Below are positions 1 through 64,000 of a DNA stretch of 64,000 nt, in pieces. The notes under the pieces were generated by a model. It worked only from the letters and a program-made list of their open reading frames with translations, made no database searches and was not told the origin of the DNA. Source of the stretch: an uncultured Lachnospiraceae bacterium (lineage in GTDB: Bacteria; Bacillota; Clostridia; Lachnospirales; Lachnospiraceae); the NCBI GenBank assembly GCA_934339365.1, contig CAKRHW010000004.1, forward strand, positions 36,148 through 100,147, written 5' to 3'. The position numbers were made by a program, and so were the translations under genes. How positions within the stretch are numbered: the stretch's first letter is position 1; the number at the start of each line of letters is the position of its first letter.

Positions 1-1386
1 TTTTTTGTTCTATTTTTGCAGCCGGTGGCAGTTGTGATTGCTGAGGCTGTTCAGAGTCAGTATTCACAATATCGGATTACGGTGCCTATGGTAGTATTTG
101 CAACACTGATGATTTACATGGCATTTCAGAATCCAGATATTTATACAGACGGGCTTACCGGGTTATACCGGAGAAATGCTTTTTTAGAGATTTTAGAGAA
201 TCGGTTGCGGAATCATCAATATGCAGAACTTTTAATCATTGATTTGAATGAGATGAAAGCAGTAAATGAACTCATTGGAAATCATGGAGTGAATCAGTTG
301 CTCAAGGATATCGCAGAATATTTGTTATCACTTCGCAATGAAAAAAAGGAGCTGTTTCGTGTGGATGGAGATAATTTTATTTTTCTGCTAGACCATGAGG
401 ATCCGGAACTTGCAGAAACGGTTCGTCAGAGATTTTGCGAGGAATGGGATATCAATGATGGACGAATCAAATTAACAGCCAGTATCAGCAGGATTGCAAT
501 ATCGAATTATTTAAACAATCCGAATCTGATTATGGAATTCATTGAAAAGGTTACTTCTTATACTAAGAAGCAGGGACGTGGGTCTTTTGTGGATGTGGAT
601 GAAGAAGTTTCGAATGAATTAATGAGATCGATTAAGATTGAGAAAGTCATCCGCAACCTGAAGGAAGAGGAAGTGGTTGTGTATTATCAGCCCATTTATT
701 CTATTTCCAAAGACCGGATTATTGGAATGGAGTCTTTGGTGAGAATTCAAAATGAAGAATTAGGGATGTTGTTCCCGGATGAATTTATCAGCATTGCAGA
801 GAGAACCGGCATGATTAATTTCCTTGGAATGGTTGTGCTTGAAAAGACCTGTATGTTTATTATGGAACATGAGTTATGTGAACGTGGATTAGAATTTGTA
901 GATGTGAATTTGTCTACGATTCAGTGTATGCAGAGGGGGTTAGCGGCTAAGATTGAAGCAGTTTTAAAGAAATATCAGATTCCGCCGGAAGTGCTGGTTT
1001 TAGAAATTACGGAGAGTGCAGTTATTTCTTCCAAAGACCGTTTACACCGCTTAATGCAACGCTTGTCAGAGCAGGGAGTCCGTTTTTCCATGGATGATTA
1101 TGGAAGCGGTTATTCGAATTCCGGTTCCATTGTTGATTTGCAGTTAAAGACGATTAAATTAGATAAATTAATGCTTTGGGACAGCATGGATAACGAACGG
1201 GCAAAAGTAATTTATACGAATACCGTTCAGATGTTCCAGAAATTGCAGTTTTTAACGGTTGCTGAGGGTGCTGAAAATGAAGAACAGCTTGCATTTTTAA
1301 AGAGTGTTCAGGTGGATTACGTGCAAGGATATTATTTTAGCAGACCGGTACCCGGACAAAAGATTGTAAGTATGTTTGCGTCTTGA
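1..1386 (+). CDS. Membrane-associated degenerate-GGDEF / EAL-domain c-di-GMP phosphodiesterase (5' end runs off the window)
   Basis: The frame is open from nt 1 with no upstream in-frame stop. The N-terminus is hydrophobic. The GGDEF-domain start is DGLTGLYRRNAF, but the active site reads RVDGDNF instead of GGDEF. EAL-domain motifs are YYQPIY, ESLVR, LEITES, DDYGSGYSN and QGYYFSRP. Confidence 0.85.
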   Translation, partial: FFVLFLQPVAVVIAEAVQSQYSQYRITVPMVVFATLMIYMAFQNPDIYTDGLTGLYRRNAFLEILENRLRNHQYAELLIIDLNEMKAVNELIGNHGVNQLLKDIAEYLLSLRNEKKELFRVDGDNFIFLLDHEDPELAETVRQRFCEEWDINDGRIKLTASISRIAISNYLNNPNLIMEFIEKVTSYTKKQGRGSFVDVDEEVSNELMRSIKIEKVIRNLKEEEVVVYYQPIYSISKDRIIGMESLVRIQNEELGMLFPDEFISIAERTGMINFLGMVVLEKTCMFIMEHELCERGLEFVDVNLSTIQCMQRGLAAKIEAVLKKYQIPPEVLVLEITESAVISSKDRLHRLMQRLSEQGVRFSMDDYGSGYSNSGSIVDLQLKTIKLDKLMLWDSMDNERAKVIYTNTVQMFQKLQFLTVAEGAENEEQLAFLKSVQVDYVQGYYFSRPVPGQKIVSMFAS

Positions 1387-1467
1387 TAGAAAGCAAAGAA
1401 AGGGATTGCGATAAAAAGTAAAAAATGTTAGAATATATCTATATTTTTGATTTTAGGAGGAACTTTC

Positions 1468-3753
1468 ATGGTTAGAATAAGTGAAAATGGTGCGTATCTT
1501 GTGAATGGTACGGACATTGTGGAGTGTAATAATGAAGCGGAAGTTAAAAGTAAGCTTGGAAGTGAATATGTAGAGCCGGCGAAGGCGGCAGAGAATACCA
1601 TTGCGTATGGAATCTTAAAAGATCATAACACTTCCGGTAATATGGATAAGTTACAGATCAAATTTGATAAACTTACCTCTCATGATATTACATTTGTAGG
1701 TATTATTCAGACAGCACGAGCTTCTGGTCTTGAGAAGTTCCCAATTCCATATGTACTTACGAACTGTCACAACTCTTTATGTGCAGTTGGTGGTACAATC
1801 AATGAAGATGATCATATGTTTGGACTTACATGTGCCAAGAAGTATGGCGGAATCTATGTTCCACCTCATCAGGCAGTTATTCATCAGTTTGCCAGAGAGA
1901 TGCTTGCCGGTGGCGGTAAGATGATTCTTGGTTCAGACAGCCATACCCGTTATGGTGCACTTGGAACAATGGCGATGGGTGAAGGTGGTCCGGAACTTGT
2001 TAAGCAGTTACTGAGCCAGACTTATGATATCAACATGCCAGATGTAATTGCCATTTATCTTGATGGAGAGCCAATGAAGGGTGTTGGACCTCAGGACGTT
2101 GCACTTGCTATTATTGGTGAAGTATTCGGATGCGGATATGTTAAGAATAAGGTAATGGAATTCGTTGGACCTGGTGTGTCTAAGTTAAGTGCTGATTTCA
2201 GAATTGGAATCGATGTTATGACAACAGAGACAACTTGTTTATCTTCTATCTGGCAGACAGACGAAAAGATTAAGGAATTCTATGATATTCATGGAAGAGT
2301 AGAAGAATATAAAGAATTAAAACCAGGTAAGGTTGCTTATTATGATGGCGTTGTTTATGTAGATTTAAGCAAGATTAAGCCAATGATTGCTATGCCTTTC
2401 CATCCAAGTAATACTTATACAATCGAAGATGTGAATGCGAACCTGGCAGACGTACTTGCAGATGTTGAGAAGAAAGCACTTGTAAGTTTAGATGGACAGG
2501 TAGAGTATTCTTTGAAGGATAAAGTCATTGATGGCAAATTATATGTAGATCAAGGTGTCATTGCAGGATGCGCCGGTGGTGGATTTGAGAATATCTGTGC
2601 TGCAGCAGATATTATGAAGGGCAAATATATTGGATCAGATGAATTTACTCTGAATGTATATCCGGCATCTACTCCGATTTATATGGAATTAATTAAGAAT
2701 GGTGCGGCAGCAGCGTTAATGGAGACGGGTGCAATTATTAAGACAGCATTCTGTGGACCATGTTTTGGTGCAGGAGATACTCCGGCAAATAATGCATTTT
2801 CAATTCGTCATTCTACAAGAAACTTCCCGAACAGAGAAGGATCGAAGTTACAGAATGGACAGATTGCTTCTGTTGCTCTTATGGATGCACGTTCGATTGC
2901 AGCAACTGCAGCAAACAAGGGATTCTTAACACCTGCAACTGATTTAGATGTAGAATATCAGAATCCGACTTATCATTTTGATGCGAACATTTACAAGAAT
3001 CGTGTATTTGATTCAAAGGGTGTTGCAGATCCATCTGTTGAGATTAAGTTTGGACCAAATATTAAAGACTGGCCAGAGATGCCTGCACTTCCAGAGAATT
3101 TATTATTGAAGGTAGTATCAGAGATTCATGATCCTGTTACAACGACAGATGAGTTGATTCCATCAGGAGAGACATCATCATATAGAAGTAATCCATTAGG
3201 ATTGGCAGAGTTTGCACTTTCAAGAAAGGATCCGGCATACGTTGGAAGAGCCAAAGAAGTACAGAAGGCTCAGAAGGCAATCGAAGCAGATACATGTCCG
3301 GTAGAAGCATTACCAGAATTGAAGCCGGTTATGGATACCATCAAGGTTGCTTATCCAGAAGTTAAGCGTAGTAATTTAGGAATTGGTTCTACAATTTATG
3401 CTGTAAAACCAGGAGATGGTTCAGCCAGAGAACAGGCTGCATCTTGCCAGAAGGTTTTAGGCGGATGGGCAAATATTGCACAGGAATATGCAACAAAGAG
3501 ATATCGTTCGAACTTAATGAACTGGGGAATGCTTCCATTCTTATATGCAGATGAAAAGCTTCCATTTGCAAATGGCGATTACATTTTTGTACCAGGTATT
3601 GCAAAAGCATTAGAGAACAAAGAGTCTGATATTCAGGCATTTGTAGTAAAAGATGGTTCATTAAATGAAGTACACTTCCAGCTTGGTGAGATGACAGACG
3701 ATGAAAGAGAAATTATCTTAAAGGGATGTTTAATTAACTACAATAGAAAGTAA
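1468..3753 (+). CDS. Aconitate hydratase family protein (aconitase/IPM-isomerase superfamily, four-domain form)
   Basis: AGGAGG lies 7 nt upstream of the ATG at 1468. Fe-S ligand and active-site motifs are GSDSHT, CGPCFG and [11 protein letters not shown]. The swivel-domain motif is [10 protein letters not shown]...[12 protein letters not shown]. Confidence 0.85.
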
Positions 3754-3766
3754 AAGAAGAATAAAG

Positions 3767-3808
3767 AAGCCATTGCTCCACGAATTGATGTGTAGCAATG
3801 GCTTTTTG
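3767..3808. terminator. Hairpin terminator between the convergent aconitase and AIM24 genes
   Basis: The stem is AAGCCATTGCT ... AGCAATGGCTT, followed by TTTTG. Confidence 0.6.
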
Positions 3809-3839
3809 TTTCATAGAAATAAATGATGAAAAATGAAAA

Positions 3840-4544
3840 TTAATCAATTCCAACCTGAATTCCACCGGAACGCTCAGATGGCTGGATGATGACTGTAACT
3901 CCCATATTTCCAGACCACTCAAACTGATAAGATTCTCCGGAAGCCTGACCGATAAAGGTTTTCCATGAAACATCAGTTGTTACATGAGGGTCGCAATGCC
4001 CATTTCCAACCCAGCATACAACTGCATCAGGGTCGACAGAGATGGTATTGCCGGATGTAACATTACTTAAGACAAGAGGGTTACCATCAGCCAATACTGC
4101 TACATAAGCATTATTACCGGTTGCAGTCAGTGTGGAAGTGGCAAGCCCCTTTTGTGAAAGAATACCAACTCCAATAAATCGAACACTGTAATCGCAGTCT
4201 GGTGTAAAAGCTAAGATATTTTCAGATTCTACAGAAATAGTTTCTCCAGGCTGAAGATGATAAACAACAACGTGTTGCCCATAGTTAGCATAATAAGTTG
4301 TGGAAGGTCCCTGAAATTGTACCTTCATCAGTGGAAGATTTTCACCGGTCACTCTTCGGGCAAGCTGTCCTAATAAAGCTCTTCCAAATGAATTCTGTGG
4401 TCCTAAAAGGACTTTATCAAATTTATAATTTTTTCCGCCGGCATTATCACCTGCAATAAATGCACCGGCTTTGGCAAACAGTACATCATTTCCGGTACTT
4501 GTTACCTTTAATGTAAGTTCGTTGAGTATTTCAAAAGTTAGCAT
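3840..4544 (-). CDS. AIM24 (DUF124) family protein
   Basis: Length and the glycine-rich repeated beta pattern are typical of AIM24, e.g. AKAGAFIAGD, TGENLPLMK, GETISVESENILAF, GNNAYVAVLADG and SGESYQFEWSG. The start lies 22 nt downstream of the TerD gene stop. Confidence 0.7.
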   Translation of the reverse strand: MLTFEILNELTLKVTSTGNDVLFAKAGAFIAGDNAGGKNYKFDKVLLGPQNSFGRALLGQLARRVTGENLPLMKVQFQGPSTTYYANYGQHVVVYHLQPGETISVESENILAFTPDCDYSVRFIGVGILSQKGLATSTLTATGNNAYVAVLADGNPLVLSNVTSGNTISVDPDAVVCWVGNGHCDPHVTTDVSWKTFIGQASGESYQFEWSGNMGVTVIIQPSERSGGIQVGID

Positions 4545-4566
4545 TTTCTTCCTCCTCTTTTTGTAA

Positions 4567-5418
4567 TTATATTACTTCGACACCATATAATTCGCATAAT
4601 CCTGCTAAATCTCGTGCAACACCATTTCCAATCGCGTTAAATTTCCAATTTTGATGATGCAGATATAATTCTCCAATCATCATAGAAGTGACATTTGAAT
4701 AATAATCTGTCATCTGAAAGCTGACAAGTTCCGTATGGGTTGTAGAATCCGATATCTGTATGTAGGCGTCTTTTATCATGCTGAAGTTCAATTGTTTTTC
4801 AAAAGCTTCGTTGATTGTCAGGACAAAAACAATTTTAGAAACTTCCGGATTGAGTTTTGATAAATCAATGGTAATACTTTCGCGGGCATCTATTTCATTG
4901 TCATGAAAGATGGTGCTAGAATCAGGACTTGTAGTCTGACCATAAAAAACAAACCAGGAATCTCCGATTACTTTTCCGGTCTGGTTTAGTAGAAATGCGG
5001 AAACATCTAAATCACAAGCTGCATTCCGGACGTTCCATCCAAGAGAAACTTTTAGTCTGCAATTTGGATTGGAAAGAGAAAGTGGTACTCTTTGCCCTTT
5101 TTGAACCGGATGCAAAAAAGCAGGAACTGGTTTTTCCATCATTGTCTGAACCGGAGTGGCAGTCTGAACTGGAGCTGTAGTCTGAACCGGTGGTGTGGTT
5201 TGAACCGGAGCGGCAGTTCGAATCGGAGGCGTAGCCTGAACCGGAGCGGCAGTCCGTATCGGAGGCGTAGCCTGTATCGGAGCAGAGTTCTCATGCTTTT
5301 TTGTATTTATAGATTGTAAATACTGGAATGAATGAGGCTTTTGCACATTTCTTGTATTGAGACTGGTGATTGTTTCTTTTGTAAAAGCACCAGTTGTTTT
5401 CATAGGAATCTGAAACAT
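4567..5418 (-). CDS. TerD-domain stress protein with a Pro/Thr/Ala-rich repeat N-terminal extension
   Basis: The C-terminal ~190 aa carries the TerD signature: KGQRVPL...LGWN...CDLDVSAFLL..GKV....FVFYGQ...ITIDLSKL...KIVFVLTI. The start was moved to the MFQ ATG at 5418, which follows AAGGAGAA. Confidence 0.8.
   Translation of the reverse strand: MFQIPMKTTGAFTKETITSLNTRNVQKPHSFQYLQSINTKKHENSAPIQATPPIRTAAPVQATPPIRTAAPVQTTPPVQTTAPVQTATPVQTMMEKPVPAFLHPVQKGQRVPLSLSNPNCRLKVSLGWNVRNAACDLDVSAFLLNQTGKVIGDSWFVFYGQTTSPDSSTIFHDNEIDARESITIDLSKLNPEVSKIVFVLTINEAFEKQLNFSMIKDAYIQISDSTTHTELVSFQMTDYYSNVTSMMIGELYLHHQNWKFNAIGNGVARDLAGLCELYGVEVI
5143..5271 (-). repeat. In-frame tandem repeat (about 36-nt / 12-aa unit ATPPIRTAAPVQ, then degenerate copies) inside the TerD gene
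   Basis: The protein reads ATPPIRTAAPVQ ATPPIRTAAPVQ TTPPVQTTAPVQ TATPVQT. The DNA copies are near-identical. Confidence 0.8.
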
Positions 5419-5682
5419 AAATTCTCCTTTCAAAATATAGGATTGCAAAGCACAGGATAATCTGTATCATCAGGATCTGTGCTGTCATTTTTTAAATGAA
5501 GCAATACTTAAAAAAAGTGTACTTGATAGAGAAAGAAAAGTCAAATAGGGATGGATAAAAAACAGGAAAAAAGAACGAAAAAAATTCAAAAAAAGTATTG
5601 ATTTTTTCTAGAAAGATGTTATGATTAAGAAAACATAAAACTTGAAACAATTCAATAAAATTGTAACAAAGGAGAAGAGAAG

Positions 5683-6600
5683 ATGGAGAACAAATATACT
5701 TTGACATTGGATGATGAAGAACGTGTAGCTGCAATTGGCAGAGCGTTATCTGTACCGGTTCGTATTGAGATTTTACGTCTGTTATGCAAGGAAGAATTGA
5801 ATGTGCAGGAGATTGCAGCAAGAACAGGATTAGCTGTTTCTTCAGCAGCTTCTCATGTGAAGGCATTAGAGGAAGGAAAGCTGATTGATACAGAATTACG
5901 TCCGGCAGTGAGAGGATATATGAAGGTTTGTAAGAGAGGAGTGGCAGAGATTGCCTTGAACTTCATTACAACCGATGACAAGAAGAAAGAGAAAGTAATC
6001 TCTATGCCTGTCGGATATTATACGGATTATAAGGTTCAGCCGACTTGCGGACTTGCCGGTGAATATGGACCGATTGGTACAGAGGATGAGCCGAAGTCTT
6101 ACTTCCATCCGGAGAGAGTGAATTCTCAGATCATCTGGTTTGGTAAGACCGGATATGTGGAATATCGTTTCCCGGTTGATTATTTAGATGGAACAGAGAA
6201 GAGAATTGAGATTTCAGCTGAAGTATGTTCAGAGGCACCGGATTATAAGTTAGATTATCCATCCGATATTACCATGTCGCTGAATGGGAAAGAAGTTGGT
6301 ACCTTTACCTGTCCGGGAGATTTTGGCGGAAGAAGAGGAAGACTGAATCCAAGCTGGTGGCCGGATAAGAATACACAATTTGGTCTGAAGAAATGCTGGA
6401 AGATTACGAATAAGGGAAGTTATATCGATAATAAGAAGGTAAGTAAGTTAGGATTAAAGGATTACAAGTTAAAGAAACAGGACTATCTGACTGTCCGCAT
6501 CGGTGTGAAGGCAGATGCGAAAAATGCCGGAGGAGTTAATATTTTTGGAGATAAATTTGGAGACTATCCACAGAGTATTGAATTAAAGGTATGCTTTTAA
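5683..6600 (+). CDS. ArsR-type winged-HTH regulator with a ~200-aa uncharacterised C-terminal domain
   Basis: The N-terminus LSVPVRIEILRLLCKEELNVQEIAARTGLAVSSAASHVKALEEGKLI is an ArsR HTH. A TTGATT-N16-TATGAT promoter-like sequence lies upstream. Confidence 0.7.
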   Translation: MENKYTLTLDDEERVAAIGRALSVPVRIEILRLLCKEELNVQEIAARTGLAVSSAASHVKALEEGKLIDTELRPAVRGYMKVCKRGVAEIALNFITTDDKKKEKVISMPVGYYTDYKVQPTCGLAGEYGPIGTEDEPKSYFHPERVNSQIIWFGKTGYVEYRFPVDYLDGTEKRIEISAEVCSEAPDYKLDYPSDITMSLNGKEVGTFTCPGDFGGRRGRLNPSWWPDKNTQFGLKKCWKITNKGSYIDNKKVSKLGLKDYKLKKQDYLTVRIGVKADAKNAGGVNIFGDKFGDYPQSIELKVCF

Positions 6601-6677
6601 GGATCAGAACAGAATAGAAATAGAAGAGAGCAAAATAGAAAGGAATACTAGTTATAGGATATAGGAGGTTTTTTACA

Positions 6678-7859
6678 ATGCGTGAGAGTTTAATACAGGG
6701 ATTTGCATCAGTTTACGGGAACGAAGAAGGAGCAAGAATCTTTTTTGCACCGGGAAGAGTGAATTTAATCGGAGAACATACAGATTATAATGGAGGTCAT
6801 GTTTTTCCATGTGCATTGACAATTGGAACGTATGGTGTTGCACGAAAGATTGAAGAGAAGGTATTCCGTTTTTATTCATGGAATTTCAAGGAGCTTGGTG
6901 TTGTTGAGATTCCAATGGACTCATTGGTTTATCGGGAAGAAGATGGATGGACTAATTATCCAAAGGGAGTTATTGAAATGTTCCGTCAGGAGGGGATGGC
7001 AGTAGACAAGGGATTCGAGATTTTTGTTTATGGAAATATTCCGAATCGTTCCGGATTGTCTTCCTCAGCTTCTTTAGAAGTATTAACAGGAGAAGTGTTA
7101 AGAGAGTTATATGATTTTGAGATTGATAATCTTCATATTGCGTTGCTCGGACAGAAGGCAGAGAATATCTTTAATGGCGTAAATTGCGGAATTATGGATC
7201 AGTTTGCAATTGCAATGGGTAAGAAAGATCATGCCATCTTTTTGAATACAGCAACATTAGAATGTGAATATGCACCAATTGAGTTAAAGTATCAGAAAAT
7301 CGTCATTGCATGTACGAATAAGAAACGAGGTCTCGCAGATTCAAAATATAATGAAAGAAGAGAAGAGTGCGAGGCAGCATTAAAGCAGCTTCAGACGGTC
7401 GTAGATGTTGAGACTTTAAGTGATCTTACAAGTGAGCAGTTTGAACAGTACCAGGATGTAATCAAAGATGAGACACAGAGAAGACGTGCAAGACATGCGG
7501 TAAGAGAGAACGAGAGAACCATTCAGGCGGTAAAAGCATTAAAGGAAAATGATTTGAAAACATTTGGACAGTTAATGAATGAATCGCACTGCTCATTAAG
7601 AGATGATTATGAGGTGACAGGAGAAGAGTTAGACACATTGGTAGAGAGTGCATGGAAGCAAAAGGGAGTCATTGGTGCAAGAATGACAGGTGCCGGCTTT
7701 GGAGGATGTACTGTAAATATCGTAGAAGATAATTGTATTGAGGAGTTTATTGAAACGGTCGGAAAAGAATATGAACAAAAAATTGGTTATAAGGCTGATT
7801 TTTATGTTGTTGAAATTGGAGATGGTCCAAGAGAACTGCTTGATCGTGAAAAGTGCTAG
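6678..7859 (+). CDS. galK: Galactokinase
   Basis: Carries the galactokinase signature GRVNLIGEHTDYNGG and the GHMP kinase motif PNRSGLSSSASL. Confidence 0.95.
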   Translation: MRESLIQGFASVYGNEEGARIFFAPGRVNLIGEHTDYNGGHVFPCALTIGTYGVARKIEEKVFRFYSWNFKELGVVEIPMDSLVYREEDGWTNYPKGVIEMFRQEGMAVDKGFEIFVYGNIPNRSGLSSSASLEVLTGEVLRELYDFEIDNLHIALLGQKAENIFNGVNCGIMDQFAIAMGKKDHAIFLNTATLECEYAPIELKYQKIVIACTNKKRGLADSKYNERREECEAALKQLQTVVDVETLSDLTSEQFEQYQDVIKDETQRRRARHAVRENERTIQAVKALKENDLKTFGQLMNESHCSLRDDYEVTGEELDTLVESAWKQKGVIGARMTGAGFGGCTVNIVEDNCIEEFIETVGKEYEQKIGYKADFYVVEIGDGPRELLDREKC

Positions 7860-7909
7860 GAAGTATTATGTAACTGAAAATAACAGATTCGATAACAGGA
7901 GAAGGAAAA

Positions 7910-9472
7910 ATGATAGATACATATATTTATGCGCTTGTAAGATATGGATTACAGAAGAATTTAATAACAGAATTCGACAAAGATTTTACAGTGAATCGAA
8001 TTTTAGAGATTTTACATCTAGATTCCTATGATTGTTCTTGTGAAGAGGAGACAGAGAAGCTTTATCAGGAGGGAAAGGGGTATTCCTTAGAGACGATTTT
8101 AGACCGTTTAGTAGATTTTGCTTATGAGCATCAGCTAATAGAAGAAAATACGGTTACTTATCGTGATTTATTTGATACAAAGTTAATGGCAGCATTAATG
8201 CCAAGACCATCAGAGGTGTTAGCAGAATTTGAAAGATGTTATCAGGAGTCACCGCAAAAGGCTACGGACTATTTTTATCAGTTAAGCCAGGATTCTAATT
8301 ATATCAGAAGAGACCGGGTAAAAAAGGATGTGAAGTGGAAATATCAGTCAAAATATGGGGAACTTGATATTACTATTAATCTTTCAAAGCCAGAAAAGGA
8401 TCCAAAGGCAATTGCGGCAGCAAAAAATGCACCACAAAGTAGTTATCCGAAGTGTCTTCTTTGTAAGGAAAATGTAGGGTATGTCGGAAGATTGAATCAT
8501 CCGGCAAGAGGAAATCACAGAATAATTCCAATTTTTTTAGAAGATGGCGAATGGGGATTGCAGTATTCCCCATATGTGTATTATAATGAACATTGTATTT
8601 GTTTTTGTGGAGAGCATGTTCCGATGCAGATTCACAGACAGACATTTCAGAGACTGCTTAGTTTTGTGAAGTTATTTCCACATTACTTTATCGGTTCGAA
8701 TGCAGATTTGCCGATTGTAGGAGGATCTATCTTAAGTCACGATCATTTTCAGGGTGGAAGATATGAATTCGCAATGGCTAAGGCAGGCATTTTGAAGCAG
8801 ATTGTATTCAAAGGTTATGAATCAGTAAAAGCCGGAATTGTCAAATGGCCGATGTCGGTGATTCGTATTAGTGATAAGAACGCTGAAGTGTTAGTAGAGT
8901 TAGCAGATAAGATTTTAAAATGCTGGAGAGCATACACAGATGAAGATGCATTTGTCTATGCAGAGACAGAGGGAGAACCACATAATACCATAACACCGAT
9001 TGCACGTTTTCGTGATGGAAGATATGAATTAGATCTTGTGCTTCGGAATAATATTACGACACAGGAGCATCCGCTTGGTGTGTATCACCCACATGAGAAG
9101 CTGCATCATATTAAGAAGGAAAATATCGGTCTGATTGAAGTTATGGGACTGGCAGTTCTTCCGGCAAGATTGAAACAGGAAATGGAGCTTTTAGCTAAAA
9201 AATATATTGCAGGCGAGAATTTAGAAGAAGAGGAATGTCTGCAGAAGCATTTAGAGTGGTTTCAGGTTATCCAAAAGACACATAAAGAGCTTGATAGGAA
9301 TGTTCTGATGCAGGGACGGAATACCGAAAGTGCAGAAGAGGAAGTGATGAAGGTGTTAAAATCTGAGATTGGTAAGGTATTTGAAGAAGTATTAGAGGAT
9401 GCAGGTGTATTTAAGTGTAATAAAGAAGGTTTACAATTCTTTGAAAGATTTGTAGATGCAGTGAATGGATAG
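7910..9472 (+). CDS. galT: Galactose-1-phosphate uridylyltransferase (long, Firmicutes type 2)
   Basis: About 520 aa, immediately after galK. Family-typical blocks are YPKCLLCKENVGY, RIIP, YVYYNEHCI and ILSHDHFQGG. Confidence 0.9.
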   Translation: MIDTYIYALVRYGLQKNLITEFDKDFTVNRILEILHLDSYDCSCEEETEKLYQEGKGYSLETILDRLVDFAYEHQLIEENTVTYRDLFDTKLMAALMPRPSEVLAEFERCYQESPQKATDYFYQLSQDSNYIRRDRVKKDVKWKYQSKYGELDITINLSKPEKDPKAIAAAKNAPQSSYPKCLLCKENVGYVGRLNHPARGNHRIIPIFLEDGEWGLQYSPYVYYNEHCICFCGEHVPMQIHRQTFQRLLSFVKLFPHYFIGSNADLPIVGGSILSHDHFQGGRYEFAMAKAGILKQIVFKGYESVKAGIVKWPMSVIRISDKNAEVLVELADKILKCWRAYTDEDAFVYAETEGEPHNTITPIARFRDGRYELDLVLRNNITTQEHPLGVYHPHEKLHHIKKENIGLIEVMGLAVLPARLKQEMELLAKKYIAGENLEEEECLQKHLEWFQVIQKTHKELDRNVLMQGRNTESAEEEVMKVLKSEIGKVFEEVLEDAGVFKCNKEGLQFFERFVDAVNG

Positions 9473-9531
9473 AATCTGCAATCGCTAAGAAAGACAATTT
9501 TACGAGGACATATCAGAAGAGGGGGACAGAT

Positions 9532-12342
9532 ATGAAGATACTACAAAACAGAGGAAAGAATATTAAGAATCGAATTTTATACCGGATGATAGGAATGTGT
9601 CTGCTTATTGCATGTGGAAGTCTGTTTTTCCCTGTCATTCGTAGTTATGCTACGAATGCTACAGGAGGAAAGCAGGTGGTTCGTGTGGGATATGCAGACA
9701 CATCTGCGTTCTTATACCAGGATAAGGATGGAAAATATGCCGGTGCGGCATACGAATATCTGAGAGCACTTGCAATGTATAATGGCTGGGAATATGAATT
9801 TATTTCCGGAACAGAAGAGGAAGGGACAGACCGGATAAAAAAGGGAGAAGTAGATTTATATCTTCCGATGCGAAAAACAGAGCAGGTGGATGGAGATTTA
9901 TTATATTCGAAGGAAGCATTTTGTGACAGCCAGGTGGTTCTGGTTACGAATGCATCGAAGACGATTGGATATGAAGAATATGAGAAATTAAATGAAATGG
10001 TCATTGGATGCTACGCAGAAAAAGAGGATCAGAAGAAATTAGAAGAGATTCTGAAAAAGAACAACTGCAAAGTGACATTTCGGAATTATCCGGATGGGAA
10101 GAGCCTGGCAGAGGATCTTTCAAATGGAAAGATTGATGCGGCATTAGATAAAAATTCAAGAGAAGTGCAGAATTATAAAGTAGTCAGCAGACTTGGATTA
10201 AAGAATGAATATGTGGTCTGTAAAAAAGAGCATGCAGAGCTGATGCAGGAATTTGAGTCTGCAAAGAAGCAGGTAGAGAATGAGAATCCATATTTGTTTG
10301 CACAATTGGATGAAAAATACCAGAGACAGACAGGAAATTCGATTCTTTCTTTCACAAAAGAAGAAGAGCAGTTTATATCAGAAAATAGAACAGTTAATGT
10401 TGTGTTAGGTCCAGGAGACTATAACAAGAAGTATACGTCAAAAAAGAATGGTTCTGATGCACTGCTAGAACAAATGAGTCAGATATCGGGATTGCATTTC
10501 AAGGTCATCCGGGCAGAGTCGTTAGATGTGATGTTTGAAAAGATTCAAAATGGGCAGGGAGATGTTGTGCTTGCCATGAATAATGATTATCAATGGGCAG
10601 ATGAGAAAAATCTGTGGCTGACACAGAGTTATTTTACACAACAGACCTATGAAGTCAGAAAAAGTACTATGAGTAGGGAAGCGGTAAAAACAATTGCCGT
10701 TACGAAAGGTTCTTACTTAGAAGAACAATTAAAGGAAAAGAAGCAATTTGTAATGATTGAGTGTGAGTCAAATGAAGAGGCTTTTGAAAAAGTATACCAG
10801 GGAGAGGCAGATGCTTTAGTCTGTGCACAATTAGTGGGAGATTATTTTTCTACGAAATCAAAATATTCGAAACTAGACTATGATATTTTAGAGGGACAGT
10901 TAAATGAATATTGTCTTGGAGTATCTAAAAAATGTGATTCGAAGTTCATATCAATTTTTAATAAGACCATTGCAGCTATTCCGAAGGAAGAAGTTCATCA
11001 GATGTTTAGTATCGCCGGAATGGAACAAAAAGTAACATTGGAGGATTATTTTTATGCGAATCCATTTAAGGTTATGTTAATTGCAGTGGCGGTAGTTACG
11101 CTTGTGCTGTTATTTTTAGCAGCAATGGTCATTCTGGTAGTGATGAAAAAGAAAAACCAGCAGTTAGTAAAGGCGAATCGGGCGAAGAAGGACTTTTTAT
11201 CGCACATGAGTCATGAAATGAAGACACCATTAAATGGAATTCGTGGATGTTTAGAATTAACGCAGAATTGTACGGAAGAGGAGAGAAAAGAATATATTCA
11301 GAAGGCATTAGTGTCGGCACAGCACTTAGACGGACTCATTGGAAATGTTTTAGATATGGCAAAAATAGAAAGTGGTAAGATAGAATTACTGAAATCATGG
11401 GTTGGAGTAGAACAGTTGATAAATGAAATCTCTATGGTAATTCAGGAACAGGCACAAAAGAAACATATTTTATATTCGTGTGAAGTGGATGAAATGCAAT
11501 ACTATGAAATCTGGGCAGATAAAGGCAGATTGTACCAGGCGGTGTTGAATCTGCTGATTAATGCAGTCAGATATACACAGGAAGGTGGAAAGGTAGTATT
11601 ACGTGTGGATGCGGAGAAATTAGATGCGACGCATGTCAGGATTACATTTCATGTAATGGATAATGGAATTGGAATGAGTCCGGAATTTGTTCAGGTGGCA
11701 ATGGAACCTTTTTCACAGCAGAGTAAAGAAGAAAGTTTAAGAGGAAGTGGATTAGGACTTGCAATTACCAGGGAAATTGCCAAACTCGCAGGCGGAGAAT
11801 TAAAGATTGAAAGCCAGGAAGGAATAGGAACCAAAGCAGAAATTGTATTCCCAACGGAGATTCGGCTACGGGAAGAAATGCTAGAGAATCTGGTCCCAGA
11901 AAGAAAAAAGGATTATACAGAAAATGATTTAGAAAAGTTAAAGGGAAAACGTGCACTTGTCGTGGAAGATAATGATATTAATGCATTTGTTGCACGAAAA
12001 TATTTACAGGAAATAAACATTGTGACAGAACTTGCGGAAAATGGAAAAGAGGCATTAGAAAAATTTAAGAACTCAGAATTGCATTATTATGATATGATAT
12101 TTATGGATCTCATGATGCCGGTTATGGATGGATTAGAGGCAACGAAGGAGATTCGGAAATTACAACGTGAAGATGCAAAAAACATTCCGATTATAGCGAT
12201 GACTGCCAGTGAATTTGCAGTAGACAGACAGACTTTTGAAGATTGCAGGTTAGATTATCAGCTGAAAAAACCTTATGGAAAGAAAGAACTGTGGAATGCG
12301 ATTGTATTTTGTCAGAATCACCATAAAACAGGAATTTTATAA
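9532..12342 (+). CDS. Hybrid sensor histidine kinase / response regulator with two extracytoplasmic solute-binding-like domains
   Basis: Signal/TM region, then two periplasmic-binding-type regions, then a TM helix. This is followed by HisKA (FLSHMSHEMKTPLNGI), HATPase (GSGLGLAITREIAKLAGG) and a receiver domain (LVVEDNDINA...FMDLMMPVMDG...KP). Confidence 0.85.
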   Translation: MKILQNRGKNIKNRILYRMIGMCLLIACGSLFFPVIRSYATNATGGKQVVRVGYADTSAFLYQDKDGKYAGAAYEYLRALAMYNGWEYEFISGTEEEGTDRIKKGEVDLYLPMRKTEQVDGDLLYSKEAFCDSQVVLVTNASKTIGYEEYEKLNEMVIGCYAEKEDQKKLEEILKKNNCKVTFRNYPDGKSLAEDLSNGKIDAALDKNSREVQNYKVVSRLGLKNEYVVCKKEHAELMQEFESAKKQVENENPYLFAQLDEKYQRQTGNSILSFTKEEEQFISENRTVNVVLGPGDYNKKYTSKKNGSDALLEQMSQISGLHFKVIRAESLDVMFEKIQNGQGDVVLAMNNDYQWADEKNLWLTQSYFTQQTYEVRKSTMSREAVKTIAVTKGSYLEEQLKEKKQFVMIECESNEEAFEKVYQGEADALVCAQLVGDYFSTKSKYSKLDYDILEGQLNEYCLGVSKKCDSKFISIFNKTIAAIPKEEVHQMFSIAGMEQKVTLEDYFYANPFKVMLIAVAVVTLVLLFLAAMVILVVMKKKNQQLVKANRAKKDFLSHMSHEMKTPLNGIRGCLELTQNCTEEERKEYIQKALVSAQHLDGLIGNVLDMAKIESGKIELLKSWVGVEQLINEISMVIQEQAQKKHILYSCEVDEMQYYEIWADKGRLYQAVLNLLINAVRYTQEGGKVVLRVDAEKLDATHVRITFHVMDNGIGMSPEFVQVAMEPFSQQSKEESLRGSGLGLAITREIAKLAGGELKIESQEGIGTKAEIVFPTEIRLREEMLENLVPERKKDYTENDLEKLKGKRALVVEDNDINAFVARKYLQEINIVTELAENGKEALEKFKNSELHYYDMIFMDLMMPVMDGLEATKEIRKLQREDAKNIPIIAMTASEFAVDRQTFEDCRLDYQLKKPYGKKELWNAIVFCQNHHKTGIL

Positions 12343-12354
12343 TTGGAGGAAATC

Positions 12355-12837
12355 ATGGCTAAGGAAAAAGATAATAAGACGAATGTGATGCGTATTTTAG
12401 ATAAAAATAAAATACCATATGAAGCAATTTTTTATGAGTGTGAAGAATTCGTAGATGGAATTCATGTAGCGGATGCGACACATGTGCCACATGAACAGTC
12501 TTTTAAAACATTAACAGCAAAAGGAAAAAGTGGCGAATATTATGTATTTGTTCTCCCAATTGAAGAGGAAGTGAATCTAAAACATGCCGCAAAAGCAGTA
12601 GGAGAAAAATCAGTTGAGCTGCTGCATGTGAAAGATTTGTTAGCCGTTACAGGCTATGTGCGTGGTGGATGCAGTCCGATTGGAATGAAAAAACAGTTTC
12701 AGACAGTCATACATGATTCAGCATTAAAATATGATGAAATCTATGTAAGTGGTGGAAAGGTTGGAACAACGATCAAGCTTTCTCCGAATGATTTAATTAA
12801 AGTATGCCGGGGAAAGTTTGCAGATATTATACAGTAG
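12355..12837 (+). CDS. ybaK: Cys-tRNA(Pro)/Cys-tRNA(Cys) deacylase YbaK/EbsC family
   Basis: Family blocks are TNVMRILD, FKTL, LKHAAKAVG and TGYVRGGCSPIG. GGAGGA precedes the ATG at 12355. Confidence 0.8.
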   Translation: MAKEKDNKTNVMRILDKNKIPYEAIFYECEEFVDGIHVADATHVPHEQSFKTLTAKGKSGEYYVFVLPIEEEVNLKHAAKAVGEKSVELLHVKDLLAVTGYVRGGCSPIGMKKQFQTVIHDSALKYDEIYVSGGKVGTTIKLSPNDLIKVCRGKFADIIQ

Positions 12838-12858
12838 AAGATGAAAGGAGCAGTCAGG

Positions 12859-13035
12859 ATGGAGATTCCGGTGGGAGCAATTATTACAATGAAAAAACAG
12901 CATCCCTGTGGAAGCAAAGAATGGGAAGTACTTCGGACAGGAGCTGATTTTCGTTTGAAATGTATGGGCTGTCAGAGGCAGGTCATGTTGCCAAGAACAC
13001 AGGTAGAGAAGAATATAAAAAAAGTAGTGCAGTAG
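12859..13035 (+). CDS. DUF951 family small protein
   Basis: MKKQHPCGSKEWEVLRTGADFRLKCMGCQRQVMLPR is the conserved DUF951 core. AAAGGAG precedes the ATG at 12859. Confidence 0.75.
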   Translation: MEIPVGAIITMKKQHPCGSKEWEVLRTGADFRLKCMGCQRQVMLPRTQVEKNIKKVVQ

Positions 13036-13078
13036 ATTTTAGATTTTAAAGATCAGGATTTTTGAAGGAGGTTGAGCA

Positions 13079-13777
13079 ATGGCAGCTTTGCTAGAATGCA
13101 GGGATTTATGTAAAAGATATGGAGGATTTCAGGCATTAGAAGATATTAATTTACAGTTACAGCCGGGAAAAATCGTCGGACTGTTAGGACCGAATGGAAG
13201 TGGAAAGACGACATTGATTAAATTGATAAATGGGTTGCTTTCTCCGACTATGGGAGAAATTCTCATTCAGGGAGAGCCGGTTGGAGTGGAAACAAAGAAG
13301 ATAGTGTCGTATCTTCCGGATAAAAATTATCTGAATAACTGGATGAGTGTGAAACAACTGCTCCATTTTATGAAGGATTTTTATGAAGATTTTAATTATA
13401 AAAAGGCACAGGAAATGTTAGGACATTTGCAGATTAGTGAGAATATGAAACTGAAAGCAATGTCAAAAGGAACGAAAGAAAAAGTGCAGCTGGTACTGGT
13501 TATGAGCAGGGATGCACAGTTGTATATTTTAGATGAACCAATTGCAGGAGTGGATCCGGCAGCACGAGATTATATTTTAAATACTATCTTTACGAATTAT
13601 AATCCGGGTGCAACAGTACTTATTTCTACGCATTTAATTGCGGATATTGAGAAGGTATTGAATGAAGTAATTTTTCTGAAACAGGGACACATTGTGTTGC
13701 ATGAAGATGCAAATACACTAAGAGAAAGAGAACAAAAGAGTATAGATGCTTTATTCAGGGAGGTGTTTGCATGCTAG
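13079..13777 (+). CDS. ABC transporter ATP-binding protein
   Basis: Walker A GPNGSGKTT, signature-like MSKGTKEKV and Walker B LYILDEP. Confidence 0.9.
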   Translation: MAALLECRDLCKRYGGFQALEDINLQLQPGKIVGLLGPNGSGKTTLIKLINGLLSPTMGEILIQGEPVGVETKKIVSYLPDKNYLNNWMSVKQLLHFMKDFYEDFNYKKAQEMLGHLQISENMKLKAMSKGTKEKVQLVLVMSRDAQLYILDEPIAGVDPAARDYILNTIFTNYNPGATVLISTHLIADIEKVLNEVIFLKQGHIVLHEDANTLREREQKSIDALFREVFAC

Positions 13778-14553
13778 GTAAGTTATTAAAACATGAATTT
13801 CGTGCAACAGGAAGAATCATGTTGCCATTGTATCTGGTTTGTATTGTGATTTCTGCAACTATTCGAATCAGTGAACAGTTTAAAGGATCAATGAAACTGG
13901 TACAGTCATTCCTTACCCTTATTTATACGTTTGTATTAATTGCAGTTGTTCTGTCGACCTTTTTCATTATGATTTACCGGTTTTGGAAGAATCTGTTAGG
14001 GGAAGAAGGATATTTATCTTTTACACTTCCGGTAACTGCAACACAGCATATTGTATCGAAAGTGATTGTGACGGGAATCTGGTCTGTTTTAGGAACAGTT
14101 GTATTTTTTATTTCGTTGTTTATTATGATTGCAGATGCGAGTACATTGCAGATGGTAAATAAAATATGGGATAATATCGTACAGAGTTTTGCGGGAGTAG
14201 ATACAACAGAATTAAAGATTTTATTGATTGTATGCCTTGTTTTACAGGTATTTATTCAGCCATTATATTTTTATGCAGCGATGGCAGTGGGGCAGCTGGT
14301 AAATAAGTATCGTTCCATTTTATCAATTGGAGCATATCTTTTCCTTAGTATGATTTCGTCTGTGATTTCAAGTGTTTATCTTGTCATTGTTGGTGGAAAT
14401 GGAATGGTAAATGAGCAGGCAGTAAATGCAGAACAGATTACGAGCTACACGTCCATTACATTGTTTGGTTCCATTATTAATCTGGTCATTATGGGAACAT
14501 TTTGCTTTTTTATCACAAAATACATATTAACAAAAAAATTGAATTTACAGTAG
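13771..14553 (+). CDS. ABC-2-type membrane protein (partner of the preceding ATPase)
   Basis: Overlaps the ATPase stop. Multi-TM hydrophobic profile. Confidence 0.7.
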   Translation: MLGKLLKHEFRATGRIMLPLYLVCIVISATIRISEQFKGSMKLVQSFLTLIYTFVLIAVVLSTFFIMIYRFWKNLLGEEGYLSFTLPVTATQHIVSKVIVTGIWSVLGTVVFFISLFIMIADASTLQMVNKIWDNIVQSFAGVDTTELKILLIVCLVLQVFIQPLYFYAAMAVGQLVNKYRSILSIGAYLFLSMISSVISSVYLVIVGGNGMVNEQAVNAEQITSYTSITLFGSIINLVIMGTFCFFITKYILTKKLNLQ

Positions 14554-14696
14554 AACTATGATTTTTTAAAATAGAAACTGTTATATGGTACCGGTCTTCA
14601 AAAGTTTATTTTTTCGTCTGACTTTTGGGGCCGGTACTGTATTTATTCTATGCTTGAAATTATTTAGAAAAGTGGAATGACGAAAGGAAGCGATAG

Positions 14697-15515
14697 ATGA
14701 AGGAAAAAGAAGAATATTTAAGTATAACAGATATGTCGAAATTACGAGGGGTAACAACAGAAACTTTACGACATTATGATAGAATCGGCCTGTTGACACC
14801 GGATTTTGTAAATGAATATAAGGTTCGTTATTATTCTGTTTTGAAATACGAAAAACTTGGGACAATAAAAGAATTAAAGCAGCTAGGGATGAGTCTTAGT
14901 GAAATTAAAGGATATTTTGAAAATAGAAATTGTCAAAGTTCAATGGCACTGTTAGAAAAACAGAAGGAATACATTCAGAATCAAATGAAAACTTTAAAGA
15001 AGCTTCAGGAAAAAATAAATGGGAAGATTCATCTTTTGCATGCTGTTGAAAGCAATGTAAAAATAGACGAAGTATATATCAGACATTTGCCGAAAAGGTA
15101 CTATATTGCATCTGAAAAAAAGGTAAGCAATGAAATCGAACTTTCGTATGAAGCAATGCGACTCGAACAGAAAATATATAAAAAAGAGGAATATGTACCA
15201 ATCTATGCTACGACAAGGTATGGCGGAATATTTTCTTTGCAGGATTCGCATGAAAAATCGGTACAACTTATCATTTTTACAGAGAGTGAGAATGATATAA
15301 GTGATACAAAGGTTTTACCGGAGGGAGAATACTTATGTGTGCAGTCAAGAGGTCCCTTTTGGGAAAGAGAAAAAAGTCTCCAATTATTATATCAGAGTAT
15401 TGAGGAGAATCATTACGAAATAGTAAGATCAATCGTGATAGAGAATGTGCTAATCGATTATACGATTACGGATATGGAAGAAGAGAGACTATTTGAATAT
15501 CAGATTTTGATTTAA
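14697..15515 (+). CDS. MerR-family transcriptional regulator with an effector-binding (GyrI-like) C-terminal domain
   Basis: The N-terminus LSITDMSKLRGVTTETLRHYDRIGLLTP is a MerR HTH, followed by a coiled coil and a ~150-aa C-terminal domain. Confidence 0.8.
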   Translation: MKEKEEYLSITDMSKLRGVTTETLRHYDRIGLLTPDFVNEYKVRYYSVLKYEKLGTIKELKQLGMSLSEIKGYFENRNCQSSMALLEKQKEYIQNQMKTLKKLQEKINGKIHLLHAVESNVKIDEVYIRHLPKRYYIASEKKVSNEIELSYEAMRLEQKIYKKEEYVPIYATTRYGGIFSLQDSHEKSVQLIIFTESENDISDTKVLPEGEYLCVQSRGPFWEREKSLQLLYQSIEENHYEIVRSIVIENVLIDYTITDMEEERLFEYQILI

Positions 15516-15666
15516 CGCTTCCCCTTGCGGGCATAATTTTTGCGGGTATATTAAAAAAGAGATATATGAATAATTACTACTTGCGGTTTGTGTTACACAA
15601 AGCTCTATAATAAAACCAGATTGATCAATCAATATGGATGTATATAGATAGAAATGGAGTGATACG

Positions 15667-16632
15667 ATGTCAGCAAGTAAAGAAAATAAATTTGATGTAA
15701 ATGTTCCTTTGCCTTTTGGAGGAATCGCAACTTTTGGTAAATATCCAAATACAAGAGAACTAGAGAATGTAGATATTGCAATTATGGGAGTTCCATATGA
15801 TGCAGGAGTTACGTATCGATCAGGTGCAAAAATGGGTCCAAGGGGAATGAGAGATGTATCTTATTCAGTAATGAACTTTAATCATAATTGGGATACGGAG
15901 GAGTTTACCCTTGATAAAGCTTGTCCTAATATCATAGATTATGGGGATGTGGGAGTTTCATATGGTTCGAATGCGACTCAGGTGATGTTTCAGGAATCTT
16001 ATGAGCATGCAAAAAGAATTTTAGAATCCGGTGCTAATCTTATGACATTAGGTGGAGATCACACGATACCATATGGTATGGTAAGAGCTGCACATGAGGT
16101 ATATGGAAAATTAGCGTTAGTACATTTTGATTCCCATCAGGATTGCTGGCCAAGCTATGGAAATTATAGTCATGCAAATTTTTCTTATGATTTATGGGAG
16201 GAAGGATGCATTGATGATAAGCATTCGGTTCAGGCTTATATTCGTACCGATTTTCCTATGGATTCTAATATTCCACAGCCGGAATATAATATTATTTTTG
16301 CTCCGGAAGCGTTGAAAATGGGACCGGAGGCATTAGCGAAAAAGATAAAAGAAATTGTTGGTGATATGCCGGTATATTTAACCTTTGATATAGACAGTAT
16401 TGATCCGGCATTTGCACCGGCAACCGGCACACCGGTAATTGGAGGACCAAGTTCGGGTGAGGCATGTCAGGTACTTCGCAACTTAGAAGGAATAAATGTT
16501 GTAGCAGCCGATATTGTTTGTGTAGCACCTACGATGGATTCGCCGGCACAGATAACGAGCTTTGTTGCAGATACAGTCGTACAAAATCTACTATGTTTAC
16601 TTGCAAAAGCACGACTTGCCAGAAAAAAATAA
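15667..16632 (+). CDS. speB: Agmatinase / ureohydrolase family
   Basis: Arginase-family Mn ligand motifs GGDHTIPYG, HFDSHQD and TFDIDSIDPAFAP. Confidence 0.85.
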   Translation: MSASKENKFDVNVPLPFGGIATFGKYPNTRELENVDIAIMGVPYDAGVTYRSGAKMGPRGMRDVSYSVMNFNHNWDTEEFTLDKACPNIIDYGDVGVSYGSNATQVMFQESYEHAKRILESGANLMTLGGDHTIPYGMVRAAHEVYGKLALVHFDSHQDCWPSYGNYSHANFSYDLWEEGCIDDKHSVQAYIRTDFPMDSNIPQPEYNIIFAPEALKMGPEALAKKIKEIVGDMPVYLTFDIDSIDPAFAPATGTPVIGGPSSGEACQVLRNLEGINVVAADIVCVAPTMDSPAQITSFVADTVVQNLLCLLAKARLARKK

Positions 16633-16652
16633 GAGATATGGATTATAAGCCA

Positions 16653-16684
16653 GAGGCGACAATACAATGAAGTATTGCCGCCTC
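16653..16684. terminator. Hairpin between the convergent agmatinase and small ORF
   Basis: 13-bp stem GAGGCGACAATAC / GTATTGCCGCCTC with one mismatch. The U-tracts are weak. Confidence 0.5.
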
Positions 16685-16686
16685 TC

Positions 16687-16905
16687 TTATTGGTTCTCTT
16701 TCTTTTTGTGAATCCGGATTTCCGGAACAGCCACGCTTTCTGTAATGACATCTAAAGTATCATTAGAGGAAGAATCCGCAGCAGTAGAAGAATCGTTTTT
16801 TTGAGCTTCATCAGGATGATTGCCTGTATGAATCTCCGGAATTGCAAGATTGTCATAAGTTAAATTATAATCTTTTTTCTTTTTCTTATTTTTTCGTTGA
16901 AACAT
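16687..16905 (-). CDS. Small hypothetical protein (72 aa, Lys-rich ends, acidic/Ser-rich centre)
   Basis: A good RBS, GAGGTG, lies 7 nt before the ATG. No recognisable domain. Confidence 0.45.
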   Translation of the reverse strand: MFQRKNKKKKKDYNLTYDNLAIPEIHTGNHPDEAQKNDSSTAADSSSNDTLDVITESVAVPEIRIHKKKENQ

Positions 16906-16936
16906 TTTCTTTCACCTCAAATTAAATTTATTCACA

Positions 16937-16994
16937 GGGTCCCAAATTTATAAGCCATATTGTGCAAGCACGAATAGCTTATGAACTTGGGATC
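16937..16994. repeat. Palindromic hairpin element, copy 1 (degenerate)
   Basis: GGGTCCCAAATTTATAAGCCAT-loop-ATAGCTTATGAACTTGGGATC. It shares about 35 nt almost exactly with copy 2. Confidence 0.75.
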
Positions 16995-17112
16995 AGATTT
17001 ACATAAATAAGATGCCTCCGTATTGCTACACAGCAAAGCTGTTCCCGCAATACGGCAAATATTCGGAAACCGCAGATTTACTTCGTAAATCGCTAATTCC
17101 TCATATTTGGGC

Positions 17113-17171
17113 GGGTCCCAAATTTATAAGCCATATTGTGCAAGCACAAATGGCTTATAAACTTTGGACCC
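17113..17171. repeat. Palindromic hairpin element, copy 2 (near-perfect 22-bp stem), just downstream of the gltS stop
   Basis: GGGTCCCAAATTTATAAGCCAT ATTGTGCAAGCACAA ATGGCTTATAAACTTTGGACCC. Confidence 0.8.
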
Positions 17172-17178
17172 TGGCATC

Positions 17179-18366
17179 TTATATAACATTAATAAAGAGT
17201 GTTATGACCAGGCTGTTGATAAAGTCGGCAAACAGGCTTCCTACAAGTGGAATGAGCAGATAGGCTTTTACGGAAGGGGCATATTTGTCGCAGACGGCCT
17301 GCATATTTGCCATTGCGTTTGGAGTTGCTCCCATACCGAAACCGCAGGTTCCTGCAACCAGAACTGCTGCATCGTAATCCCGGCCCATAATATTGAATTC
17401 TATAAAATAAGTAAAGACGCATATGAGAACGACCTGGGCTGTCAGTAAAAGTATGAGAGGCAGGGCAAGGGAAGACAGTTCCCAAAGCTTCAATGTAATC
17501 ATAGCCATTCCTAAAAACAGGGAAAGGCAGATACCACCGAGATCATTGATTTCTCCCATGTGAATGGTGTAGGAACCACTGTATTCGGAAATATTACGAA
17601 TCAATGCAGCGGCAAGCATGGCACCGATATAAATCGGAAATGTCATACCTGTTTTCGTAAGTAAAGCAGAAAAAATAGTTCCTAACCCAATTGCCAGAAT
17701 TAGCTGAAATACTGCATAAGCATACATATTTGTATGACGTTCATGCTTTTTTTCGTCTTCGACTAAAAGACTGTCATCTTCCTGTACAGCGGTGGATAAT
17801 AAATTTCTTTTTTCGATGAGTCTTTTTCCTAATGGTCCACCAACTAAACTTCCGAAAATTAATCCAAAAGTAGCTGCAGCGGTACAGATGGTAGTTGCTC
17901 CTTTGACATTAAAATCCTCTAAAACAGGGCCGAAGGCTCCGGCGGTTCCATGTCCACCAACCATTGGAACGGAGCCGGTACACATACCGACGAGAGGATT
18001 TAAACCGAGTACATGAGATAATCCTACTGCAACCAGATTTTGTGAGACAATTAACGTGATAATCAGCCCGAGAAAAATAATCATAGATTTTCCACCACTT
18101 TTTAGTACCTTAAGATTGGCCTGAAAACCAACGGAGGTAAAGAAAAATACCATGCAGACTTCGCGTAATGTATCATCAAAGGAAAATTCAGCAATTCCTG
18201 TTACGTAGCAGATACAGGTGGTGATTGCAAATAGTAAACCTCCAATTACCGGTGCAGGAATACAAAATTTTTCTAGAAAAGCAATTTTATGTTTTAAAAA
18301 GTTACCAAGCATGAGTACCAGAACAGCAACTGCTAAGGTCTGATACATGTCTAAATGAATTTTCAT
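17179..18366 (-). CDS. gltS: Sodium/glutamate symporter (ESS family)
   Basis: About 395 aa with a 10-12 TM profile. The N-terminus MYQTLAVAVLVLMLGNFLK...PAPVIGGLLFA and the block GGHGTAGAFG are typical of GltS. Confidence 0.85.
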   Translation of the reverse strand: MKIHLDMYQTLAVAVLVLMLGNFLKHKIAFLEKFCIPAPVIGGLLFAITTCICYVTGIAEFSFDDTLREVCMVFFFTSVGFQANLKVLKSGGKSMIIFLGLIITLIVSQNLVAVGLSHVLGLNPLVGMCTGSVPMVGGHGTAGAFGPVLEDFNVKGATTICTAAATFGLIFGSLVGGPLGKRLIEKRNLLSTAVQEDDSLLVEDEKKHERHTNMYAYAVFQLILAIGLGTIFSALLTKTGMTFPIYIGAMLAAALIRNISEYSGSYTIHMGEINDLGGICLSLFLGMAMITLKLWELSSLALPLILLLTAQVVLICVFTYFIEFNIMGRDYDAAVLVAGTCGFGMGATPNAMANMQAVCDKYAPSVKAYLLIPLVGSLFADFINSLVITLFINVI

Positions 18367-19313
18367 GATACTTTAATCCCTTTCTTTTCGTAATAGTCGA
18401 TGGCACCCGGATGAAATGGAATAGTAATTCCACTTGTTGCTGTTTGTTCATCGAGCTGTAAATCAACTGAGGTGCTGTATTTCAATTTTTTTGCATGTTC
18501 AAAAAGCATAGCAGTAATATGGCTGACCGTATCTTTGGATAGCTGGTCAGATGCTAAAAGAATCGATTTTACACCAATTGTCTCGATAGATTCCGTCTGT
18601 CCGGTATAAGTATTGGCAGGAATGGTATACCTGGAATAACAAGGATGTGCCGCCTGTAATTTTTTCAGACAAGTATTGCTGATGTTAAGAAAACGAATCT
18701 CACATTCTTTCGATAATTCTTCAATTACAGTTGTCTGAATTCCGGCAGTACAAAAAAGGGCATCTATTTTTCCGGAAATTAATTCTTTGGCGGCATTCGT
18801 ATAATCAAGTTGAACGGTATGAACCAGCTCAGAAGTCAGGCCACTCATTTCAAGAATCTCTTTCGCATTTCGTTCTGTACCGGATTCCTTTGCACCAATA
18901 CTGATTGTTTTTCCCTGTAAATCATCGAGCAACTGGATAGAAGAATCCTTTCGGACAATGATCTGGCAGGCTTCTGTATACAGACTGGCAATTGCTTTAT
19001 AGCCATCGTATTTTTTTCCGTTAAAGGAATTGCTGCCCTGATAGGCATCTAGAATTAAATCTTCCTGTGCAATACCCAATTCAATGTAATGGTTCGATAA
19101 AAGCCGGAGATTTGCTGCAGAACCGGCGGTATTTTTTACTTCAAATTTGAAATCAGGATTTTCTTGAGATGCAAGTCCACTAAAAGTGTTTGCAAAAGAA
19201 TAGTACATACCGCCAACGTCAGCTGAACCAAAGTGAATGCTCTTAGTATTGCTACACGCTGTCAGAACAAGAAGTGACAGAGAGAGGAGAATAAAAAGTT
19301 TTTTCTTTCTCAT
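18363..19313 (-). CDS. TAXI-family solute-binding lipoprotein (TRAP-type receptor family)
   Basis: Lipobox LLVLTAC. TAXI blocks are GSAANLRLL, YTEACQIIVRKDS, LQGKTISIGAKESGTERNA, GKIDALF and IPFHPGAIDYY. The stop overlaps the gltS ATG (ATGA). Confidence 0.8.
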   Translation of the reverse strand: MRKKKLFILLSLSLLVLTACSNTKSIHFGSADVGGMYYSFANTFSGLASQENPDFKFEVKNTAGSAANLRLLSNHYIELGIAQEDLILDAYQGSNSFNGKKYDGYKAIASLYTEACQIIVRKDSSIQLLDDLQGKTISIGAKESGTERNAKEILEMSGLTSELVHTVQLDYTNAAKELISGKIDALFCTAGIQTTVIEELSKECEIRFLNISNTCLKKLQAAHPCYSRYTIPANTYTGQTESIETIGVKSILLASDQLSKDTVSHITAMLFEHAKKLKYSTSVDLQLDEQTATSGITIPFHPGAIDYYEKKGIKVS

Positions 19314-19583
19314 TTTTAAGTCCTTTCTTCGTAGATAATATATTTGTTTTATGAAGTCTATTTTAACCTAACCAGAGAAAAAAGAAAATAAAAAAGGCAC
19401 AAAAATATGAGAAAGTTTTCATTTATAAAACACTCATGTAGGATGAGAGTTTGTAAGAAGATTATAAATAAGAAATGCTCAGGAAACATACAATGGTAAA
19501 AAAATAAGCATTAGACATGACAGGGGGAGAAGTGTTATGATATAAAATGCAAGAAAAAGGTAGCAGAAAGCGAGGTAAATATT

Positions 19584-20036
19584 ATGGGGAAAACATTAGT
19601 CACATATTTTAGTGCAAGCGGTGTAACTGCGAAGGTAGCAAAAGCATTAGCACAAGAGACAGATGCAGATTTATTTGAAATCAAGCCGGAAGAGGTTTAT
19701 ACATCAGCAGATTTGAACTGGATGGATAAGACAAGTCGAAGTTCTGTAGAGATGAATGACAAAGCATCGCGCCCGAAGATTGCGGAGAAAGTAGAGAATA
19801 TGGATGCTTATGATACTGTTTATGTAGGATTTCCAATCTGGTGGTATGTAGAACCAAGGATTATTGACACATTTTTAGAAAGCTATGATTTTTCAGGAAA
19901 AGACATCATTCCATTTGCAACATCAGGTGGTAGTGGAATTGAAAATGTAGAAAAGAATTTGAAGAAAGAATATCCAGATCTTTCATGGAAAAAAGGAAAG
20001 CTTCTGAATGGAAGTAAAGTAGAAAAGTGGTTATAG
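19584..20036 (+). CDS. Flavodoxin-like protein
   Basis: [16 protein letters not shown]-binding loop, 150 aa. Confidence 0.75.
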
Positions 20037-20063
20037 ACAAAAAATTAAAAAGGAAAAGCAAAG

Positions 20064-20318
20064 ATGGAGGAATTATACAGGGCAATTGAAGAAAAAATAA
20101 AAGATTCCGGATATCAGAGAGAGATTCATGGAGAAGAGGTATATCAGGATATTTGTGAACAGATTGATGATAAAGAAGAAGGACAGTATGTATTATTGTC
20201 GAAGTTTGAAGAAGATGTCACATTTATGTATCAGATTACAGTGATGGAAGATGATTTTAACCTGGGAGTACTTACGATTCATGCTCCGGAAGGAACGTTT
20301 ACAGTAGACTTTGATTAG
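20064..20318 (+). CDS. Hypothetical acidic protein (84 aa)
   Basis: Has an RBS and is followed by a terminator. No recognised domain. Confidence 0.5.
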   Translation: MEELYRAIEEKIKDSGYQREIHGEEVYQDICEQIDDKEEGQYVLLSKFEEDVTFMYQITVMEDDFNLGVLTIHAPEGTFTVDFD

Positions 20319-20322
20319 CACG

Positions 20323-20373
20323 AAAAAGGCTGTGAAGAAATGAGAAAAATCTTATTTCTTTACAGCCTTTTGT
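20323..20373. terminator. Bidirectional terminator between the 84-aa ORF and mscL
   Basis: 16-bp stem AAGGCTGTGAAGAAAT / ATTTCTTTACAGCCTT with one mismatch, flanked by A- and T-runs. Confidence 0.75.
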
Positions 20374-20387
20374 TGTGTGTCTGGTAA

Positions 20388-20795
20388 TTATTTTTCTTCT
20401 GTAATTAATTCTGAAGTACAGTGTGGGCAACGGGTTGCCTTAATATCGATTTCAGACATACAGAATGGGCAGATCTTTGTGGTAGGTGCTGCAGGTTCTT
20501 CCTTTCTGTGTCCGAGCGAGGTCAGTTTATTAATAGCCTTTAACAGACAGAATAAAATAAACGCCATAATCAGGAAGTTTACTACAGATGAAAGGAAGGA
20601 AGATGCAAAACCGGAGATATCCTGAAGGGAATATCTTGCACCACCTGTCACAAAATTCAAAATTGGTTTGATGAAGTTGTCAGTCAGGGATGTTACAATG
20701 GAAGAAAAAGCACCTCCGATGATAACACCGACTGCCATGTCCATTACATTGCCACGAAGTGCAAATGCCTTGAATTCTTCAATGAATTTTTTCAT
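20388..20795 (-). CDS. mscL: Large-conductance mechanosensitive channel with a C-terminal CxxC...CxxC zinc-ribbon tail
   Basis: The N-terminus FKAFALRGNVMDMAVGVIIGGAF is the MscL signature. The tail is KICPFCMSEIDIKATRCPHCTSEL. Confidence 0.9.
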   Translation of the reverse strand: MKKFIEEFKAFALRGNVMDMAVGVIIGGAFSSIVTSLTDNFIKPILNFVTGGARYSLQDISGFASSFLSSVVNFLIMAFILFCLLKAINKLTSLGHRKEEPAAPTTKICPFCMSEIDIKATRCPHCTSELITEEK

Positions 20796-20952
20796 TTGTT
20801 TATCCTCCTATGTGAATAAATTTTCTATAAATCTATTATAGCAAGTATTCGACAAAAAACAAATCTTTTTTGTCGATATCCTAGATACAACAGAAATAAA
20901 TTTAAAAGCAGACAATACAATGGATACAAGTTTTTGCTAATAATTCTGGCTT

Positions 20953-20996
20953 AGCAGCATATGGAAATTTTTCCATATGCTGTCGTGTTTTTTTTC
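20953..20996 (+). terminator. Terminator-like hairpin plus U-run in the region upstream of the GH5 gene
   Basis: CAGCATATGGAAA TT TTTCCATATGCTG followed by TCGTGTTTTTTTT. Confidence 0.5.
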
Positions 20997-21088
20997 GGGA
21001 ACAGTTGCGTTTTTCAGGTGGATTTGTTAACATAAGAAGAGAGTAGGGCTTGTCGCTTTTTCTTAAAAAAATGAAGGAGGTTTTGCAA

Positions 21089-24000
21089 ATGCAAAAGAAG
21101 GGAAGAGTGCTATCGCTTTTTTTAGCCGTTACAATGGTAGTTTCGTCACTATTTGTATATGGTGAAAAAACGAAAGCAGAAACAAAAGCAGAAACGATTA
21201 CAAGTTTTGATGTTTCAGCACAGGAACTTGTAGATCACATGGGAGTCGGCTGGAATCTTGGTAATTCACTAGATTCCGCCTTAGGAGCAGATAAGGATGA
21301 AACCAATTGGGGCAATCCACAGATTACGAAAAAGATGATTGATGATATTAAAGCAGCAGGCTTTAAGACCATCCGTATACCAACTACCTGGACATATAAA
21401 TTAGGTCCGGCACCTGAATACAAGGTGGATGAGACATGGATGAATCGTGTCGAAGAAGTAGTAAAGTATGCAATCGAAGATGATATGTATGTTATTTTAA
21501 ATACACATCATGAGAACGCAAATCTGATTCCGGATAATGACCACAAAGAAGAAGGAAAGAAGATTATTACAAAACTTTGGACACAGATTGCAGAAAGATT
21601 TGAAAAATACAATGGTAATCTGATTTTTGAAGTATTAAACGAGCCACGTGTAGAAGGTGGCGAGAATGAATGGATGGGTGCAACAGAAGAAGTAAGAAAT
21701 GTTGTAAGCGAATATGACTTAACAGCAGTTGCAGCAATCCGCGCAACAGGTGGCAATAATGCAGTCAGAAAGTTAATGATTCCAGGTGTTGCAGCATCTT
21801 CATTGGATGTTACATTAAATAGTATTAAACTTCCGGAAAATGATAACAATATTATTATTTCTGTGCATGCATATTCACCATATGATTTTGCAATGCAGTA
21901 TCCGGGTGTATCGAACTGGAGCTCTTCAAGAGAATGGGAATTAAGTTCTATGTTTGAGAAACTGCATAATCAGTTTATCGCCAAAGGCGTTCCGGTTATT
22001 ATTGGAGAATTTGGTACCATTAATAAAAATAATATCAACGACCGTATTGAACAGGCAAAATATTATGTATCAGAGGCAAGAAAGAACGGAATTACCTGTG
22101 TTGTGTGGGATAACAATGCAACAACAGAAGGAGAAGAGTCTTTCGGATTATACAATCGTGCAGATGGAAGCTGGTACTATCCTGATTTAGTAAAGGCGAT
22201 GATAGAATCAGAAGCAAAACAGGCAGCCATTTCTGTACCAGAGACAACGACACAGGAAGCAACAACAACGGTACAGGCAACAACAGAAACGACAACAAAG
22301 GCAGAACAGCAAAATACAACAAAAGAAAATGCAGTAACTACAACGAAGAGTTCAGATAATTCTAATACAGGATCATCTAATACCAATAATGATGACTGGT
22401 TACATATTGACGGTTCCGACATCAAGGATAAAAACGGAAATGTCGTCCGTCTGACAGGAGCAAACTGGTTTGGATTCAACTGTGGAGAGCGTGTCCTTCA
22501 TGGATTATGGTCTGCAGATATTGATGTATTATTAAGCCAGTGTGCAGACAGAGGTATTAATATTTTACGTATTCCAATTTCAACAGAATTATTATTAGAG
22601 TGGAAAGACGGAAAGGCAGACAAGGCAGGAAACTTTTCAAACAGTTCGGACTGGACATTCAATCCGGAACTTGTAAATGCTGATGGTACACCAATGAATA
22701 CTTTACAGGTTATGGATAAGTTAATGGTACTTTGTAAGAGACATGGTATCAAAGTATTAATTGACTGTCACAGTGCCAAGGCAGATAATTCAGGACATGT
22801 ATATCCAATGTGGTATAACACAGAAGCAGGAATTACAACACAGGACTGGATTGATGGATGGAAGTTCATTGTAGACCGTTATAAGAATGATGATACATTT
22901 ATCGCAGCAGACTTAGAGAATGAACCTCATGGTAAGCGTGATGAGACTGAATATGCAAAATGGGATGATTCCACAGATGTAAATAACTGGAAATATGCAG
23001 CCCAGAAGTGTTCAGAAGAAATTTTAAAGATTAATCCAAATATGTTAATTTTGGTTGAAGGTATCGAACAGAATCCGATAGAAGGAACATCATGGTCCGA
23101 TCCTGCACAGAAAACCAATGAAGGATACATTAACTATGAAGGTGCATGGTGGGGTGGTAACCTGCGTCTGGTAGGTTCCGATCCAATTAGTTTTGCAGAC
23201 CATCCGGAATGGAATCAGCAGATTATGTATTCACCACATGATTATGGTCCAAGTGTATACAACCAGGCATGGTTTGATAAGGATTTTACAGAAGAAACAT
23301 TATTAGATGATTACTGGTACAGAGCATGGGCTTACTTAGTTGAGGAACATAAGTCTCCACTTCTCATGGGAGAATGGGGTGGTCATATGGACGGCGGTAA
23401 GAATGAAAAATGGTTAAACTTACTTGCCGGATATATGAATAAGAAAAATATCAGTCACACATTCTGGTGCCTGAATCCAAACTCAGGAGATACTGGTGGA
23501 TTATTAGATTCATCATTTATAAACTGGGATGAAGATAAGTATGGTCTTCTTAAGAAAACATTATGGCAGACAAATGATGGAAAATTCATTGGCCTTGATC
23601 ATGCAAAGGCATTAGGTAAGAATGGTATTAGTGTATCTACTTATTATAACGAGACACCAACACCAACAGAACCTGATACAACGGCAGAGGCAACAACAAA
23701 AGAACCGACGACAACAGTAGAGGCAACAACAAAAGAGCCGACAACAACAGTAGAAGCAACAACAAGAGATGAGGCAACAACAGTAGAAGTAACAACAAAT
23801 GATGAGACAACAACAGTAGAATCGACAACAAATGACGAGACAACAACAGTAGAACCGACAACAAATAACGAGACAACAACAGTAGAACCGACAACAAATA
23901 ACGAGACAACAACAGTAGAATCGACAACAAATGATGAGACAACAACAGTAGAACCGACAACAAATGATGAGACAACAACAGTAGAAGCAACAACAAATGA

Positions 24001-25552
24001 CGAGGCAACGACAGTAGAAGCAACAACAAATGACGAGACAACAACAGTAGAAGTAACAACAAAGAATGAAGCAACATCAGAAAATCCGGCAACAACGGAA
24101 AGTACAGTAGAAACAACAACTTCTACCATACAGCAGCCAACGACAGATGGAACAGGCGAAGATTCTGTAGAAAATGTCTGGATTGTAGATGAAAAGGGAG
24201 ACGAAGCTCGTGCAATTTCTATGTTACTAGGAGGAATTGCAAAATTTTCTTATCAGGTGGCTCCATCAAATGCGACGGTAGATACAGTGGAATGGCATTC
24301 AAGTAATTCAGATGTTGTATTTGTAGCTCAGGGAGTTGTATATGCAAGAAAAGCCGGAAAGGCAGAGATTACGGTCACAGTCAATGGAAAAGTTTCGAAA
24401 GTATTGACTGTAACGGTTACAGAGGTAACTGAACCGGTTACAAAGCCAACGCAGCCAGTAACAGAGGAAACAACACAGCCAGAGCAGCCGGTTACATCTT
24501 CGAACCAGCCAACAGAAGAGCCAACGCAGCCAGTAACAGAGGAAACAACAAAAGCAGAGTGGCCAACACAGCCGGTAACAGAAGTAACAACAAAGACAGA
24601 GTGGCCAACACAGCCGGCAACAGAGACAACAACAAAAGCAGATCAGCCAACACAGCCGGCAACAGAGACAACAACAAAAGCAGATCAGCCAACACAGCCG
24701 GCAACAGAGACAACAACAAAGACAGAAGAGCCAACACAGCCGGCAACAGAGACAACAACAAAGTCTGAAGAGCCAACACAGCCGGCAACAGAGACAACAA
24801 CAAAGACAGAAGAGCCAACACAGCCGGCAACAGAGACAACAACAAAGTCTGAAGAGCCAACACAGCCGGCAACAGAGACAACAACAAAGACAGAAGAACC
24901 AACACAGCCGGTAACAGAAGTAACAACAAAGGCAGATCAGCCAACACAGCCTACAACAGAGACAACAACAAAAGCAGATCAGCCAACACAGCCAGCAACA
25001 GAAGCAACAACGAAGGCAGTAGTAGCAACCGGTATCAGAGTGAACAGAACAACAGCAAATGTAATTGTTGGAAAAACAAAGAAGGTAACAATTACACTTA
25101 CTCCTTCTAATGTAACAGATACAAAGGTTACATTTATTAGTGCAAATACAAAGATTGCAACAGTAGATGCCAATGGTTACATTAAGGGTAAAAGACCGGG
25201 TAAGACAAGTGTTACGGCAATCACTTCAAATGGAAAGAGTGTCAAAGTCAAAGTAACGGTTCGTCCGGCTGTTATGAAGAAACCGAAGGTTAAGAGTATT
25301 CAGTCAACAAGTGTTAAACTTACCTGGAAGAAACAGAAGAATGTTACAGGTTACATGATTTATACAAATGTAGGAAACTCTAAGAAATATAAGTTCTATG
25401 CGGCAACGAAGAAGACTACAATGGTTATAAAGAATCTTAAGAAAAATACTTCGTATCGCTTTAAGGTAAGAGCATATAAGATTGCTTCAGGTTCTAAGAT
25501 TACAGGGGCATGCTCAGATGCAGCAAAGGCAAAAACAAAAAATGGAAGATAG
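21089..25552 (+). CDS. Secreted multidomain glycoside hydrolase: GH5 + GH5, Thr-rich linkers, two Big_2-like domains and a C-terminal Lys-rich FN3-like domain
   Basis: GAAGGAGG precedes the ATG at 21089, and a signal peptide follows. GH5 module 1 has GWNLGNSLD, FEVLNEPR (acid/base) and IIGEFG (nucleophile). GH5 module 2 has LTGANWFGFN, DLENEPHG and LMGEWGG. The Big_2-like segments contain SNATVDTVEWHSSNSDV and SNVTDTKVTFISANTKIATVDANG. Confidence 0.85.
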   Translation: MQKKGRVLSLFLAVTMVVSSLFVYGEKTKAETKAETITSFDVSAQELVDHMGVGWNLGNSLDSALGADKDETNWGNPQITKKMIDDIKAAGFKTIRIPTTWTYKLGPAPEYKVDETWMNRVEEVVKYAIEDDMYVILNTHHENANLIPDNDHKEEGKKIITKLWTQIAERFEKYNGNLIFEVLNEPRVEGGENEWMGATEEVRNVVSEYDLTAVAAIRATGGNNAVRKLMIPGVAASSLDVTLNSIKLPENDNNIIISVHAYSPYDFAMQYPGVSNWSSSREWELSSMFEKLHNQFIAKGVPVIIGEFGTINKNNINDRIEQAKYYVSEARKNGITCVVWDNNATTEGEESFGLYNRADGSWYYPDLVKAMIESEAKQAAISVPETTTQEATTTVQATTETTTKAEQQNTTKENAVTTTKSSDNSNTGSSNTNNDDWLHIDGSDIKDKNGNVVRLTGANWFGFNCGERVLHGLWSADIDVLLSQCADRGINILRIPISTELLLEWKDGKADKAGNFSNSSDWTFNPELVNADGTPMNTLQVMDKLMVLCKRHGIKVLIDCHSAKADNSGHVYPMWYNTEAGITTQDWIDGWKFIVDRYKNDDTFIAADLENEPHGKRDETEYAKWDDSTDVNNWKYAAQKCSEEILKINPNMLILVEGIEQNPIEGTSWSDPAQKTNEGYINYEGAWWGGNLRLVGSDPISFADHPEWNQQIMYSPHDYGPSVYNQAWFDKDFTEETLLDDYWYRAWAYLVEEHKSPLLMGEWGGHMDGGKNEKWLNLLAGYMNKKNISHTFWCLNPNSGDTGGLLDSSFINWDEDKYGLLKKTLWQTNDGKFIGLDHAKALGKNGISVSTYYNETPTPTEPDTTAEATTKEPTTTVEATTKEPTTTVEATTRDEATTVEVTTNDETTTVESTTNDETTTVEPTTNNETTTVEPTTNNETTTVESTTNDETTTVEPTTNDETTTVEATTNDEATTVEATTNDETTTVEVTTKNEATSENPATTESTVETTTSTIQQPTTDGTGEDSVENVWIVDEKGDEARAISMLLGGIAKFSYQVAPSNATVDTVEWHSSNSDVVFVAQGVVYARKAGKAEITVTVNGKVSKVLTVTVTEVTEPVTKPTQPVTEETTQPEQPVTSSNQPTEEPTQPVTEETTKAEWPTQPVTEVTTKTEWPTQPATETTTKADQPTQPATETTTKADQPTQPATETTTKTEEPTQPATETTTKSEEPTQPATETTTKTEEPTQPATETTTKSEEPTQPATETTTKTEEPTQPVTEVTTKADQPTQPTTETTTKADQPTQPATEATTKAVVATGIRVNRTTANVIVGKTKKVTITLTPSNVTDTKVTFISANTKIATVDANGYIKGKRPGKTSVTAITSNGKSVKVKVTVRPAVMKKPKVKSIQSTSVKLTWKKQKNVTGYMIYTNVGNSKKYKFYAATKKTTMVIKNLKKNTSYRFKVRAYKIASGSKITGACSDAAKAKTKNGR
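23687..24082 (+). repeat. 12 tandem copies of a 33-nt / 11-aa unit (E[ APSV]TT[KN][DEN]E[TP]TTV) forming linker 1 of the glycanase
   Basis: Read directly: EATTKEPTTTV ... EPTTNNETTTV ... EVTTKNEATSE. The copies are nearly identical at the DNA level. Confidence 0.9.
24518..25021 (+). repeat. About 12 tandem copies of a 42-nt / 14-aa unit (xPTQPATETTTK[AST][DE]) forming linker 2 of the glycanase
   Basis: Read directly: QPTQPATETTTKAD / EPTQPATETTTKTE / EPTQPATETTTKSE, alternating. Confidence 0.9.
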
Positions 25553-25609
25553 TTTTTAAGAGAAAGCTATTGTGAAAAAAATAATCTCGTGGTACAATAA
25601 CTGCAAAGA

Positions 25610-25858
25610 TATTGAAAAGGCGATGACGGAAAGAGTAGTGTGAGGACACCATGCAGAGAGAGCAACATTTGGTGGAAGTTGCTTATGGGAGAATTACATG
25701 AAGACCATTCTTGAGCTGTACGTAGAAGAAGGAAGATTCGGTTTGGAATTCGAAGCGTTACCGTGTAGCTGCGTTATAAGCAAAGAGTGAAATTTAAGGT
25801 GGAACCGTGTGTAAGCACCCTTAAGTATGTTTTTGATATACTTAGGGGTGCTTTTTTC
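25610..25858 (+). promoter_or_regulatory. T-box leader (Thr specifier ACC) with a terminator, controlling thrS
   Basis: Stem I K-turn GCGATGACGGAAAGAGTAG, AG-bulge CAGAGAGAG and distal GGTGGAA. The specifier GAAG-ACC-A is at 25704-25706. The T-box sequence AATTTAAGGTGGAACCGTG is at about 25791-25809. The terminator is AAGCACCCTTAAGTAT...ATACTTAGGGGTGCTTTTTT. Confidence 0.85.
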
Positions 25859-25956
25859 AATATGGAAGGTTGGAACAAAAGTTCTGTTCCTGATGAATGC
25901 CTGAGTAGTTTAGACATCATGGAAAATAGATTGTAAGAGATAAGGAGAAGATCAAG

Positions 25957-27714
25957 ATGGTTAATTTTAAAGAAGATGAACAATTGAACACACTAAATCA
26001 TTCCTGTGCACATCTTATGGCGCAGGCAATTAAGCATTTATATCCACAGGCGAAATTCTGGGTTGGACCAGTAGTAGAAGAAGGATTTTATTATGATGTG
26101 GATCTTGGTGATGATGTCATCAGAGATGAAGACATCCCGGTAATTGAGAAGGAAATGAAAAAGGTTGCGAAGTCTGGCAAGAAGATTATTCGTAAAGAGA
26201 TTTCTAAGGAAGAAGCTCTTGAGATGTTCAAGGATGATGAATATAAATTAGATTTGATTTCACATCTTGAAGATGGAAACATTACCTGTTATGTGCAGGG
26301 AGATTTTACAGATCTTTGTAGAGGACCTCATGTGGATAATGTAAAGTTATGTCGTAATTTTAAATTAATCAGACATTCCGGTGCATACTGGAAGGGAGAC
26401 AGCAAGAACAAAGTGCTTCAGAGAATCTATGGTGTCTGCTTCCCTACAAAAGAAGAGTTAGAGGAACATTTACAGTTATTAGAAGAGGCAAAGGAAAGAG
26501 ACCACAGAAAGATTGGAAAAGATATGAATCTTTTTATGGTAGATGATCTTGTTGGTCGTGGTTTACCAATGTTTTTACCAAAGGGATACATTGTTTGGCA
26601 GGAATTAGAGAATTATATTCGAAATAAAGAAAGAAAACTGGGTTATCAGCATGTTATGACACCATGTGTTGGTACAGTGAATCTTTATAAGACATCCGGA
26701 CACTGGGATCATTATAAAGAAAACATGTTCCCGGCTATGGAAGTAGAGGGCGAATCATTTGTATTAAGACCAATGAACTGCCCACACCATATGATGATTT
26801 ATGCAAATAGAATTCATTCTTACAAGGATCTTCCAATTCGAATCGGTGAGATTGCCCATGATTTCAGATATGAAGCAAGTGGAACATTAAAGGGAATTGA
26901 GAGAGGAAGACATTTCTGTCAGAATGATGCCCATTTATTTGTAACACCGGAACAGATTAAGGATGAATTTTCAAGAGTTGTTGATTTGATTTTCAGCACA
27001 TATAAAGATTTTGGAATTACAGATTACCGATGTGTATTATCTTTAAGAGATCCGGAAGATAAAGAAAAATATCATGATGATGATGAAATGTGGAATAAGG
27101 CAGAAAATGCTCTTAGAGAAGTTATGAACAGTTTAGGAATTGAATACACAGAAGAAATTGGTGAGGCAGCATTTTATGGTCCGAAGTTAGACGTAAATGT
27201 AAAACCGGCAGTGGGTAATGAGATTACATTATCAACTTGTCAGTTAGATTTCTGTCTGCCTGCAAAATTCAATCTGTCTTATATCGATCGTGATGGAGAA
27301 AAGAAAACACCAGTGGTATTGCATCGTGCAATTCTTGGTTCATTGGATCGTTTTATGGCATATATTCTTGAAGAGACAAAGGGAAATCTTCCTGTATGGC
27401 TTGCACCGGTTCAGGTTCGTGTTATGCCGGTTAAGACAGATAATGAAGAACTTAATGCATATGCAAAGGAAGTTTGCGCAGCATTAGATGAGAAGAATGT
27501 CAGAGTAGAATTAGACGACAGAGCAGAAAAGCTTGGATATCGTATGCGTGAAGGTCAGATTCAGAAAGTTCCTTACTTGTTAGTAATTGGATTTAATGAG
27601 AAGGAAAACAGAACTGTTTCATTCCGTTTACATGGAGAACAGGATACTACTGTTCTTTCACTTGATGAATTTGTAGAAAAGATTGATAATGAGATTAAAA
27701 ATAAAGTAAGATAA
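25957..27714 (+). CDS. thrS: Threonine--tRNA ligase, short form lacking the N-terminal TGS domain
   Basis: Starts about 12 aa before the editing-domain HxxxH (LNHSCAHLMAQA). Class II motifs are FVLRPMNCPHH, HDFRYEASG and GRHFCQNDAHLF. The anticodon-binding domain is at the C-terminus. Confidence 0.9.
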   Translation: MVNFKEDEQLNTLNHSCAHLMAQAIKHLYPQAKFWVGPVVEEGFYYDVDLGDDVIRDEDIPVIEKEMKKVAKSGKKIIRKEISKEEALEMFKDDEYKLDLISHLEDGNITCYVQGDFTDLCRGPHVDNVKLCRNFKLIRHSGAYWKGDSKNKVLQRIYGVCFPTKEELEEHLQLLEEAKERDHRKIGKDMNLFMVDDLVGRGLPMFLPKGYIVWQELENYIRNKERKLGYQHVMTPCVGTVNLYKTSGHWDHYKENMFPAMEVEGESFVLRPMNCPHHMMIYANRIHSYKDLPIRIGEIAHDFRYEASGTLKGIERGRHFCQNDAHLFVTPEQIKDEFSRVVDLIFSTYKDFGITDYRCVLSLRDPEDKEKYHDDDEMWNKAENALREVMNSLGIEYTEEIGEAAFYGPKLDVNVKPAVGNEITLSTCQLDFCLPAKFNLSYIDRDGEKKTPVVLHRAILGSLDRFMAYILEETKGNLPVWLAPVQVRVMPVKTDNEELNAYAKEVCAALDEKNVRVELDDRAEKLGYRMREGQIQKVPYLLVIGFNEKENRTVSFRLHGEQDTTVLSLDEFVEKIDNEIKNKVR

Positions 27715-27736
27715 TAAAAAGCAGAATGCGAAAGGA

Positions 27737-27770
27737 CATCGCGCTAACTTAGTTAGTGCGATGCTCTTTG
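27737..27770 (+). terminator. thrS terminator hairpin
   Basis: CATCGCGCTAAC TTA GTTAGTGCGATG (one G-U pair) followed by CTCTTTGTATT. Confidence 0.6.
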
Positions 27771-27964
27771 TATTAAGAAACCAAAATGGAAGAAGTACCA
27801 GAATATGGTTGGATTTAATTCTGAAAAAGGAATTGAACAGGGTTATTGACTGGAGTGCTGTTGATAAAGAAGATTATCTGCTTGCTATGGAAAGAAGTCC
27901 CATTAAAGATATAGAAATAAAATATATCTTAAAACAGGCATTAACAGACAGAGTGAATGATTGA
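27761..27964 (+). pseudogene. 3' remnant of a Fic/DOC-family gene
   Basis: The translation begins inside the Fic motif (..RNQNGRSTRIWLDLIL compared with HPFxxGNGRxxR). The N-terminal two-thirds are absent, and the reading frame starts inside the thrS terminator. Confidence 0.6.
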
Positions 27965-28021
27965 GAAATATACATGAAGGGGATAGACCATAGTTATTAC
28001 TCTGAAGGGTATGTTATATAC

Positions 28022-28058
28022 AAAGCTGAAGAATTGTAATGTTGTATGCTTCAGCTTT
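28022..28058. terminator. Hairpin between the Fic remnant and the convergent MATE gene
   Basis: Perfect 10-bp stem AAAGCTGAAG / CTTCAGCTTT. The U-tracts are weak. Confidence 0.45.
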
Positions 28059-28116
28059 GTATATAGATAAGGAAGAAATTGAGAATAGTGGAAGAGAATG
28101 TGGAAAAATAAGAAAA

Positions 28117-29490
28117 TTATTCATGGGATTTTTCTTTCATATGATTTAATTCTGGAAGTACGGTACAGAGCATGGTAATAAAGCACAGACTTCCACCGAT
28201 TACATTAGAGACCGGTTCTGCCATAAATACACCTCGGGTTCCCATGCCAAGGGTATATGGAAACAGGTAGGTTAGTGGCACAACAATGAATACTTTACGA
28301 AGCAGGGAGAAGAAAATTGCCTGCTTCTTTTTGTTTAATGATTTAAAAGTTGTCTGCCCGATATATTGCAAATCCATAAAAATAAATGCTGCAAAATAAA
28401 GCTTTAGTGCAGGTACTGCATCTTTTATCAGTTGTCTGTCGGAACTGAAAATCTGGATGAGAAAATGTGGTGCAAGGATAATAACGGACCACATGACAAT
28501 TGTATAAATTAAAATCATTGATGCCATGGAAAGAATTGCCTGTTTGACACGTTTTGGGCGACGGGCACCGTAATTGTAACTTAAAATCGGAGAACTTCCT
28601 TCGTTCATGGCATAAATTGGAGTTTCAACAAGTTGTCGGGCACTGGAAATAATCGTCATGACTGAGATATAGATATCGCCTCCGGTAACAGAGAGAACGT
28701 TATTGCAGCAGATGCTGACAAGGCTGTTTGTAATCTGCATGATAAATCCGGCAGTTCCGAGACTGACGATATTTTTGGCATTTTCTTTGGATTTTGAAAG
28801 TTCCTTTTTGGTTAAAAAACGAACTTTCAATTCTGAACGTTTTTTAAGAAAATAAAGTACAAATGCTGCAGAAAGTGCCTGGGAAATTACGGTTGCGATA
28901 GCTGCACCACGAATTCCAAGCTGCAGTACAAAGATGAAAACGGGATCGAGAATACAGTTTGCTATGGCACCGATAGCCACCGAAATCATACCGGTTGTGG
29001 CATAGCCCTGAGCATTAATAAATGGATTCATGCCGGTGGAAATCATAGACGGAAGTGTACCAATCAGATAGATCATCAGGTATGGATAAGCATAGACCAA
29101 AGCAGCATCAGAGGCTCCAAACAGATGAAGAATCGGACGTGCAAATACAAGCCCGATTATCATTAATATCAATGCACAACCACAGACCATGGTATAGGAC
29201 GTATTCATGATTTCAGTAGCTTTTTTAGAATCATTCCTTCCCCGGCTGATAGAAAAAAGCGGAGCACCGCCACTTCCAAACAGGTTGCTGAAAGCGGTAA
29301 TAATCACGATAATCGGGAAACACAAACCCACTGCACCGAGGGCTGTCGTACCGATATGTGGAATTCTTGCAATATAAATACGGTCTATGATGTTGTAAAG
29401 CAGGCTTAAAAGCTGGGCAACCAGCATGGGGATGGCAGCATTTAAGATATTGTTTGGAATAGAGCCATGTTCAAAATCAATTCGTTTCAT
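28117..29490 (-). CDS. MATE-family efflux transporter
   Basis: 12-TM profile. The N-terminus ILNAAIPMLVAQLLSLLYNIIDRIYI is typical of MATE. The start was moved to MKRIDF at 29490. Confidence 0.85.
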   Translation of the reverse strand: MKRIDFEHGSIPNNILNAAIPMLVAQLLSLLYNIIDRIYIARIPHIGTTALGAVGLCFPIIVIITAFSNLFGSGGAPLFSISRGRNDSKKATEIMNTSYTMVCGCALILMIIGLVFARPILHLFGASDAALVYAYPYLMIYLIGTLPSMISTGMNPFINAQGYATTGMISVAIGAIANCILDPVFIFVLQLGIRGAAIATVISQALSAAFVLYFLKKRSELKVRFLTKKELSKSKENAKNIVSLGTAGFIMQITNSLVSICCNNVLSVTGGDIYISVMTIISSARQLVETPIYAMNEGSSPILSYNYGARRPKRVKQAILSMASMILIYTIVMWSVIILAPHFLIQIFSSDRQLIKDAVPALKLYFAAFIFMDLQYIGQTTFKSLNKKKQAIFFSLLRKVFIVVPLTYLFPYTLGMGTRGVFMAEPVSNVIGGSLCFITMLCTVLPELNHMKEKSHE

Positions 29491-29579
29491 AATATTTTTA
29501 CTTCTTTCTATATCATTTATAATTATGAAATTAGTATAGCATGAATTTGTATGGATGGAAAATAGTGTTATAAAAAAGC

Positions 29580-29879
29580 TTGACCAAAACATTTTTGATG
29601 GCGTATTATCCAATCAATTACGATGCAGCAACAGAGGAGATGAAACCATGTCTTCTCATACGCACAAATGAAAAAATAAATCAAGCAAATCAAGCAGTTC
29701 AGAAACTTGCAGAAAAACATCATGCAAGATATATCGATATTAGTTTGCCATTGAAAGATGAAAATGGAAATTTAAAGGCCGAATATACAATTGAAGGAAT
29801 GCATATAAGAGAAGAGGGGTATCGTGCAATTTTTCCGGAATTTTTGCATTTTTGCAGACAATGTCAGGATGAAAATTAG
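29580..29879 (+). pseudogene. C-terminal remnant of an SGNH/GDSL hydrolase
   Basis: Only block V is present (ARYIDISLPLKDENGNLKAEYTIEGMHIREEGY, i.e. DGxH-like). The GDS block and N-terminal half are missing, and the only start is a TTG. Confidence 0.5.
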
Positions 29880-29937
29880 TGAGTATGAGAGCTGACTTAA
29901 AAAGGAGCGGTTTTATGTGCCGCCCCTTTTTTATAGA

Positions 29938-32616
29938 TTATTTTATTTTTTTAACAGCACTCCACTTACTATAATAGGTCTTCTTACCAACTTTTTTATA
30001 AGTACGAACTTTTACATAGTAAGTATTAGAAGGTGCTTTCATTTTTGCTACGGTATTCTTAGTAGTTTTTGTTGTACTCTTCTTAAAATTCTTAGAAGCA
30101 GAGTATTTTATCTGATATCCGGAAATGCCTTTTATTTTCTTTAAGCGAAGGGTCAGGTATTTCTTAGATTTCTTATATTTTTTAATAGTAGTTTTACCAG
30201 GAATCACCTTTTTCTTAGCTGTTGCTTTCACAGAAGTATTTGTTTTGGTGTTTGCAGGAGCAGGAGTTGTTGTTTCTTCGGCCACTGTAGTTTTGGCTGG
30301 GGTTAAATCAACCGTTTTTGGAGTTGCAACTGCGTTTGCTCCATAGACGGATGTATATCCCTGTCGGTATAAAGTGGCAAGCTTATCATATAATTTTGAG
30401 TATAGACCTGGATTAAATGTATAAGATGTTCCGGTAAATCCAGTTCCCTTTAAATTCATGGTAGCAATTTCAAGTCCAAGAGGGCTTGTATTGCCTCTTT
30501 TTTCAAAACCATCAGAATATGGGCCGGTCTGGTTGTAATTGATTCTTGGTTTTAATGTTGTAGATGCAGTAGAACCCTTTGTTGCAATAAAGCTGGTGCT
30601 GTTAAAAATTCCACCTGTTCCAATCCAGTGAGCTGGGTTCCAATATGGATCGTCAGAGATTGTGTTTTGATCATATATGGTATCAGGAATCTTTGAACCA
30701 CCGATAAAGTCTCCATTTTCATCAATGTCATTTATATCAGGTGTATAATTGCCGGTTGTGGTATAGATACCATCGCCACCTAGTAAGTTACAGGTAATGG
30801 CTGCCATGCCGTCACGATCCACATAAGAGCCGATTCTGGTAGAGCGATACCATGCATTTCCGGTAGTAGCAGTAGGGTGAACAAATAAAGTACATCCTTT
30901 TGCTGCGTAGTAACGACCAAGTTCCGGGTAGAAATGACCATCACGACAGATGTCAATTCCGATTTTTCCCCATTTTGTTGAAATAATTTTTGGTGTTGTT
31001 CCACAAACAGACCATTTACTTTCTAATCCTGCACGATGAATTTTCTGATAAGAATCAATTTTTCCATCCGGATATAAAATTGCTGCAGAGTTATAGACTT
31101 TTTCGACTCCGTCTTCTGTAATTTTCCCTTGTTCATCTTTTTCGCACATTCCAAAGATAATGTACATATGATATTTTTTGGCTAATTCTGAAAGTTCATT
31201 TGTAGATGGACCGGGAACAGTTTCTGCTGTTGCAACCTGCATGGAAACTCCATATTTTTTATAAAACGGATCTTTTTCTGGTTCTACCCAGCCATAGCCA
31301 CTTAATACGGTTTCAGGAAATACTAGCAGTTCCACATTTTGGCTGGCGGCTTCTTCAATATAAGTTTTCATTTTTGCAATTGTTTTCGTTTTATTGCCCC
31401 AATATCCGGTCATATTTACAACGGCTGTTTTTGGACCGTTTTCTGTAACTGGTTTAAAAGATAAGGTATCATTAGAAGTTGCCCGCATATCAAATTCTAA
31501 TTCACTGTATAATTTTGTATACAATTCCGGGTTAAAATCCTGATTACTACAGGTACTTCCTGTTTTTGCCGTAAGAGGAGATTCATTGGTAAGAAGTCCT
31601 TCTGTATCTGTTAAAATTTCCGCATCGGTTGTTTTTTTACCGTTGGAATTTTTTGAACCGGCATAATAGGTTGCACCATCAAAGGAGCCACCGAGGATTA
31701 CACTTCCGCCAGGAAAACCAACGCTATTTCCGTCTTGTTCATTCTCTTTTACTAAATCAGAACTAAGAATAGTATAGCCATCACGTGAAGCAATACTTTC
31801 TAGTCGTAAACGATAGTATTCCTGCCATGCCGAAAGATTGCCAGCAGCCCATCCGCCACCACTTGCAGTAGGATTGACAAGAATATTGCAGCCCATTGCA
31901 GAATAATATCGCTCTAATTCGGGAGTAGAATAGGTATCAAAACAAATACTGACACCTAATTTTCCATACTTTCCGGTATCAATGATTACAGGTGTTTCAC
32001 CAGGTGTGCACCAGGATCCTTCTACCGGTGTAATTTTTTGATAAGTGGTGACCTCACCTTCGGGAGAACAGATAAAAGCAGAATTATAAGCATGCTTTTT
32101 GTCTGTTACACCATCTTTTTCCACTGTTTCTGTTGCACCATAGATAATCCACATATCATCTTTGTCAGCAAGTTCGGCAAAATGTTTTGCGGTAGGACCA
32201 TCGATAGGTTCCGCACTGCTTACCGCATATTGATAGGCTTTTGATGATTCATCACTCGATGAAACATATCCCGTTACACACATTTCCGGGAATAATAAAA
32301 TTTTTACCCCTTTTTTATCTGCTTCTTCAATATATTTATCCATACTCTTAATATTTGCATCTTTATCGCCCCAGGCTGTATCAAAGTTTACAACGCCTAA
32401 TTCATCTTTTTCAAAACTGGTTGTAATACTTGTCTGCTCCAGGCGAACCTTTCTTGTGTATTCTCCACTATTTCCGGAATACGCAGAAGAAGAAATTACA
32501 CTTGAAAATGCAAATGTAAATGCCAACCCAAGTGTTGCCAGTTTCTTTACAGCTTTTTGACGAATCATTGGATGAGGTTTTGCTGGTTTCTCAGTTCTGA
32601 ATGTTTGTTTTATCAT
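29938..32616 (-). CDS. Secreted protein with two complete carbon-nitrogen hydrolase (nitrilase-superfamily) domains and a Lys-rich FN3-like C-terminal domain
   Basis: Signal peptide KKLATLGLAFTFAFSSVISSSAYS. Domain 1 E-K-C triad: LLFPEMCVTGY, YQKITP, LGVSICFD. Domain 2 triad: LVFPETVLSGY, YQKIHR, IGIDICRD. GGAGGA lies 9 nt before the ATG at 32616. Confidence 0.75.
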   Translation of the reverse strand: MIKQTFRTEKPAKPHPMIRQKAVKKLATLGLAFTFAFSSVISSSAYSGNSGEYTRKVRLEQTSITTSFEKDELGVVNFDTAWGDKDANIKSMDKYIEEADKKGVKILLFPEMCVTGYVSSSDESSKAYQYAVSSAEPIDGPTAKHFAELADKDDMWIIYGATETVEKDGVTDKKHAYNSAFICSPEGEVTTYQKITPVEGSWCTPGETPVIIDTGKYGKLGVSICFDTYSTPELERYYSAMGCNILVNPTASGGGWAAGNLSAWQEYYRLRLESIASRDGYTILSSDLVKENEQDGNSVGFPGGSVILGGSFDGATYYAGSKNSNGKKTTDAEILTDTEGLLTNESPLTAKTGSTCSNQDFNPELYTKLYSELEFDMRATSNDTLSFKPVTENGPKTAVVNMTGYWGNKTKTIAKMKTYIEEAASQNVELLVFPETVLSGYGWVEPEKDPFYKKYGVSMQVATAETVPGPSTNELSELAKKYHMYIIFGMCEKDEQGKITEDGVEKVYNSAAILYPDGKIDSYQKIHRAGLESKWSVCGTTPKIISTKWGKIGIDICRDGHFYPELGRYYAAKGCTLFVHPTATTGNAWYRSTRIGSYVDRDGMAAITCNLLGGDGIYTTTGNYTPDINDIDENGDFIGGSKIPDTIYDQNTISDDPYWNPAHWIGTGGIFNSTSFIATKGSTASTTLKPRINYNQTGPYSDGFEKRGNTSPLGLEIATMNLKGTGFTGTSYTFNPGLYSKLYDKLATLYRQGYTSVYGANAVATPKTVDLTPAKTTVAEETTTPAPANTKTNTSVKATAKKKVIPGKTTIKKYKKSKKYLTLRLKKIKGISGYQIKYSASKNFKKSTTKTTKNTVAKMKAPSNTYYVKVRTYKKVGKKTYYSKWSAVKKIK

Positions 32617-32671
32617 ATGCATAATCCTCCAAAATATTATTGAATCAGACAAAAAGACTGTGCGCACAATG

Positions 32672-32712
32672 AAAAAAATAAGGGAGTCAGCTGAAATTCA
32701 ACTGACTCCCTT
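32672..32712 (-). terminator. Intrinsic-terminator-like hairpin inside the 5' leader of the CN-hydrolase gene
   Basis: On the minus strand the sequence is AAGGGAGTCAG TTGAATTTCAG CTGACTCCCTT (11-bp perfect stem) followed by ATTTTTTTC. It lies between the predicted promoter and the start codon. Confidence 0.6.
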
Positions 32713-32738
32713 GTCCGATATTTTTTTTCTTGGTTAGG

Positions 32739-32767
32739 ATTCTACCATCTAAGAAAAAAGATGTCAA
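32739..32767 (-). promoter_or_regulatory. Sigma-A type promoter for the CN-hydrolase gene
   Basis: The minus strand reads TTGACA - 17 nt - TAGAAT. Confidence 0.65.
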
Positions 32768-32822
32768 CATAATTTTTTACTTTTAACGGCAAAATGCAAT
32801 GACTGTACAGGAAAGGAATATA

Positions 32823-32831
32823 TGGTATAAT
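32823..32831 (+). promoter_or_regulatory. Extended -10 element (TGgTATAAT) for the SGNH hydrolase gene
   Basis: TGGTATAAT lies about 45 nt upstream of the ATG at 32874. Confidence 0.45.
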
Positions 32832-32873
32832 GCAAAGAGAAACGAAAGACGGATGGAAAGAAATGGAGGAATT

Positions 32874-33800
32874 ATGAGATATCACTTAAAAAAAGGAATT
32901 CTATTAGGGATTGCTTTAGCGTGTAGTTTAGGATTAACGGAGCCTGCAAAAGCTTCATCATCGCAGAAAAGTGAAAATAAAAAAGTGGAACAATATTTTT
33001 CGCAATCTGCATTTGTAGGGAATTCGGTTAGTAAAGGATTGCAAATGTATTTTGATTATCAGGGAAAAAATTTTCTGGGACATCCCTGTATGCTGGTACA
33101 GGAAAGCTATTCTTTTGCAAATGACAGAACAGGAAATACAAGATTTATGATTAGCTATCAGGGACAGAAATACAAGGCAAAAGATGCGATTGCCAAAGCA
33201 AAAGTGAAACGTGTGTTTATCAGCATGGGAATCAATGATTTGTGGCATTCTGCTTCGGAAACGTCTCAGGAATATATAGATTATGTGGAAGGAATTCGCA
33301 GAAAAAATCCGGGCATTATCATCTTTATTCAGAGTACAACGCCAATGTGTGATGCAAGAAAAAAAGCTTTTTTAAATAATGCCTGTATTAATGCCTTAAA
33401 TAAAAAAATGGAGCAGTATTGCAAAAAGAAAAAGGATACGTATTATCTGGATATCCGACAGGGTATGACGAATAGTCAGGGAGATTTAAAATATTCTTCG
33501 GATGGGTATGTACATATGACAATGGAGGGATATCGGATTTGGACCAATAATCTAAAATCGCAGGTATCAAAGTTGTTAAAAGAAGAACAAATAGCGAAAG
33601 ATGCTGTAAAAAAGGCAGAAAAGAAAAGAACGAAAGCCGCTTATCTGAAAGCAAAACAAGTTGTAAAACAATTAGAAAAAAGCACCACGAGAGAAGAATT
33701 ATATAAAGAATTAAAAGGAAAGATAAAAAAGAATCTGAAAAAAGAGAACTCTAAAAAAGAGAAAGCAAAAAAAGAGAAAGCAAAAAAGGAAAAGAAATAA
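32874..33800 (+). CDS. Secreted SGNH/GDSL-family hydrolase with a Lys/Glu-rich C-terminal tail
   Basis: Signal peptide LLGIALACSLGLTEPAKA. SGNH blocks are FVGNSVS, SMGINDL and DGYVHMT. The tail is KKEKAKKEKAKKEKK. Confidence 0.7.
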   Translation: MRYHLKKGILLGIALACSLGLTEPAKASSSQKSENKKVEQYFSQSAFVGNSVSKGLQMYFDYQGKNFLGHPCMLVQESYSFANDRTGNTRFMISYQGQKYKAKDAIAKAKVKRVFISMGINDLWHSASETSQEYIDYVEGIRRKNPGIIIFIQSTTPMCDARKKAFLNNACINALNKKMEQYCKKKKDTYYLDIRQGMTNSQGDLKYSSDGYVHMTMEGYRIWTNNLKSQVSKLLKEEQIAKDAVKKAEKKRTKAAYLKAKQVVKQLEKSTTREELYKELKGKIKKNLKKENSKKEKAKKEKAKKEKK

Positions 33801-33815
33801 CAGGAGAAAAAAATT

Positions 33816-34583
33816 ATGGGCTGGCTGGTTGATGTAATGTTAGCTCCGTTTCGAAGTAAAAGTGAAAAAATAGGAAGGCATGGAGAAAAACTGACCGAGG
33901 ATGAATTAAAGTTTGTTCGTTTTTTTGGGCGGAAAGGGAAAATATTAAAAAATATTTATGTACCAAAAAGGGATGGAAAAACATCGGAAATAGATTTTAT
34001 CTATATTACGAAAAAGGGAATCATTGTAATAGAGAGTAAGAATTATTCCGGATGGATTTACGGAGATGATGTGTCGACTTACTGGATTTCCTTATTGTCA
34101 AATGGACAAAAAAACAGATTTTATAATCCGGTATTCCAGAATGAAACACATATCAAATGGCTTAGAAAATTATTGAATCGTGCAGGATTTTCTGATGTTC
34201 CGTTATTTTCGCTGATTGTATTTTCGGAACGTTGCGAAATCAAAAAAATGGATATTTCCAGTGATGGTGTAAAGGTCATAAAAAGAGATAAAATGTATGC
34301 GAATATCAGAGATATTTGGAGAAGAGACAGGAATTTTCTATCGGAGCAGGAAATGGAAAGCATTTATGAATTTCTGGAACCATATTGCAATGTAAGTAGA
34401 AAAATCAAAAGAGAACATATAAAAGATATTAAAAAACAATATGAGAGCAGGGAAAGCAGAAAAATCTGTCCATGGTGTGGTTCGAAACTTGTTTTAAGAA
34501 AAGCAAAACAAGGAGCTCATGCAGGCAGCAGATTTTACGGCTGCAGCAATTTTCCAAACTGTAGATATACCAGACATTTGTAA
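33816..34583 (+). CDS. NERD-domain protein with a C-terminal topoisomerase-type zinc ribbon
   Basis: NERD core is EIDFIYITKKGIIVIESKNYSGWIYG. The C-terminus is CPWCGSKLVLRKAK...FYGCSNFPNC. Confidence 0.8.
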   Translation: MGWLVDVMLAPFRSKSEKIGRHGEKLTEDELKFVRFFGRKGKILKNIYVPKRDGKTSEIDFIYITKKGIIVIESKNYSGWIYGDDVSTYWISLLSNGQKNRFYNPVFQNETHIKWLRKLLNRAGFSDVPLFSLIVFSERCEIKKMDISSDGVKVIKRDKMYANIRDIWRRDRNFLSEQEMESIYEFLEPYCNVSRKIKREHIKDIKKQYESRESRKICPWCGSKLVLRKAKQGAHAGSRFYGCSNFPNCRYTRHL

Positions 34584-34597
34584 TAGAAGGAGGCAAC

Positions 34598-35251
34598 ATG
34601 AGAGCAGAATATGATGCAGTGATATTTGATATGGATGGTGTCATCTTTGATTCGGAGAGAGCGGTTATGAAGTGCTGGAAGGAGCTGTCTGAAAAATATC
34701 ATATTGAAAATATAGAAAATGCGGTACTTTCCTGCACAGGAACAACGATGACTAGAACCAGGGAAATTATGTTAGAAAGATATGGAAAAGATTTTCCATA
34801 TGATACGTATGCGAAGGAAGCTTCTGAGCTGTTTCATAAAAGATACGATGGAGGAAGGCTTCCGATGAAAAAAGGTGTAGTGGAGCTTTTCACATTTTTA
34901 AAAGAACAGGGAAAGAAAATTGCACTTGCATCGTCTACGAGAAGGCAGACAGTGTTCAGTCAGCTTACGGAGGCAGGAATTTTCCATTATTTCGATGCAG
35001 TTATCTGCGGGGATATGGTTGCAAAAAGTAAACCGGAACCGGATATTTTTCTGAAAGCCTGCAGTGCATTAGAAGTTATTCCGGAACGCGCGTATGGAAT
35101 AGAGGATTCTTACAATGGAATCAGAGCGGTATCTGCGGGAAAACTGCATCCGATTATGGTACCAGATCTGCTTGAGGCGAATGATGAAATGAAAGCACTT
35201 GCAGAGGTGGTTCTTGCAGATCTTCTTGAAGTCAGAGAATATTTAAAATAA
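34598..35251 (+). CDS. HAD-superfamily hydrolase (beta-phosphoglucomutase-like subfamily IA)
   Basis: Motif I is FDMDGVIFDSE. Motifs II and III are ALASST and KSKPEPDIF...EDSYNG. Confidence 0.8.
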   Translation: MRAEYDAVIFDMDGVIFDSERAVMKCWKELSEKYHIENIENAVLSCTGTTMTRTREIMLERYGKDFPYDTYAKEASELFHKRYDGGRLPMKKGVVELFTFLKEQGKKIALASSTRRQTVFSQLTEAGIFHYFDAVICGDMVAKSKPEPDIFLKACSALEVIPERAYGIEDSYNGIRAVSAGKLHPIMVPDLLEANDEMKALAEVVLADLLEVREYLK

Positions 35252-35320
35252 AATGCCACCGCGAGGGTGGCAACAGATAAAGAATGGACATGATATAATG
35301 AAAAAGGATACCTTAGGTAT

Positions 35321-36394
35321 CTATTTATGGAAACAAATAGATTCAATGGTACTGAAAAGGAAGAATAGAAAGAAACAAAATGCAAAATCAAGGATAGTAA
35401 TTCCGAGGTAGCGAATAATACGATTTGGATGGGAGCATAAGGGCAGAAACCGTTGGACTTCTAAGTAGTTATAGCACCCGGCAATGATGGAGAGCAGGAT
35501 GGATAAAAAGCAAATTCGCTCTATCCATAAGGCAGCACCATAAGTATTTTTCACTTCTAACGTAAAACAACCATAAAAAATAGTTAAATAACTACAAGAG
35601 GCGAGAAGCATTTTCCATGGAGTTCGTGAGCGATAACCTGGTGGAATCAGTTTTGTCCATCTGTTCTTTTGGACAGATGGTTTTTCTTTTTCTTCGTGGG
35701 GTGTCTCAAAAGCTTTTTTTAATTCTGCTACGGTCTGATATCTTTTTTTTGGATCCATTTGTGTACAACGATTTACAATCGACTGATAGGGATGCGAAGA
35801 TAAGGATAGGGAGGAAAGCATCTCTTTTAAGAGGATTCCTAAAGAATAAATATCTGTTTGCGGAGAAGAAGAACCGAAACCATATTGTTCCGGAGCTGCA
35901 TATCCCTGTGTGCCTAGCAAAACGGTATCCTGGGATTCAGTTGCGTGAAACTGCTTGGCTGCATTAAAATCTAATAATACAACACGATTATACTCTGTAA
36001 TTATGATGTTAGAAGGTTTAATGTCCCGGTGAATAATGGGGGGATGAAGGGTATGTAGTTGTTCAAGGATGTTGCAAAGATCAATCATGTAATCAACAAT
36101 CTCTGGAAGTGTTAAGGATGCAGATTGTATTTTTTCTAGAAGAGAACAGCCGGAAATATATTCTTCAATCAGAGTAAGCTGATGATTCTCTTCATAATAT
36201 TCAATAATTCTTGGGATTCCAGCAACAGGATGATTGTATAAGTACTCGTAAATACTTAAATTATATACATCAAGGATTTTTTTGACATAAATCTTATTTG
36301 TTTCTTGATGCTGAACGAAATATATTTTATGTGATTCATTGATAACTGCAATTGTCTTATAGAAGGAAATTGCAAGACGTTTTGTGAGATTCAT
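35321..36394 (-). CDS. Membrane-anchored Hanks-type Ser/Thr protein kinase
   Basis: Kinase motifs HRDIKPSNIII, DFNAAK and GTQGYAAPE, with C-terminal TM helices. Confidence 0.85.
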   Translation of the reverse strand: MNLTKRLAISFYKTIAVINESHKIYFVQHQETNKIYVKKILDVYNLSIYEYLYNHPVAGIPRIIEYYEENHQLTLIEEYISGCSLLEKIQSASLTLPEIVDYMIDLCNILEQLHTLHPPIIHRDIKPSNIIITEYNRVVLLDFNAAKQFHATESQDTVLLGTQGYAAPEQYGFGSSSPQTDIYSLGILLKEMLSSLSLSSHPYQSIVNRCTQMDPKKRYQTVAELKKAFETPHEEKEKPSVQKNRWTKLIPPGYRSRTPWKMLLASCSYLTIFYGCFTLEVKNTYGAALWIERICFLSILLSIIAGCYNYLEVQRFLPLCSHPNRIIRYLGITILDFAFCFFLFFLFSTIESICFHK

Positions 36395-36455
36395 ATAATC
36401 ATCCTTTCGTTTATTAGAGTATTTTATAAGATTATTATATCAGAAGGAGGAGATT

Positions 36456-36917
36456 ATGGGTGAAAAAAATACAACCGAATTGGAGAATATATTAGGAAAG
36501 ACTCATTTGTCAGAATATGAACAGTATTGTAACGAGAACAGAGAGAGTATGAATCTGATAGAAGAATCCTTTCAGGTTTATATGAAACAATTATTGTCGG
36601 AAAAAGGGATTACACAACAGACTGTATTTTTACAGGGAGATATTCCAGAAAGATATGGTTATAAACTTTTGTCCGGAGAGAAACATACCAGACAGAGGGA
36701 TGTTATTTTGAGACTTTGTTATGCAGGGGAATTTACACTTGAAGAGACACAGAGAGCATTAAAAAAATATAAAATGCCGGAACTGTATGCAAAAGAACCA
36801 AGAGATGCCCTGCTTATGATTATTTTTAATGAGAGACCGGGTGGAATCATTGAGGTCAATGAAATATTAAAAAAGAATGGACAGAATCCATTAAGGACAA
36901 GTGGAGCACAGGATTGA
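36456..36917 (+). CDS. XRE-like HTH protein, divergent from the kinase
   Basis: LLSEKGITQQTVFLQGDIPERYGYKLLSGEKHTRQRDVILRLCYAGEFTLEETQRAL resembles an HTH_XRE core. Confidence 0.55.
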   Translation: MGEKNTTELENILGKTHLSEYEQYCNENRESMNLIEESFQVYMKQLLSEKGITQQTVFLQGDIPERYGYKLLSGEKHTRQRDVILRLCYAGEFTLEETQRALKKYKMPELYAKEPRDALLMIIFNERPGGIIEVNEILKKNGQNPLRTSGAQD

Positions 36918-37039
36918 TAAAATTGCCACCGCTACGGGGGGAACGCGGAAAGGAAAAATATAGTATAATTCTTCCATAAGAAGTCAGGAAGTTAGAAAAG
37001 ACTTCGACCTAGAAAAAATGATATGAGGAGGATGTACGA

Positions 37040-37399
37040 ATGAAAGTTTGGAAATTAGTATCAGGTATTTTATCAATTGTGTTATTTGCAGTGGTTGCAT
37101 TTCAATCCTGTGCTGCAGGGATATCGAATTCCCTTAATGAAAGCGAAGAGGTTTCTGGATCAGCAGGTATTTTGGTTGCAATCTTTATGCTTGCAGGTGG
37201 AATTGTTTCTATTGCCACAAGGAATCAGGAAAAAAAGGGTGGAGATATTGCACTACTTGTTTTATTTGGATTAGCGGCAATTATTGGATTTTCACTTTAT
37301 GGAAGTTATTCAGATTTAGCAATCTGGGCCGGATGGTGTTTGATTAATGCTGTTTTGGCATTCATTGATATGATGAAAAAGAAGAAAGAAATACAATAA
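37040..37399 (+). CDS. Small membrane protein (about 4 TM)
   Basis: Hydrophobic profile, an RBS, and a terminator downstream. Confidence 0.6.
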   Translation: MKVWKLVSGILSIVLFAVVAFQSCAAGISNSLNESEEVSGSAGILVAIFMLAGGIVSIATRNQEKKGGDIALLVLFGLAAIIGFSLYGSYSDLAIWAGWCLINAVLAFIDMMKKKKEIQ

Positions 37400-37421
37400 A
37401 GAAATACAATAACCAGACAAA

Positions 37422-37467
37422 ATCTCCCTGTATAGAGAATGGAAAGCTCTATGCAGGGAGATTTTTA
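37422..37467 (+). terminator. Rho-independent terminator
   Basis: ATCTCCCTGTATAGAG ... CTCTATGCAGGGAGAT followed by TTTTT. Confidence 0.8.
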
Positions 37468-37579
37468 ATTAGGATTGCAGTGTCAAAAAATAATACCTTA
37501 TGTTATACTTATCACATGGAAATACGGAATCAATCCATCGTTTTAAGATGGAAATATGTGAGAAGGTAAGGAGAATAAA

Positions 37580-39304
37580 ATGAAAATTTTATTAGTCGCA
37601 GTGAATGCAAAATATATTCATTCGAATCTGGCAATTTATACCTTGCAGGTCTATGCAAGAAAAATGGGACAGAGTGTGGAAATTGGAGAATATACGATAA
37701 ATCAGCCATTTGAAGTAGTACTCCGGGAGATTTATGACCAACATGCGTCTGTGTTATGTTTTTCCTGCTATATCTGGAATATTGAATATGTAAAGGAACT
37801 GGCAGCGGAATTTCATAAGCTAAAACCAGAAGTTCCTATTTGGTTTGGAGGACCGGAGGTATCCTTTCGCACCAAAGAATTTTTAGAGCAAAATCCTGCC
37901 GTTACCGGTATTGTAATTGGCGAAGGAGAGAAAACATTTGCAAAACTTTGTCAGTTATATCAGCAGGGACAAACAGACAATTTGCTCAATGAGATGGATG
38001 GTATTGCCTGGAGAAATAAGGATGGAGAAATATTAGAACATCCAAAGACCGAACTTTTTTCTATGGATGAAATTCCATTCTGTTATCAGGAAATTGAAAA
38101 ATTTGAGAATCGGATTATTTATTATGAATCTGGCAGGGGATGTCCATTTTCCTGTTCTTATTGTCTGTCCTCTGTGGATAAGCACTTGCGGATGAGAAGT
38201 TTAGAACTTGTTTATCCGGAACTACAGTTTTTTTTAGATCATAAGGTTCCACAAGTGAAATTTGTAGACCGGACTTTTAATTGCAGTCACAAGCATGCAA
38301 TTGGTATTTGGAACTATATCTTAGAACATGATAATGGAATCACGAATTTTCATTTTGAAGTATCTGCAGATTTAATCAATGAGGAAGAATTAGAATTATT
38401 AAAAAAGATGCGTCAGGGGCTTGTTCAGTTAGAAATAGGCGTACAGTCGACAAACCAGAATACAATAACGGAAATTCATCGGACCATGAATCTGGAACGG
38501 CTAAAATATGTGGTGAAAAAGATTGCAGAAGGAAAGAATATCAATCAGCATCTGGATCTGATTGCAGGTTTGCCATATGAGGGATATGATTCGTTTCAAA
38601 AATCCTTTGATGAAATTTATCGCCTCAAAATTGATCAGTTACAACTGGGATTTTTAAAAGTTTTAAAAGGGTCTTATATGTATGATATGGCAGAAAAATA
38701 TGAACTGATTTACAGAGATAAGCCGCCATACGAGGTATTAGCAACGAAATGGCTGTCTTATGAAGAAGTAGAAAAGATAAAAATGGTAGAAGACATGCTG
38801 GAAATTTATTATAACAGCAGGCAGTTTTTAAGAACTCTGGCAGTTCTAGAAACAGTATTTGAAAGTCCGTTTGAAATGTATTTAGAGCTGGCAGAATTTT
38901 ATAAAGAAAAAGGATTAGAGAATCTTAATTTTACAAGGATTGCAAGGGCAAATTATCTGTATCAGTTTGCCTTGCAACAAGATGCAGAGCATAAAAAAAT
39001 ATATGAGGAAACTTTGATATTTGATTTATATGTACGGGAAAAGTCTAAGGCAAGACCAGAGTGGGCAGTGGATCTTTCGAAATATCATCGGGAAACGAAT
39101 CAGATGTTGCGGACACTTCAGTTAGAAAAAAAGTATTGTCATATAGAACCCTTTACGTATGCAGTCTTTGAAATAGACCCGGGTAAAATGTTGCAGAGTG
39201 CAAAGGAAGTTCCATATCTGGGAGAAAATAACTGGGTGTTGTTTGATTATGAAAATAGAAATCAGTTGAATCGGGAAGCAAGGATTAGAAAAATAGAAAA
39301 TTAG
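37580..39304 (+). CDS. B12-binding-domain radical SAM protein (DUF4080-type C-terminus)
   Basis: The N-terminal region looks cobalamin-binding-like. The radical-SAM cluster is GRGCPFSCSYC. Confidence 0.8.
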   Translation: MKILLVAVNAKYIHSNLAIYTLQVYARKMGQSVEIGEYTINQPFEVVLREIYDQHASVLCFSCYIWNIEYVKELAAEFHKLKPEVPIWFGGPEVSFRTKEFLEQNPAVTGIVIGEGEKTFAKLCQLYQQGQTDNLLNEMDGIAWRNKDGEILEHPKTELFSMDEIPFCYQEIEKFENRIIYYESGRGCPFSCSYCLSSVDKHLRMRSLELVYPELQFFLDHKVPQVKFVDRTFNCSHKHAIGIWNYILEHDNGITNFHFEVSADLINEEELELLKKMRQGLVQLEIGVQSTNQNTITEIHRTMNLERLKYVVKKIAEGKNINQHLDLIAGLPYEGYDSFQKSFDEIYRLKIDQLQLGFLKVLKGSYMYDMAEKYELIYRDKPPYEVLATKWLSYEEVEKIKMVEDMLEIYYNSRQFLRTLAVLETVFESPFEMYLELAEFYKEKGLENLNFTRIARANYLYQFALQQDAEHKKIYEETLIFDLYVREKSKARPEWAVDLSKYHRETNQMLRTLQLEKKYCHIEPFTYAVFEIDPGKMLQSAKEVPYLGENNWVLFDYENRNQLNREARIRKIEN

Positions 39305-39462
39305 AAATAGGAAGGTAAGAATGGAAAATGACACAAAATTAGATGAAGTATCTAGTAAAAAAAGCAAAAGGAAATAGTAAGAAGTATAATAGTTTATAAA
39401 AAGAGTTTTGTTGAGAAATGAAAATCGGACAAAGAAAAATATATATAGGAAAGGGAATACAG

Positions 39463-41331
39463 ATGATAGTATATGATGGAAACAAAACAGATTTTTTAGT
39501 AAGTGTGGAAAATGATACCATAGCGGTTGAAATTGAGAAAAACATTTACATGAAAATGAAAAAGAGAACAGCAGCAAATGAGTTTCGTTCGTGGGAAAAT
39601 TCACTCCAATATATGTATAAAGTCTTAAACGATGTGGAGATACCGAATGATGCAGGAATTGCTATTGAATATAATATACCGCAGACTTCAAAACGTGTTG
39701 ATTTTATTGTATCAGGATTTGATAATAAGAATGATCCCAATATAGTAATTATTGAGCTTAAACAATGGGATAAAATTACAGCAATTGATGGATTAGATGG
39801 ATTAGTGGAAACTTATACAGGAAATGCACTTAGAAAGGTTGTTCATCCATCTTATCAGGCGTGGTCATATTCAATGCTGATCAAAGATTATAATGAATCT
39901 GTTCAAACAAATAATATTCAATTATGGCCATGTGCATACTTGCATAATTACAGAAGAAAACCGAATGATGATTTAGATAAAATTCAGTATGAGGAATATA
40001 TAAAAGATTCACCTGTTTTTACGAGAGGGGAAGTTCCAAAGCTGAGAGATTTTATTAAACAGTGTATTAGAAAAGGAGATAATAAAGAATTAATCTATCA
40101 GATAGATCAGGGGAAAATTAAACCTTCTAAGAGTTTACAAAATGCTATTTCAAATATGCTTAAGGGGAATAGAGAATTTATAATGCTCGATGAACAAAAA
40201 GTTGTTTATGAAGAAATATTGTCAACTTCGAGAAAATGTATAGAAGACAATATAAAGAGAACCATTATCGTTACAGGTGGACCTGGAACAGGCAAAACAG
40301 TTGTTGCAATTAATGCATTAGCAAAACTTACAAATGATGGACAATTTGCTCAGTATGTATCAAAAAATAGTGCACCAAGAAATGTGTATTTAAAGAAATT
40401 AAAAGGTCAAATGAGAAAGAGCACAGTTGACAATATGTTTAAAGGCTCTGGAATTTATACAAAGACAGAACAAAATGTTATTGATACAATTTTAGTGGAT
40501 GAAGCACATAGGTTAAACGAGAAGTCAGGAATGTTTAAAAACATGGGAGAAAATCAGATTAAAGAAATTATACATTCGTCATTGTGCAATGTTTTTTTTA
40601 TTGATGAACATCAAAAAGTAACATTGAGTGATATAGGAAGTGTTGCTGAGATAAAAAAATGGGCGAAACAAGAAAAATCTGAGGTAATAGAGATGAAACT
40701 ATATTCGCAATTTAGATGTAATGGTTCAGATGGTTATCTTGCATGGGTTGATGATGTATTAGAAATTGAAAACACTGCTAATTATGATTTAAAAGATATT
40801 GATTATGATATACAAATCTGTGATTCACCGTTTAAAATGCAAAATATTATTATAGAGAAAAATAGGCTTGCAAATAGAGCAAGAATACTGGCAGGTTATT
40901 GTTGGAATTGGATTTCTAATGGGAAAAATGATTCTTCTGTTCATGATATTAAAATTGGTGATTTCGAAATGAGTTGGAATTTAGCCAATACGACAACATT
41001 TGCAATTGATGAAGATTCTATAAATGAAGCAGGATGTATTCATACTTCGCAAGGACTTGAGTTTGATTATGTTGGTGTTATAATCGGTGATGATTTAAGG
41101 TATGAAAATGGACATATTGTAACAGATTTTACAAAAAGAGCAAAAACAGATCAATCATTAAAAGGAATTAAAAAATTATATAAAGAAAATCCTAAAAAAG
41201 CATTGCATGAAGCAGATGAGATAATTAAAAATACCTATAGAACACTAATGACAAGAGGAATGAAAGGATGTTATGTATATTGTGTTGATGAAGGTTTGAG
41301 GGAATATTTGAAAAACAGGATTGCGAAATAG
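39463..41331 (+). CDS. DUF2075-type P-loop ATPase/helicase-like protein with an N-terminal PD-(D/E)xK-like nuclease module
   Basis: The N-terminus IEYNIP..SKRVDFIVSG....VIIELKQW has an E..D..ExK pattern. Walker A is VTGGPGTGKT and Walker B is ILVDEAHRL. The C-terminus is SQGLEFDYVGVIIG and TLMTRGMKGCYVYC. Confidence 0.75.
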   Translation: MIVYDGNKTDFLVSVENDTIAVEIEKNIYMKMKKRTAANEFRSWENSLQYMYKVLNDVEIPNDAGIAIEYNIPQTSKRVDFIVSGFDNKNDPNIVIIELKQWDKITAIDGLDGLVETYTGNALRKVVHPSYQAWSYSMLIKDYNESVQTNNIQLWPCAYLHNYRRKPNDDLDKIQYEEYIKDSPVFTRGEVPKLRDFIKQCIRKGDNKELIYQIDQGKIKPSKSLQNAISNMLKGNREFIMLDEQKVVYEEILSTSRKCIEDNIKRTIIVTGGPGTGKTVVAINALAKLTNDGQFAQYVSKNSAPRNVYLKKLKGQMRKSTVDNMFKGSGIYTKTEQNVIDTILVDEAHRLNEKSGMFKNMGENQIKEIIHSSLCNVFFIDEHQKVTLSDIGSVAEIKKWAKQEKSEVIEMKLYSQFRCNGSDGYLAWVDDVLEIENTANYDLKDIDYDIQICDSPFKMQNIIIEKNRLANRARILAGYCWNWISNGKNDSSVHDIKIGDFEMSWNLANTTTFAIDEDSINEAGCIHTSQGLEFDYVGVIIGDDLRYENGHIVTDFTKRAKTDQSLKGIKKLYKENPKKALHEADEIIKNTYRTLMTRGMKGCYVYCVDEGLREYLKNRIAK

Positions 41332-41457
41332 GATATTTTCCATTTTCGTAGCTTAGCAACAACATTCATACAATAAAATTGTTGTGATTACGCAAGCCAT
41401 ATGTTAGACTATACTATAGTAATGTATAATATATTATTTATTTTTAGGAGGTATGTT

Positions 41458-42669
41458 ATGAATATTAAGAAAGTAGCATTATCGGCATTAACTGCATCAT
41501 TAGCAATTGGAGGTGTACAGATTCCTAATGTAGTGAGTAGTCCTGCTGGGGTAGTTACTGCTCAGGCAGCACAAACGAGGGAACCGAAGGAATGGGTTTT
41601 ACCGGAAGGAAATCTTACAGTAGATTATACAGATTCTATCGGGAGCGCTACAAATACAAAATTATCTACGTTTACAAAAGTTAATAAGATGAGTAAGGGA
41701 GATACACAGAAGATTACATATACATTTACTCTTAACAAACCTAGTTATGTAAATATTACAGCTTATGCTAAAATTTATAAATATAACTTTCATGGTTCTT
41801 ATGATATTGTTTTAAGAGGAGAGGGTAATTCAGATGCTGTAAAGATCATTGATGATAAGTTTTGTGATGGCTCTAGTGCATCATCTTCATCTTATGTAAA
41901 TATATTAAAAGCAGGTACATACAAATTAGATTTTATTGTCAAGGATACTGATACCCTTGCAACTTTAGTGTCAAATCCAACAGCATCGATTGGAGTTCAG
42001 GCTCAGGAGCTTGGTACAAGCAATCGTAGTGGAGCATCCATGGCAGATGCAATTCCTACAACAAATGGTGGTATCTCTAAAGGTGCAATTTCGGGTGTAA
42101 AAGGATATGATGGAGCAATTCCTTTTGCTAGTATTAAGGAACAGTATTTTAGGGTAGATTTACCTAAGGGTGCTAAGAACTTTCATTCAGATGTTGTGCT
42201 TAGCAGAACAGGTGGAACAATCGATAGAATCAGTACAGTACAGTTGTTAAACAGTCTTGGTGCTGTTGTTGGAGAGGGTAATTTTGATCTTCAGCATATG
42301 AATAGTTTACCTATTACAGCAACCAATTTAAAGGCAGGAACATACTACATCAGAGTATCTCACCCATATTATTGTGAAGTTACTGTAAACCCAACCTGGG
42401 CAGGAGCTAAGACAACAAAGTCAAGCAAGAAGAAATCAATTAAGACTTTGAAGGTAACAGCCAAGAAGGGTACGAAGAAAGTTAAGGTTACTACAGTGAA
42501 AAAGGCAAATGTAAAAGTAACCATCAAAAAGAAAACTTATAAAAGCAAATCAAACAGTAAGGGTGTTGCAACGGTTAAGGTTAGCAAGCTGAAAAAAGGT
42601 ACGAAGGTAAAGGTTTCCGTATCTAAGAAGGGTTATAAATCAAAATCAGTTGTAGTGAAAGTAAAATAA
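41458..42669 (+). CDS. Secreted hypothetical protein with a Lys-rich beta-sandwich-like C-terminal module
   Basis: AGGAGG RBS and signal peptide ALSALTASLAIGGVQ. The C-terminus is KTLKVTAKKGTKKVKVTTVKKANVKVTIKKKTYKSKSNSKGVATVKVSKLKKGTKVKVSVSKKGYKSKS. Confidence 0.6.
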   Translation: MNIKKVALSALTASLAIGGVQIPNVVSSPAGVVTAQAAQTREPKEWVLPEGNLTVDYTDSIGSATNTKLSTFTKVNKMSKGDTQKITYTFTLNKPSYVNITAYAKIYKYNFHGSYDIVLRGEGNSDAVKIIDDKFCDGSSASSSSYVNILKAGTYKLDFIVKDTDTLATLVSNPTASIGVQAQELGTSNRSGASMADAIPTTNGGISKGAISGVKGYDGAIPFASIKEQYFRVDLPKGAKNFHSDVVLSRTGGTIDRISTVQLLNSLGAVVGEGNFDLQHMNSLPITATNLKAGTYYIRVSHPYYCEVTVNPTWAGAKTTKSSKKKSIKTLKVTAKKGTKKVKVTTVKKANVKVTIKKKTYKSKSNSKGVATVKVSKLKKGTKVKVSVSKKGYKSKSVVVKVK

Positions 42670-42715
42670 TCATTAAGAATGGAATCAATATCATATGTGT
42701 ATCCACACGACTAAT

Positions 42716-42757
42716 AAAAATCCACCTGGCTCGTCTATGAGACAGGTGGATTTTTTG
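42716..42757 (+). terminator. Rho-independent terminator
   Basis: AAAAATCCACCTG ... CAGGTGGATTTTTTG. Confidence 0.8.
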
Positions 42758-42885
42758 TACCATTGAGATTTTGTCTTTTGCAGCTGATAAAGGTTATCAG
42801 AAAGTTCATTCAATCTGACAGTCTTTTGTACTATAATACTATAGTAGAGTATGGATAACCAATGGAATGGGAAAGGAGGAAATAT

Positions 42886-43530
42886 ATGTCTGAATGTAAA
42901 GTTTGTCAGAACGAAATTCATTACCATGAAATTATTGACTGTATTACCTGCGCTCTTGATGAAAGGGATCCATACACTGCAGGGCATTCAAAACGGGTCA
43001 GTGATATGGCACTGAAGGTTTGTCAATTGATTGGACTGAAGAAAAAAGACACCTTAAAGATACATATTGCAGCACATTTGCATGATATTGGGAAAATAGG
43101 TATTCCAGATGCAATTTTGTATAAAGAAGGAAAACTTACGGATGAAGAGTTTGAATATATTAAAAAACATCCGGCAATCGGAGCAGAGATTCTTGGAAAA
43201 TCTCAGGCACTGAAAGAATTATCGGATATTGTATTAATGTACCATGAGCGTTTTGATGGAAAGGGATATCCATTAGGAAAAGCAGGTGTAGAGATACCAA
43301 TAGGAGCCAGAATTATTGCTATTTGTGATTCAATAGATGCGATGTCATCTAACCGGTGTTACCGCAAAGCACATGATTTTGCATATTGTTATAAGGAAAT
43401 CGAAAAAAACCTTGGCAAAATGTATGATCCGATTGTAGGAAGATATGTTTTGGAACATTGGGAAGAGATTATTCGTGTAGTGAAGAACAATAAAGAAGGA
43501 AAGAACACTGAAAAGAAGGTTGTAGGATAG
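42886..43530 (+). CDS. Stand-alone HD-GYP domain protein with an N-terminal CxxC-x10-CxxC cluster
   Basis: HD-GYP motifs are GHSKRV, HLHDIGKIGIPD and HERFDGKGYP. The N-terminus is MSECKVCQNEIHYHEIIDCITC. Confidence 0.8.
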   Translation: MSECKVCQNEIHYHEIIDCITCALDERDPYTAGHSKRVSDMALKVCQLIGLKKKDTLKIHIAAHLHDIGKIGIPDAILYKEGKLTDEEFEYIKKHPAIGAEILGKSQALKELSDIVLMYHERFDGKGYPLGKAGVEIPIGARIIAICDSIDAMSSNRCYRKAHDFAYCYKEIEKNLGKMYDPIVGRYVLEHWEEIIRVVKNNKEGKNTEKKVVG

Positions 43531-43575
43531 AAATAATAGAGAAATACTTGAAGAAATAAGGCTGATAACGATTTC

Positions 43576-43617
43576 AAAAAAGGACCGTACATGATTTCAT
43601 GTTACGGTCCTTTTTTT
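43576..43617. terminator. Bidirectional-type terminator after the HD-GYP gene
   Basis: AAAAAAGGACCGTACATGA TTT CATGTTACGGTCCTTTTTTT. Confidence 0.85.
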
Positions 43618-43812
43618 GCCTGAACGAGTCTTTTTTATTTCCATTTTTCGCCATTTTGTGCCTATTCTACAAGAATTTCGCAGGTGATGAAATGTATCAT
43701 GCCTGTGATAGTTTTCCTTGAGAAAAATGAGATAGAATTGAAAACGTTTTCGCAAATTATAGTTTCTTTTTTTTCGGACAGACAGTATCATAGCACTAAC
43801 AAAACAACACGA

Positions 43813-43882
43813 GATGCTGTAGCCGCTGGAAGGGCATAGGCTTGCAAAGCTGAAGTTGTGGGTTCGACTCCCACCAGTATCA
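43813..43882 (+). tRNA. tRNA-Cys(GCA)-like gene with atypical features
   Basis: Manual cloverleaf. The acceptor stem is GATGCTG/CAGTATC (7 bp, one G-U) with U8. The D-arm is GCC(G)-CTGGAA-(G)GGC. The anticodon arm is TAGGC-TTGCAAA-GCTGA, with one mismatch and one G-U. The variable loop is AGTT and the T-arm is a perfect GTGGG-TTCGACT-CCCAC. The discriminator is A (bacterial tRNA-Cys normally has U73), A14 is missing and no CCA is encoded. Confidence 0.5.
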
Positions 43883-43944
43883 CTCGAATAATAAACGTTT
43901 TTTATTTGGAATATTTCAATCAAAAGTAAAGGAGAATGAAGATT

Positions 43945-45126
43945 ATGGGAAAATTATTTACATCAGAATCAGTAACAGAAGGACATCCAGACAAGATAGC
44001 AGATCAGATTTCAGACGCAATTCTGGATGAATTATTAAAGCAGGATCCTTATTCAAGGGTAGCAGCAGAGACAACAGTAGCAACAGGAATTGCACTTGTT
44101 GTTGGCGAGATTACGACAAAAGCATATGTGGATATTGCAAAGATTGCAAGAGATACCATCAGAGAAATTGGCTATGTAAACAATGTAGATGGATACAATG
44201 CAAATTCAATTGCGGTACTGACATCAATTGATGAACAGTCAGCAGATATTGCATTAGGTGTGGATCAGGCGTATGAATCGAAACAGAAAGGAGCAACAGA
44301 AGATTTTGGAACAGGTGCAGGAGATCAGGGAATTATTTTTGGTTATGCAACCGATGAAACACCAGAGTATCTTCCGCCGGCAATTTCATTTGCACACAGA
44401 CTTACCAGACAATTAGCAAAGGTCAGAAAGGATGGAACACTTACTTATCTGAGACCGGATGGAAAATCTCAGGTAACCGTTGAGTTTGCAGAAGATGGAC
44501 AGACAGTAAAGAGAATTCATACAATTGTTATTTCGACGCAGCATGCAGAAGGGGTAAGTCTTGAACAGATTAGAAAAGATATCATTCAGTATGTGATTCG
44601 ACCGGTTATTCCAGAAGAATTATTAGATGATGAAACTATTTATTATGTAAATCCAACAGGAAGATTTGTGATTGGAGGACCACAGGGAGATTCAGGATTA
44701 ACAGGAAGAAAAATTATCGTAGATACTTATGGTGGAACAGGACGCCATGGTGGTGGAGCATTTTCAGGAAAAGATCCTACAAAGGTGGATCGTTCAGCAG
44801 CTTATGCAGCAAGATGGGTAGCAAAGAATTTAGTGGCTGCGGGTGTGGCAAAAAAGATTGAAGTGGAATTTGCTTATGCAATTGGAGTGGCAAAACCGGT
44901 ATCAATTGCAGTAGAAACATTTGGAACCGGAGCAATAAAAGACGAGAAAATAGTGGAAATCATAGAAGCGATTTTTGATCTTCGTCCGGAAGCAATTATT
45001 GAGGCACTCGATCTGAGAAGACCAATCTATAAGCAGACAGCAGCGTATGGACATTTTGGACGTACAGATATTGATTTACCTTGGGAGCATTTAGATAAGG
45101 TAGAAGAAATCAAGAAATATATTTAG
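43945..45126 (+). CDS. metK: S-adenosylmethionine synthase
   Basis: [25 protein letters not shown] and [19 protein letters not shown]. The start was set at the second ATG for RBS spacing. Confidence 0.95.
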
Positions 45127-45141
45127 TAAGGAATGAGAAAT

Positions 45142-45897
45142 ATGGTTAAAAAGTTATTGAGAAAATTAGAAGAAATACTCCCAATCCTGATACTTTTGCT
45201 CATTTGGTTTTTCGTGACGGAAAGGGAGGACTACAATAGTCTTCTTTTTCCAAAATTATCACAGGTTTTTGAAACAGCATTTGAAAAGGTAAAAGATGGC
45301 TCATTACTTTTGGCCGTTGGAATTAGTTTAAAAAGGGTAGTGTCCGGTTATATCATTGCTGCCATTTTAGGAATTGGTCTTGGAATCATCATTGGCTTGT
45401 CAGAACATGTATATCGAATGACAGATTTACTGATTCATATTATAAAACCAATTCCTCCCATCGCCTGGATTCCGCTTACCATTTTGTGGATGGGAATTGG
45501 AGAAGAAGCAAAAGTGTTTTTAATCTTTCTGGGAGGATTTTTCGCCATCTTGTTAAATACGTTAGATGGCATAAGATATACAGATAAAAAATTACTTGAG
45601 GTTGCAAAGGTAATGGAGACACCTAAAATAAAATATATTTTTCAGCTCATCATACCGGCTGCACTTCCTTCCATTTTTACAGGATTGCGGGTCGCAATGG
45701 GAACCTGCTGGACCTGTGTTGTAGCAGCGGAACTTGTTGCTTCTAGTAGTGGCGTGGGGTATATGATTTCCAATGCAAGGAATTTTGGGCAGCTGGATGT
45801 CGTGATTGTTGGAATGATATCGGTAGGTATTGTTGGAAAAATTATGGATGTAATTTTGAAACGAATCGAAGGGAGGGTGCTTGTTTGGAACAGTTAA
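45142..45897 (+). CDS. ABC transporter permease (NitT/TauT-type)
   Basis: Six-TM profile with a BPD-type loop (EVAKVMETPKIKYIFQLIIPAALP). Confidence 0.8.
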   Translation: MVKKLLRKLEEILPILILLLIWFFVTEREDYNSLLFPKLSQVFETAFEKVKDGSLLLAVGISLKRVVSGYIIAAILGIGLGIIIGLSEHVYRMTDLLIHIIKPIPPIAWIPLTILWMGIGEEAKVFLIFLGGFFAILLNTLDGIRYTDKKLLEVAKVMETPKIKYIFQLIIPAALPSIFTGLRVAMGTCWTCVVAAELVASSSGVGYMISNARNFGQLDVVIVGMISVGIVGKIMDVILKRIEGRVLVWNS

Positions 45898-46655
45898 ATA
45901 AATATTATCTGAAAGTGAAAAATCTGAGTAAAAATTTTGGCGAAAGAAACATTTTGAGTGACATAAGTTTTCAGGTTTCAAAAGGGGAATTTATATGTAT
46001 TGTTGGGAGCAGCGGATGTGGGAAAAGCACCCTCCTAAGAGCAGTATCAGGAATTGATACAGACTATGAAGGCAGTGTTTTGGTCAATGACAAAGAAGTG
46101 AAAAAGCCTTCCAAAAAGATAGGATATATTTTCCAGGAAAACAGGTTATTTCCCTGGCTTACCGTTGAGGAGAATGTAAGTTTCGCCTTAGAGAAAGAAA
46201 GGAAAAAAGAAAAGAGAAAAAAAGCAGATGAAGCAATCAAAATGGTTGGACTTGAATTTGCAAAAAAACAATATCCAAAGACTTTGTCCGGAGGAATGGC
46301 ACAAAGAGCGAATATAGCAAGGACACTGGTAAATAAACCGGAAATACTTTTATTAGATGAACCATTTGGAGCACTCGATGCATTTACGAAAATTCATTTG
46401 CAGGAAAAATTATGTGAGATAAGAAGTGCAGAGGGTACAACCATGATTATGGTAACGCATGATATTGAAGAGGCTGTGTATCTTGCAGACCGCATTATCA
46501 TTCTGGATAAGGAGCCGGGAAGAATAAAGAAAATTATTCAGGATGATCTGCCAAGACCGAGAGACCGGAATAGTCCGTATTTTAATGAATTAAGAAAAAA
46601 GGTTTACGGGTATTTCTTTGAAACACATGAAATTGTTGAAGATTATAGTATATAG
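45885..46655 (+). CDS. ABC transporter ATP-binding protein (NitT/TauT-type)
   Basis: Walker A GSSGCGKST, signature LSGGMAQR and Walker B LLLDEPFGALD. A TTG start follows GGGAGGG. Confidence 0.85.
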   Translation: MEQLNKYYLKVKNLSKNFGERNILSDISFQVSKGEFICIVGSSGCGKSTLLRAVSGIDTDYEGSVLVNDKEVKKPSKKIGYIFQENRLFPWLTVEENVSFALEKERKKEKRKKADEAIKMVGLEFAKKQYPKTLSGGMAQRANIARTLVNKPEILLLDEPFGALDAFTKIHLQEKLCEIRSAEGTTMIMVTHDIEEAVYLADRIIILDKEPGRIKKIIQDDLPRPRDRNSPYFNELRKKVYGYFFETHEIVEDYSI

Positions 46656-46666
46656 GAGGAACGGAT

Positions 46667-47674
46667 ATGAATAAAAAGAAAATAAAAAAATTAGCGATAC
46701 TTGCAATTGCGTCAGCATTAGCAATCAGTTCCCTGGTCGGATGCAACGCAGAAAAAAAGAAACAAGAGACAGAAAGTTCTTCTAATAAGAAATTAAATAT
46801 TGCAATTCAGCCGGTGGTAGGTTTTTTGCCTTTATATATTATGAAAGACAATCAATCTTTAGAGAAGGCACTTTCGGATGCAGGATACCATGTGGATGTG
46901 ACCTATACAGAATATGAGTCAGGACCTCCCGAAAATGAGGCTTTTGCAGCAGGACTTGCAGACATCGGTGTATTGGGAAATGTTCCGGCTTTGACAGGAA
47001 TCGCTTCCGGTCAGGACAGAAAAATAATAGGAATTGCTTATAACGGAGAAGCGACGGAAGCCATTATTGTACCAAAAGATTCAGATATAAAAAAGGTATC
47101 TGATTTAAAGGGAAAGAAAATAGGGCTGGTTGTTGGATCCATTGCACAAAATCTCGTTTTGGCTGTGTTTCAGGAGAATAAACTTAACTTTAGTGATGTA
47201 ACTTTCGTTAATTTATCTGCAGGAGAACAACAACAGGCTTTAGAAACAAAGGAAGTAGATGCAGTAGCAACCTGGGAACCAACCATTTCGAAACTTACTG
47301 CAGATGGCAAAAATGTTGTATTAGCAGATGGTACAGGTGTATTTTTAGGTGAGAACCCGATTATTGCAAGAGGAAAGTACATAGATGCAAATCCGGAAAT
47401 TGTTCAGATATTTTTCGATGAATACAAGAAGGCGGTTCAGTTATTGAAAGATGATACCGAGAAATATGCGGAGAAGTATAGCAGTAATTTCGGATTAGAA
47501 AAAAATATTATTCGTGCAGCACTTACGCATGTGAATGAGCCGGTGGCGATTACGGAAGAAGATGTCAGTGATTTGCAGAATACGGCAGAATTTCTGAAAA
47601 ATGAAAATTTGATTTCGGCGGAAATAAAAGTAAAGGATTATGTGGATTTTTCATTTAGCAAAAAAGTAAAATAG
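46667..47674 (+). CDS. ABC substrate-binding lipoprotein (NMT1/THI5-like, sulfonate/nitrate/taurine-type family)
   Basis: Lipobox SSLVGC. Its size and position after the matching permease and ATPase fit this role. Confidence 0.7.
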   Translation: MNKKKIKKLAILAIASALAISSLVGCNAEKKKQETESSSNKKLNIAIQPVVGFLPLYIMKDNQSLEKALSDAGYHVDVTYTEYESGPPENEAFAAGLADIGVLGNVPALTGIASGQDRKIIGIAYNGEATEAIIVPKDSDIKKVSDLKGKKIGLVVGSIAQNLVLAVFQENKLNFSDVTFVNLSAGEQQQALETKEVDAVATWEPTISKLTADGKNVVLADGTGVFLGENPIIARGKYIDANPEIVQIFFDEYKKAVQLLKDDTEKYAEKYSSNFGLEKNIIRAALTHVNEPVAITEEDVSDLQNTAEFLKNENLISAEIKVKDYVDFSFSKKVK

Positions 47675-47704
47675 CAAAGCAGTAAAGTAGGAGAGTGAGT
47701 CATT

Positions 47705-48985
47705 ATGATAAAAGCCAGAGATAAAGATTGGAGAAAAAAGGAACCGACGTTAAAAGAGGTCATAAAAAAATATTCGGATATGCCTGCAAGCTGGATACTG
47801 AAGGCAGATATTCAAAGGAGAGGACTTTGGTATACCAAAAATGCAGTGGAAAAGATTGATCCGGCGATTCATGCGGTTCATCAGGATGGAAAAGATTTAT
47901 TTAGAAACAATGTGGATTTTGTACCGGAAGGTCTGATATGGAATGATGGAAGTTATTTAATTGCAAATTTTGACTTTGATCAGGAACATCCGGCAAGAGA
48001 TCCTTATGTCGTAGATTATGTGGATGGAAAATATGTCATAATCGATGAGGGAGAAATCGTAGGAGATTTTCAGGGCTATTGGGAAAAACCTGATTTTTAT
48101 AATAAAAAAGCATCCAATGGACAACCACTGAGCACTTATGTCCAGGCAAGACCACAGCGGATAGAGGTCAGTGTCAATAAGTATTGCCATTTTTGGGATT
48201 GCCCGAAAGAAGGATGCAAGTACTGCCCACTGACTCCTTCGTTTAAGGCAAGCGGAAGTACAGAAGAACAAAGTGATTTGAAATACATGCGGGAAGCATT
48301 TGCAGAGGCATGGAAACAAAAAGGAAGATATACGCAGGTGCTTCTTACGGGAGGTTCCATTCTTTCAGGGGAAGAATTGTTTGATGATGAGTTAGAAAGC
48401 TATATCAGAGTCCTAAAAATGATAGGTGAATTTTTCCCGGGGAAAAGATTTCCGTCACAGTTGATTTCGTCCGCATTCAGTGTAAGACAGCTAGAAAGAC
48501 TTTACAAAGAAACCGGATTAACAATGTATACAACAGATATTGAAGTTTTTGACAAGGAAAAATTTGAATGGATTTGCCCGGGAAAGGCACATAAACTTGG
48601 ATATGATGAGTGGAAGAAGAGATTAATTGCAGCAGTAGATATTTTTGGAAAAGGAAATGTAACATCAGGGGCAGTGCTTGGAACAGAACTTGCCACACCA
48701 AATGGATTCCGTTCAGAAGACGAAGCGTTTGAAAAAGTTGTAGAGGAAGCAGAAAGTATCATTTCTCATGGAATTGCACTGGCTGCAAATATCTGGAGAC
48801 CAACACCAAAGTCAATTTTTCAGAATCAGATTTCTCCGTCGCTGGATTATTTTGTAAGGGTATACAGAGAGTTTGACCGATTACAAAGAAAATATATTAC
48901 CAACCCTTATAATGATGACTTTAGAAGATGCGGTGCCCATGTAGGACTTGATTTGATGAGAACTTATGAGGAGGTTCAACTATGA
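47705..48985 (+). CDS. Uncharacterised radical-SAM-like enzyme with a non-canonical Cys cluster
   Basis: The cluster C-X4-C-X4-C-X2-C (YCHFWDCPKEGCKYCPL) is at nt 48185-48226. It is followed by the GGE-like LLTGGSIL. No standard CX3CX2C motif is present. Confidence 0.45.
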   Translation: MIKARDKDWRKKEPTLKEVIKKYSDMPASWILKADIQRRGLWYTKNAVEKIDPAIHAVHQDGKDLFRNNVDFVPEGLIWNDGSYLIANFDFDQEHPARDPYVVDYVDGKYVIIDEGEIVGDFQGYWEKPDFYNKKASNGQPLSTYVQARPQRIEVSVNKYCHFWDCPKEGCKYCPLTPSFKASGSTEEQSDLKYMREAFAEAWKQKGRYTQVLLTGGSILSGEELFDDELESYIRVLKMIGEFFPGKRFPSQLISSAFSVRQLERLYKETGLTMYTTDIEVFDKEKFEWICPGKAHKLGYDEWKKRLIAAVDIFGKGNVTSGAVLGTELATPNGFRSEDEAFEKVVEEAESIISHGIALAANIWRPTPKSIFQNQISPSLDYFVRVYREFDRLQRKYITNPYNDDFRRCGAHVGLDLMRTYEEVQL

Positions 48986-49434
48986 TTTTAAATAAGGAAT
49001 TAGTAGAAATAATCAATGATAAAGAGACGTTAAAGTCTGTAGCAACAGTAAGCAGAGAGGGAATTCCGCATGTAGCATACAAAGGAAGTCTTCATGTGGA
49101 AGAGGATAAAATTGTATTTTATGATTTGATTCAAAGCTCACAGATTAATAAAAATCTGGTTCATGCAATCTGGTTTGATGGAAAGGTTGCAATCAATCTT
49201 TTATCGAAAGACAAACGGAGTTTTTTAATCATTGGAAAACCTGTAAAATCTGTGACAGCCGGTAAGGCCTTTGAAAAAATATATGTTGCTCTGCAGGAGA
49301 AAAAAGGTGTGGAGGTGGATTTGTCTGCCATCTGGTATATCGAGCCATTAAGTGTCAGAGAAGAAACATATACAGCCCGCAGAAAAGAGGAAGAAGAAAA
49401 ATATCCATATATCAGACACTTAGACAGAGTCTGA
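48982..49434 (+). CDS. Pyridoxamine-5'-phosphate-oxidase-like (split-barrel flavin-binding) family protein
   Basis: Size and N-terminal pattern (TLKSVATVSREGIPHVAYKGSLHVEEDKIVFYD). ATGA overlap with the preceding gene. Confidence 0.5.
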   Translation: MILNKELVEIINDKETLKSVATVSREGIPHVAYKGSLHVEEDKIVFYDLIQSSQINKNLVHAIWFDGKVAINLLSKDKRSFLIIGKPVKSVTAGKAFEKIYVALQEKKGVEVDLSAIWYIEPLSVREETYTARRKEEEEKYPYIRHLDRV

Positions 49435-49565
49435 AGAGAAAACATAAGTGCAGAATTTACCGGATTCTGTAAGGATGATTTTTTTCTAAATGGCTGGAAG
49501 AATGGTAAATTTTTATTGTGGGGTAGAATGCTTTAATGATATAATTTCAGGGAAGGAGGAGAAAG

Positions 49566-50639
49566 ATGTCTGTAAAACAAATAGCAAAAATGGCCGGGAC
49601 ATCACCGGCAACTGTTTCGCGAATCTTAAATAATCCTAATTATCATTGTACCGATCCAAGTATCAGAGAAAAAGTCTGGAATGCGGCAATGGAATTAAAT
49701 TATGTACCGAACGAGGCTGCAAGAAATTTAAAAAAGGGAGTGAAAAATCCGGCAGAAAAGATGCGTTATATACAAGTATTGATGACCAGGACAGAACGAA
49801 GTCAGACAGATCCTTTTTTCACAGAAGTTTTAAGGATTGTTGAGTCAGAAATACATAGAAGTTCCTGCATTTTATCGCAAGTGTGGTATATGTCAGTTTT
49901 TTCAAGTGATAAACAGTGCAGATTAAATAATGTGAATCAATTAGTAGAGGAATTGTATCAGGAAACAGAAGGAAAAAGTGATGGATTAATTGTAATAGGA
50001 AGATGCAATAAAGAGGCACTTAAAATTTTAAAAGCAAAATTTAAAAATTTAGTTTCGATTAACCGAAATCCAACCAATCGGGAAATCGATGAAGTAACCT
50101 GTGATGGTAAAAAGATAGCAACGACAGCTATTGAGTATTTAATTGGTCTGGGACATAATGATATCGCTTATGTAGGTGAGTGTCATGGAGAGTCCAGATA
50201 TAAGGGATATGTCGATACTTTAATGCGACATGACTTAGAACTCAATCCTGCATATATTTTTGAAACAAAGCAGACAGAAAAAGCAGGATATGAGATTATG
50301 GAGAAAATATTAAAATCAGAAGATATTCCTACGGCGATTTATTGCGCCAATGATATTACAGCAATTGGAATGCTAAAGGCACTGGCAAAGTCAAAAAATA
50401 AATATCTGAATATCTCAGTCATATCCAGTGATGATATCGAACAGGCGCAGTTTGCCAGACCGATGCTTACCAGTGTTGCATTGCCAAAGACAGAGATGGC
50501 CAGATTTGCAGTATATTTGCTGACAGACAGGATAAAAGGACAGCATCATTCCGTTACAACGATGGAATTAGAAGGACATCTGGTGGTAAGAGAAAGCTGC
50601 GTAGATGTAGAAGAAAGCTACTGGAATTATATGATTTAG
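49566..50639 (+). CDS. LacI-family transcriptional regulator
   Basis: The N-terminus is VKQIAKMAGTSPATVSRILNN. The C-terminal domain looks like a periplasmic-binding-protein-type sugar-binding domain. Confidence 0.85.
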   Translation: MSVKQIAKMAGTSPATVSRILNNPNYHCTDPSIREKVWNAAMELNYVPNEAARNLKKGVKNPAEKMRYIQVLMTRTERSQTDPFFTEVLRIVESEIHRSSCILSQVWYMSVFSSDKQCRLNNVNQLVEELYQETEGKSDGLIVIGRCNKEALKILKAKFKNLVSINRNPTNREIDEVTCDGKKIATTAIEYLIGLGHNDIAYVGECHGESRYKGYVDTLMRHDLELNPAYIFETKQTEKAGYEIMEKILKSEDIPTAIYCANDITAIGMLKALAKSKNKYLNISVISSDDIEQAQFARPMLTSVALPKTEMARFAVYLLTDRIKGQHHSVTTMELEGHLVVRESCVDVEESYWNYMI

Positions 50640-50673
50640 AATGTATCAGAATATATATTTGACATCAGATTAA

Positions 50674-51330
50674 ATGTTTTTGACTGGAAAATTATCAGGT
50701 AAATTTGAAACATATGATACATTGAAAGAGTCAGAAAGAAATGATGTGATAGTTGGATATTCAGGACCAATTGAAACCAGATTGCGAGATTTCGGGGTAA
50801 TGATTCCTGATGTTGATTATCCGGAATCAATCTTGAAATATCTTGGAAGAAAGATATGGAAATCAACGATGAATACAATTAATAATAATCCTGATTTGTG
50901 GAACGTATTTGTAAAACCGATACGAAGAAAATCATTTAAAGGCAGAGTGATAAGAAGTGCTACAGACTTAATCGGATGTGGTGCTACAAATGGAGATCAG
51001 GAAATATATGTTAGTGAAATATTAAATTTTGTTTCGGAATACAGAGTGTTTGTAAGGTATGGAGAAATTCTGGATGTAAGACATTATACGGGTGACTGGT
51101 CAATTTTTCCAGATGCAGAAACAATAGCAAATTGCGTGAAGGAGTACAAAGAAGGAATAAATACATATGCAATTGATTTTGGTGTGACAGATAAGGGAAC
51201 GACAAATCTTATTGAAGTTAATGTATCGGGTGTCATTGGTTCCTATGGCCTTGATCCCAATATGTATGCCAAATTTATGTCAGCCAGATGGTCAGAGTTA
51301 ACTGAAACAGAGGATGAATGCAGATTTTAA
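50674..51330 (+). CDS. ATP-grasp-like protein (DUF4343-type)
   Basis: The pattern FVKP...KSFKGRV...YRVFV....AIDFGV....LIEVN resembles small ATP-grasp proteins. There is no convincing RBS, so the start is uncertain. Confidence 0.5.
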   Translation: MFLTGKLSGKFETYDTLKESERNDVIVGYSGPIETRLRDFGVMIPDVDYPESILKYLGRKIWKSTMNTINNNPDLWNVFVKPIRRKSFKGRVIRSATDLIGCGATNGDQEIYVSEILNFVSEYRVFVRYGEILDVRHYTGDWSIFPDAETIANCVKEYKEGINTYAIDFGVTDKGTTNLIEVNVSGVIGSYGLDPNMYAKFMSARWSELTETEDECRF

Positions 51331-51368
51331 TGGTTTTGTCGTGGTTGTAAGGAATCTGGTTATCAATA

Positions 51369-51416
51369 GAACCCAACGTGCCGCTTAGTAATGCGGATAT
51401 CGTTGAGTTCTTTTTT
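51369..51416 (+). terminator. Rho-independent terminator
   Basis: GAACCCAACG ... CGTTGAGTTC followed by TTTTTT. Confidence 0.75.
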
Positions 51417-51470
51417 ATATCAGTTTTTAATTTATTATAAAAATGTAATATCTTATATTTTTGTATTTTA

Positions 51471-51499
51471 TTGACATACTAGTAGAAACAGAGTAATAT
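51471..51499 (+). promoter_or_regulatory. Promoter of the abiE operon
   Basis: TTGACA - 17 nt - TAATAT. Confidence 0.7.
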
Positions 51500-51509
51500 T
51501 TAATTAAAA

Positions 51510-51534
51510 TTCGGCAAATTACGAAAATGCCGAA
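51510..51534 (+). promoter_or_regulatory. Inverted repeat (candidate AbiEi operator)
   Basis: TTCGGCA - 11 nt - TGCCGAA, located between the -10 element and the RBS. Confidence 0.5.
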
Positions 51535-51557
51535 AATAAATAAAAAGGTGATATATT

Positions 51558-52145
51558 ATGAAAGATATAAGTATTATAGCAAATGATCAAATGATTGTCT
51601 CTATCGAAGAGCTTAAAGAAAAGGGACTTACTCTTTATAAAATAAATCAGCTTGTAGATCAGGGAGTTCTTAAGAAACTGAATAAGAAATTTTATGAGAA
51701 TACAAGTTATCAAGGTGAAGAATCTGATTTCTATTATGCATATGCGTATGTCCCGGCTGGAGTAATCTGCCTTATGAGTGCTGCAGTTTATTACAATCTT
51801 ACCACCTATAGACCAGATGCGATAGATGTAGCAATTGAAAGAAAAGCACGTGTGTCAACACTTCCTGACTGGCCGGAAGTTAAGCTATATTACTACACAG
51901 ATGATAGGTTTGAGCTTGGTATAGAAGCTATTGTTGATGGGAAGAATCAGTTTCGTATTTATGATATTGAGAAAACAGTTGTAGATATTGTTTTTTATCG
52001 TGAGAAGGTTGGAATGGAAGAAATGAAGGAAGTACTTGTTAATTATCTTAGGAGAAAAGACAGAAACCTTAATCGCCTGATCCGATATGCGGAGCTAATG
52101 AAGTGTGGAGATATCATGAAAAATTATCTGGAGGTACTTGTATAA
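51558..52145 (+). CDS. Type IV toxin-antitoxin AbiEi-family antitoxin/regulator
   Basis: Winged-HTH N-terminus plus an AbiEi-like C-terminus (ICLMSAAVYYNLT...DVAI...RIYDIEKTVVD). One-nt overlap (TAATG) with the toxin gene. Confidence 0.75.
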   Translation: MKDISIIANDQMIVSIEELKEKGLTLYKINQLVDQGVLKKLNKKFYENTSYQGEESDFYYAYAYVPAGVICLMSAAVYYNLTTYRPDAIDVAIERKARVSTLPDWPEVKLYYYTDDRFELGIEAIVDGKNQFRIYDIEKTVVDIVFYREKVGMEEMKEVLVNYLRRKDRNLNRLIRYAELMKCGDIMKNYLEVLV

Positions 52146-53038
52146 TGAATGCAGAATCAGTAAAGGCGAGATTAAAAAATCTGGCTATAAAAGATGGAGG
52201 AACCATGCAGGATAAGCTTATAACATATGCATTGGAACGTTCAATTTACAGATTATCGATTTCAAAATATGTAAATCAATTTACCCTAAAAGGGGGAATA
52301 TTTCTGTATGCTTTGTTCGATAAAAAATTTGCACGAGCAACCATGGATATTGACTTACTTGCCCAAAGAATCCCAAATGATGTGGAAAAAATGAAAGAGG
52401 TATTTCGAGATATTTTTGCTATAGAGTATGATGATGCATTACGATACGATATAGATTCTTTAGATGTTCGAAGTATTACAGAATTCAAGGAATATCATGG
52501 GGTAAACGTGTCTATAAATGCATATCTGAATAGAACAAAGATACCGGTATCCATTGATATTGGTTTTGGAGATGTGATTTATCCTGAAAGAATGCAGATG
52601 GATTTTCCTGTGATTTTGGACATGGATGAACCAAGAATATTTGTTTATTCGATATATTCTGTTATTGCAGAAAAGTTTGAAGCGATTGTTTCTTTGGGAA
52701 TCATCAACGGAAGATATAAAGATTTCTATGATATATATGTATTGGCGGGTAGATTTGATTTATCTGGTTTAGAATTGCAGGAAGCAATACAGGAAACTTT
52801 TTCCCATAGAAGTACGACATTTGATGACATTATAGCTTTTGAGGATGAGTTTGTGGAAGATATTACGAGACAGAATAGATGGAAGGCCTTTGTAAAAAAG
52901 AAAAAAGCGATAGAGGATATCAGTTTTATGGATGCTATTGCATTAGTAAAAAATGTGCTTATACCAGTGGTAGAATCTATTCAAGCAAATTTAAGATTTG
53001 ATAAGAGATGGTTATGTGAAGAGAAAATGTGGAAATAG
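52145..53038 (+). CDS. AbiEii/AbiGii-family nucleotidyltransferase toxin
   Basis: The N-terminus is SVKARLKNLA......YALERSIYRLS....FTLKGGIFLY....TMDIDLL. Confidence 0.8.
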   Translation: MNAESVKARLKNLAIKDGGTMQDKLITYALERSIYRLSISKYVNQFTLKGGIFLYALFDKKFARATMDIDLLAQRIPNDVEKMKEVFRDIFAIEYDDALRYDIDSLDVRSITEFKEYHGVNVSINAYLNRTKIPVSIDIGFGDVIYPERMQMDFPVILDMDEPRIFVYSIYSVIAEKFEAIVSLGIINGRYKDFYDIYVLAGRFDLSGLELQEAIQETFSHRSTTFDDIIAFEDEFVEDITRQNRWKAFVKKKKAIEDISFMDAIALVKNVLIPVVESIQANLRFDKRWLCEEKMWK

Positions 53039-53118
53039 ATAAGTACACTCGCTTACTTGACTTTATCATAAGACAGGAATAAAATAAACAAGTTTATTTT
53101 ATGAAGGGAGATTATAGT

Positions 53119-53685
53119 ATGCCAGCCAAGAAACAAATTACACGAGATATGATTTTAGATACGTCATTAAAACTTTTGAAAGAACAGGGATTTGAAGCGG
53201 TTACAATAAAGCGTCTTGCTAAGGAACTGGGATGTTCTACGCAGCCGGTTTATTTGTCCTTTTCTGGCATGGATGAATTGCGGAGGGAGTTGATTCCTTT
53301 AGCGGTAAAGGAATTTGAACGTCTTATGGAAAGTGACAGCAAAAAGGGTGTGGTTCGGCTTTACGATATAGAATATATCCATCTGGCTAAGAATGAGCCA
53401 AGACTTTTCTGCTTTTTATTTATGCGTGCAAATGCATTTACGGAAATAAAAAGTCTGCTGCTTCCAATCATTGAACGGTCCATCCGGGAGCTTATGGAGC
53501 TATATCATATCGACCATAAAGAAGCCGATGCTCTCCATGATCATTTGTGGATGCACACACATGGAATAGCGTCTATGGTTGCTACAGATTTTTGTAACTG
53601 GGATATGAATAAAATAAATAAGATGCTTGAGGATTGTAAAAGTGCTTTTACAAAGAAATACGAGGTGTCATATGTTTACGAATAA
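53119..53685 (+). CDS. TetR-family transcriptional regulator
   Basis: ILDTSLKLLKEQGFEAVTIKRLAKELGCSTQPVYLSF. Confidence 0.85.
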   Translation: MPAKKQITRDMILDTSLKLLKEQGFEAVTIKRLAKELGCSTQPVYLSFSGMDELRRELIPLAVKEFERLMESDSKKGVVRLYDIEYIHLAKNEPRLFCFLFMRANAFTEIKSLLLPIIERSIRELMELYHIDHKEADALHDHLWMHTHGIASMVATDFCNWDMNKINKMLEDCKSAFTKKYEVSYVYE

Positions 53686-54996
53686 AGATTTGAAAAATTT
53701 GATTCTTCCACTTTTTGTTGAACAATTTCTTTTGATGTTTGTTGGAATTGCGGATACGTTTGTCGTCAGCTTTTCAAGTGAAGCGGATGTTTCTGGTGTA
53801 TCACTGGTTACATCTTTTAATACAGTTTTGATTTTTTTGTTTACTGCTTTGTCTTCCGGAGGTGCAGTTATCATCAGTCAGTATATTGGAAGTAAAAATA
53901 GCAAGTTAGCTTCTCGTTCTTCAGGGCAGCTTTTGATGATTTCTACGGTTGTTTCTGTGATTATGGCGGTTTTGATTCTGGTATTTCATACACAGTTGTT
54001 AAAACTTTTATTTGGTAAGATTGAGCCGGATGTCATGGCAGCTTGTGATTCCTATCTTCTCATTACAACTCTTTCCCTTCCTGCCCTTGCGATATATGAT
54101 GCCGGGGCGGCACTTTGCCGGAGTATCGGCAAAACAAATGTCACAATGTACATTTCTATTATTGCAAATGTTATTAATGTCTTAGGCAACTGTATAGGAG
54201 TGTTTGTATTAAAAATGGGAGCGGCAGGTGTTGCATATCCATCGTTGATTTCTCGAATACTATCTGCTGTTGCAGTTACTGTTCTTTGTTTTCGGAAAAG
54301 AAATCAGGTGCAATACAAAATGAACGATATCGTGAGCTGGGATGGCAGTCTGCTTAAAAAGATTATGGGAATTGCCTTGCCAAACGGCATTGAAAATGGT
54401 GTGTATCAGCTTGTAAAAGTCGCACTTTCTAGTATGGTGGCTTTGTTTGGTACATATCAGATTGCTGCCAATGGAGTGGCACAGAGTATCTGGTCGCTGG
54501 CTTCTATCATGGGACTTGCAATGGCTCCGGCTTATACTACGGTTATAGGTCAGTGTATGGGGGCAAGGGACATTGATGCGGCAAATTATTATTTCAAGAA
54601 GCTAGACAAATTACATTTGTATTGTCCGTTCTGTGGAATGCATTGATTTTTGCAATCACACCAATCATTGTATGTTACTTTGCCATTTCGCCCGAAGCAA
54701 AGAAACTGGTAATCTGGCTGGTTCTGATTAATAATATTTTCAATGGACTGGCATATCCATTTGCCGGCTCACTGGGAAATGGGCTTCGTGCTGCAGGCGA
54801 TGTAAAGTTTACCATGATTGTGTCGATTTCCCTGACAATCGGTGCACGACTGTTGTTTTCTGCATTGTTTGGCCTGTGGCTTGGCTGGGGGGTAATCGGT
54901 GTAGCAATCGGTATGAGCATGGACCTGGTATTTCGTGGAGTGATTTTTATCTGGAGACTGAAATCACAGAAATGGACAAGATATCAAATTATTTAA
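53672..54996 (+). pseudogene. MATE-family efflux transporter interrupted by a frameshift near 54600
   Basis: Two adjacent ORFs, ending at 54646 and starting at 54622, together make one MATE protein. The MATE sequence continues in the other frame as ARQITFVLSVLWNALIF from about 54601. Confidence 0.7.
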
Positions 54997-55008
54997 AGAG
55001 TAAAAAAT

Positions 55009-55081
55009 ATTACCAAAATGGTAATGAATATATTGAAAAATGGGTCTAGGTGTGATATATTTTTATTACCAAAATAGTAAC
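55009..55081 (+). promoter_or_regulatory. Two ATTACCAAAAT(G/A)GTAA(T) palindromic operator-like sites bracketing a TTGAAA-N17-TATATT promoter
   Basis: Site 1 is ATTACCAAAATGGTAAT (55009-55025, a perfect 7-bp inverted repeat). Site 2 is ATTACCAAAATAGTAA (55065-55080). The promoter lies between them. Confidence 0.6.
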
Positions 55082-55141
55082 AAAAAGAGGAGAAGTTAAA
55101 TATAATAAAAATAGTAAAGGTAACGGAGGTGTCAAATCATT

Positions 55142-56260
55142 ATGAGTAATGTAACAGAATATAAAGATTTAGTTGCATTTCATCCAGGTTACTATATTGC
55201 AGAGATTCTTGAAGATATGAGGATAACTCAAGCTGAGTTTGCAACAAGATTAGGTACAAATACAAAAACACTGAGTTATTTGATTAATGGGCAGGCCAAT
55301 ATTTCGAATGATTTAGCTAAGAAATTATCTGTTATGATGGGAACGAGCGAAGAATTATGGTTAAATTTGCAAAGTTCTTATGACAAAAAACTAATTGAAA
55401 TTCAGAAACAAAAAGATTTTGATGAACAGATCGGTTTAGTTAAGCTTATTGACTATAAGTTTTTTGTTGATGTGGCAGGATTGCCTGCAACAAGAGTAAT
55501 TAATGAAAAAATAAGCAATTTATGTCAGTATTTAAAAGTATCCGATTTAAGGATTATGTTGACACCGGATTTTTTGGTAAATTACAGGACAGGAATTAAT
55601 TCAATAAATGAGAAGAATATAATTAATTCAAGAGCATGGGTGCAAACAGCAATTAATTTTTCACATACAATTGAAACTGAAGTATATAATGCAGAAAAAC
55701 TAAGATCTTTTTTGCCGGAATTAAGAAGTATGACAATTCAAAAACCTGAGATTTTTCTGCCGAGAATGCGCCAGATATTTGCAGAGTGTGGAATTGCTTT
55801 TGTTTTATTACCGAATTTAAGAAATTCAGGAGTTAACGGAGCAGTAAAATGGCTAAATGAAGATCAGGTTGTTCTAGCTATGAATAATAGACGACTTGAT
55901 GCGGATATTTTTTGGTTCTCTCTTTTTCATGAGATTAAACATGTGCTTCAGAAGAAAACGAAAACAACATTTATAAGTTATACAGAGAATGAAATGATAG
56001 AAGTAAATAAAAAATTAGAAGATGATGCAGATAAATTTGCAAGTAATTATTTAATTCCTTCAGTTGAATTGCGAAAGTTTGCACCATCTAAATATACTTC
56101 AGACGATGAAATAGTTCGATTTGCAAATTACATAGGAATTCATCCGGGAATTGTAGCTGGAAGGCTACAGCATGATGGAATTTTGCCACTTAATAGATGC
56201 TCGAAATTAAAGGAGAAATATCATATTGATCTTGGCAAAAGGTATAGAAGATTAAAGTAA
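55142..56260 (+). CDS. HigA-like HTH antitoxin domain fused to an ImmA/IrrE-type zinc metallopeptidase domain
   Basis: The N-terminus is FHPGYYIAEILEDMRITQAEFATRLGTNTKTLSYLINGQ. The C-terminus has HExxH (SLFHEIKHVL). Confidence 0.75.
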   Translation: MSNVTEYKDLVAFHPGYYIAEILEDMRITQAEFATRLGTNTKTLSYLINGQANISNDLAKKLSVMMGTSEELWLNLQSSYDKKLIEIQKQKDFDEQIGLVKLIDYKFFVDVAGLPATRVINEKISNLCQYLKVSDLRIMLTPDFLVNYRTGINSINEKNIINSRAWVQTAINFSHTIETEVYNAEKLRSFLPELRSMTIQKPEIFLPRMRQIFAECGIAFVLLPNLRNSGVNGAVKWLNEDQVVLAMNNRRLDADIFWFSLFHEIKHVLQKKTKTTFISYTENEMIEVNKKLEDDADKFASNYLIPSVELRKFAPSKYTSDDEIVRFANYIGIHPGIVAGRLQHDGILPLNRCSKLKEKYHIDLGKRYRRLK

Positions 56261-56331
56261 ATAAGATTAAATGTAACTACTGTAGGGGATATTTTTGGTT
56301 TATTACTACAGAAATTTGAAGGAGCAAGTAC

Positions 56332-56898
56332 ATGGAGATATTGGATATTGTTGATGAGAATGGGAATCCGACTGGTGATACGATAGAACGTAGTCTTGCA
56401 CATGCAAATGGTGTCAGACATAGAACTGTGCATATATGGATTGCAAGAAAGGTGATGGGAAAGTGGCAGGTGCTTTTACAAAAACGTGCCATGGCGAAGG
56501 ATTCCTTTCCGGGAAGGTATGATACATCATCAGCAGGACATATACAGGCAGGTGATGAACCGTTAGAATCGGCAATGCGGGAACTGAAAGAAGAACTTGG
56601 CATAGTTGCAACTCCCGAACAACTGCAATTTGCAGGCACATTCCGAATACAGTACGAAAAAGAGTTTCATGGTAAATTATTTAAGGATAACGAGATTGCA
56701 TTTGTGTATGTGTATTTAGAACAAGTAGAGATTGATAAGGTGACAGTTCAAGAGGAAGAACTAGAATGTGTAGAGTGGTTTGATTTGGATAATACCTACC
56801 AAGAGTGTCTGAAACATAATCAGAAGTTTTGTGCTCCTGTGAAAGGACTTGAAATTGCAAGGGATTATTTGATACATAAATATAACAAATTTCTGTAG
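56332..56898 (+). CDS. NUDIX hydrolase
   Basis: Nudix box GHIQAGDEPLESAMRELKEELGI. Confidence 0.85.
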   Translation: MEILDIVDENGNPTGDTIERSLAHANGVRHRTVHIWIARKVMGKWQVLLQKRAMAKDSFPGRYDTSSAGHIQAGDEPLESAMRELKEELGIVATPEQLQFAGTFRIQYEKEFHGKLFKDNEIAFVYVYLEQVEIDKVTVQEEELECVEWFDLDNTYQECLKHNQKFCAPVKGLEIARDYLIHKYNKFL

Positions 56899-57084
56899 TA
56901 TCAGTGGCCTTGCGGATATTACTTAATATTTTTCAAATTGTATACGCAATACAGATTGCCGAAAATGTCAGCGGCGTGGACTTGCTTTTGTATTTTTATA
57001 TATGGTGGATTTGCGTCTGGAACAAAGAATAAGTGGGCAGTATAAGAAATAAAGAATTCACTTTTTATGCACTCATATAATTTG

Positions 57085-57113
57085 TTGAAATAAAGGTGGC
57101 TGTGTTGTATACT
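57085..57113 (+). promoter_or_regulatory. Promoter of the RHH-antitoxin-PIN module
   Basis: TTGAAA - 17 nt - TATACT. Confidence 0.55.
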
Positions 57114-57150
57114 TATTACAAAGAAGAATATAGAAATGGAGTGTTAGCTT

Positions 57151-57480
57151 GTGTCTTCTACTACTGATAAAAAAGATAGTTTAAAAGAATATATGAGGAA
57201 AATTAAAGATATAAAATTAAGAGTTCCAGGGGAATATTTACAAACAATCAAGGTTCATGCAAAATCAAAGGGAATGAGTATGAATCAATTAGTAATTTTA
57301 TTACTTGAAAAGGATATGGGGATAGATATTGTTACAGTAGGGAACAAAACAAGCAAAAAAAGGATGAATAATTACATAAAAAAGAACAGCAGTTTCATCT
57401 CAAATTTTAAAGGAGGTATGACCTATGACAGCATTAAGACAGAGTGCCATAATGGAACTAGAAAAGATACCGGAAGATAA
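57151..57480 (+). CDS. Ribbon-helix-helix (Arc/CopG/HicB-C-like) DNA-binding protein
   Basis: IKLRVPGEYLQTIKVHAKSKGMSMNQLVILLLEKDMG. GTG start. The low-complexity tail overlaps the next gene. Confidence 0.5.
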   Translation: MSSTTDKKDSLKEYMRKIKDIKLRVPGEYLQTIKVHAKSKGMSMNQLVILLLEKDMGIDIVTVGNKTSKKRMNNYIKKNSSFISNFKGGMTYDSIKTECHNGTRKDTGR

Positions 57481-57649
57481 ATTATCATTTATCATACAGA
57501 TTATGCAGGGGGTAAACGGATTATACAATGATTCTAATGAGGAAAGGAAAGAGGCTTTTACAAGATTAGAACAGTTACGCAAAAAGGGAACTGTTATCGA
57601 TGATGTAGCAGAATTAGCTTCTTACAGGGAAGATAAATATGGTAAGTAA
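57425..57649 (+). CDS. Putative type II antitoxin (74 aa) of the PIN toxin
   Basis: AGGAGG RBS. It overlaps the PIN gene start. Small and acidic. Confidence 0.55.
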   Translation: MTALRQSAIMELEKIPEDKLSFIIQIMQGVNGLYNDSNEERKEAFTRLEQLRKKGTVIDDVAELASYREDKYGK

Positions 57650-58052
57650 AATTTTGATTGATACTAATGTATTACTTGATTATCTTCTTGAAAGAGAACC
57701 GTTCTTTGATGATGCAAAGAAAGTAATCCTGTCATGTATCGAAGGAAATACAAAAGGTTGTATTGCAGCTTATTCTGTTTCTAATATGTTCTTCATATTA
57801 AGGAAGGATTATACGGCAAAGGAACGACGAGAAATATTATCAAAACTATGCACAATCTTTGATGTAGAGGGCATAGATAAAGCAAAATTATTATCTAGTC
57901 TTGCTAATGCAAAGTTTTTGGATTTTGAGGATTGTTTGCAAATGGAATGCGCAAAAAGTTATGGAGCAGAATATATTGTGACAAGGAATGTGTCGGATTA
58001 TTTAGTATCAGAAGTAAAGGCAATTCTGCCGAGTGAATATTTAGGACTATAA
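57639..58052 (+). CDS. PIN-domain ribonuclease toxin (VapC-like)
   Basis: ILIDTNVLLDYLLERE at the N-terminus, later acidic residues (FEDCLQ, VTRNVSD), 137 aa. Confidence 0.75.
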   Translation: MVSKILIDTNVLLDYLLEREPFFDDAKKVILSCIEGNTKGCIAAYSVSNMFFILRKDYTAKERREILSKLCTIFDVEGIDKAKLLSSLANAKFLDFEDCLQMECAKSYGAEYIVTRNVSDYLVSEVKAILPSEYLGL

Positions 58053-58160
58053 TAACAAGGCACCAATGTAAAGAATTCATTCCATATGGATAATATTATG
58101 GAAGGTTGTTAGCATACGGGAATAGTTCGTGGGTGCTTTTCGTTTGGAGGGAAAATAGAA

Positions 58161-59048
58161 ATGGCATACGGAAAAATGATAGAATTGTTTCTAGTAAATG
58201 GAAGTGCAGACAGTTTAATAACAGCGGAATTATCTAATTGGAATGGTAAGGCAATCAAGATACCTCGTATTGAGGTGGCAGCTTATAACAGAGATGATAT
58301 AACACAGGCTGGAGTTTATTTTCTATTCTGTAAAGAGGAAGATGGCTCTGATTCCGTTTACATTGGAGAGGCAGAAAATGTTAAAGATCGCTTGGTACAA
58401 CACTTGCGTGATTACCAAGCCGAAAAAGAAAAATATTATTGGACAACAGCGGTAATCTTTATTGGCAGAGATTTGAATAAGGCATTAATTCGATACTTAG
58501 AGAATCGTTTTGTGGAAATAGTAAGAATCTGTAAGAGATATACTGTACTTACAAAGAATACATATAAGAATACAGTTATGAAAGAATCGCAGATTGCTGT
58601 TATGGAGGAGTTTATTGATAATGTTAAGATTCTCATTAGTGCATTGGGATATAAGGTTCTTGAGCCGCTAAATAAACCAATAGCCGGTATAAAAGAGAGT
58701 GAAAATGATTCTGATATAGAAGATTTGAGTCTTCATTTGGAAAGAACAATTAAAGACTTGGGAAAAGTTGAGGCAGATGGAGTCCGTACTTCAGAGGGGT
58801 TTGTGGTATTGCAGGGAAGCCATATTGCTATTATGGATGATAATACAATTCCGGCTGTTCTAAAAGAACAGAGAAGAAAAGCCAATGTTATTGATGGGGT
58901 ACTTCAGGAGGATATTTTATTTTCAAGTCCATCATATGCTGCGATGTTTGTTATCGGAAAGAGTGCAAATGGTCTGACTAGTTGGAAAGATGATGAAGGA
59001 CATTCACTTAAGGAAATAGAGAATAGCGAAACGACAGAAGATAAATAA
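58161..59048 (+). CDS. GIY-YIG nuclease domain protein with a DUF4357-like C-terminal domain
   Basis: GVYFLFCK....VYIGEAENVKDRLVQH....YLENRF is the GIY-YIG pattern. The C-terminus is GVRTSEGFVVLQGS...FSSPSYAAMFVIGKSANGLTSWKD. Confidence 0.7.
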   Translation: MAYGKMIELFLVNGSADSLITAELSNWNGKAIKIPRIEVAAYNRDDITQAGVYFLFCKEEDGSDSVYIGEAENVKDRLVQHLRDYQAEKEKYYWTTAVIFIGRDLNKALIRYLENRFVEIVRICKRYTVLTKNTYKNTVMKESQIAVMEEFIDNVKILISALGYKVLEPLNKPIAGIKESENDSDIEDLSLHLERTIKDLGKVEADGVRTSEGFVVLQGSHIAIMDDNTIPAVLKEQRRKANVIDGVLQEDILFSSPSYAAMFVIGKSANGLTSWKDDEGHSLKEIENSETTEDK

Positions 59049-59127
59049 TCTTTTTGCAATTCGTTTTTGGCAAAAGAAATCTTGATACAAACTGAAAAAA
59101 TGTGCATATTATACTGGTATAAGACTA

Positions 59128-59163
59128 GGTCAGGAAGCGTACGACGCCCTGACCATTTTTTTT
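59128..59163 (+). terminator. Terminator-like hairpin in the decayed intergenic region
   Basis: GGTCAGG - 13 nt - CCTGACC followed by ATTTTTTTT. Confidence 0.5.
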
Positions 59164-59178
59164 AGGGAGATACATTGG

Positions 59179-59297
59179 ATGAAGGAATTTAAAAATTTTA
59201 ATTAGCAACTTACAATACTTCGTAACCGAGGAATGATTGTACCTACAAATGGTAGCCCCAATATGAATGCCTTACAAAATTTTATCAGCATGTCTTA
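59179..59297 (+). pseudogene. N-terminal remnant of an Abi_2 (AbiD/AbiF-like) abortive-infection gene, with an in-frame stop
   Basis: MKEFKNFN*QLTILRNRGMIVPTNG.. resembles the conserved Abi_2 N-terminus (..eQielLksRGlii..). It is truncated after about 39 codons. Confidence 0.4.
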
Positions 59298-59373
59298 AAA
59301 TTCTTACATATTTTGTGCAGAGGTAGTATTTTATAAATAAGAATTGCGGTGGATATTTTCGGATTATACCTGG

Positions 59374-59402
59374 GAGAACCTGCTGCGTCGGGTTCTTTTT
59401 TT
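59374..59402 (+). terminator. Terminator-like hairpin
   Basis: GAGAACC - 9 nt - GGTTCTT followed by TTTTTT. Confidence 0.5.
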
Positions 59403-59666
59403 GCAAAATTCAGTAAATAATCCTTGGGAGTAAGAAGTATATTTATTATTATAACAATGGAGTAAGATGGTGTTTGCATTTGCAGATATAGTGTTCCAAA
59501 TAACGGAATAATATCGCAAGATTTGATTGACTTGGTTCTTCGTGAAAAATGTTTTGATGGAAAGAGCTTTTAAGAAATTGTCATTTCAGAACATTTGATA
59601 AAATTCCCATAACCCTTTACAAAACAGGGCATTCCGGGGCAAAACAAGGAGAAACAAAACAATGAA

Positions 59667-59695
59667 TTGAAAAGAAAATATTGATGAAGTATAAT
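59667..59695 (+). promoter_or_regulatory. Near-consensus promoter in front of the SIMPL-to-MazG cassette
   Basis: TTGAAA - 17 nt - TATAAT, about 78 nt before the ATG at 59773. Confidence 0.7.
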
Positions 59696-59772
59696 TTTTG
59701 TATAGCCATTTGTTGTAAAATAACAATATCAAATTAATAGATATAAATAATGACGAAACAAGGAGGATTGAC

Positions 59773-60399
59773 ATGGGAAAACTTACAATTGAAGGAAAAG
59801 CAGAAAAAGAATATGATTATGATTTGATGGAAATAACAGTTCGCTTTCAAGTGCATGAAAAATCATCTGCATACGCAATAATGAAAGTGACAATGCAATG
59901 CGAAGAGTGTTTATCTATTTTAAATGAACAGGGAATTTCTATGGACAATATCAGGATAGGAGAAGATTCAGTTGAACAAGAATATAGGAATGATAAATTG
60001 AATGTTACTGCAACAAGAGAAATTTCAATGAGACTGCCGTTTGATACAGGATTTTCTAATTATTTTATGGAACTTATTCGGGAAAAAGAATATGAGGTAG
60101 ATCTTGATATCAATCCACGTCTTTCTAAGAATAAAGAGATAAATGATGAACTTCTTAAACTGGCCATAGAAGATTCAAAAAATAAAGCAACTTTCATTGC
60201 AAATGCAATGAATCAGAAAATTACAGGAATAGATTCAGTTAAAATAATAGATAGGTGCTATGAAGGTGAAATTGATTATATGTGTTTAGATCAAGCGTAT
60301 GGTATTATTCCGCCAGGTAATTTACGTTTTTCTAATCAGTTAAAAGCACCAATAACCACAAAAACAGCATCTGTTGAAGTGGTATGGATTATTGAATAG
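59773..60399 (+). CDS. SIMPL (DUF541)-like protein without a signal peptide
   Basis: The N-terminus is GKLTIEGKAEKEYDYDLMEITVRF. The C-terminus is ...KATFIANAMNQKITGI...., about 200 aa. There is no hydrophobic leader. Confidence 0.55.
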   Translation: MGKLTIEGKAEKEYDYDLMEITVRFQVHEKSSAYAIMKVTMQCEECLSILNEQGISMDNIRIGEDSVEQEYRNDKLNVTATREISMRLPFDTGFSNYFMELIREKEYEVDLDINPRLSKNKEINDELLKLAIEDSKNKATFIANAMNQKITGIDSVKIIDRCYEGEIDYMCLDQAYGIIPPGNLRFSNQLKAPITTKTASVEVVWIIE

Positions 60400-60471
60400 A
60401 TTATGGCGGAAATGAATATCAGTGGAAAAGATAGCAATTTATATGTACAAAAAAATTGGGAGGATGATGCT

Positions 60472-60675
60472 ATGTCAGAAAAAATCGTGTACAAAGTTCC
60501 AGAGGAAGTAAGAAAACAAAGTATAGAAACCTTAAAAGTACGTAAGAGTACATTGGATTATTTGCGTGAAAATGGATTTAAAACCATTGATGATATAATT
60601 GAAAGGCAAAAGGATATTCCTGTAGAATTCAGAGGAAATATCTATGCATATCTTATGTTTGGAATAGAAGATTAA
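60472..60675 (+). CDS. Small protein with an RpoA-CTD-like helix-hairpin-helix motif
   Basis: IETLKVRKSTLDYLRENGFKTIDDII resembles the L.VR..N.L...GI.T...L motif. GGGAGGA lies 7 nt before the ATG at 60472, and the ORF could also start at 60403. Confidence 0.45.
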   Translation: MSEKIVYKVPEEVRKQSIETLKVRKSTLDYLRENGFKTIDDIIERQKDIPVEFRGNIYAYLMFGIED

Positions 60676-60780
60676 AGGATGGTTTAGTAACTAAACTAAT
60701 TAGATGGTTAATGAATGAGAGCATGACGCGTATGTTAGGTTCAGATGCAATATTCTATTTGTAACATGAAGAAATAAGGA

Positions 60781-62571
60781 ATGTACTTAAAATATATAAC
60801 AAAAGAGAGGTTGGCGAAAGTGTGTAGTGTGGCAAAACCAATTATTAAACAAATTAGAGATAGTCGAGAAGCATTGGACTTCTTTGAGACAGTATCATTG
60901 CCTGCAGAGGATGAGAAAACGCAGGCTATTATAATGAATTTTCCTACAGTTTATATTCATAATTGGCAGGATTCTGGAGCATTTGAAGTATATGTTGGGG
61001 AGACAAATAATATTTTTAGGAGAACACGACAGCATTATGATGCTGCTTTAAATTAACCAGGATGGCGAAGTAAATTGTTGAAAAAAGATGCAAGTCTTTT
61101 TATTATAGGTCATGAACATTTCAATAAATCGTTAACGCTCGATATAGAGAATCGCTTAATGCATTATATGATGAGCGTAGAGCGTGTGAAACGTGTATAT
61201 AATTTAAGAGATAATCCGCAGACAAGTTATTACCCCATGGAAGAATTTGATGAAATATTCAGCAAAATTTGGAGAGGACTCAGAAAAGAAAATAAGGATT
61301 TATTTCCGACAGAAAGTGCAATAAAAGATTCAGCAATATATAAAGCGTCACCACTTCATAAACTAACTAAAGAACAGGAAAGGGCAAGGGAACTTATTGT
61401 CAAAAAAGTTTCTGAGGCACTTGAAAAAGAAGAGACGAAGCAACTAATTTTTATTGATGGTGAAGCTGGAACGGGAAAGACTGTTTTAACTAGTAGTACA
61501 TTTTATGAATTATATTGTCAGGCAGAGGAGAGTAATAAAGAATTAAAATGTCAGTTGTTGGTTAATCATGGTGAACAGATTATAGTATATGAGCAAATAG
61601 CAGAGAAACTTGGGTTGACAGAAAAATACGGGAAGGTTGTTAGTAAACCTACGACATTTATCAATAATCATTCGGAAAATAATCCTATTGATGTGGCATT
61701 TGTTGATGAAGCACATTTGCTTCTTACACAAGGAAAACAGTCATATCGAGGCGAAAATCAGTTGAAAGACATTATAGATAGAGCTCGTGTAACGGTGGTA
61801 ATGTTTGATGAAAATCAGATTCTCACAACGGAGCAGTTTTGGGAATCCCAGATTCTTGAGAAGTACAGAAAACAAGCAAAAGCGGGAAATAATCATATTG
61901 CATTATATAAGCAGCTTCGAATGCAGGTAGATTCTGCAACAATGGATTGGATTGATTCCTTTACAAAAGAGAGATGCTTAAAGAAAATTCCTGATACATT
62001 GGGTGGATATGACATCAAGGTATTTGATAAGCCTGAATTGCTTGATGGGGAGATTCAGAAAAGAGCAAAAGAAAGTAATTCGATATTATCAAGAGTGATT
62101 GCAACTTATGATTGGGAATATAGCTCAAATCATAAACCAGAGGATAGGCTTATGAGGTATTGGGAAGTACTGATTGGAAAATGGCACAAGCCTTGGAATA
62201 GGGAGTTGGAGTCCGAACTTACAAGAAAAGAAAAAAAAGCTATCAAAGGATTAGCGTGGGCTGAACAACCGCAAACGATAAATGAAGTTGGTTCAACGTT
62301 TACAATTCAAGGATTTGATCTCAATTACGCTGGAGTTATTCTTGGACCATCGGTGAAATATCGTAATGGAAAGGTAATATTTGATCCTTCGGAAAGTTGT
62401 AATGAGAAGGCAATTCGAAATAGAACATTATCTGATGGAACAAAACAGAAATTTGGTGAAATACTGATTCAGCATGAAGTGAGAGTCTTAATGACACGAG
62501 GAGTTAATGGAATGTATATTTATGCCTGTGATCCGGAACTTCAGAAAGCATTATTAGAAGCAGCAAAATAA
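60781..62571 (+). pseudogene. GIY-YIG nuclease + DUF2075-type P-loop ATPase, a single reading frame interrupted by one in-frame TAA (61054-61056)
   Basis: ORFs 60781-61056 and 61075-62571 are in the same frame. The GIY-YIG elements straddle the stop (TVYIHNW...FEVYVGETNNIFRRTRQH | ...LFIIGHEHFNKSLTLDIENRLMHY). Walker A is IDGEAGTGKT and Walker B is AFVDEAHLL. The C-terminus is QGFDLNYAGVILG and VLMTRGVNGMYIYAC. Confidence 0.7.
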
Positions 62572-62587
62572 AGGAGTAAGTTTAATT

Positions 62588-62908
62588 ATGAAGCAAGAAA
62601 CAATAGATAGAATTAGAAAATTTACAGAGGACAGAGATTGGGAGCAGTTTCATTCGCCAGCAAATCTTGCAAAATCAATCGTAATTGAGGCGGCAGAGTT
62701 ATTGGAGTGCTTCCAGTGGTCTGATGAAGAATATGATCTGCAGCATGTCAAGGAGGAGTTGGCGGATGTTTTAGTTTATAGCCAGAATCTGCTTGATAAG
62801 CTGAAACTGGACGCGGATGAGATCATAAGTATGAAGATGTCACAGAATGAAGCAAAGTATCCGGTAGAAAAGGCAAAAGGGAGTGCGGTCAAGTACAATC
62901 AGTTGTAA
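62588..62908 (+). CDS. MazG-like nucleotide pyrophosphohydrolase (small all-alpha NTP-PPase)
   Basis: RDWEQFHSPANLAKSIVIEAAELLECFQW....EELADVLVYS carries the EXXE and EXXD metal motifs. It starts 17 nt after the DUF2075 gene. Confidence 0.75.
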   Translation: MKQETIDRIRKFTEDRDWEQFHSPANLAKSIVIEAAELLECFQWSDEEYDLQHVKEELADVLVYSQNLLDKLKLDADEIISMKMSQNEAKYPVEKAKGSAVKYNQL

Positions 62909-63079
62909 TAGTGGAGAAGGAAAAGGAGTTATAAGAAGATGATAAAAGTCTCATATCGTCTCATAAGCCTCGTTTTTAAGCGTTTTTTGTGCTTCAGTCT
63001 CAAATTTACCAAAGATTTACCAATATTTCTGGAGAGCCAGACTTGCAAAAAAATGAGCCAGAATGAGGAGATTAAAAAC

Positions 63080-63457
63080 ATGAGCGAATTGAAACCAAGA
63101 ATAACAGAAAACGGAATTGATTATATCCTTGTCGGAGATTACTACATCCCGGATTTGAAGCTGTCGGAAGAACACCGCCCCATCGGAAAGTATGGACGGA
63201 TGCACCGGGAATATTTAAGAGAAGTCCACCCAGCCAGATTGAACACATTGATACTGACCGGAGAATTGTGGACATATCTTGCAGACCTGAACGAACAGGC
63301 ACAGGAACGGTTAGACACTATCATGGAGCAAATGAAAGCTGCCGAGGGCGTGACCGAGGACTTGAAGCGTACCCGTCAAATGGAATGGGTGCAACGGTGC
63401 AATAATATCCACAACCGGGCAGAAGAAATTGTTTTGCATGAGATGATTTATTCATAA
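63080..63457 (+). CDS. tnpV: TnpV-family protein (accessory gene of clostridial mobilisable/conjugative transposons)
   Basis: RPIGKYGRMHREYLREVHPARLNTLILTGELWTYLADLNEQAQERLDTIMEQMKAAEGVTEDLK...MEWVQRCNNIHNRAEEIVLHEMIY closely matches my recollection of the TnpV family sequence. GAGGAG lies 9 nt before the ATG at 63080. Confidence 0.8.
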   Translation: MSELKPRITENGIDYILVGDYYIPDLKLSEEHRPIGKYGRMHREYLREVHPARLNTLILTGELWTYLADLNEQAQERLDTIMEQMKAAEGVTEDLKRTRQMEWVQRCNNIHNRAEEIVLHEMIYS

Positions 63458-63563
63458 CGGTATGATAGAATGATTATGACAAATCGGAATTAGGATATAA
63501 TAGAATATGTGATTTTGTCGTTCGACAACAAATTTTCAAGGAAAAAATAGAAAGGATACAAAC

Positions 63564-64000
63564 ATGAAAGATTTAAGATTTGATAATTTATACTCGCCAG
63601 AATACTATATGGATGTTCCTGGAAACGATGGTAGAATAGCGATAAAAAAGTTTAATGATGCAAGAGATACGATGGCAATGGCTCATTTTTCTCTGTCCTA
63701 TATTGAAGATACACCAAGTGATGAGTTAGGAAAGAACTTTGCTAAGACAATCCATCTTCGTCATGCTATTGAAGATTTAAATAGTTCTTTCGACTTGTTG
63801 CTTCAAATTCCATGGTTTTATTTTAGAATATGGGCGGAGTTTAATCAGGGAGCATCACTTCGAACAAGACAGCTTAAAAATAGAAATGAGATAATAAGAA
63901 ATACACAGGATTGGGTGTTTTTAGCCGAACGGGATTGTGAGTGCAGGAAAGTTATGGCGTATTTACAGACGACATCCAATCCACTTGAGACAAAAATAAA
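63564..64000 (+). CDS. Hypothetical protein, 3' end beyond the window
   Basis: My own translation gives an open frame from the ATG at 63564 to the window end (MKDLRFDNLYSPEYYMDVPGNDGRIAIKKFNDARDTMAMAHFSLSY...). It is absent from the ORF track because no stop is reached. Confidence 0.5.
   Translation, partial: MKDLRFDNLYSPEYYMDVPGNDGRIAIKKFNDARDTMAMAHFSLSYIEDTPSDELGKNFAKTIHLRHAIEDLNSSFDLLLQIPWFYFRIWAEFNQGASLRTRQLKNRNEIIRNTQDWVFLAERDCECRKVMAYLQTTSNPLETKI

Follow-up and report, generated by a model that had tools for sequence, protein, structure and literature searches.

The described systems closest to the locus reported here are the ssuEADCB and tauABCD operons of E. coli, Pseudomonas and Bacillus, in which an SsuA-family binding protein, a permease, an ATPase and a two-component desulfonating enzyme are likewise encoded in one operon, the proteins are similarly sulfur-poor, as expected for sulfate-starvation-induced genes, and sulfite, presumed to be the product, supplies the synthesis of cysteine, as would be the case here. 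However, SsuD and TauD are O2-dependent, and SsuE acts as an NAD(P)H:FMN reductase, whereas the present operon, found in strict anaerobes, encodes a variant radical-SAM protein paired with a split-barrel protein, adds its own SAM synthetase and has a LacI-type rather than a CysB/Cbl-type regulator. A precedent for sulfonate assimilation through an SsuABC-type importer and an oxygen-independent enzyme is IsrBHDK with SsuCAB from Rhodobacter capsulatus, which also needs a radical-SAM protein (PMC11423573); in that system, though, IsrHDK form a nitrogenase-like complex, the genes for which are absent from our operon, and IsrB, which resembles BciD, has a canonical motif, in contrast to the partnered NF045502-family protein found here. 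The isethionate sulfite-lyase IslAB and other glycyl-radical sulfonate lyases share with the reading proposed below an anaerobic radical cleavage of the C–S bond, the release of sulfite and a start by a radical-SAM protein, but the role of that protein there is limited to activating a large glycyl-radical enzyme; since the module here lacks such an enzyme, its radical-SAM protein would itself be the catalyst.

The window, by which we mean the whole stretch of 64,000 nucleotides that was analysed, derives from an uncultured Lachnospiraceae bacterium and contains the following tightly packed genes and a possible end of their transcription unit:

43945–45126 (alternative start 43936), + strand: metK2, encoding 393 aa if read from the ATG at 43945
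45133–45897, + strand: ABC permease of the nitrate/sulfonate/taurine group (PF00528)
45885–46655, + strand: ABC ATPase with a TTG start (PF00005, 132.6 bits)
46667–47674, + strand: SsuA-family lipoprotein substrate-binding protein (TIGR01728, 195 bits)
47705–48985, + strand: variant radical-SAM enzyme, 426 aa (NF045502, 181 bits)
48982–49434, + strand: split β-barrel (PNPOx/HupZ-like) partner protein (PF01243, 26.9 bits)
49451–49486, + strand: weak hairpin CAGAAT...ATTCTG resembling an intrinsic terminator, followed after 9 nt by a T-run

All six reading frames were confirmed, as the earlier note had described them, on one strand with overlaps or gaps of 30 nt or less. The gaps measure 6 nt (metK–permease), 11 nt (ATPase–binding protein) and 30 nt (binding protein–radical-SAM), the permease and ATPase genes overlap by 13 nt around the TTG start, and the last two genes are joined by an ATGA overlap. 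A ribosome-binding site, AGGAG at 43930–43934, suits the ATG at 43945. The same note saw no terminator before 49434, and we found none on the + strand inside the six-gene block; the hairpin beyond it has an AT-rich stem and folds no better than shuffled sequences (z = −0.5), and is therefore a candidate unit end only.

The genes of the block are conserved together in strict anaerobes of several phyla (at least 78 genomes), including Lachnospiraceae, Clostridium, Desulfitobacterium, Treponema and Synergistaceae, and all of the named hosts are anaerobes. The genes for the radical-SAM protein, partner, binding protein, permease and ATPase are clustered in 62–74 of 78 loci. In 46 of the 78, from different phyla, metK is found no more than 6 kb from the radical-SAM gene. 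Such repeated co-occurrence of the same genes puts the arrangement far outside what chance would give. In most loci the partner gene comes after the radical-SAM gene (the two are clustered in 62); they are duplicated as a pair in approximately 12, and in P0130, P0139 and P0144 they are fused.

The 426-aa protein, suspected earlier of having a radical-SAM fold, exceeds the NF045502 (variant_rSAM) cut-off of 125 bits and is a member of that family, whereas TIGR04043 (the MSMEG_0568 family; 33 bits) is a distant relative; in the sources searched, both entries carry a name only, with no function, partner or context attached. An N-terminal domain of approximately 145 aa precedes the radical-SAM core. 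The AlphaFold model (pLDDT 87, pTM 0.88) gave top Foldseek matches in the PDB that are all radical-SAM enzymes, including biotin synthase, lipoyl synthase, HydG and NifB, although at a TM score of approximately 0.4 these matches are generic and carry little functional information. The protein thus belongs to the radical-SAM superfamily; no characterised relative was found by model, fold search or NCBIfam, and no characterised non-radical family matched. The proposed cluster is present as a string (C161-X4-C166-X4-C171-X2-C174), but C166 varies among 27 homologues, in which C161, C171, C174, C291 and C409 are invariant, and the family motif is accordingly CX9CX2C, since only three of the four cluster cysteines are conserved. 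The suggested GGS-like motif is also present, as G216-G217-S218, and is conserved in the family. This protein is predicted to cleave SAM. On the family match, the cluster cysteines and the co-conservation of metK with the downstream genes, three points at which the earlier note allowed that its proposal might fail, the comparison bears out its gene-level reading.

The partner scores just under the PF01243 PNPOx_N cut-off of 28.1 bits, and its predicted model (pLDDT 91.6) matched HupZ, F420 reductase and FMN-binding proteins, the closest structure being that of heme-binding HupZ. The PNPOx-like fold that had been assigned to it therefore stands, while the label of flavoprotein goes further than the fold, which is all that has been shown; the protein may act as an electron donor or carry a cofactor.

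The assignment of an NMT1/TauT-type ABC importer was borne out by the family matches of all three components. The binding protein, which also matches Pfam NMT1/THI5, exceeds the SsuA_fam cut-off of 163.5 bits, as do all the binding proteins tested, and the solved structures nearest to it are those of SsuA from X. citri (3E4R) and from E. coli (2X26). Equivalents of Gly68 and Gly86 are conserved, and the position of X. citri SsuA Ser141 is occupied by Ile. Conserved glycines of this kind are common to nitrate and phosphate binders too. Membership of the SsuA family does not determine the ligand. The best NCBIfam matches of the permease were SaoP, SsuC and TauC, and those of the ATPase were SaoA, NtrCD and SsuB-type models, all below their cut-offs.

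The product of metK matches TIGR01034 with 576 bits and is the second of two MetK proteins in this genome, to the first of which it is 67% identical; two copies were present in six of six genomes tested. MetK2 contains no internal Cys or Met (Cys+Met of 1, versus 18 in the housekeeping copy), and a Cys+Met of 1 is seen in 40 of 48 operon-linked MetKs, compared with 10–18 in housekeeping copies (n = 6). In the tree, 45 operon-linked MetKs group in a single operon-specific clade with full support (100/100) and a long stem, within which Treponema is nested among Lachnospiraceae; this clade moved with the operon. Sulfur-sparing isozymes are known in the cyanobacterial phycobiliproteins and in yeast Pdc6 under sulfur limitation. 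Like them, MetK2 is a Cys/Met-stripped paralogue of an abundant enzyme, tied to sulfur-starvation genes, but a SAM synthetase itself consumes methionine, and we found no sulfur-free SAM synthetase in the literature searched. As metK is a dedicated second copy, with its own clade and co-conserved with the genes downstream, the leading hypothesis remains that it supplies SAM specifically to the variant radical-SAM enzyme, whose substrate would be imported and possibly a sulfonate.

The depletion extends beyond MetK2. The partner, with neither Cys nor Met, is the lowest-sulfur protein of the genome, MetK2 ranks second and the binding protein (one Cys, one Met) fifth among 1,591 proteins, although this last part of the signal is weaker because a low Cys content is common among binding and other secreted proteins in any case. 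Across loci, MetK has median values of 0 Cys and 1 Met (n = 48) and the partner of zero for both (n = 83), versus approximately 4% Cys+Met in flanking genes; the genome's O-acetylhomoserine (OAH) sulfhydrylase and CysK are likewise sulfur-poor. Of the SAM-consuming salvage or modification pathway previously envisaged, the dedicated SAM supply is thus retained, but the near absence of sulfur from three of the proteins points to sulfur starvation rather than to a generic pathway.

Features related to regulation lie on either side of the operon:

43563–43576, no strand assigned: distal LacI-type operator-like box TGATAACGATTTCA, with at most two mismatches to the consensus TGAAAACGTTTTCA
43739–43752, no strand assigned: proximal LacI-type operator-like box TGAAAACGTTTTCG, its position conserved in leader alignment A2
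43786–43791, + strand: −10-like hexamer TATCAT, the putative operon promoter, aligned with TATGAT of the closest relatives
43813–43883, + strand: extra tRNA-Cys(GCA) gene (Rfam tRNA, 44.8 bits; ARAGORN)
49566–50639, + strand: LacI-family regulator (PF00356, PF13377) with a TATAAT promoter of its own

The core of the proximal box, GAAAACGTTTTC, is a perfect 12-nt palindrome. Such boxes, usually paired, are enriched approximately 120-fold upstream of operon-linked metK genes, and loci with a box also tend to contain a LacI homologue (Fisher p = 0.0016). Among the 48 loci that were scored, 13 have a homologue of 44–84% identity adjoining the module; ORF clustering gives 18 loci. The regulator, which is not sulfur-depleted, is a candidate repressor of the operon, and in Lachnospiraceae it probably governs the promoter through the paired operators. 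Control by a LacI-type regulator would be unusual in a sulfur regulon. The tRNA-Cys gene sits in the leader between the promoter region and metK; it is an insertion relative to loci L001–L003 and L021, is shared by L004, and is the genome's second, with discriminator A versus U in the canonical copy.

With moderate confidence, we favour a sulfur-limitation module of strict anaerobes that imports a sulfonate-type compound and cleaves its C–S bond without oxygen; the substrate and product we infer as follows. The substrate of the SsuA-type importer would be an anionic organosulfur compound, an aliphatic sulfonate being the most likely, and the radical-SAM protein and its split-barrel partner would break the C–S bond as a two-component enzyme, an anaerobic counterpart of SsuD/SsuE. 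Inorganic sulfur, probably sulfite, would be set free and pass through sulfite reductase to CysK and the OAH sulfhydrylase route. A NirA-type sulfite reductase is encoded in the genome, but so are sulfate assimilation genes (CysDN, AprAB-like), and the reductase is therefore not specific evidence for sulfonate use. Genes that recur beside the module fit a role in sulfur supply: OAH-sulfhydrylase-like genes, CysK, CymR/IscR-like Rrf2 regulators, LysR regulators and nitrogenase-like genes. Each turnover would convert SAM to methionine and 5′-deoxyadenosine; MetK2 would regenerate SAM from this methionine, so that no sulfur is lost, and machinery almost without Cys and Met could be made under sulfur scarcity.

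There is a smaller chance that the same sulfur-starvation module imports a thioether or methylthio compound, from which methanethiol or sulfide would be liberated and carried to methionine by OAH sulfhydrylase and to SAM by MetK2. In its favour, the gene immediately downstream of the module is OAH-sulfhydrylase-like in 11 loci, four loci have nearby nitrogenase-like genes of a type that serves methylthio-alkane or isethionate cleavage, metK is immediately beside the radical-SAM gene in most, and routes from methanethiol to methionine are known from methylthio-alkane reductase (PMC13753814). However, CysK too is a recurrent neighbour, an ABC importer would not be needed for neutral volatile thioethers, and the tested binding proteins all belong to the SsuA sulfonate-binding family and keep the anion-binding glycines.

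It is rather unlikely that the radical-SAM protein and its partner are a maturase or cofactor-building pair (inserting sulfur or modifying the partner, for example), whose only link to sulfonate import would be shared regulation under sulfur stress. The sulfur-inserting synthases and the maturases HydG and NifB among the structural neighbours, the additional invariant cysteines C291 and C409 and the pairing or fusion with the partner would fit such a role, but those structural matches are generic, no other candidate C–S-cleaving enzyme is conserved in the module, and a compound would be imported that the module could not use. More improbable again is a non-sulfur pathway, in which an imported pyrimidine, vitamin precursor, or organometallic or selenium compound is salvaged or modified with SAM, a reading that takes in the broader substrate options of the earlier note. 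The NMT1/THI5 match could be taken this way, as could SaoP and SaoA, the top-scoring models for permease and ATPase, which come from the selenocysteine-assisted organometallic (SAO) system of the same transporter group (bioRxiv 10.1101/2022.07.06.499078); against it, their scores are far under the cut-offs (201 versus 295 and 240 versus 360), SaoL, SaoB, SaoT, SaoC and SaoE are not encoded among the six operon genes, and both the depletion of three proteins and the Cys/Met biosynthesis and regulator neighbours are left unexplained. An incidental position of metK, an essential and highly expressed gene that can sit anywhere, is effectively refuted by the comparative data: the second copy in every genome tested, its recurrence near the radical-SAM gene across phyla, its long-stemmed clade, the loss of all its internal sulfur amino acids and the 6-nt gap to the permease gene.

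If the favoured reading, oxygen-free cleavage of an imported sulfonate, is true, an unstudied radical-SAM enzyme would give anaerobes sulfur from sulfonates without oxygen.

The six closely spaced same-strand genes described in the earlier note are all present on the plus strand of the window.

Genes of the metK2 operon in the window
43936/43945-45126, plus strand: metK (ORF; TIGR01034)
45133-45897, plus strand: permease (ORF; nitrate/sulfonate/taurine group)
45885-46655, plus strand: ATPase, TTG start and 13-nt overlap with the permease gene (nitrate/sulfonate/taurine group)
46667-47674, plus strand: binding protein (TIGR01728 SsuA_fam)
47705-48985, plus strand: 426-aa radical-SAM protein (NF045502 variant_rSAM)
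48982-49434, plus strand: 150-aa partner, ATGA overlap with the radical-SAM gene (PNPOx_N just under threshold)

The remaining junctions are gaps of 6, 11 and 30 nt, and a consensus scan found no plus-strand terminator inside the block, in agreement with the claim that none precedes 49434; the sequence 3' of this position offers no more than a weak, AT-rich hairpin and T-run (49451-49486), and the LacI-family gene downstream of the hairpin has in front of it a perfect TATAAT as well as a strong ribosome-binding site. After lacI and a 34-nt gap lies an R2K-clade ATP-grasp gene (50674-51330) that has no counterpart in any of 78 related loci and was therefore placed outside the module. The first gene product, MetK2, scored 575.8 bits in a profile search against the TIGR01034 equivalog (cut-off 309.4) and carries all three S-AdoMet synthetase domains (PF00438, PF02772 and PF02773).

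The 426-aa product matched the variant_rSAM model NF045502 with 181.3 bits against a curated cut-off of 125 (180.7 bits in the genome search); its Pfam PF04055 score of 20.3 bits is under the gathering score of 29.5, and a precomputed PF04055 match is present in many of its homologues. The CX4CX4CX2C cluster reported earlier exists as a string in the window protein, but does not hold for the family: in an alignment of 27 homologues, with identity down to 48%, C166 is variable and C161, C171, C174, C291 and C409 are invariant, so that the family motif is CX9CX2C (C161-X9-C171-X2-C174), which differs from the canonical CX3CX2C. The GGS/GGE-like motif was retained as a GGE-type TGGS, with G217 invariant and G216 nearly so in the same 27 homologues. 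Judged from the sequence, the three invariant cysteines would be enough for binding a [4Fe-4S] cluster, together with the putative GGE-type SAM-binding motif. An AlphaFold model built on the homologue alignment (pLDDT 87, pTM 0.88) bore out the suggestion of a radical-SAM fold, a partial TIM barrel, because radical-SAM enzymes accounted for each of the best 50 Foldseek matches in the PDB (E values as low as 4e-8; approximately 250-280 aligned columns, TM approximately 0.4), among them biotin synthase, MgmA, RlmN, ThiH, HydG, lipoyl synthase and NifB. The predicted radical-SAM core spans approximately residues 150-400 and is preceded by an N-terminal domain of the protein's own; no close characterised relative emerged from these comparisons, and literature searches on NF045502, variant radical SAM or a CX4CX2C motif gave no relevant match. 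The family is real but patchy in distribution: an exhaustive profile search of 1.84 billion proteins returned 121 representative clusters at E <= 1e-30, and members above the cut-off occurred in three of 300 genomes evenly sampled from the window's class, the window's genome included.

Some distant family members have additional domains, namely an N-terminal GntR-FCD regulator domain in P0199 (717 aa, which may be a gene-call fusion) and, in P0237 (563 aa), an SCP2 lipid-binding domain at the C-terminus, which hints at hydrophobic substrates in some subfamilies. Distant paralogues of 24-28% identity were also seen beside SsuA-type ABC transporter genes at six loci (L009, L029, L031, L064, L073 and L074), and the link between this branch and such importers is thus wider than the core family.

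The 150-aa partner scored 26.9 bits against PF01243 (PNPOx), under the gathering score of 28.1, and the PNPOx-like fold claimed for it was recovered in its model as a split beta-barrel (pLDDT 91.6). The closest structures by Foldseek were HupZ (TM 0.65/0.80), an F420 reductase and small FMN-binding proteins, and the ligands of these neighbours are FMN, heme or F420. In approximately 12 loci the radical-SAM gene is present twice, each copy with a partner gene of its own after it, and in three long radical-SAM family members the partner forms a C-terminal domain (hhalign probabilities 88-91%, E approximately 1e-6); duplication in pairs and C-terminal fusion indicate that the partner is an integral component of the radical-SAM enzyme.

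Comparison across genomes, taking one genome per species, searching with the window's proteins and clustering all neighbouring ORFs, substantiated the proposed co-conservation of the block, with the same core set recovered in 78 loci whose radical-SAM homologues are 43-91% identical. By ORF clustering, the radical-SAM gene was found in 74 of the 78 loci, the binding protein in 70, the ATPase in 66, the permease in 64, the split-barrel partner in 62 and MetK in 46. The core genes are on the same strand in nearly all loci, most commonly in the order metK, radical-SAM, partner, binding protein, permease, ATPase, and the arrangement seen in the window is confined to its nearest relatives. Hosts of the block comprise Lachnospiraceae, Clostridium, Desulfitobacterium, Caproiciproducens, Syntrophomonas, Treponema, Synergistaceae and a Desulfuromonadaceae MAG; every named host is an anaerobe, and Roseburia, Blautia, Pseudobutyrivibrio, Treponema and Clostridium are among the genera from gut and rumen that have been cultured. 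Rarer recurrent neighbours are OAH-sulfhydrylase-like genes (11 loci), a ThiF-like adenylyltransferase (nine) and CysK (four), and LysR and Rrf2 (CymR/IscR-like) regulators recur at five loci each. At four loci (for example, L028:17971-19344), nitrogenase-like genes of the NifD/K type are located a few kb away from the module; these may be Mar- or Isr-type organosulfur reductases and, if so, several anaerobic sulfur-scavenging systems cluster together.

An incidental adjacency of metK is effectively excluded. The window's genome has two metK genes, 67% identical to each other, and five further operon-bearing genomes likewise have two each. A maximum-likelihood tree places 45 operon-linked MetKs on a long stem in one clade (100/100 support), within which the Treponema operon copies are nested among those of Lachnospiraceae; the housekeeping MetKs of Lachnospiraceae group apart in their own clade, and a few operon-linked MetKs (Clostridium, Desulfitobacterium and Desulfuromonadaceae) fall outside the 45-copy clade. 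The operon-linked MetKs have lost their sulfur amino acids: 40 of 48 loci have a single Cys or Met per approximately 390 aligned residues (outliers, two to seven), compared with 10-18 in six housekeeping MetKs. A ribosome-binding site (AGGAG, 43930-43934) fits an ATG at 43945, and with this start MetK2 is left without any internal Cys or Met.

The depletion was placed in context by ranking 1,591 long ORFs, taken as a crude proteome of the window's genome (median Cys+Met 4.2%). The partner, with no Cys or Met, ranked first for low sulfur, MetK2 second (one residue, or none with 43945 as the probable true start) and the binding protein fifth (two, one of them the lipobox Cys). Rank three was taken by an O-acetylhomoserine sulfhydrylase with two such residues in 435 aa (contig C16:32927-34234; L096:2928-4256, minus strand), the neighbour of which, CysK, has four in 310 aa (C16:34391-35323; L096:4392-5324, minus strand). 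Sulfur-assimilation proteins are expected to be sulfur-poor, and the finding that these two are so validates the depletion signal; amino-acid composition thus flags the sulfur-assimilation regulon. Across the loci, the median Cys/Met counts were 0/1 for MetK (n=48), 0/0 for the partner (n=83) and 1/3 for the binding protein (n=50), against approximately 4% Cys+Met in flanking genes. The radical-SAM protein retains its functional cysteines, and the LacI regulator is not sulfur-depleted. No relevant match was found in the literature for a sulfur-free SAM synthetase.

No SAM or T-box riboswitch was found in the window leader upstream of metK, either at the Rfam gathering threshold or at E <= 1, and no riboswitch was found upstream of metK in seven distant loci. 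A conserved leader RNA element was also rejected, the shared blocks of 50-75 nt being promoter/operator regions or tRNA-Cys rather than a new structured RNA. The palindrome core AAACGTTT failed as a universal operator, occurring upstream in only four loci, and a looser consensus was therefore needed. In the 450-nt stretches that precede operon-linked metK, a near-palindromic box with consensus TGAAAACGTTTTCA shows an enrichment of approximately 120-fold (27 boxes in 20.8 kb, as against nine in 838 kb), usually in pairs approximately 90-105 nt apart; in the window the boxes are at 43563 and 43739, both upstream of a -10-like TATCAT. Loci with the box tend also to carry a LacI homologue (Fisher p = 0.0016, a value that overstates significance because related loci were counted as independent). 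Six Lachnospiraceae loci without LacI-type boxes (L046, L049, L053, L056, L059 and L063) share another conserved leader block, TTATCACTGACAATAA...CTTACGTAATTTTCAG...GATAGTATC, approximately 45-125 nt upstream of metK, which suggests a different regulator.

As an insertion in the leader, a tRNA-Cys(GCA) gene separates the promoter region from metK in the window (43813-43883) and at L004:99-170, and tRNA-Cys also flanks the module at L032:8701-8773, L036:14382-14452 and L050:10802-10873, with a degenerate copy having an 8-nt anticodon loop at L005:8380-8450; the operon-adjoining tRNA-Cys(GCA) recurs across several genera. The window copy is the second tRNA-Cys of its genome; its acceptor stem contains a G-U pair, and the discriminator base is A, compared with U in the canonical copy. 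The operon-linked tRNA-Cys may be poorly chargeable and tied to cysteine shortage. Elsewhere in the window, positions 17010-17179 on the minus strand strongly match the Clostridiales-1 sRNA family (RF01699, 128.5 bits).

The window's binding protein scored 195 bits against TIGR01728 SsuA_fam (cut-off 163.5), and all binding proteins tested passed this cut-off, even those only 25-30% identical to it (225 and 177 bits in distant loci). The permease and ATPase are under the SsuC (164 vs 347 bits) and SsuB-type (208 vs 395 bits) equivalog cut-offs. The nearest solved structures are the SsuA proteins of X. citri and E. coli. Sulfonate in X. citri SsuA is coordinated by Gln36, Gly68, Gly86 and Ser141 (PMC3839906); equivalents of Gly68 and Gly86 are kept in the window protein, Ser141 is replaced by Ile and Gln36 lies outside the alignment, the contacts being mostly main-chain and common to other anion binders. 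The conserved glycines support a probable anionic ligand, and do not thereby prove that it is a sulfonate.

Sulfonates such as taurine, isethionate, DHPS, and sulfoquinovose with its products rank among the most plentiful sulfur compounds of gut, rumen and sediment, and oxygen is required by SsuD and TauD, the classical enzymes of assimilatory desulfonation. A 2024 count of desulfonating enzymes that work independently of oxygen gives only three, namely Xsc, IslAB and Isr (IsrBHDK) (PMC11423573), and the module's enzyme resembles none of them. Isr consists of nitrogenase-like HDK with a BciD-like radical-SAM protein, whereas no nitrogenase-like gene is among the six operon genes; as the radical-SAM protein also belongs to a different family, an IsrB-like role was rejected. 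The SAO organometallic/selenoprotein system was likewise rejected, with SaoP (201 vs 295) and SaoA (240 vs 360) both under cut-off, and profile searches found no SaoL, SaoB, SaoT, SaoC or SaoE among the operon genes.

The data fit a sulfur-limitation module, as inferred from context, that imports a sulfonate-type compound and cleaves its C-S bond without O2. The SsuA-type ABC system would take up the compound, the two-component enzyme, made up of the radical-SAM protein and its partner, would carry out the cleavage, and methionine from each turnover would be converted to SAM again by MetK2, the abundant soluble components all being sulfur-free. Alternatives are a thioether substrate giving methanethiol and, for the radical-SAM pair, a maturase-type function; a non-sulfur pathway is weakly supported. 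We consider it possible, if somewhat short of probable, that the module is a further O2-free route of sulfonate desulfuration, based purely on radical-SAM chemistry, in the form of a self-sufficient three-part sulfur-starvation kit. Its parts would be a SAM synthetase wholly free of sulfur, which regenerates the co-substrate of the enzyme, a sulfur-free split-barrel partner that may replace an Fe-S ferredoxin as electron donor, and an atypical tRNA-Cys, transcribed together with the operon, that may act as a signal of cysteine shortage or as a buffer against it. The window's genome encodes a NirA-type sulfite reductase, so sulfite could be used by the host, which is not specific evidence for the module; with CysD, CysN and an AprAB-like APS reductase it completes an assimilatory sulfate reduction route (contigs C9/L098 and C8/L092 of the same genome), so that a missing sulfate-assimilation pathway cannot be used to argue that sulfite derives from sulfonates.

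As a candidate for another oxygen-free desulfonation route, the module is concrete and lends itself readily to testing. Near-zero Cys+Met provides a simple marker for sulfur-starvation regulons in uncultured anaerobes, and the sulfur-free MetK represents a striking elemental economy, in which the methionine-consuming enzyme is itself freed of Met and Cys. If true, the proposed route would answer how clostridia and gut and rumen anaerobes obtain sulfur from sulfonates, and would be a new reaction type for the radical-SAM superfamily.
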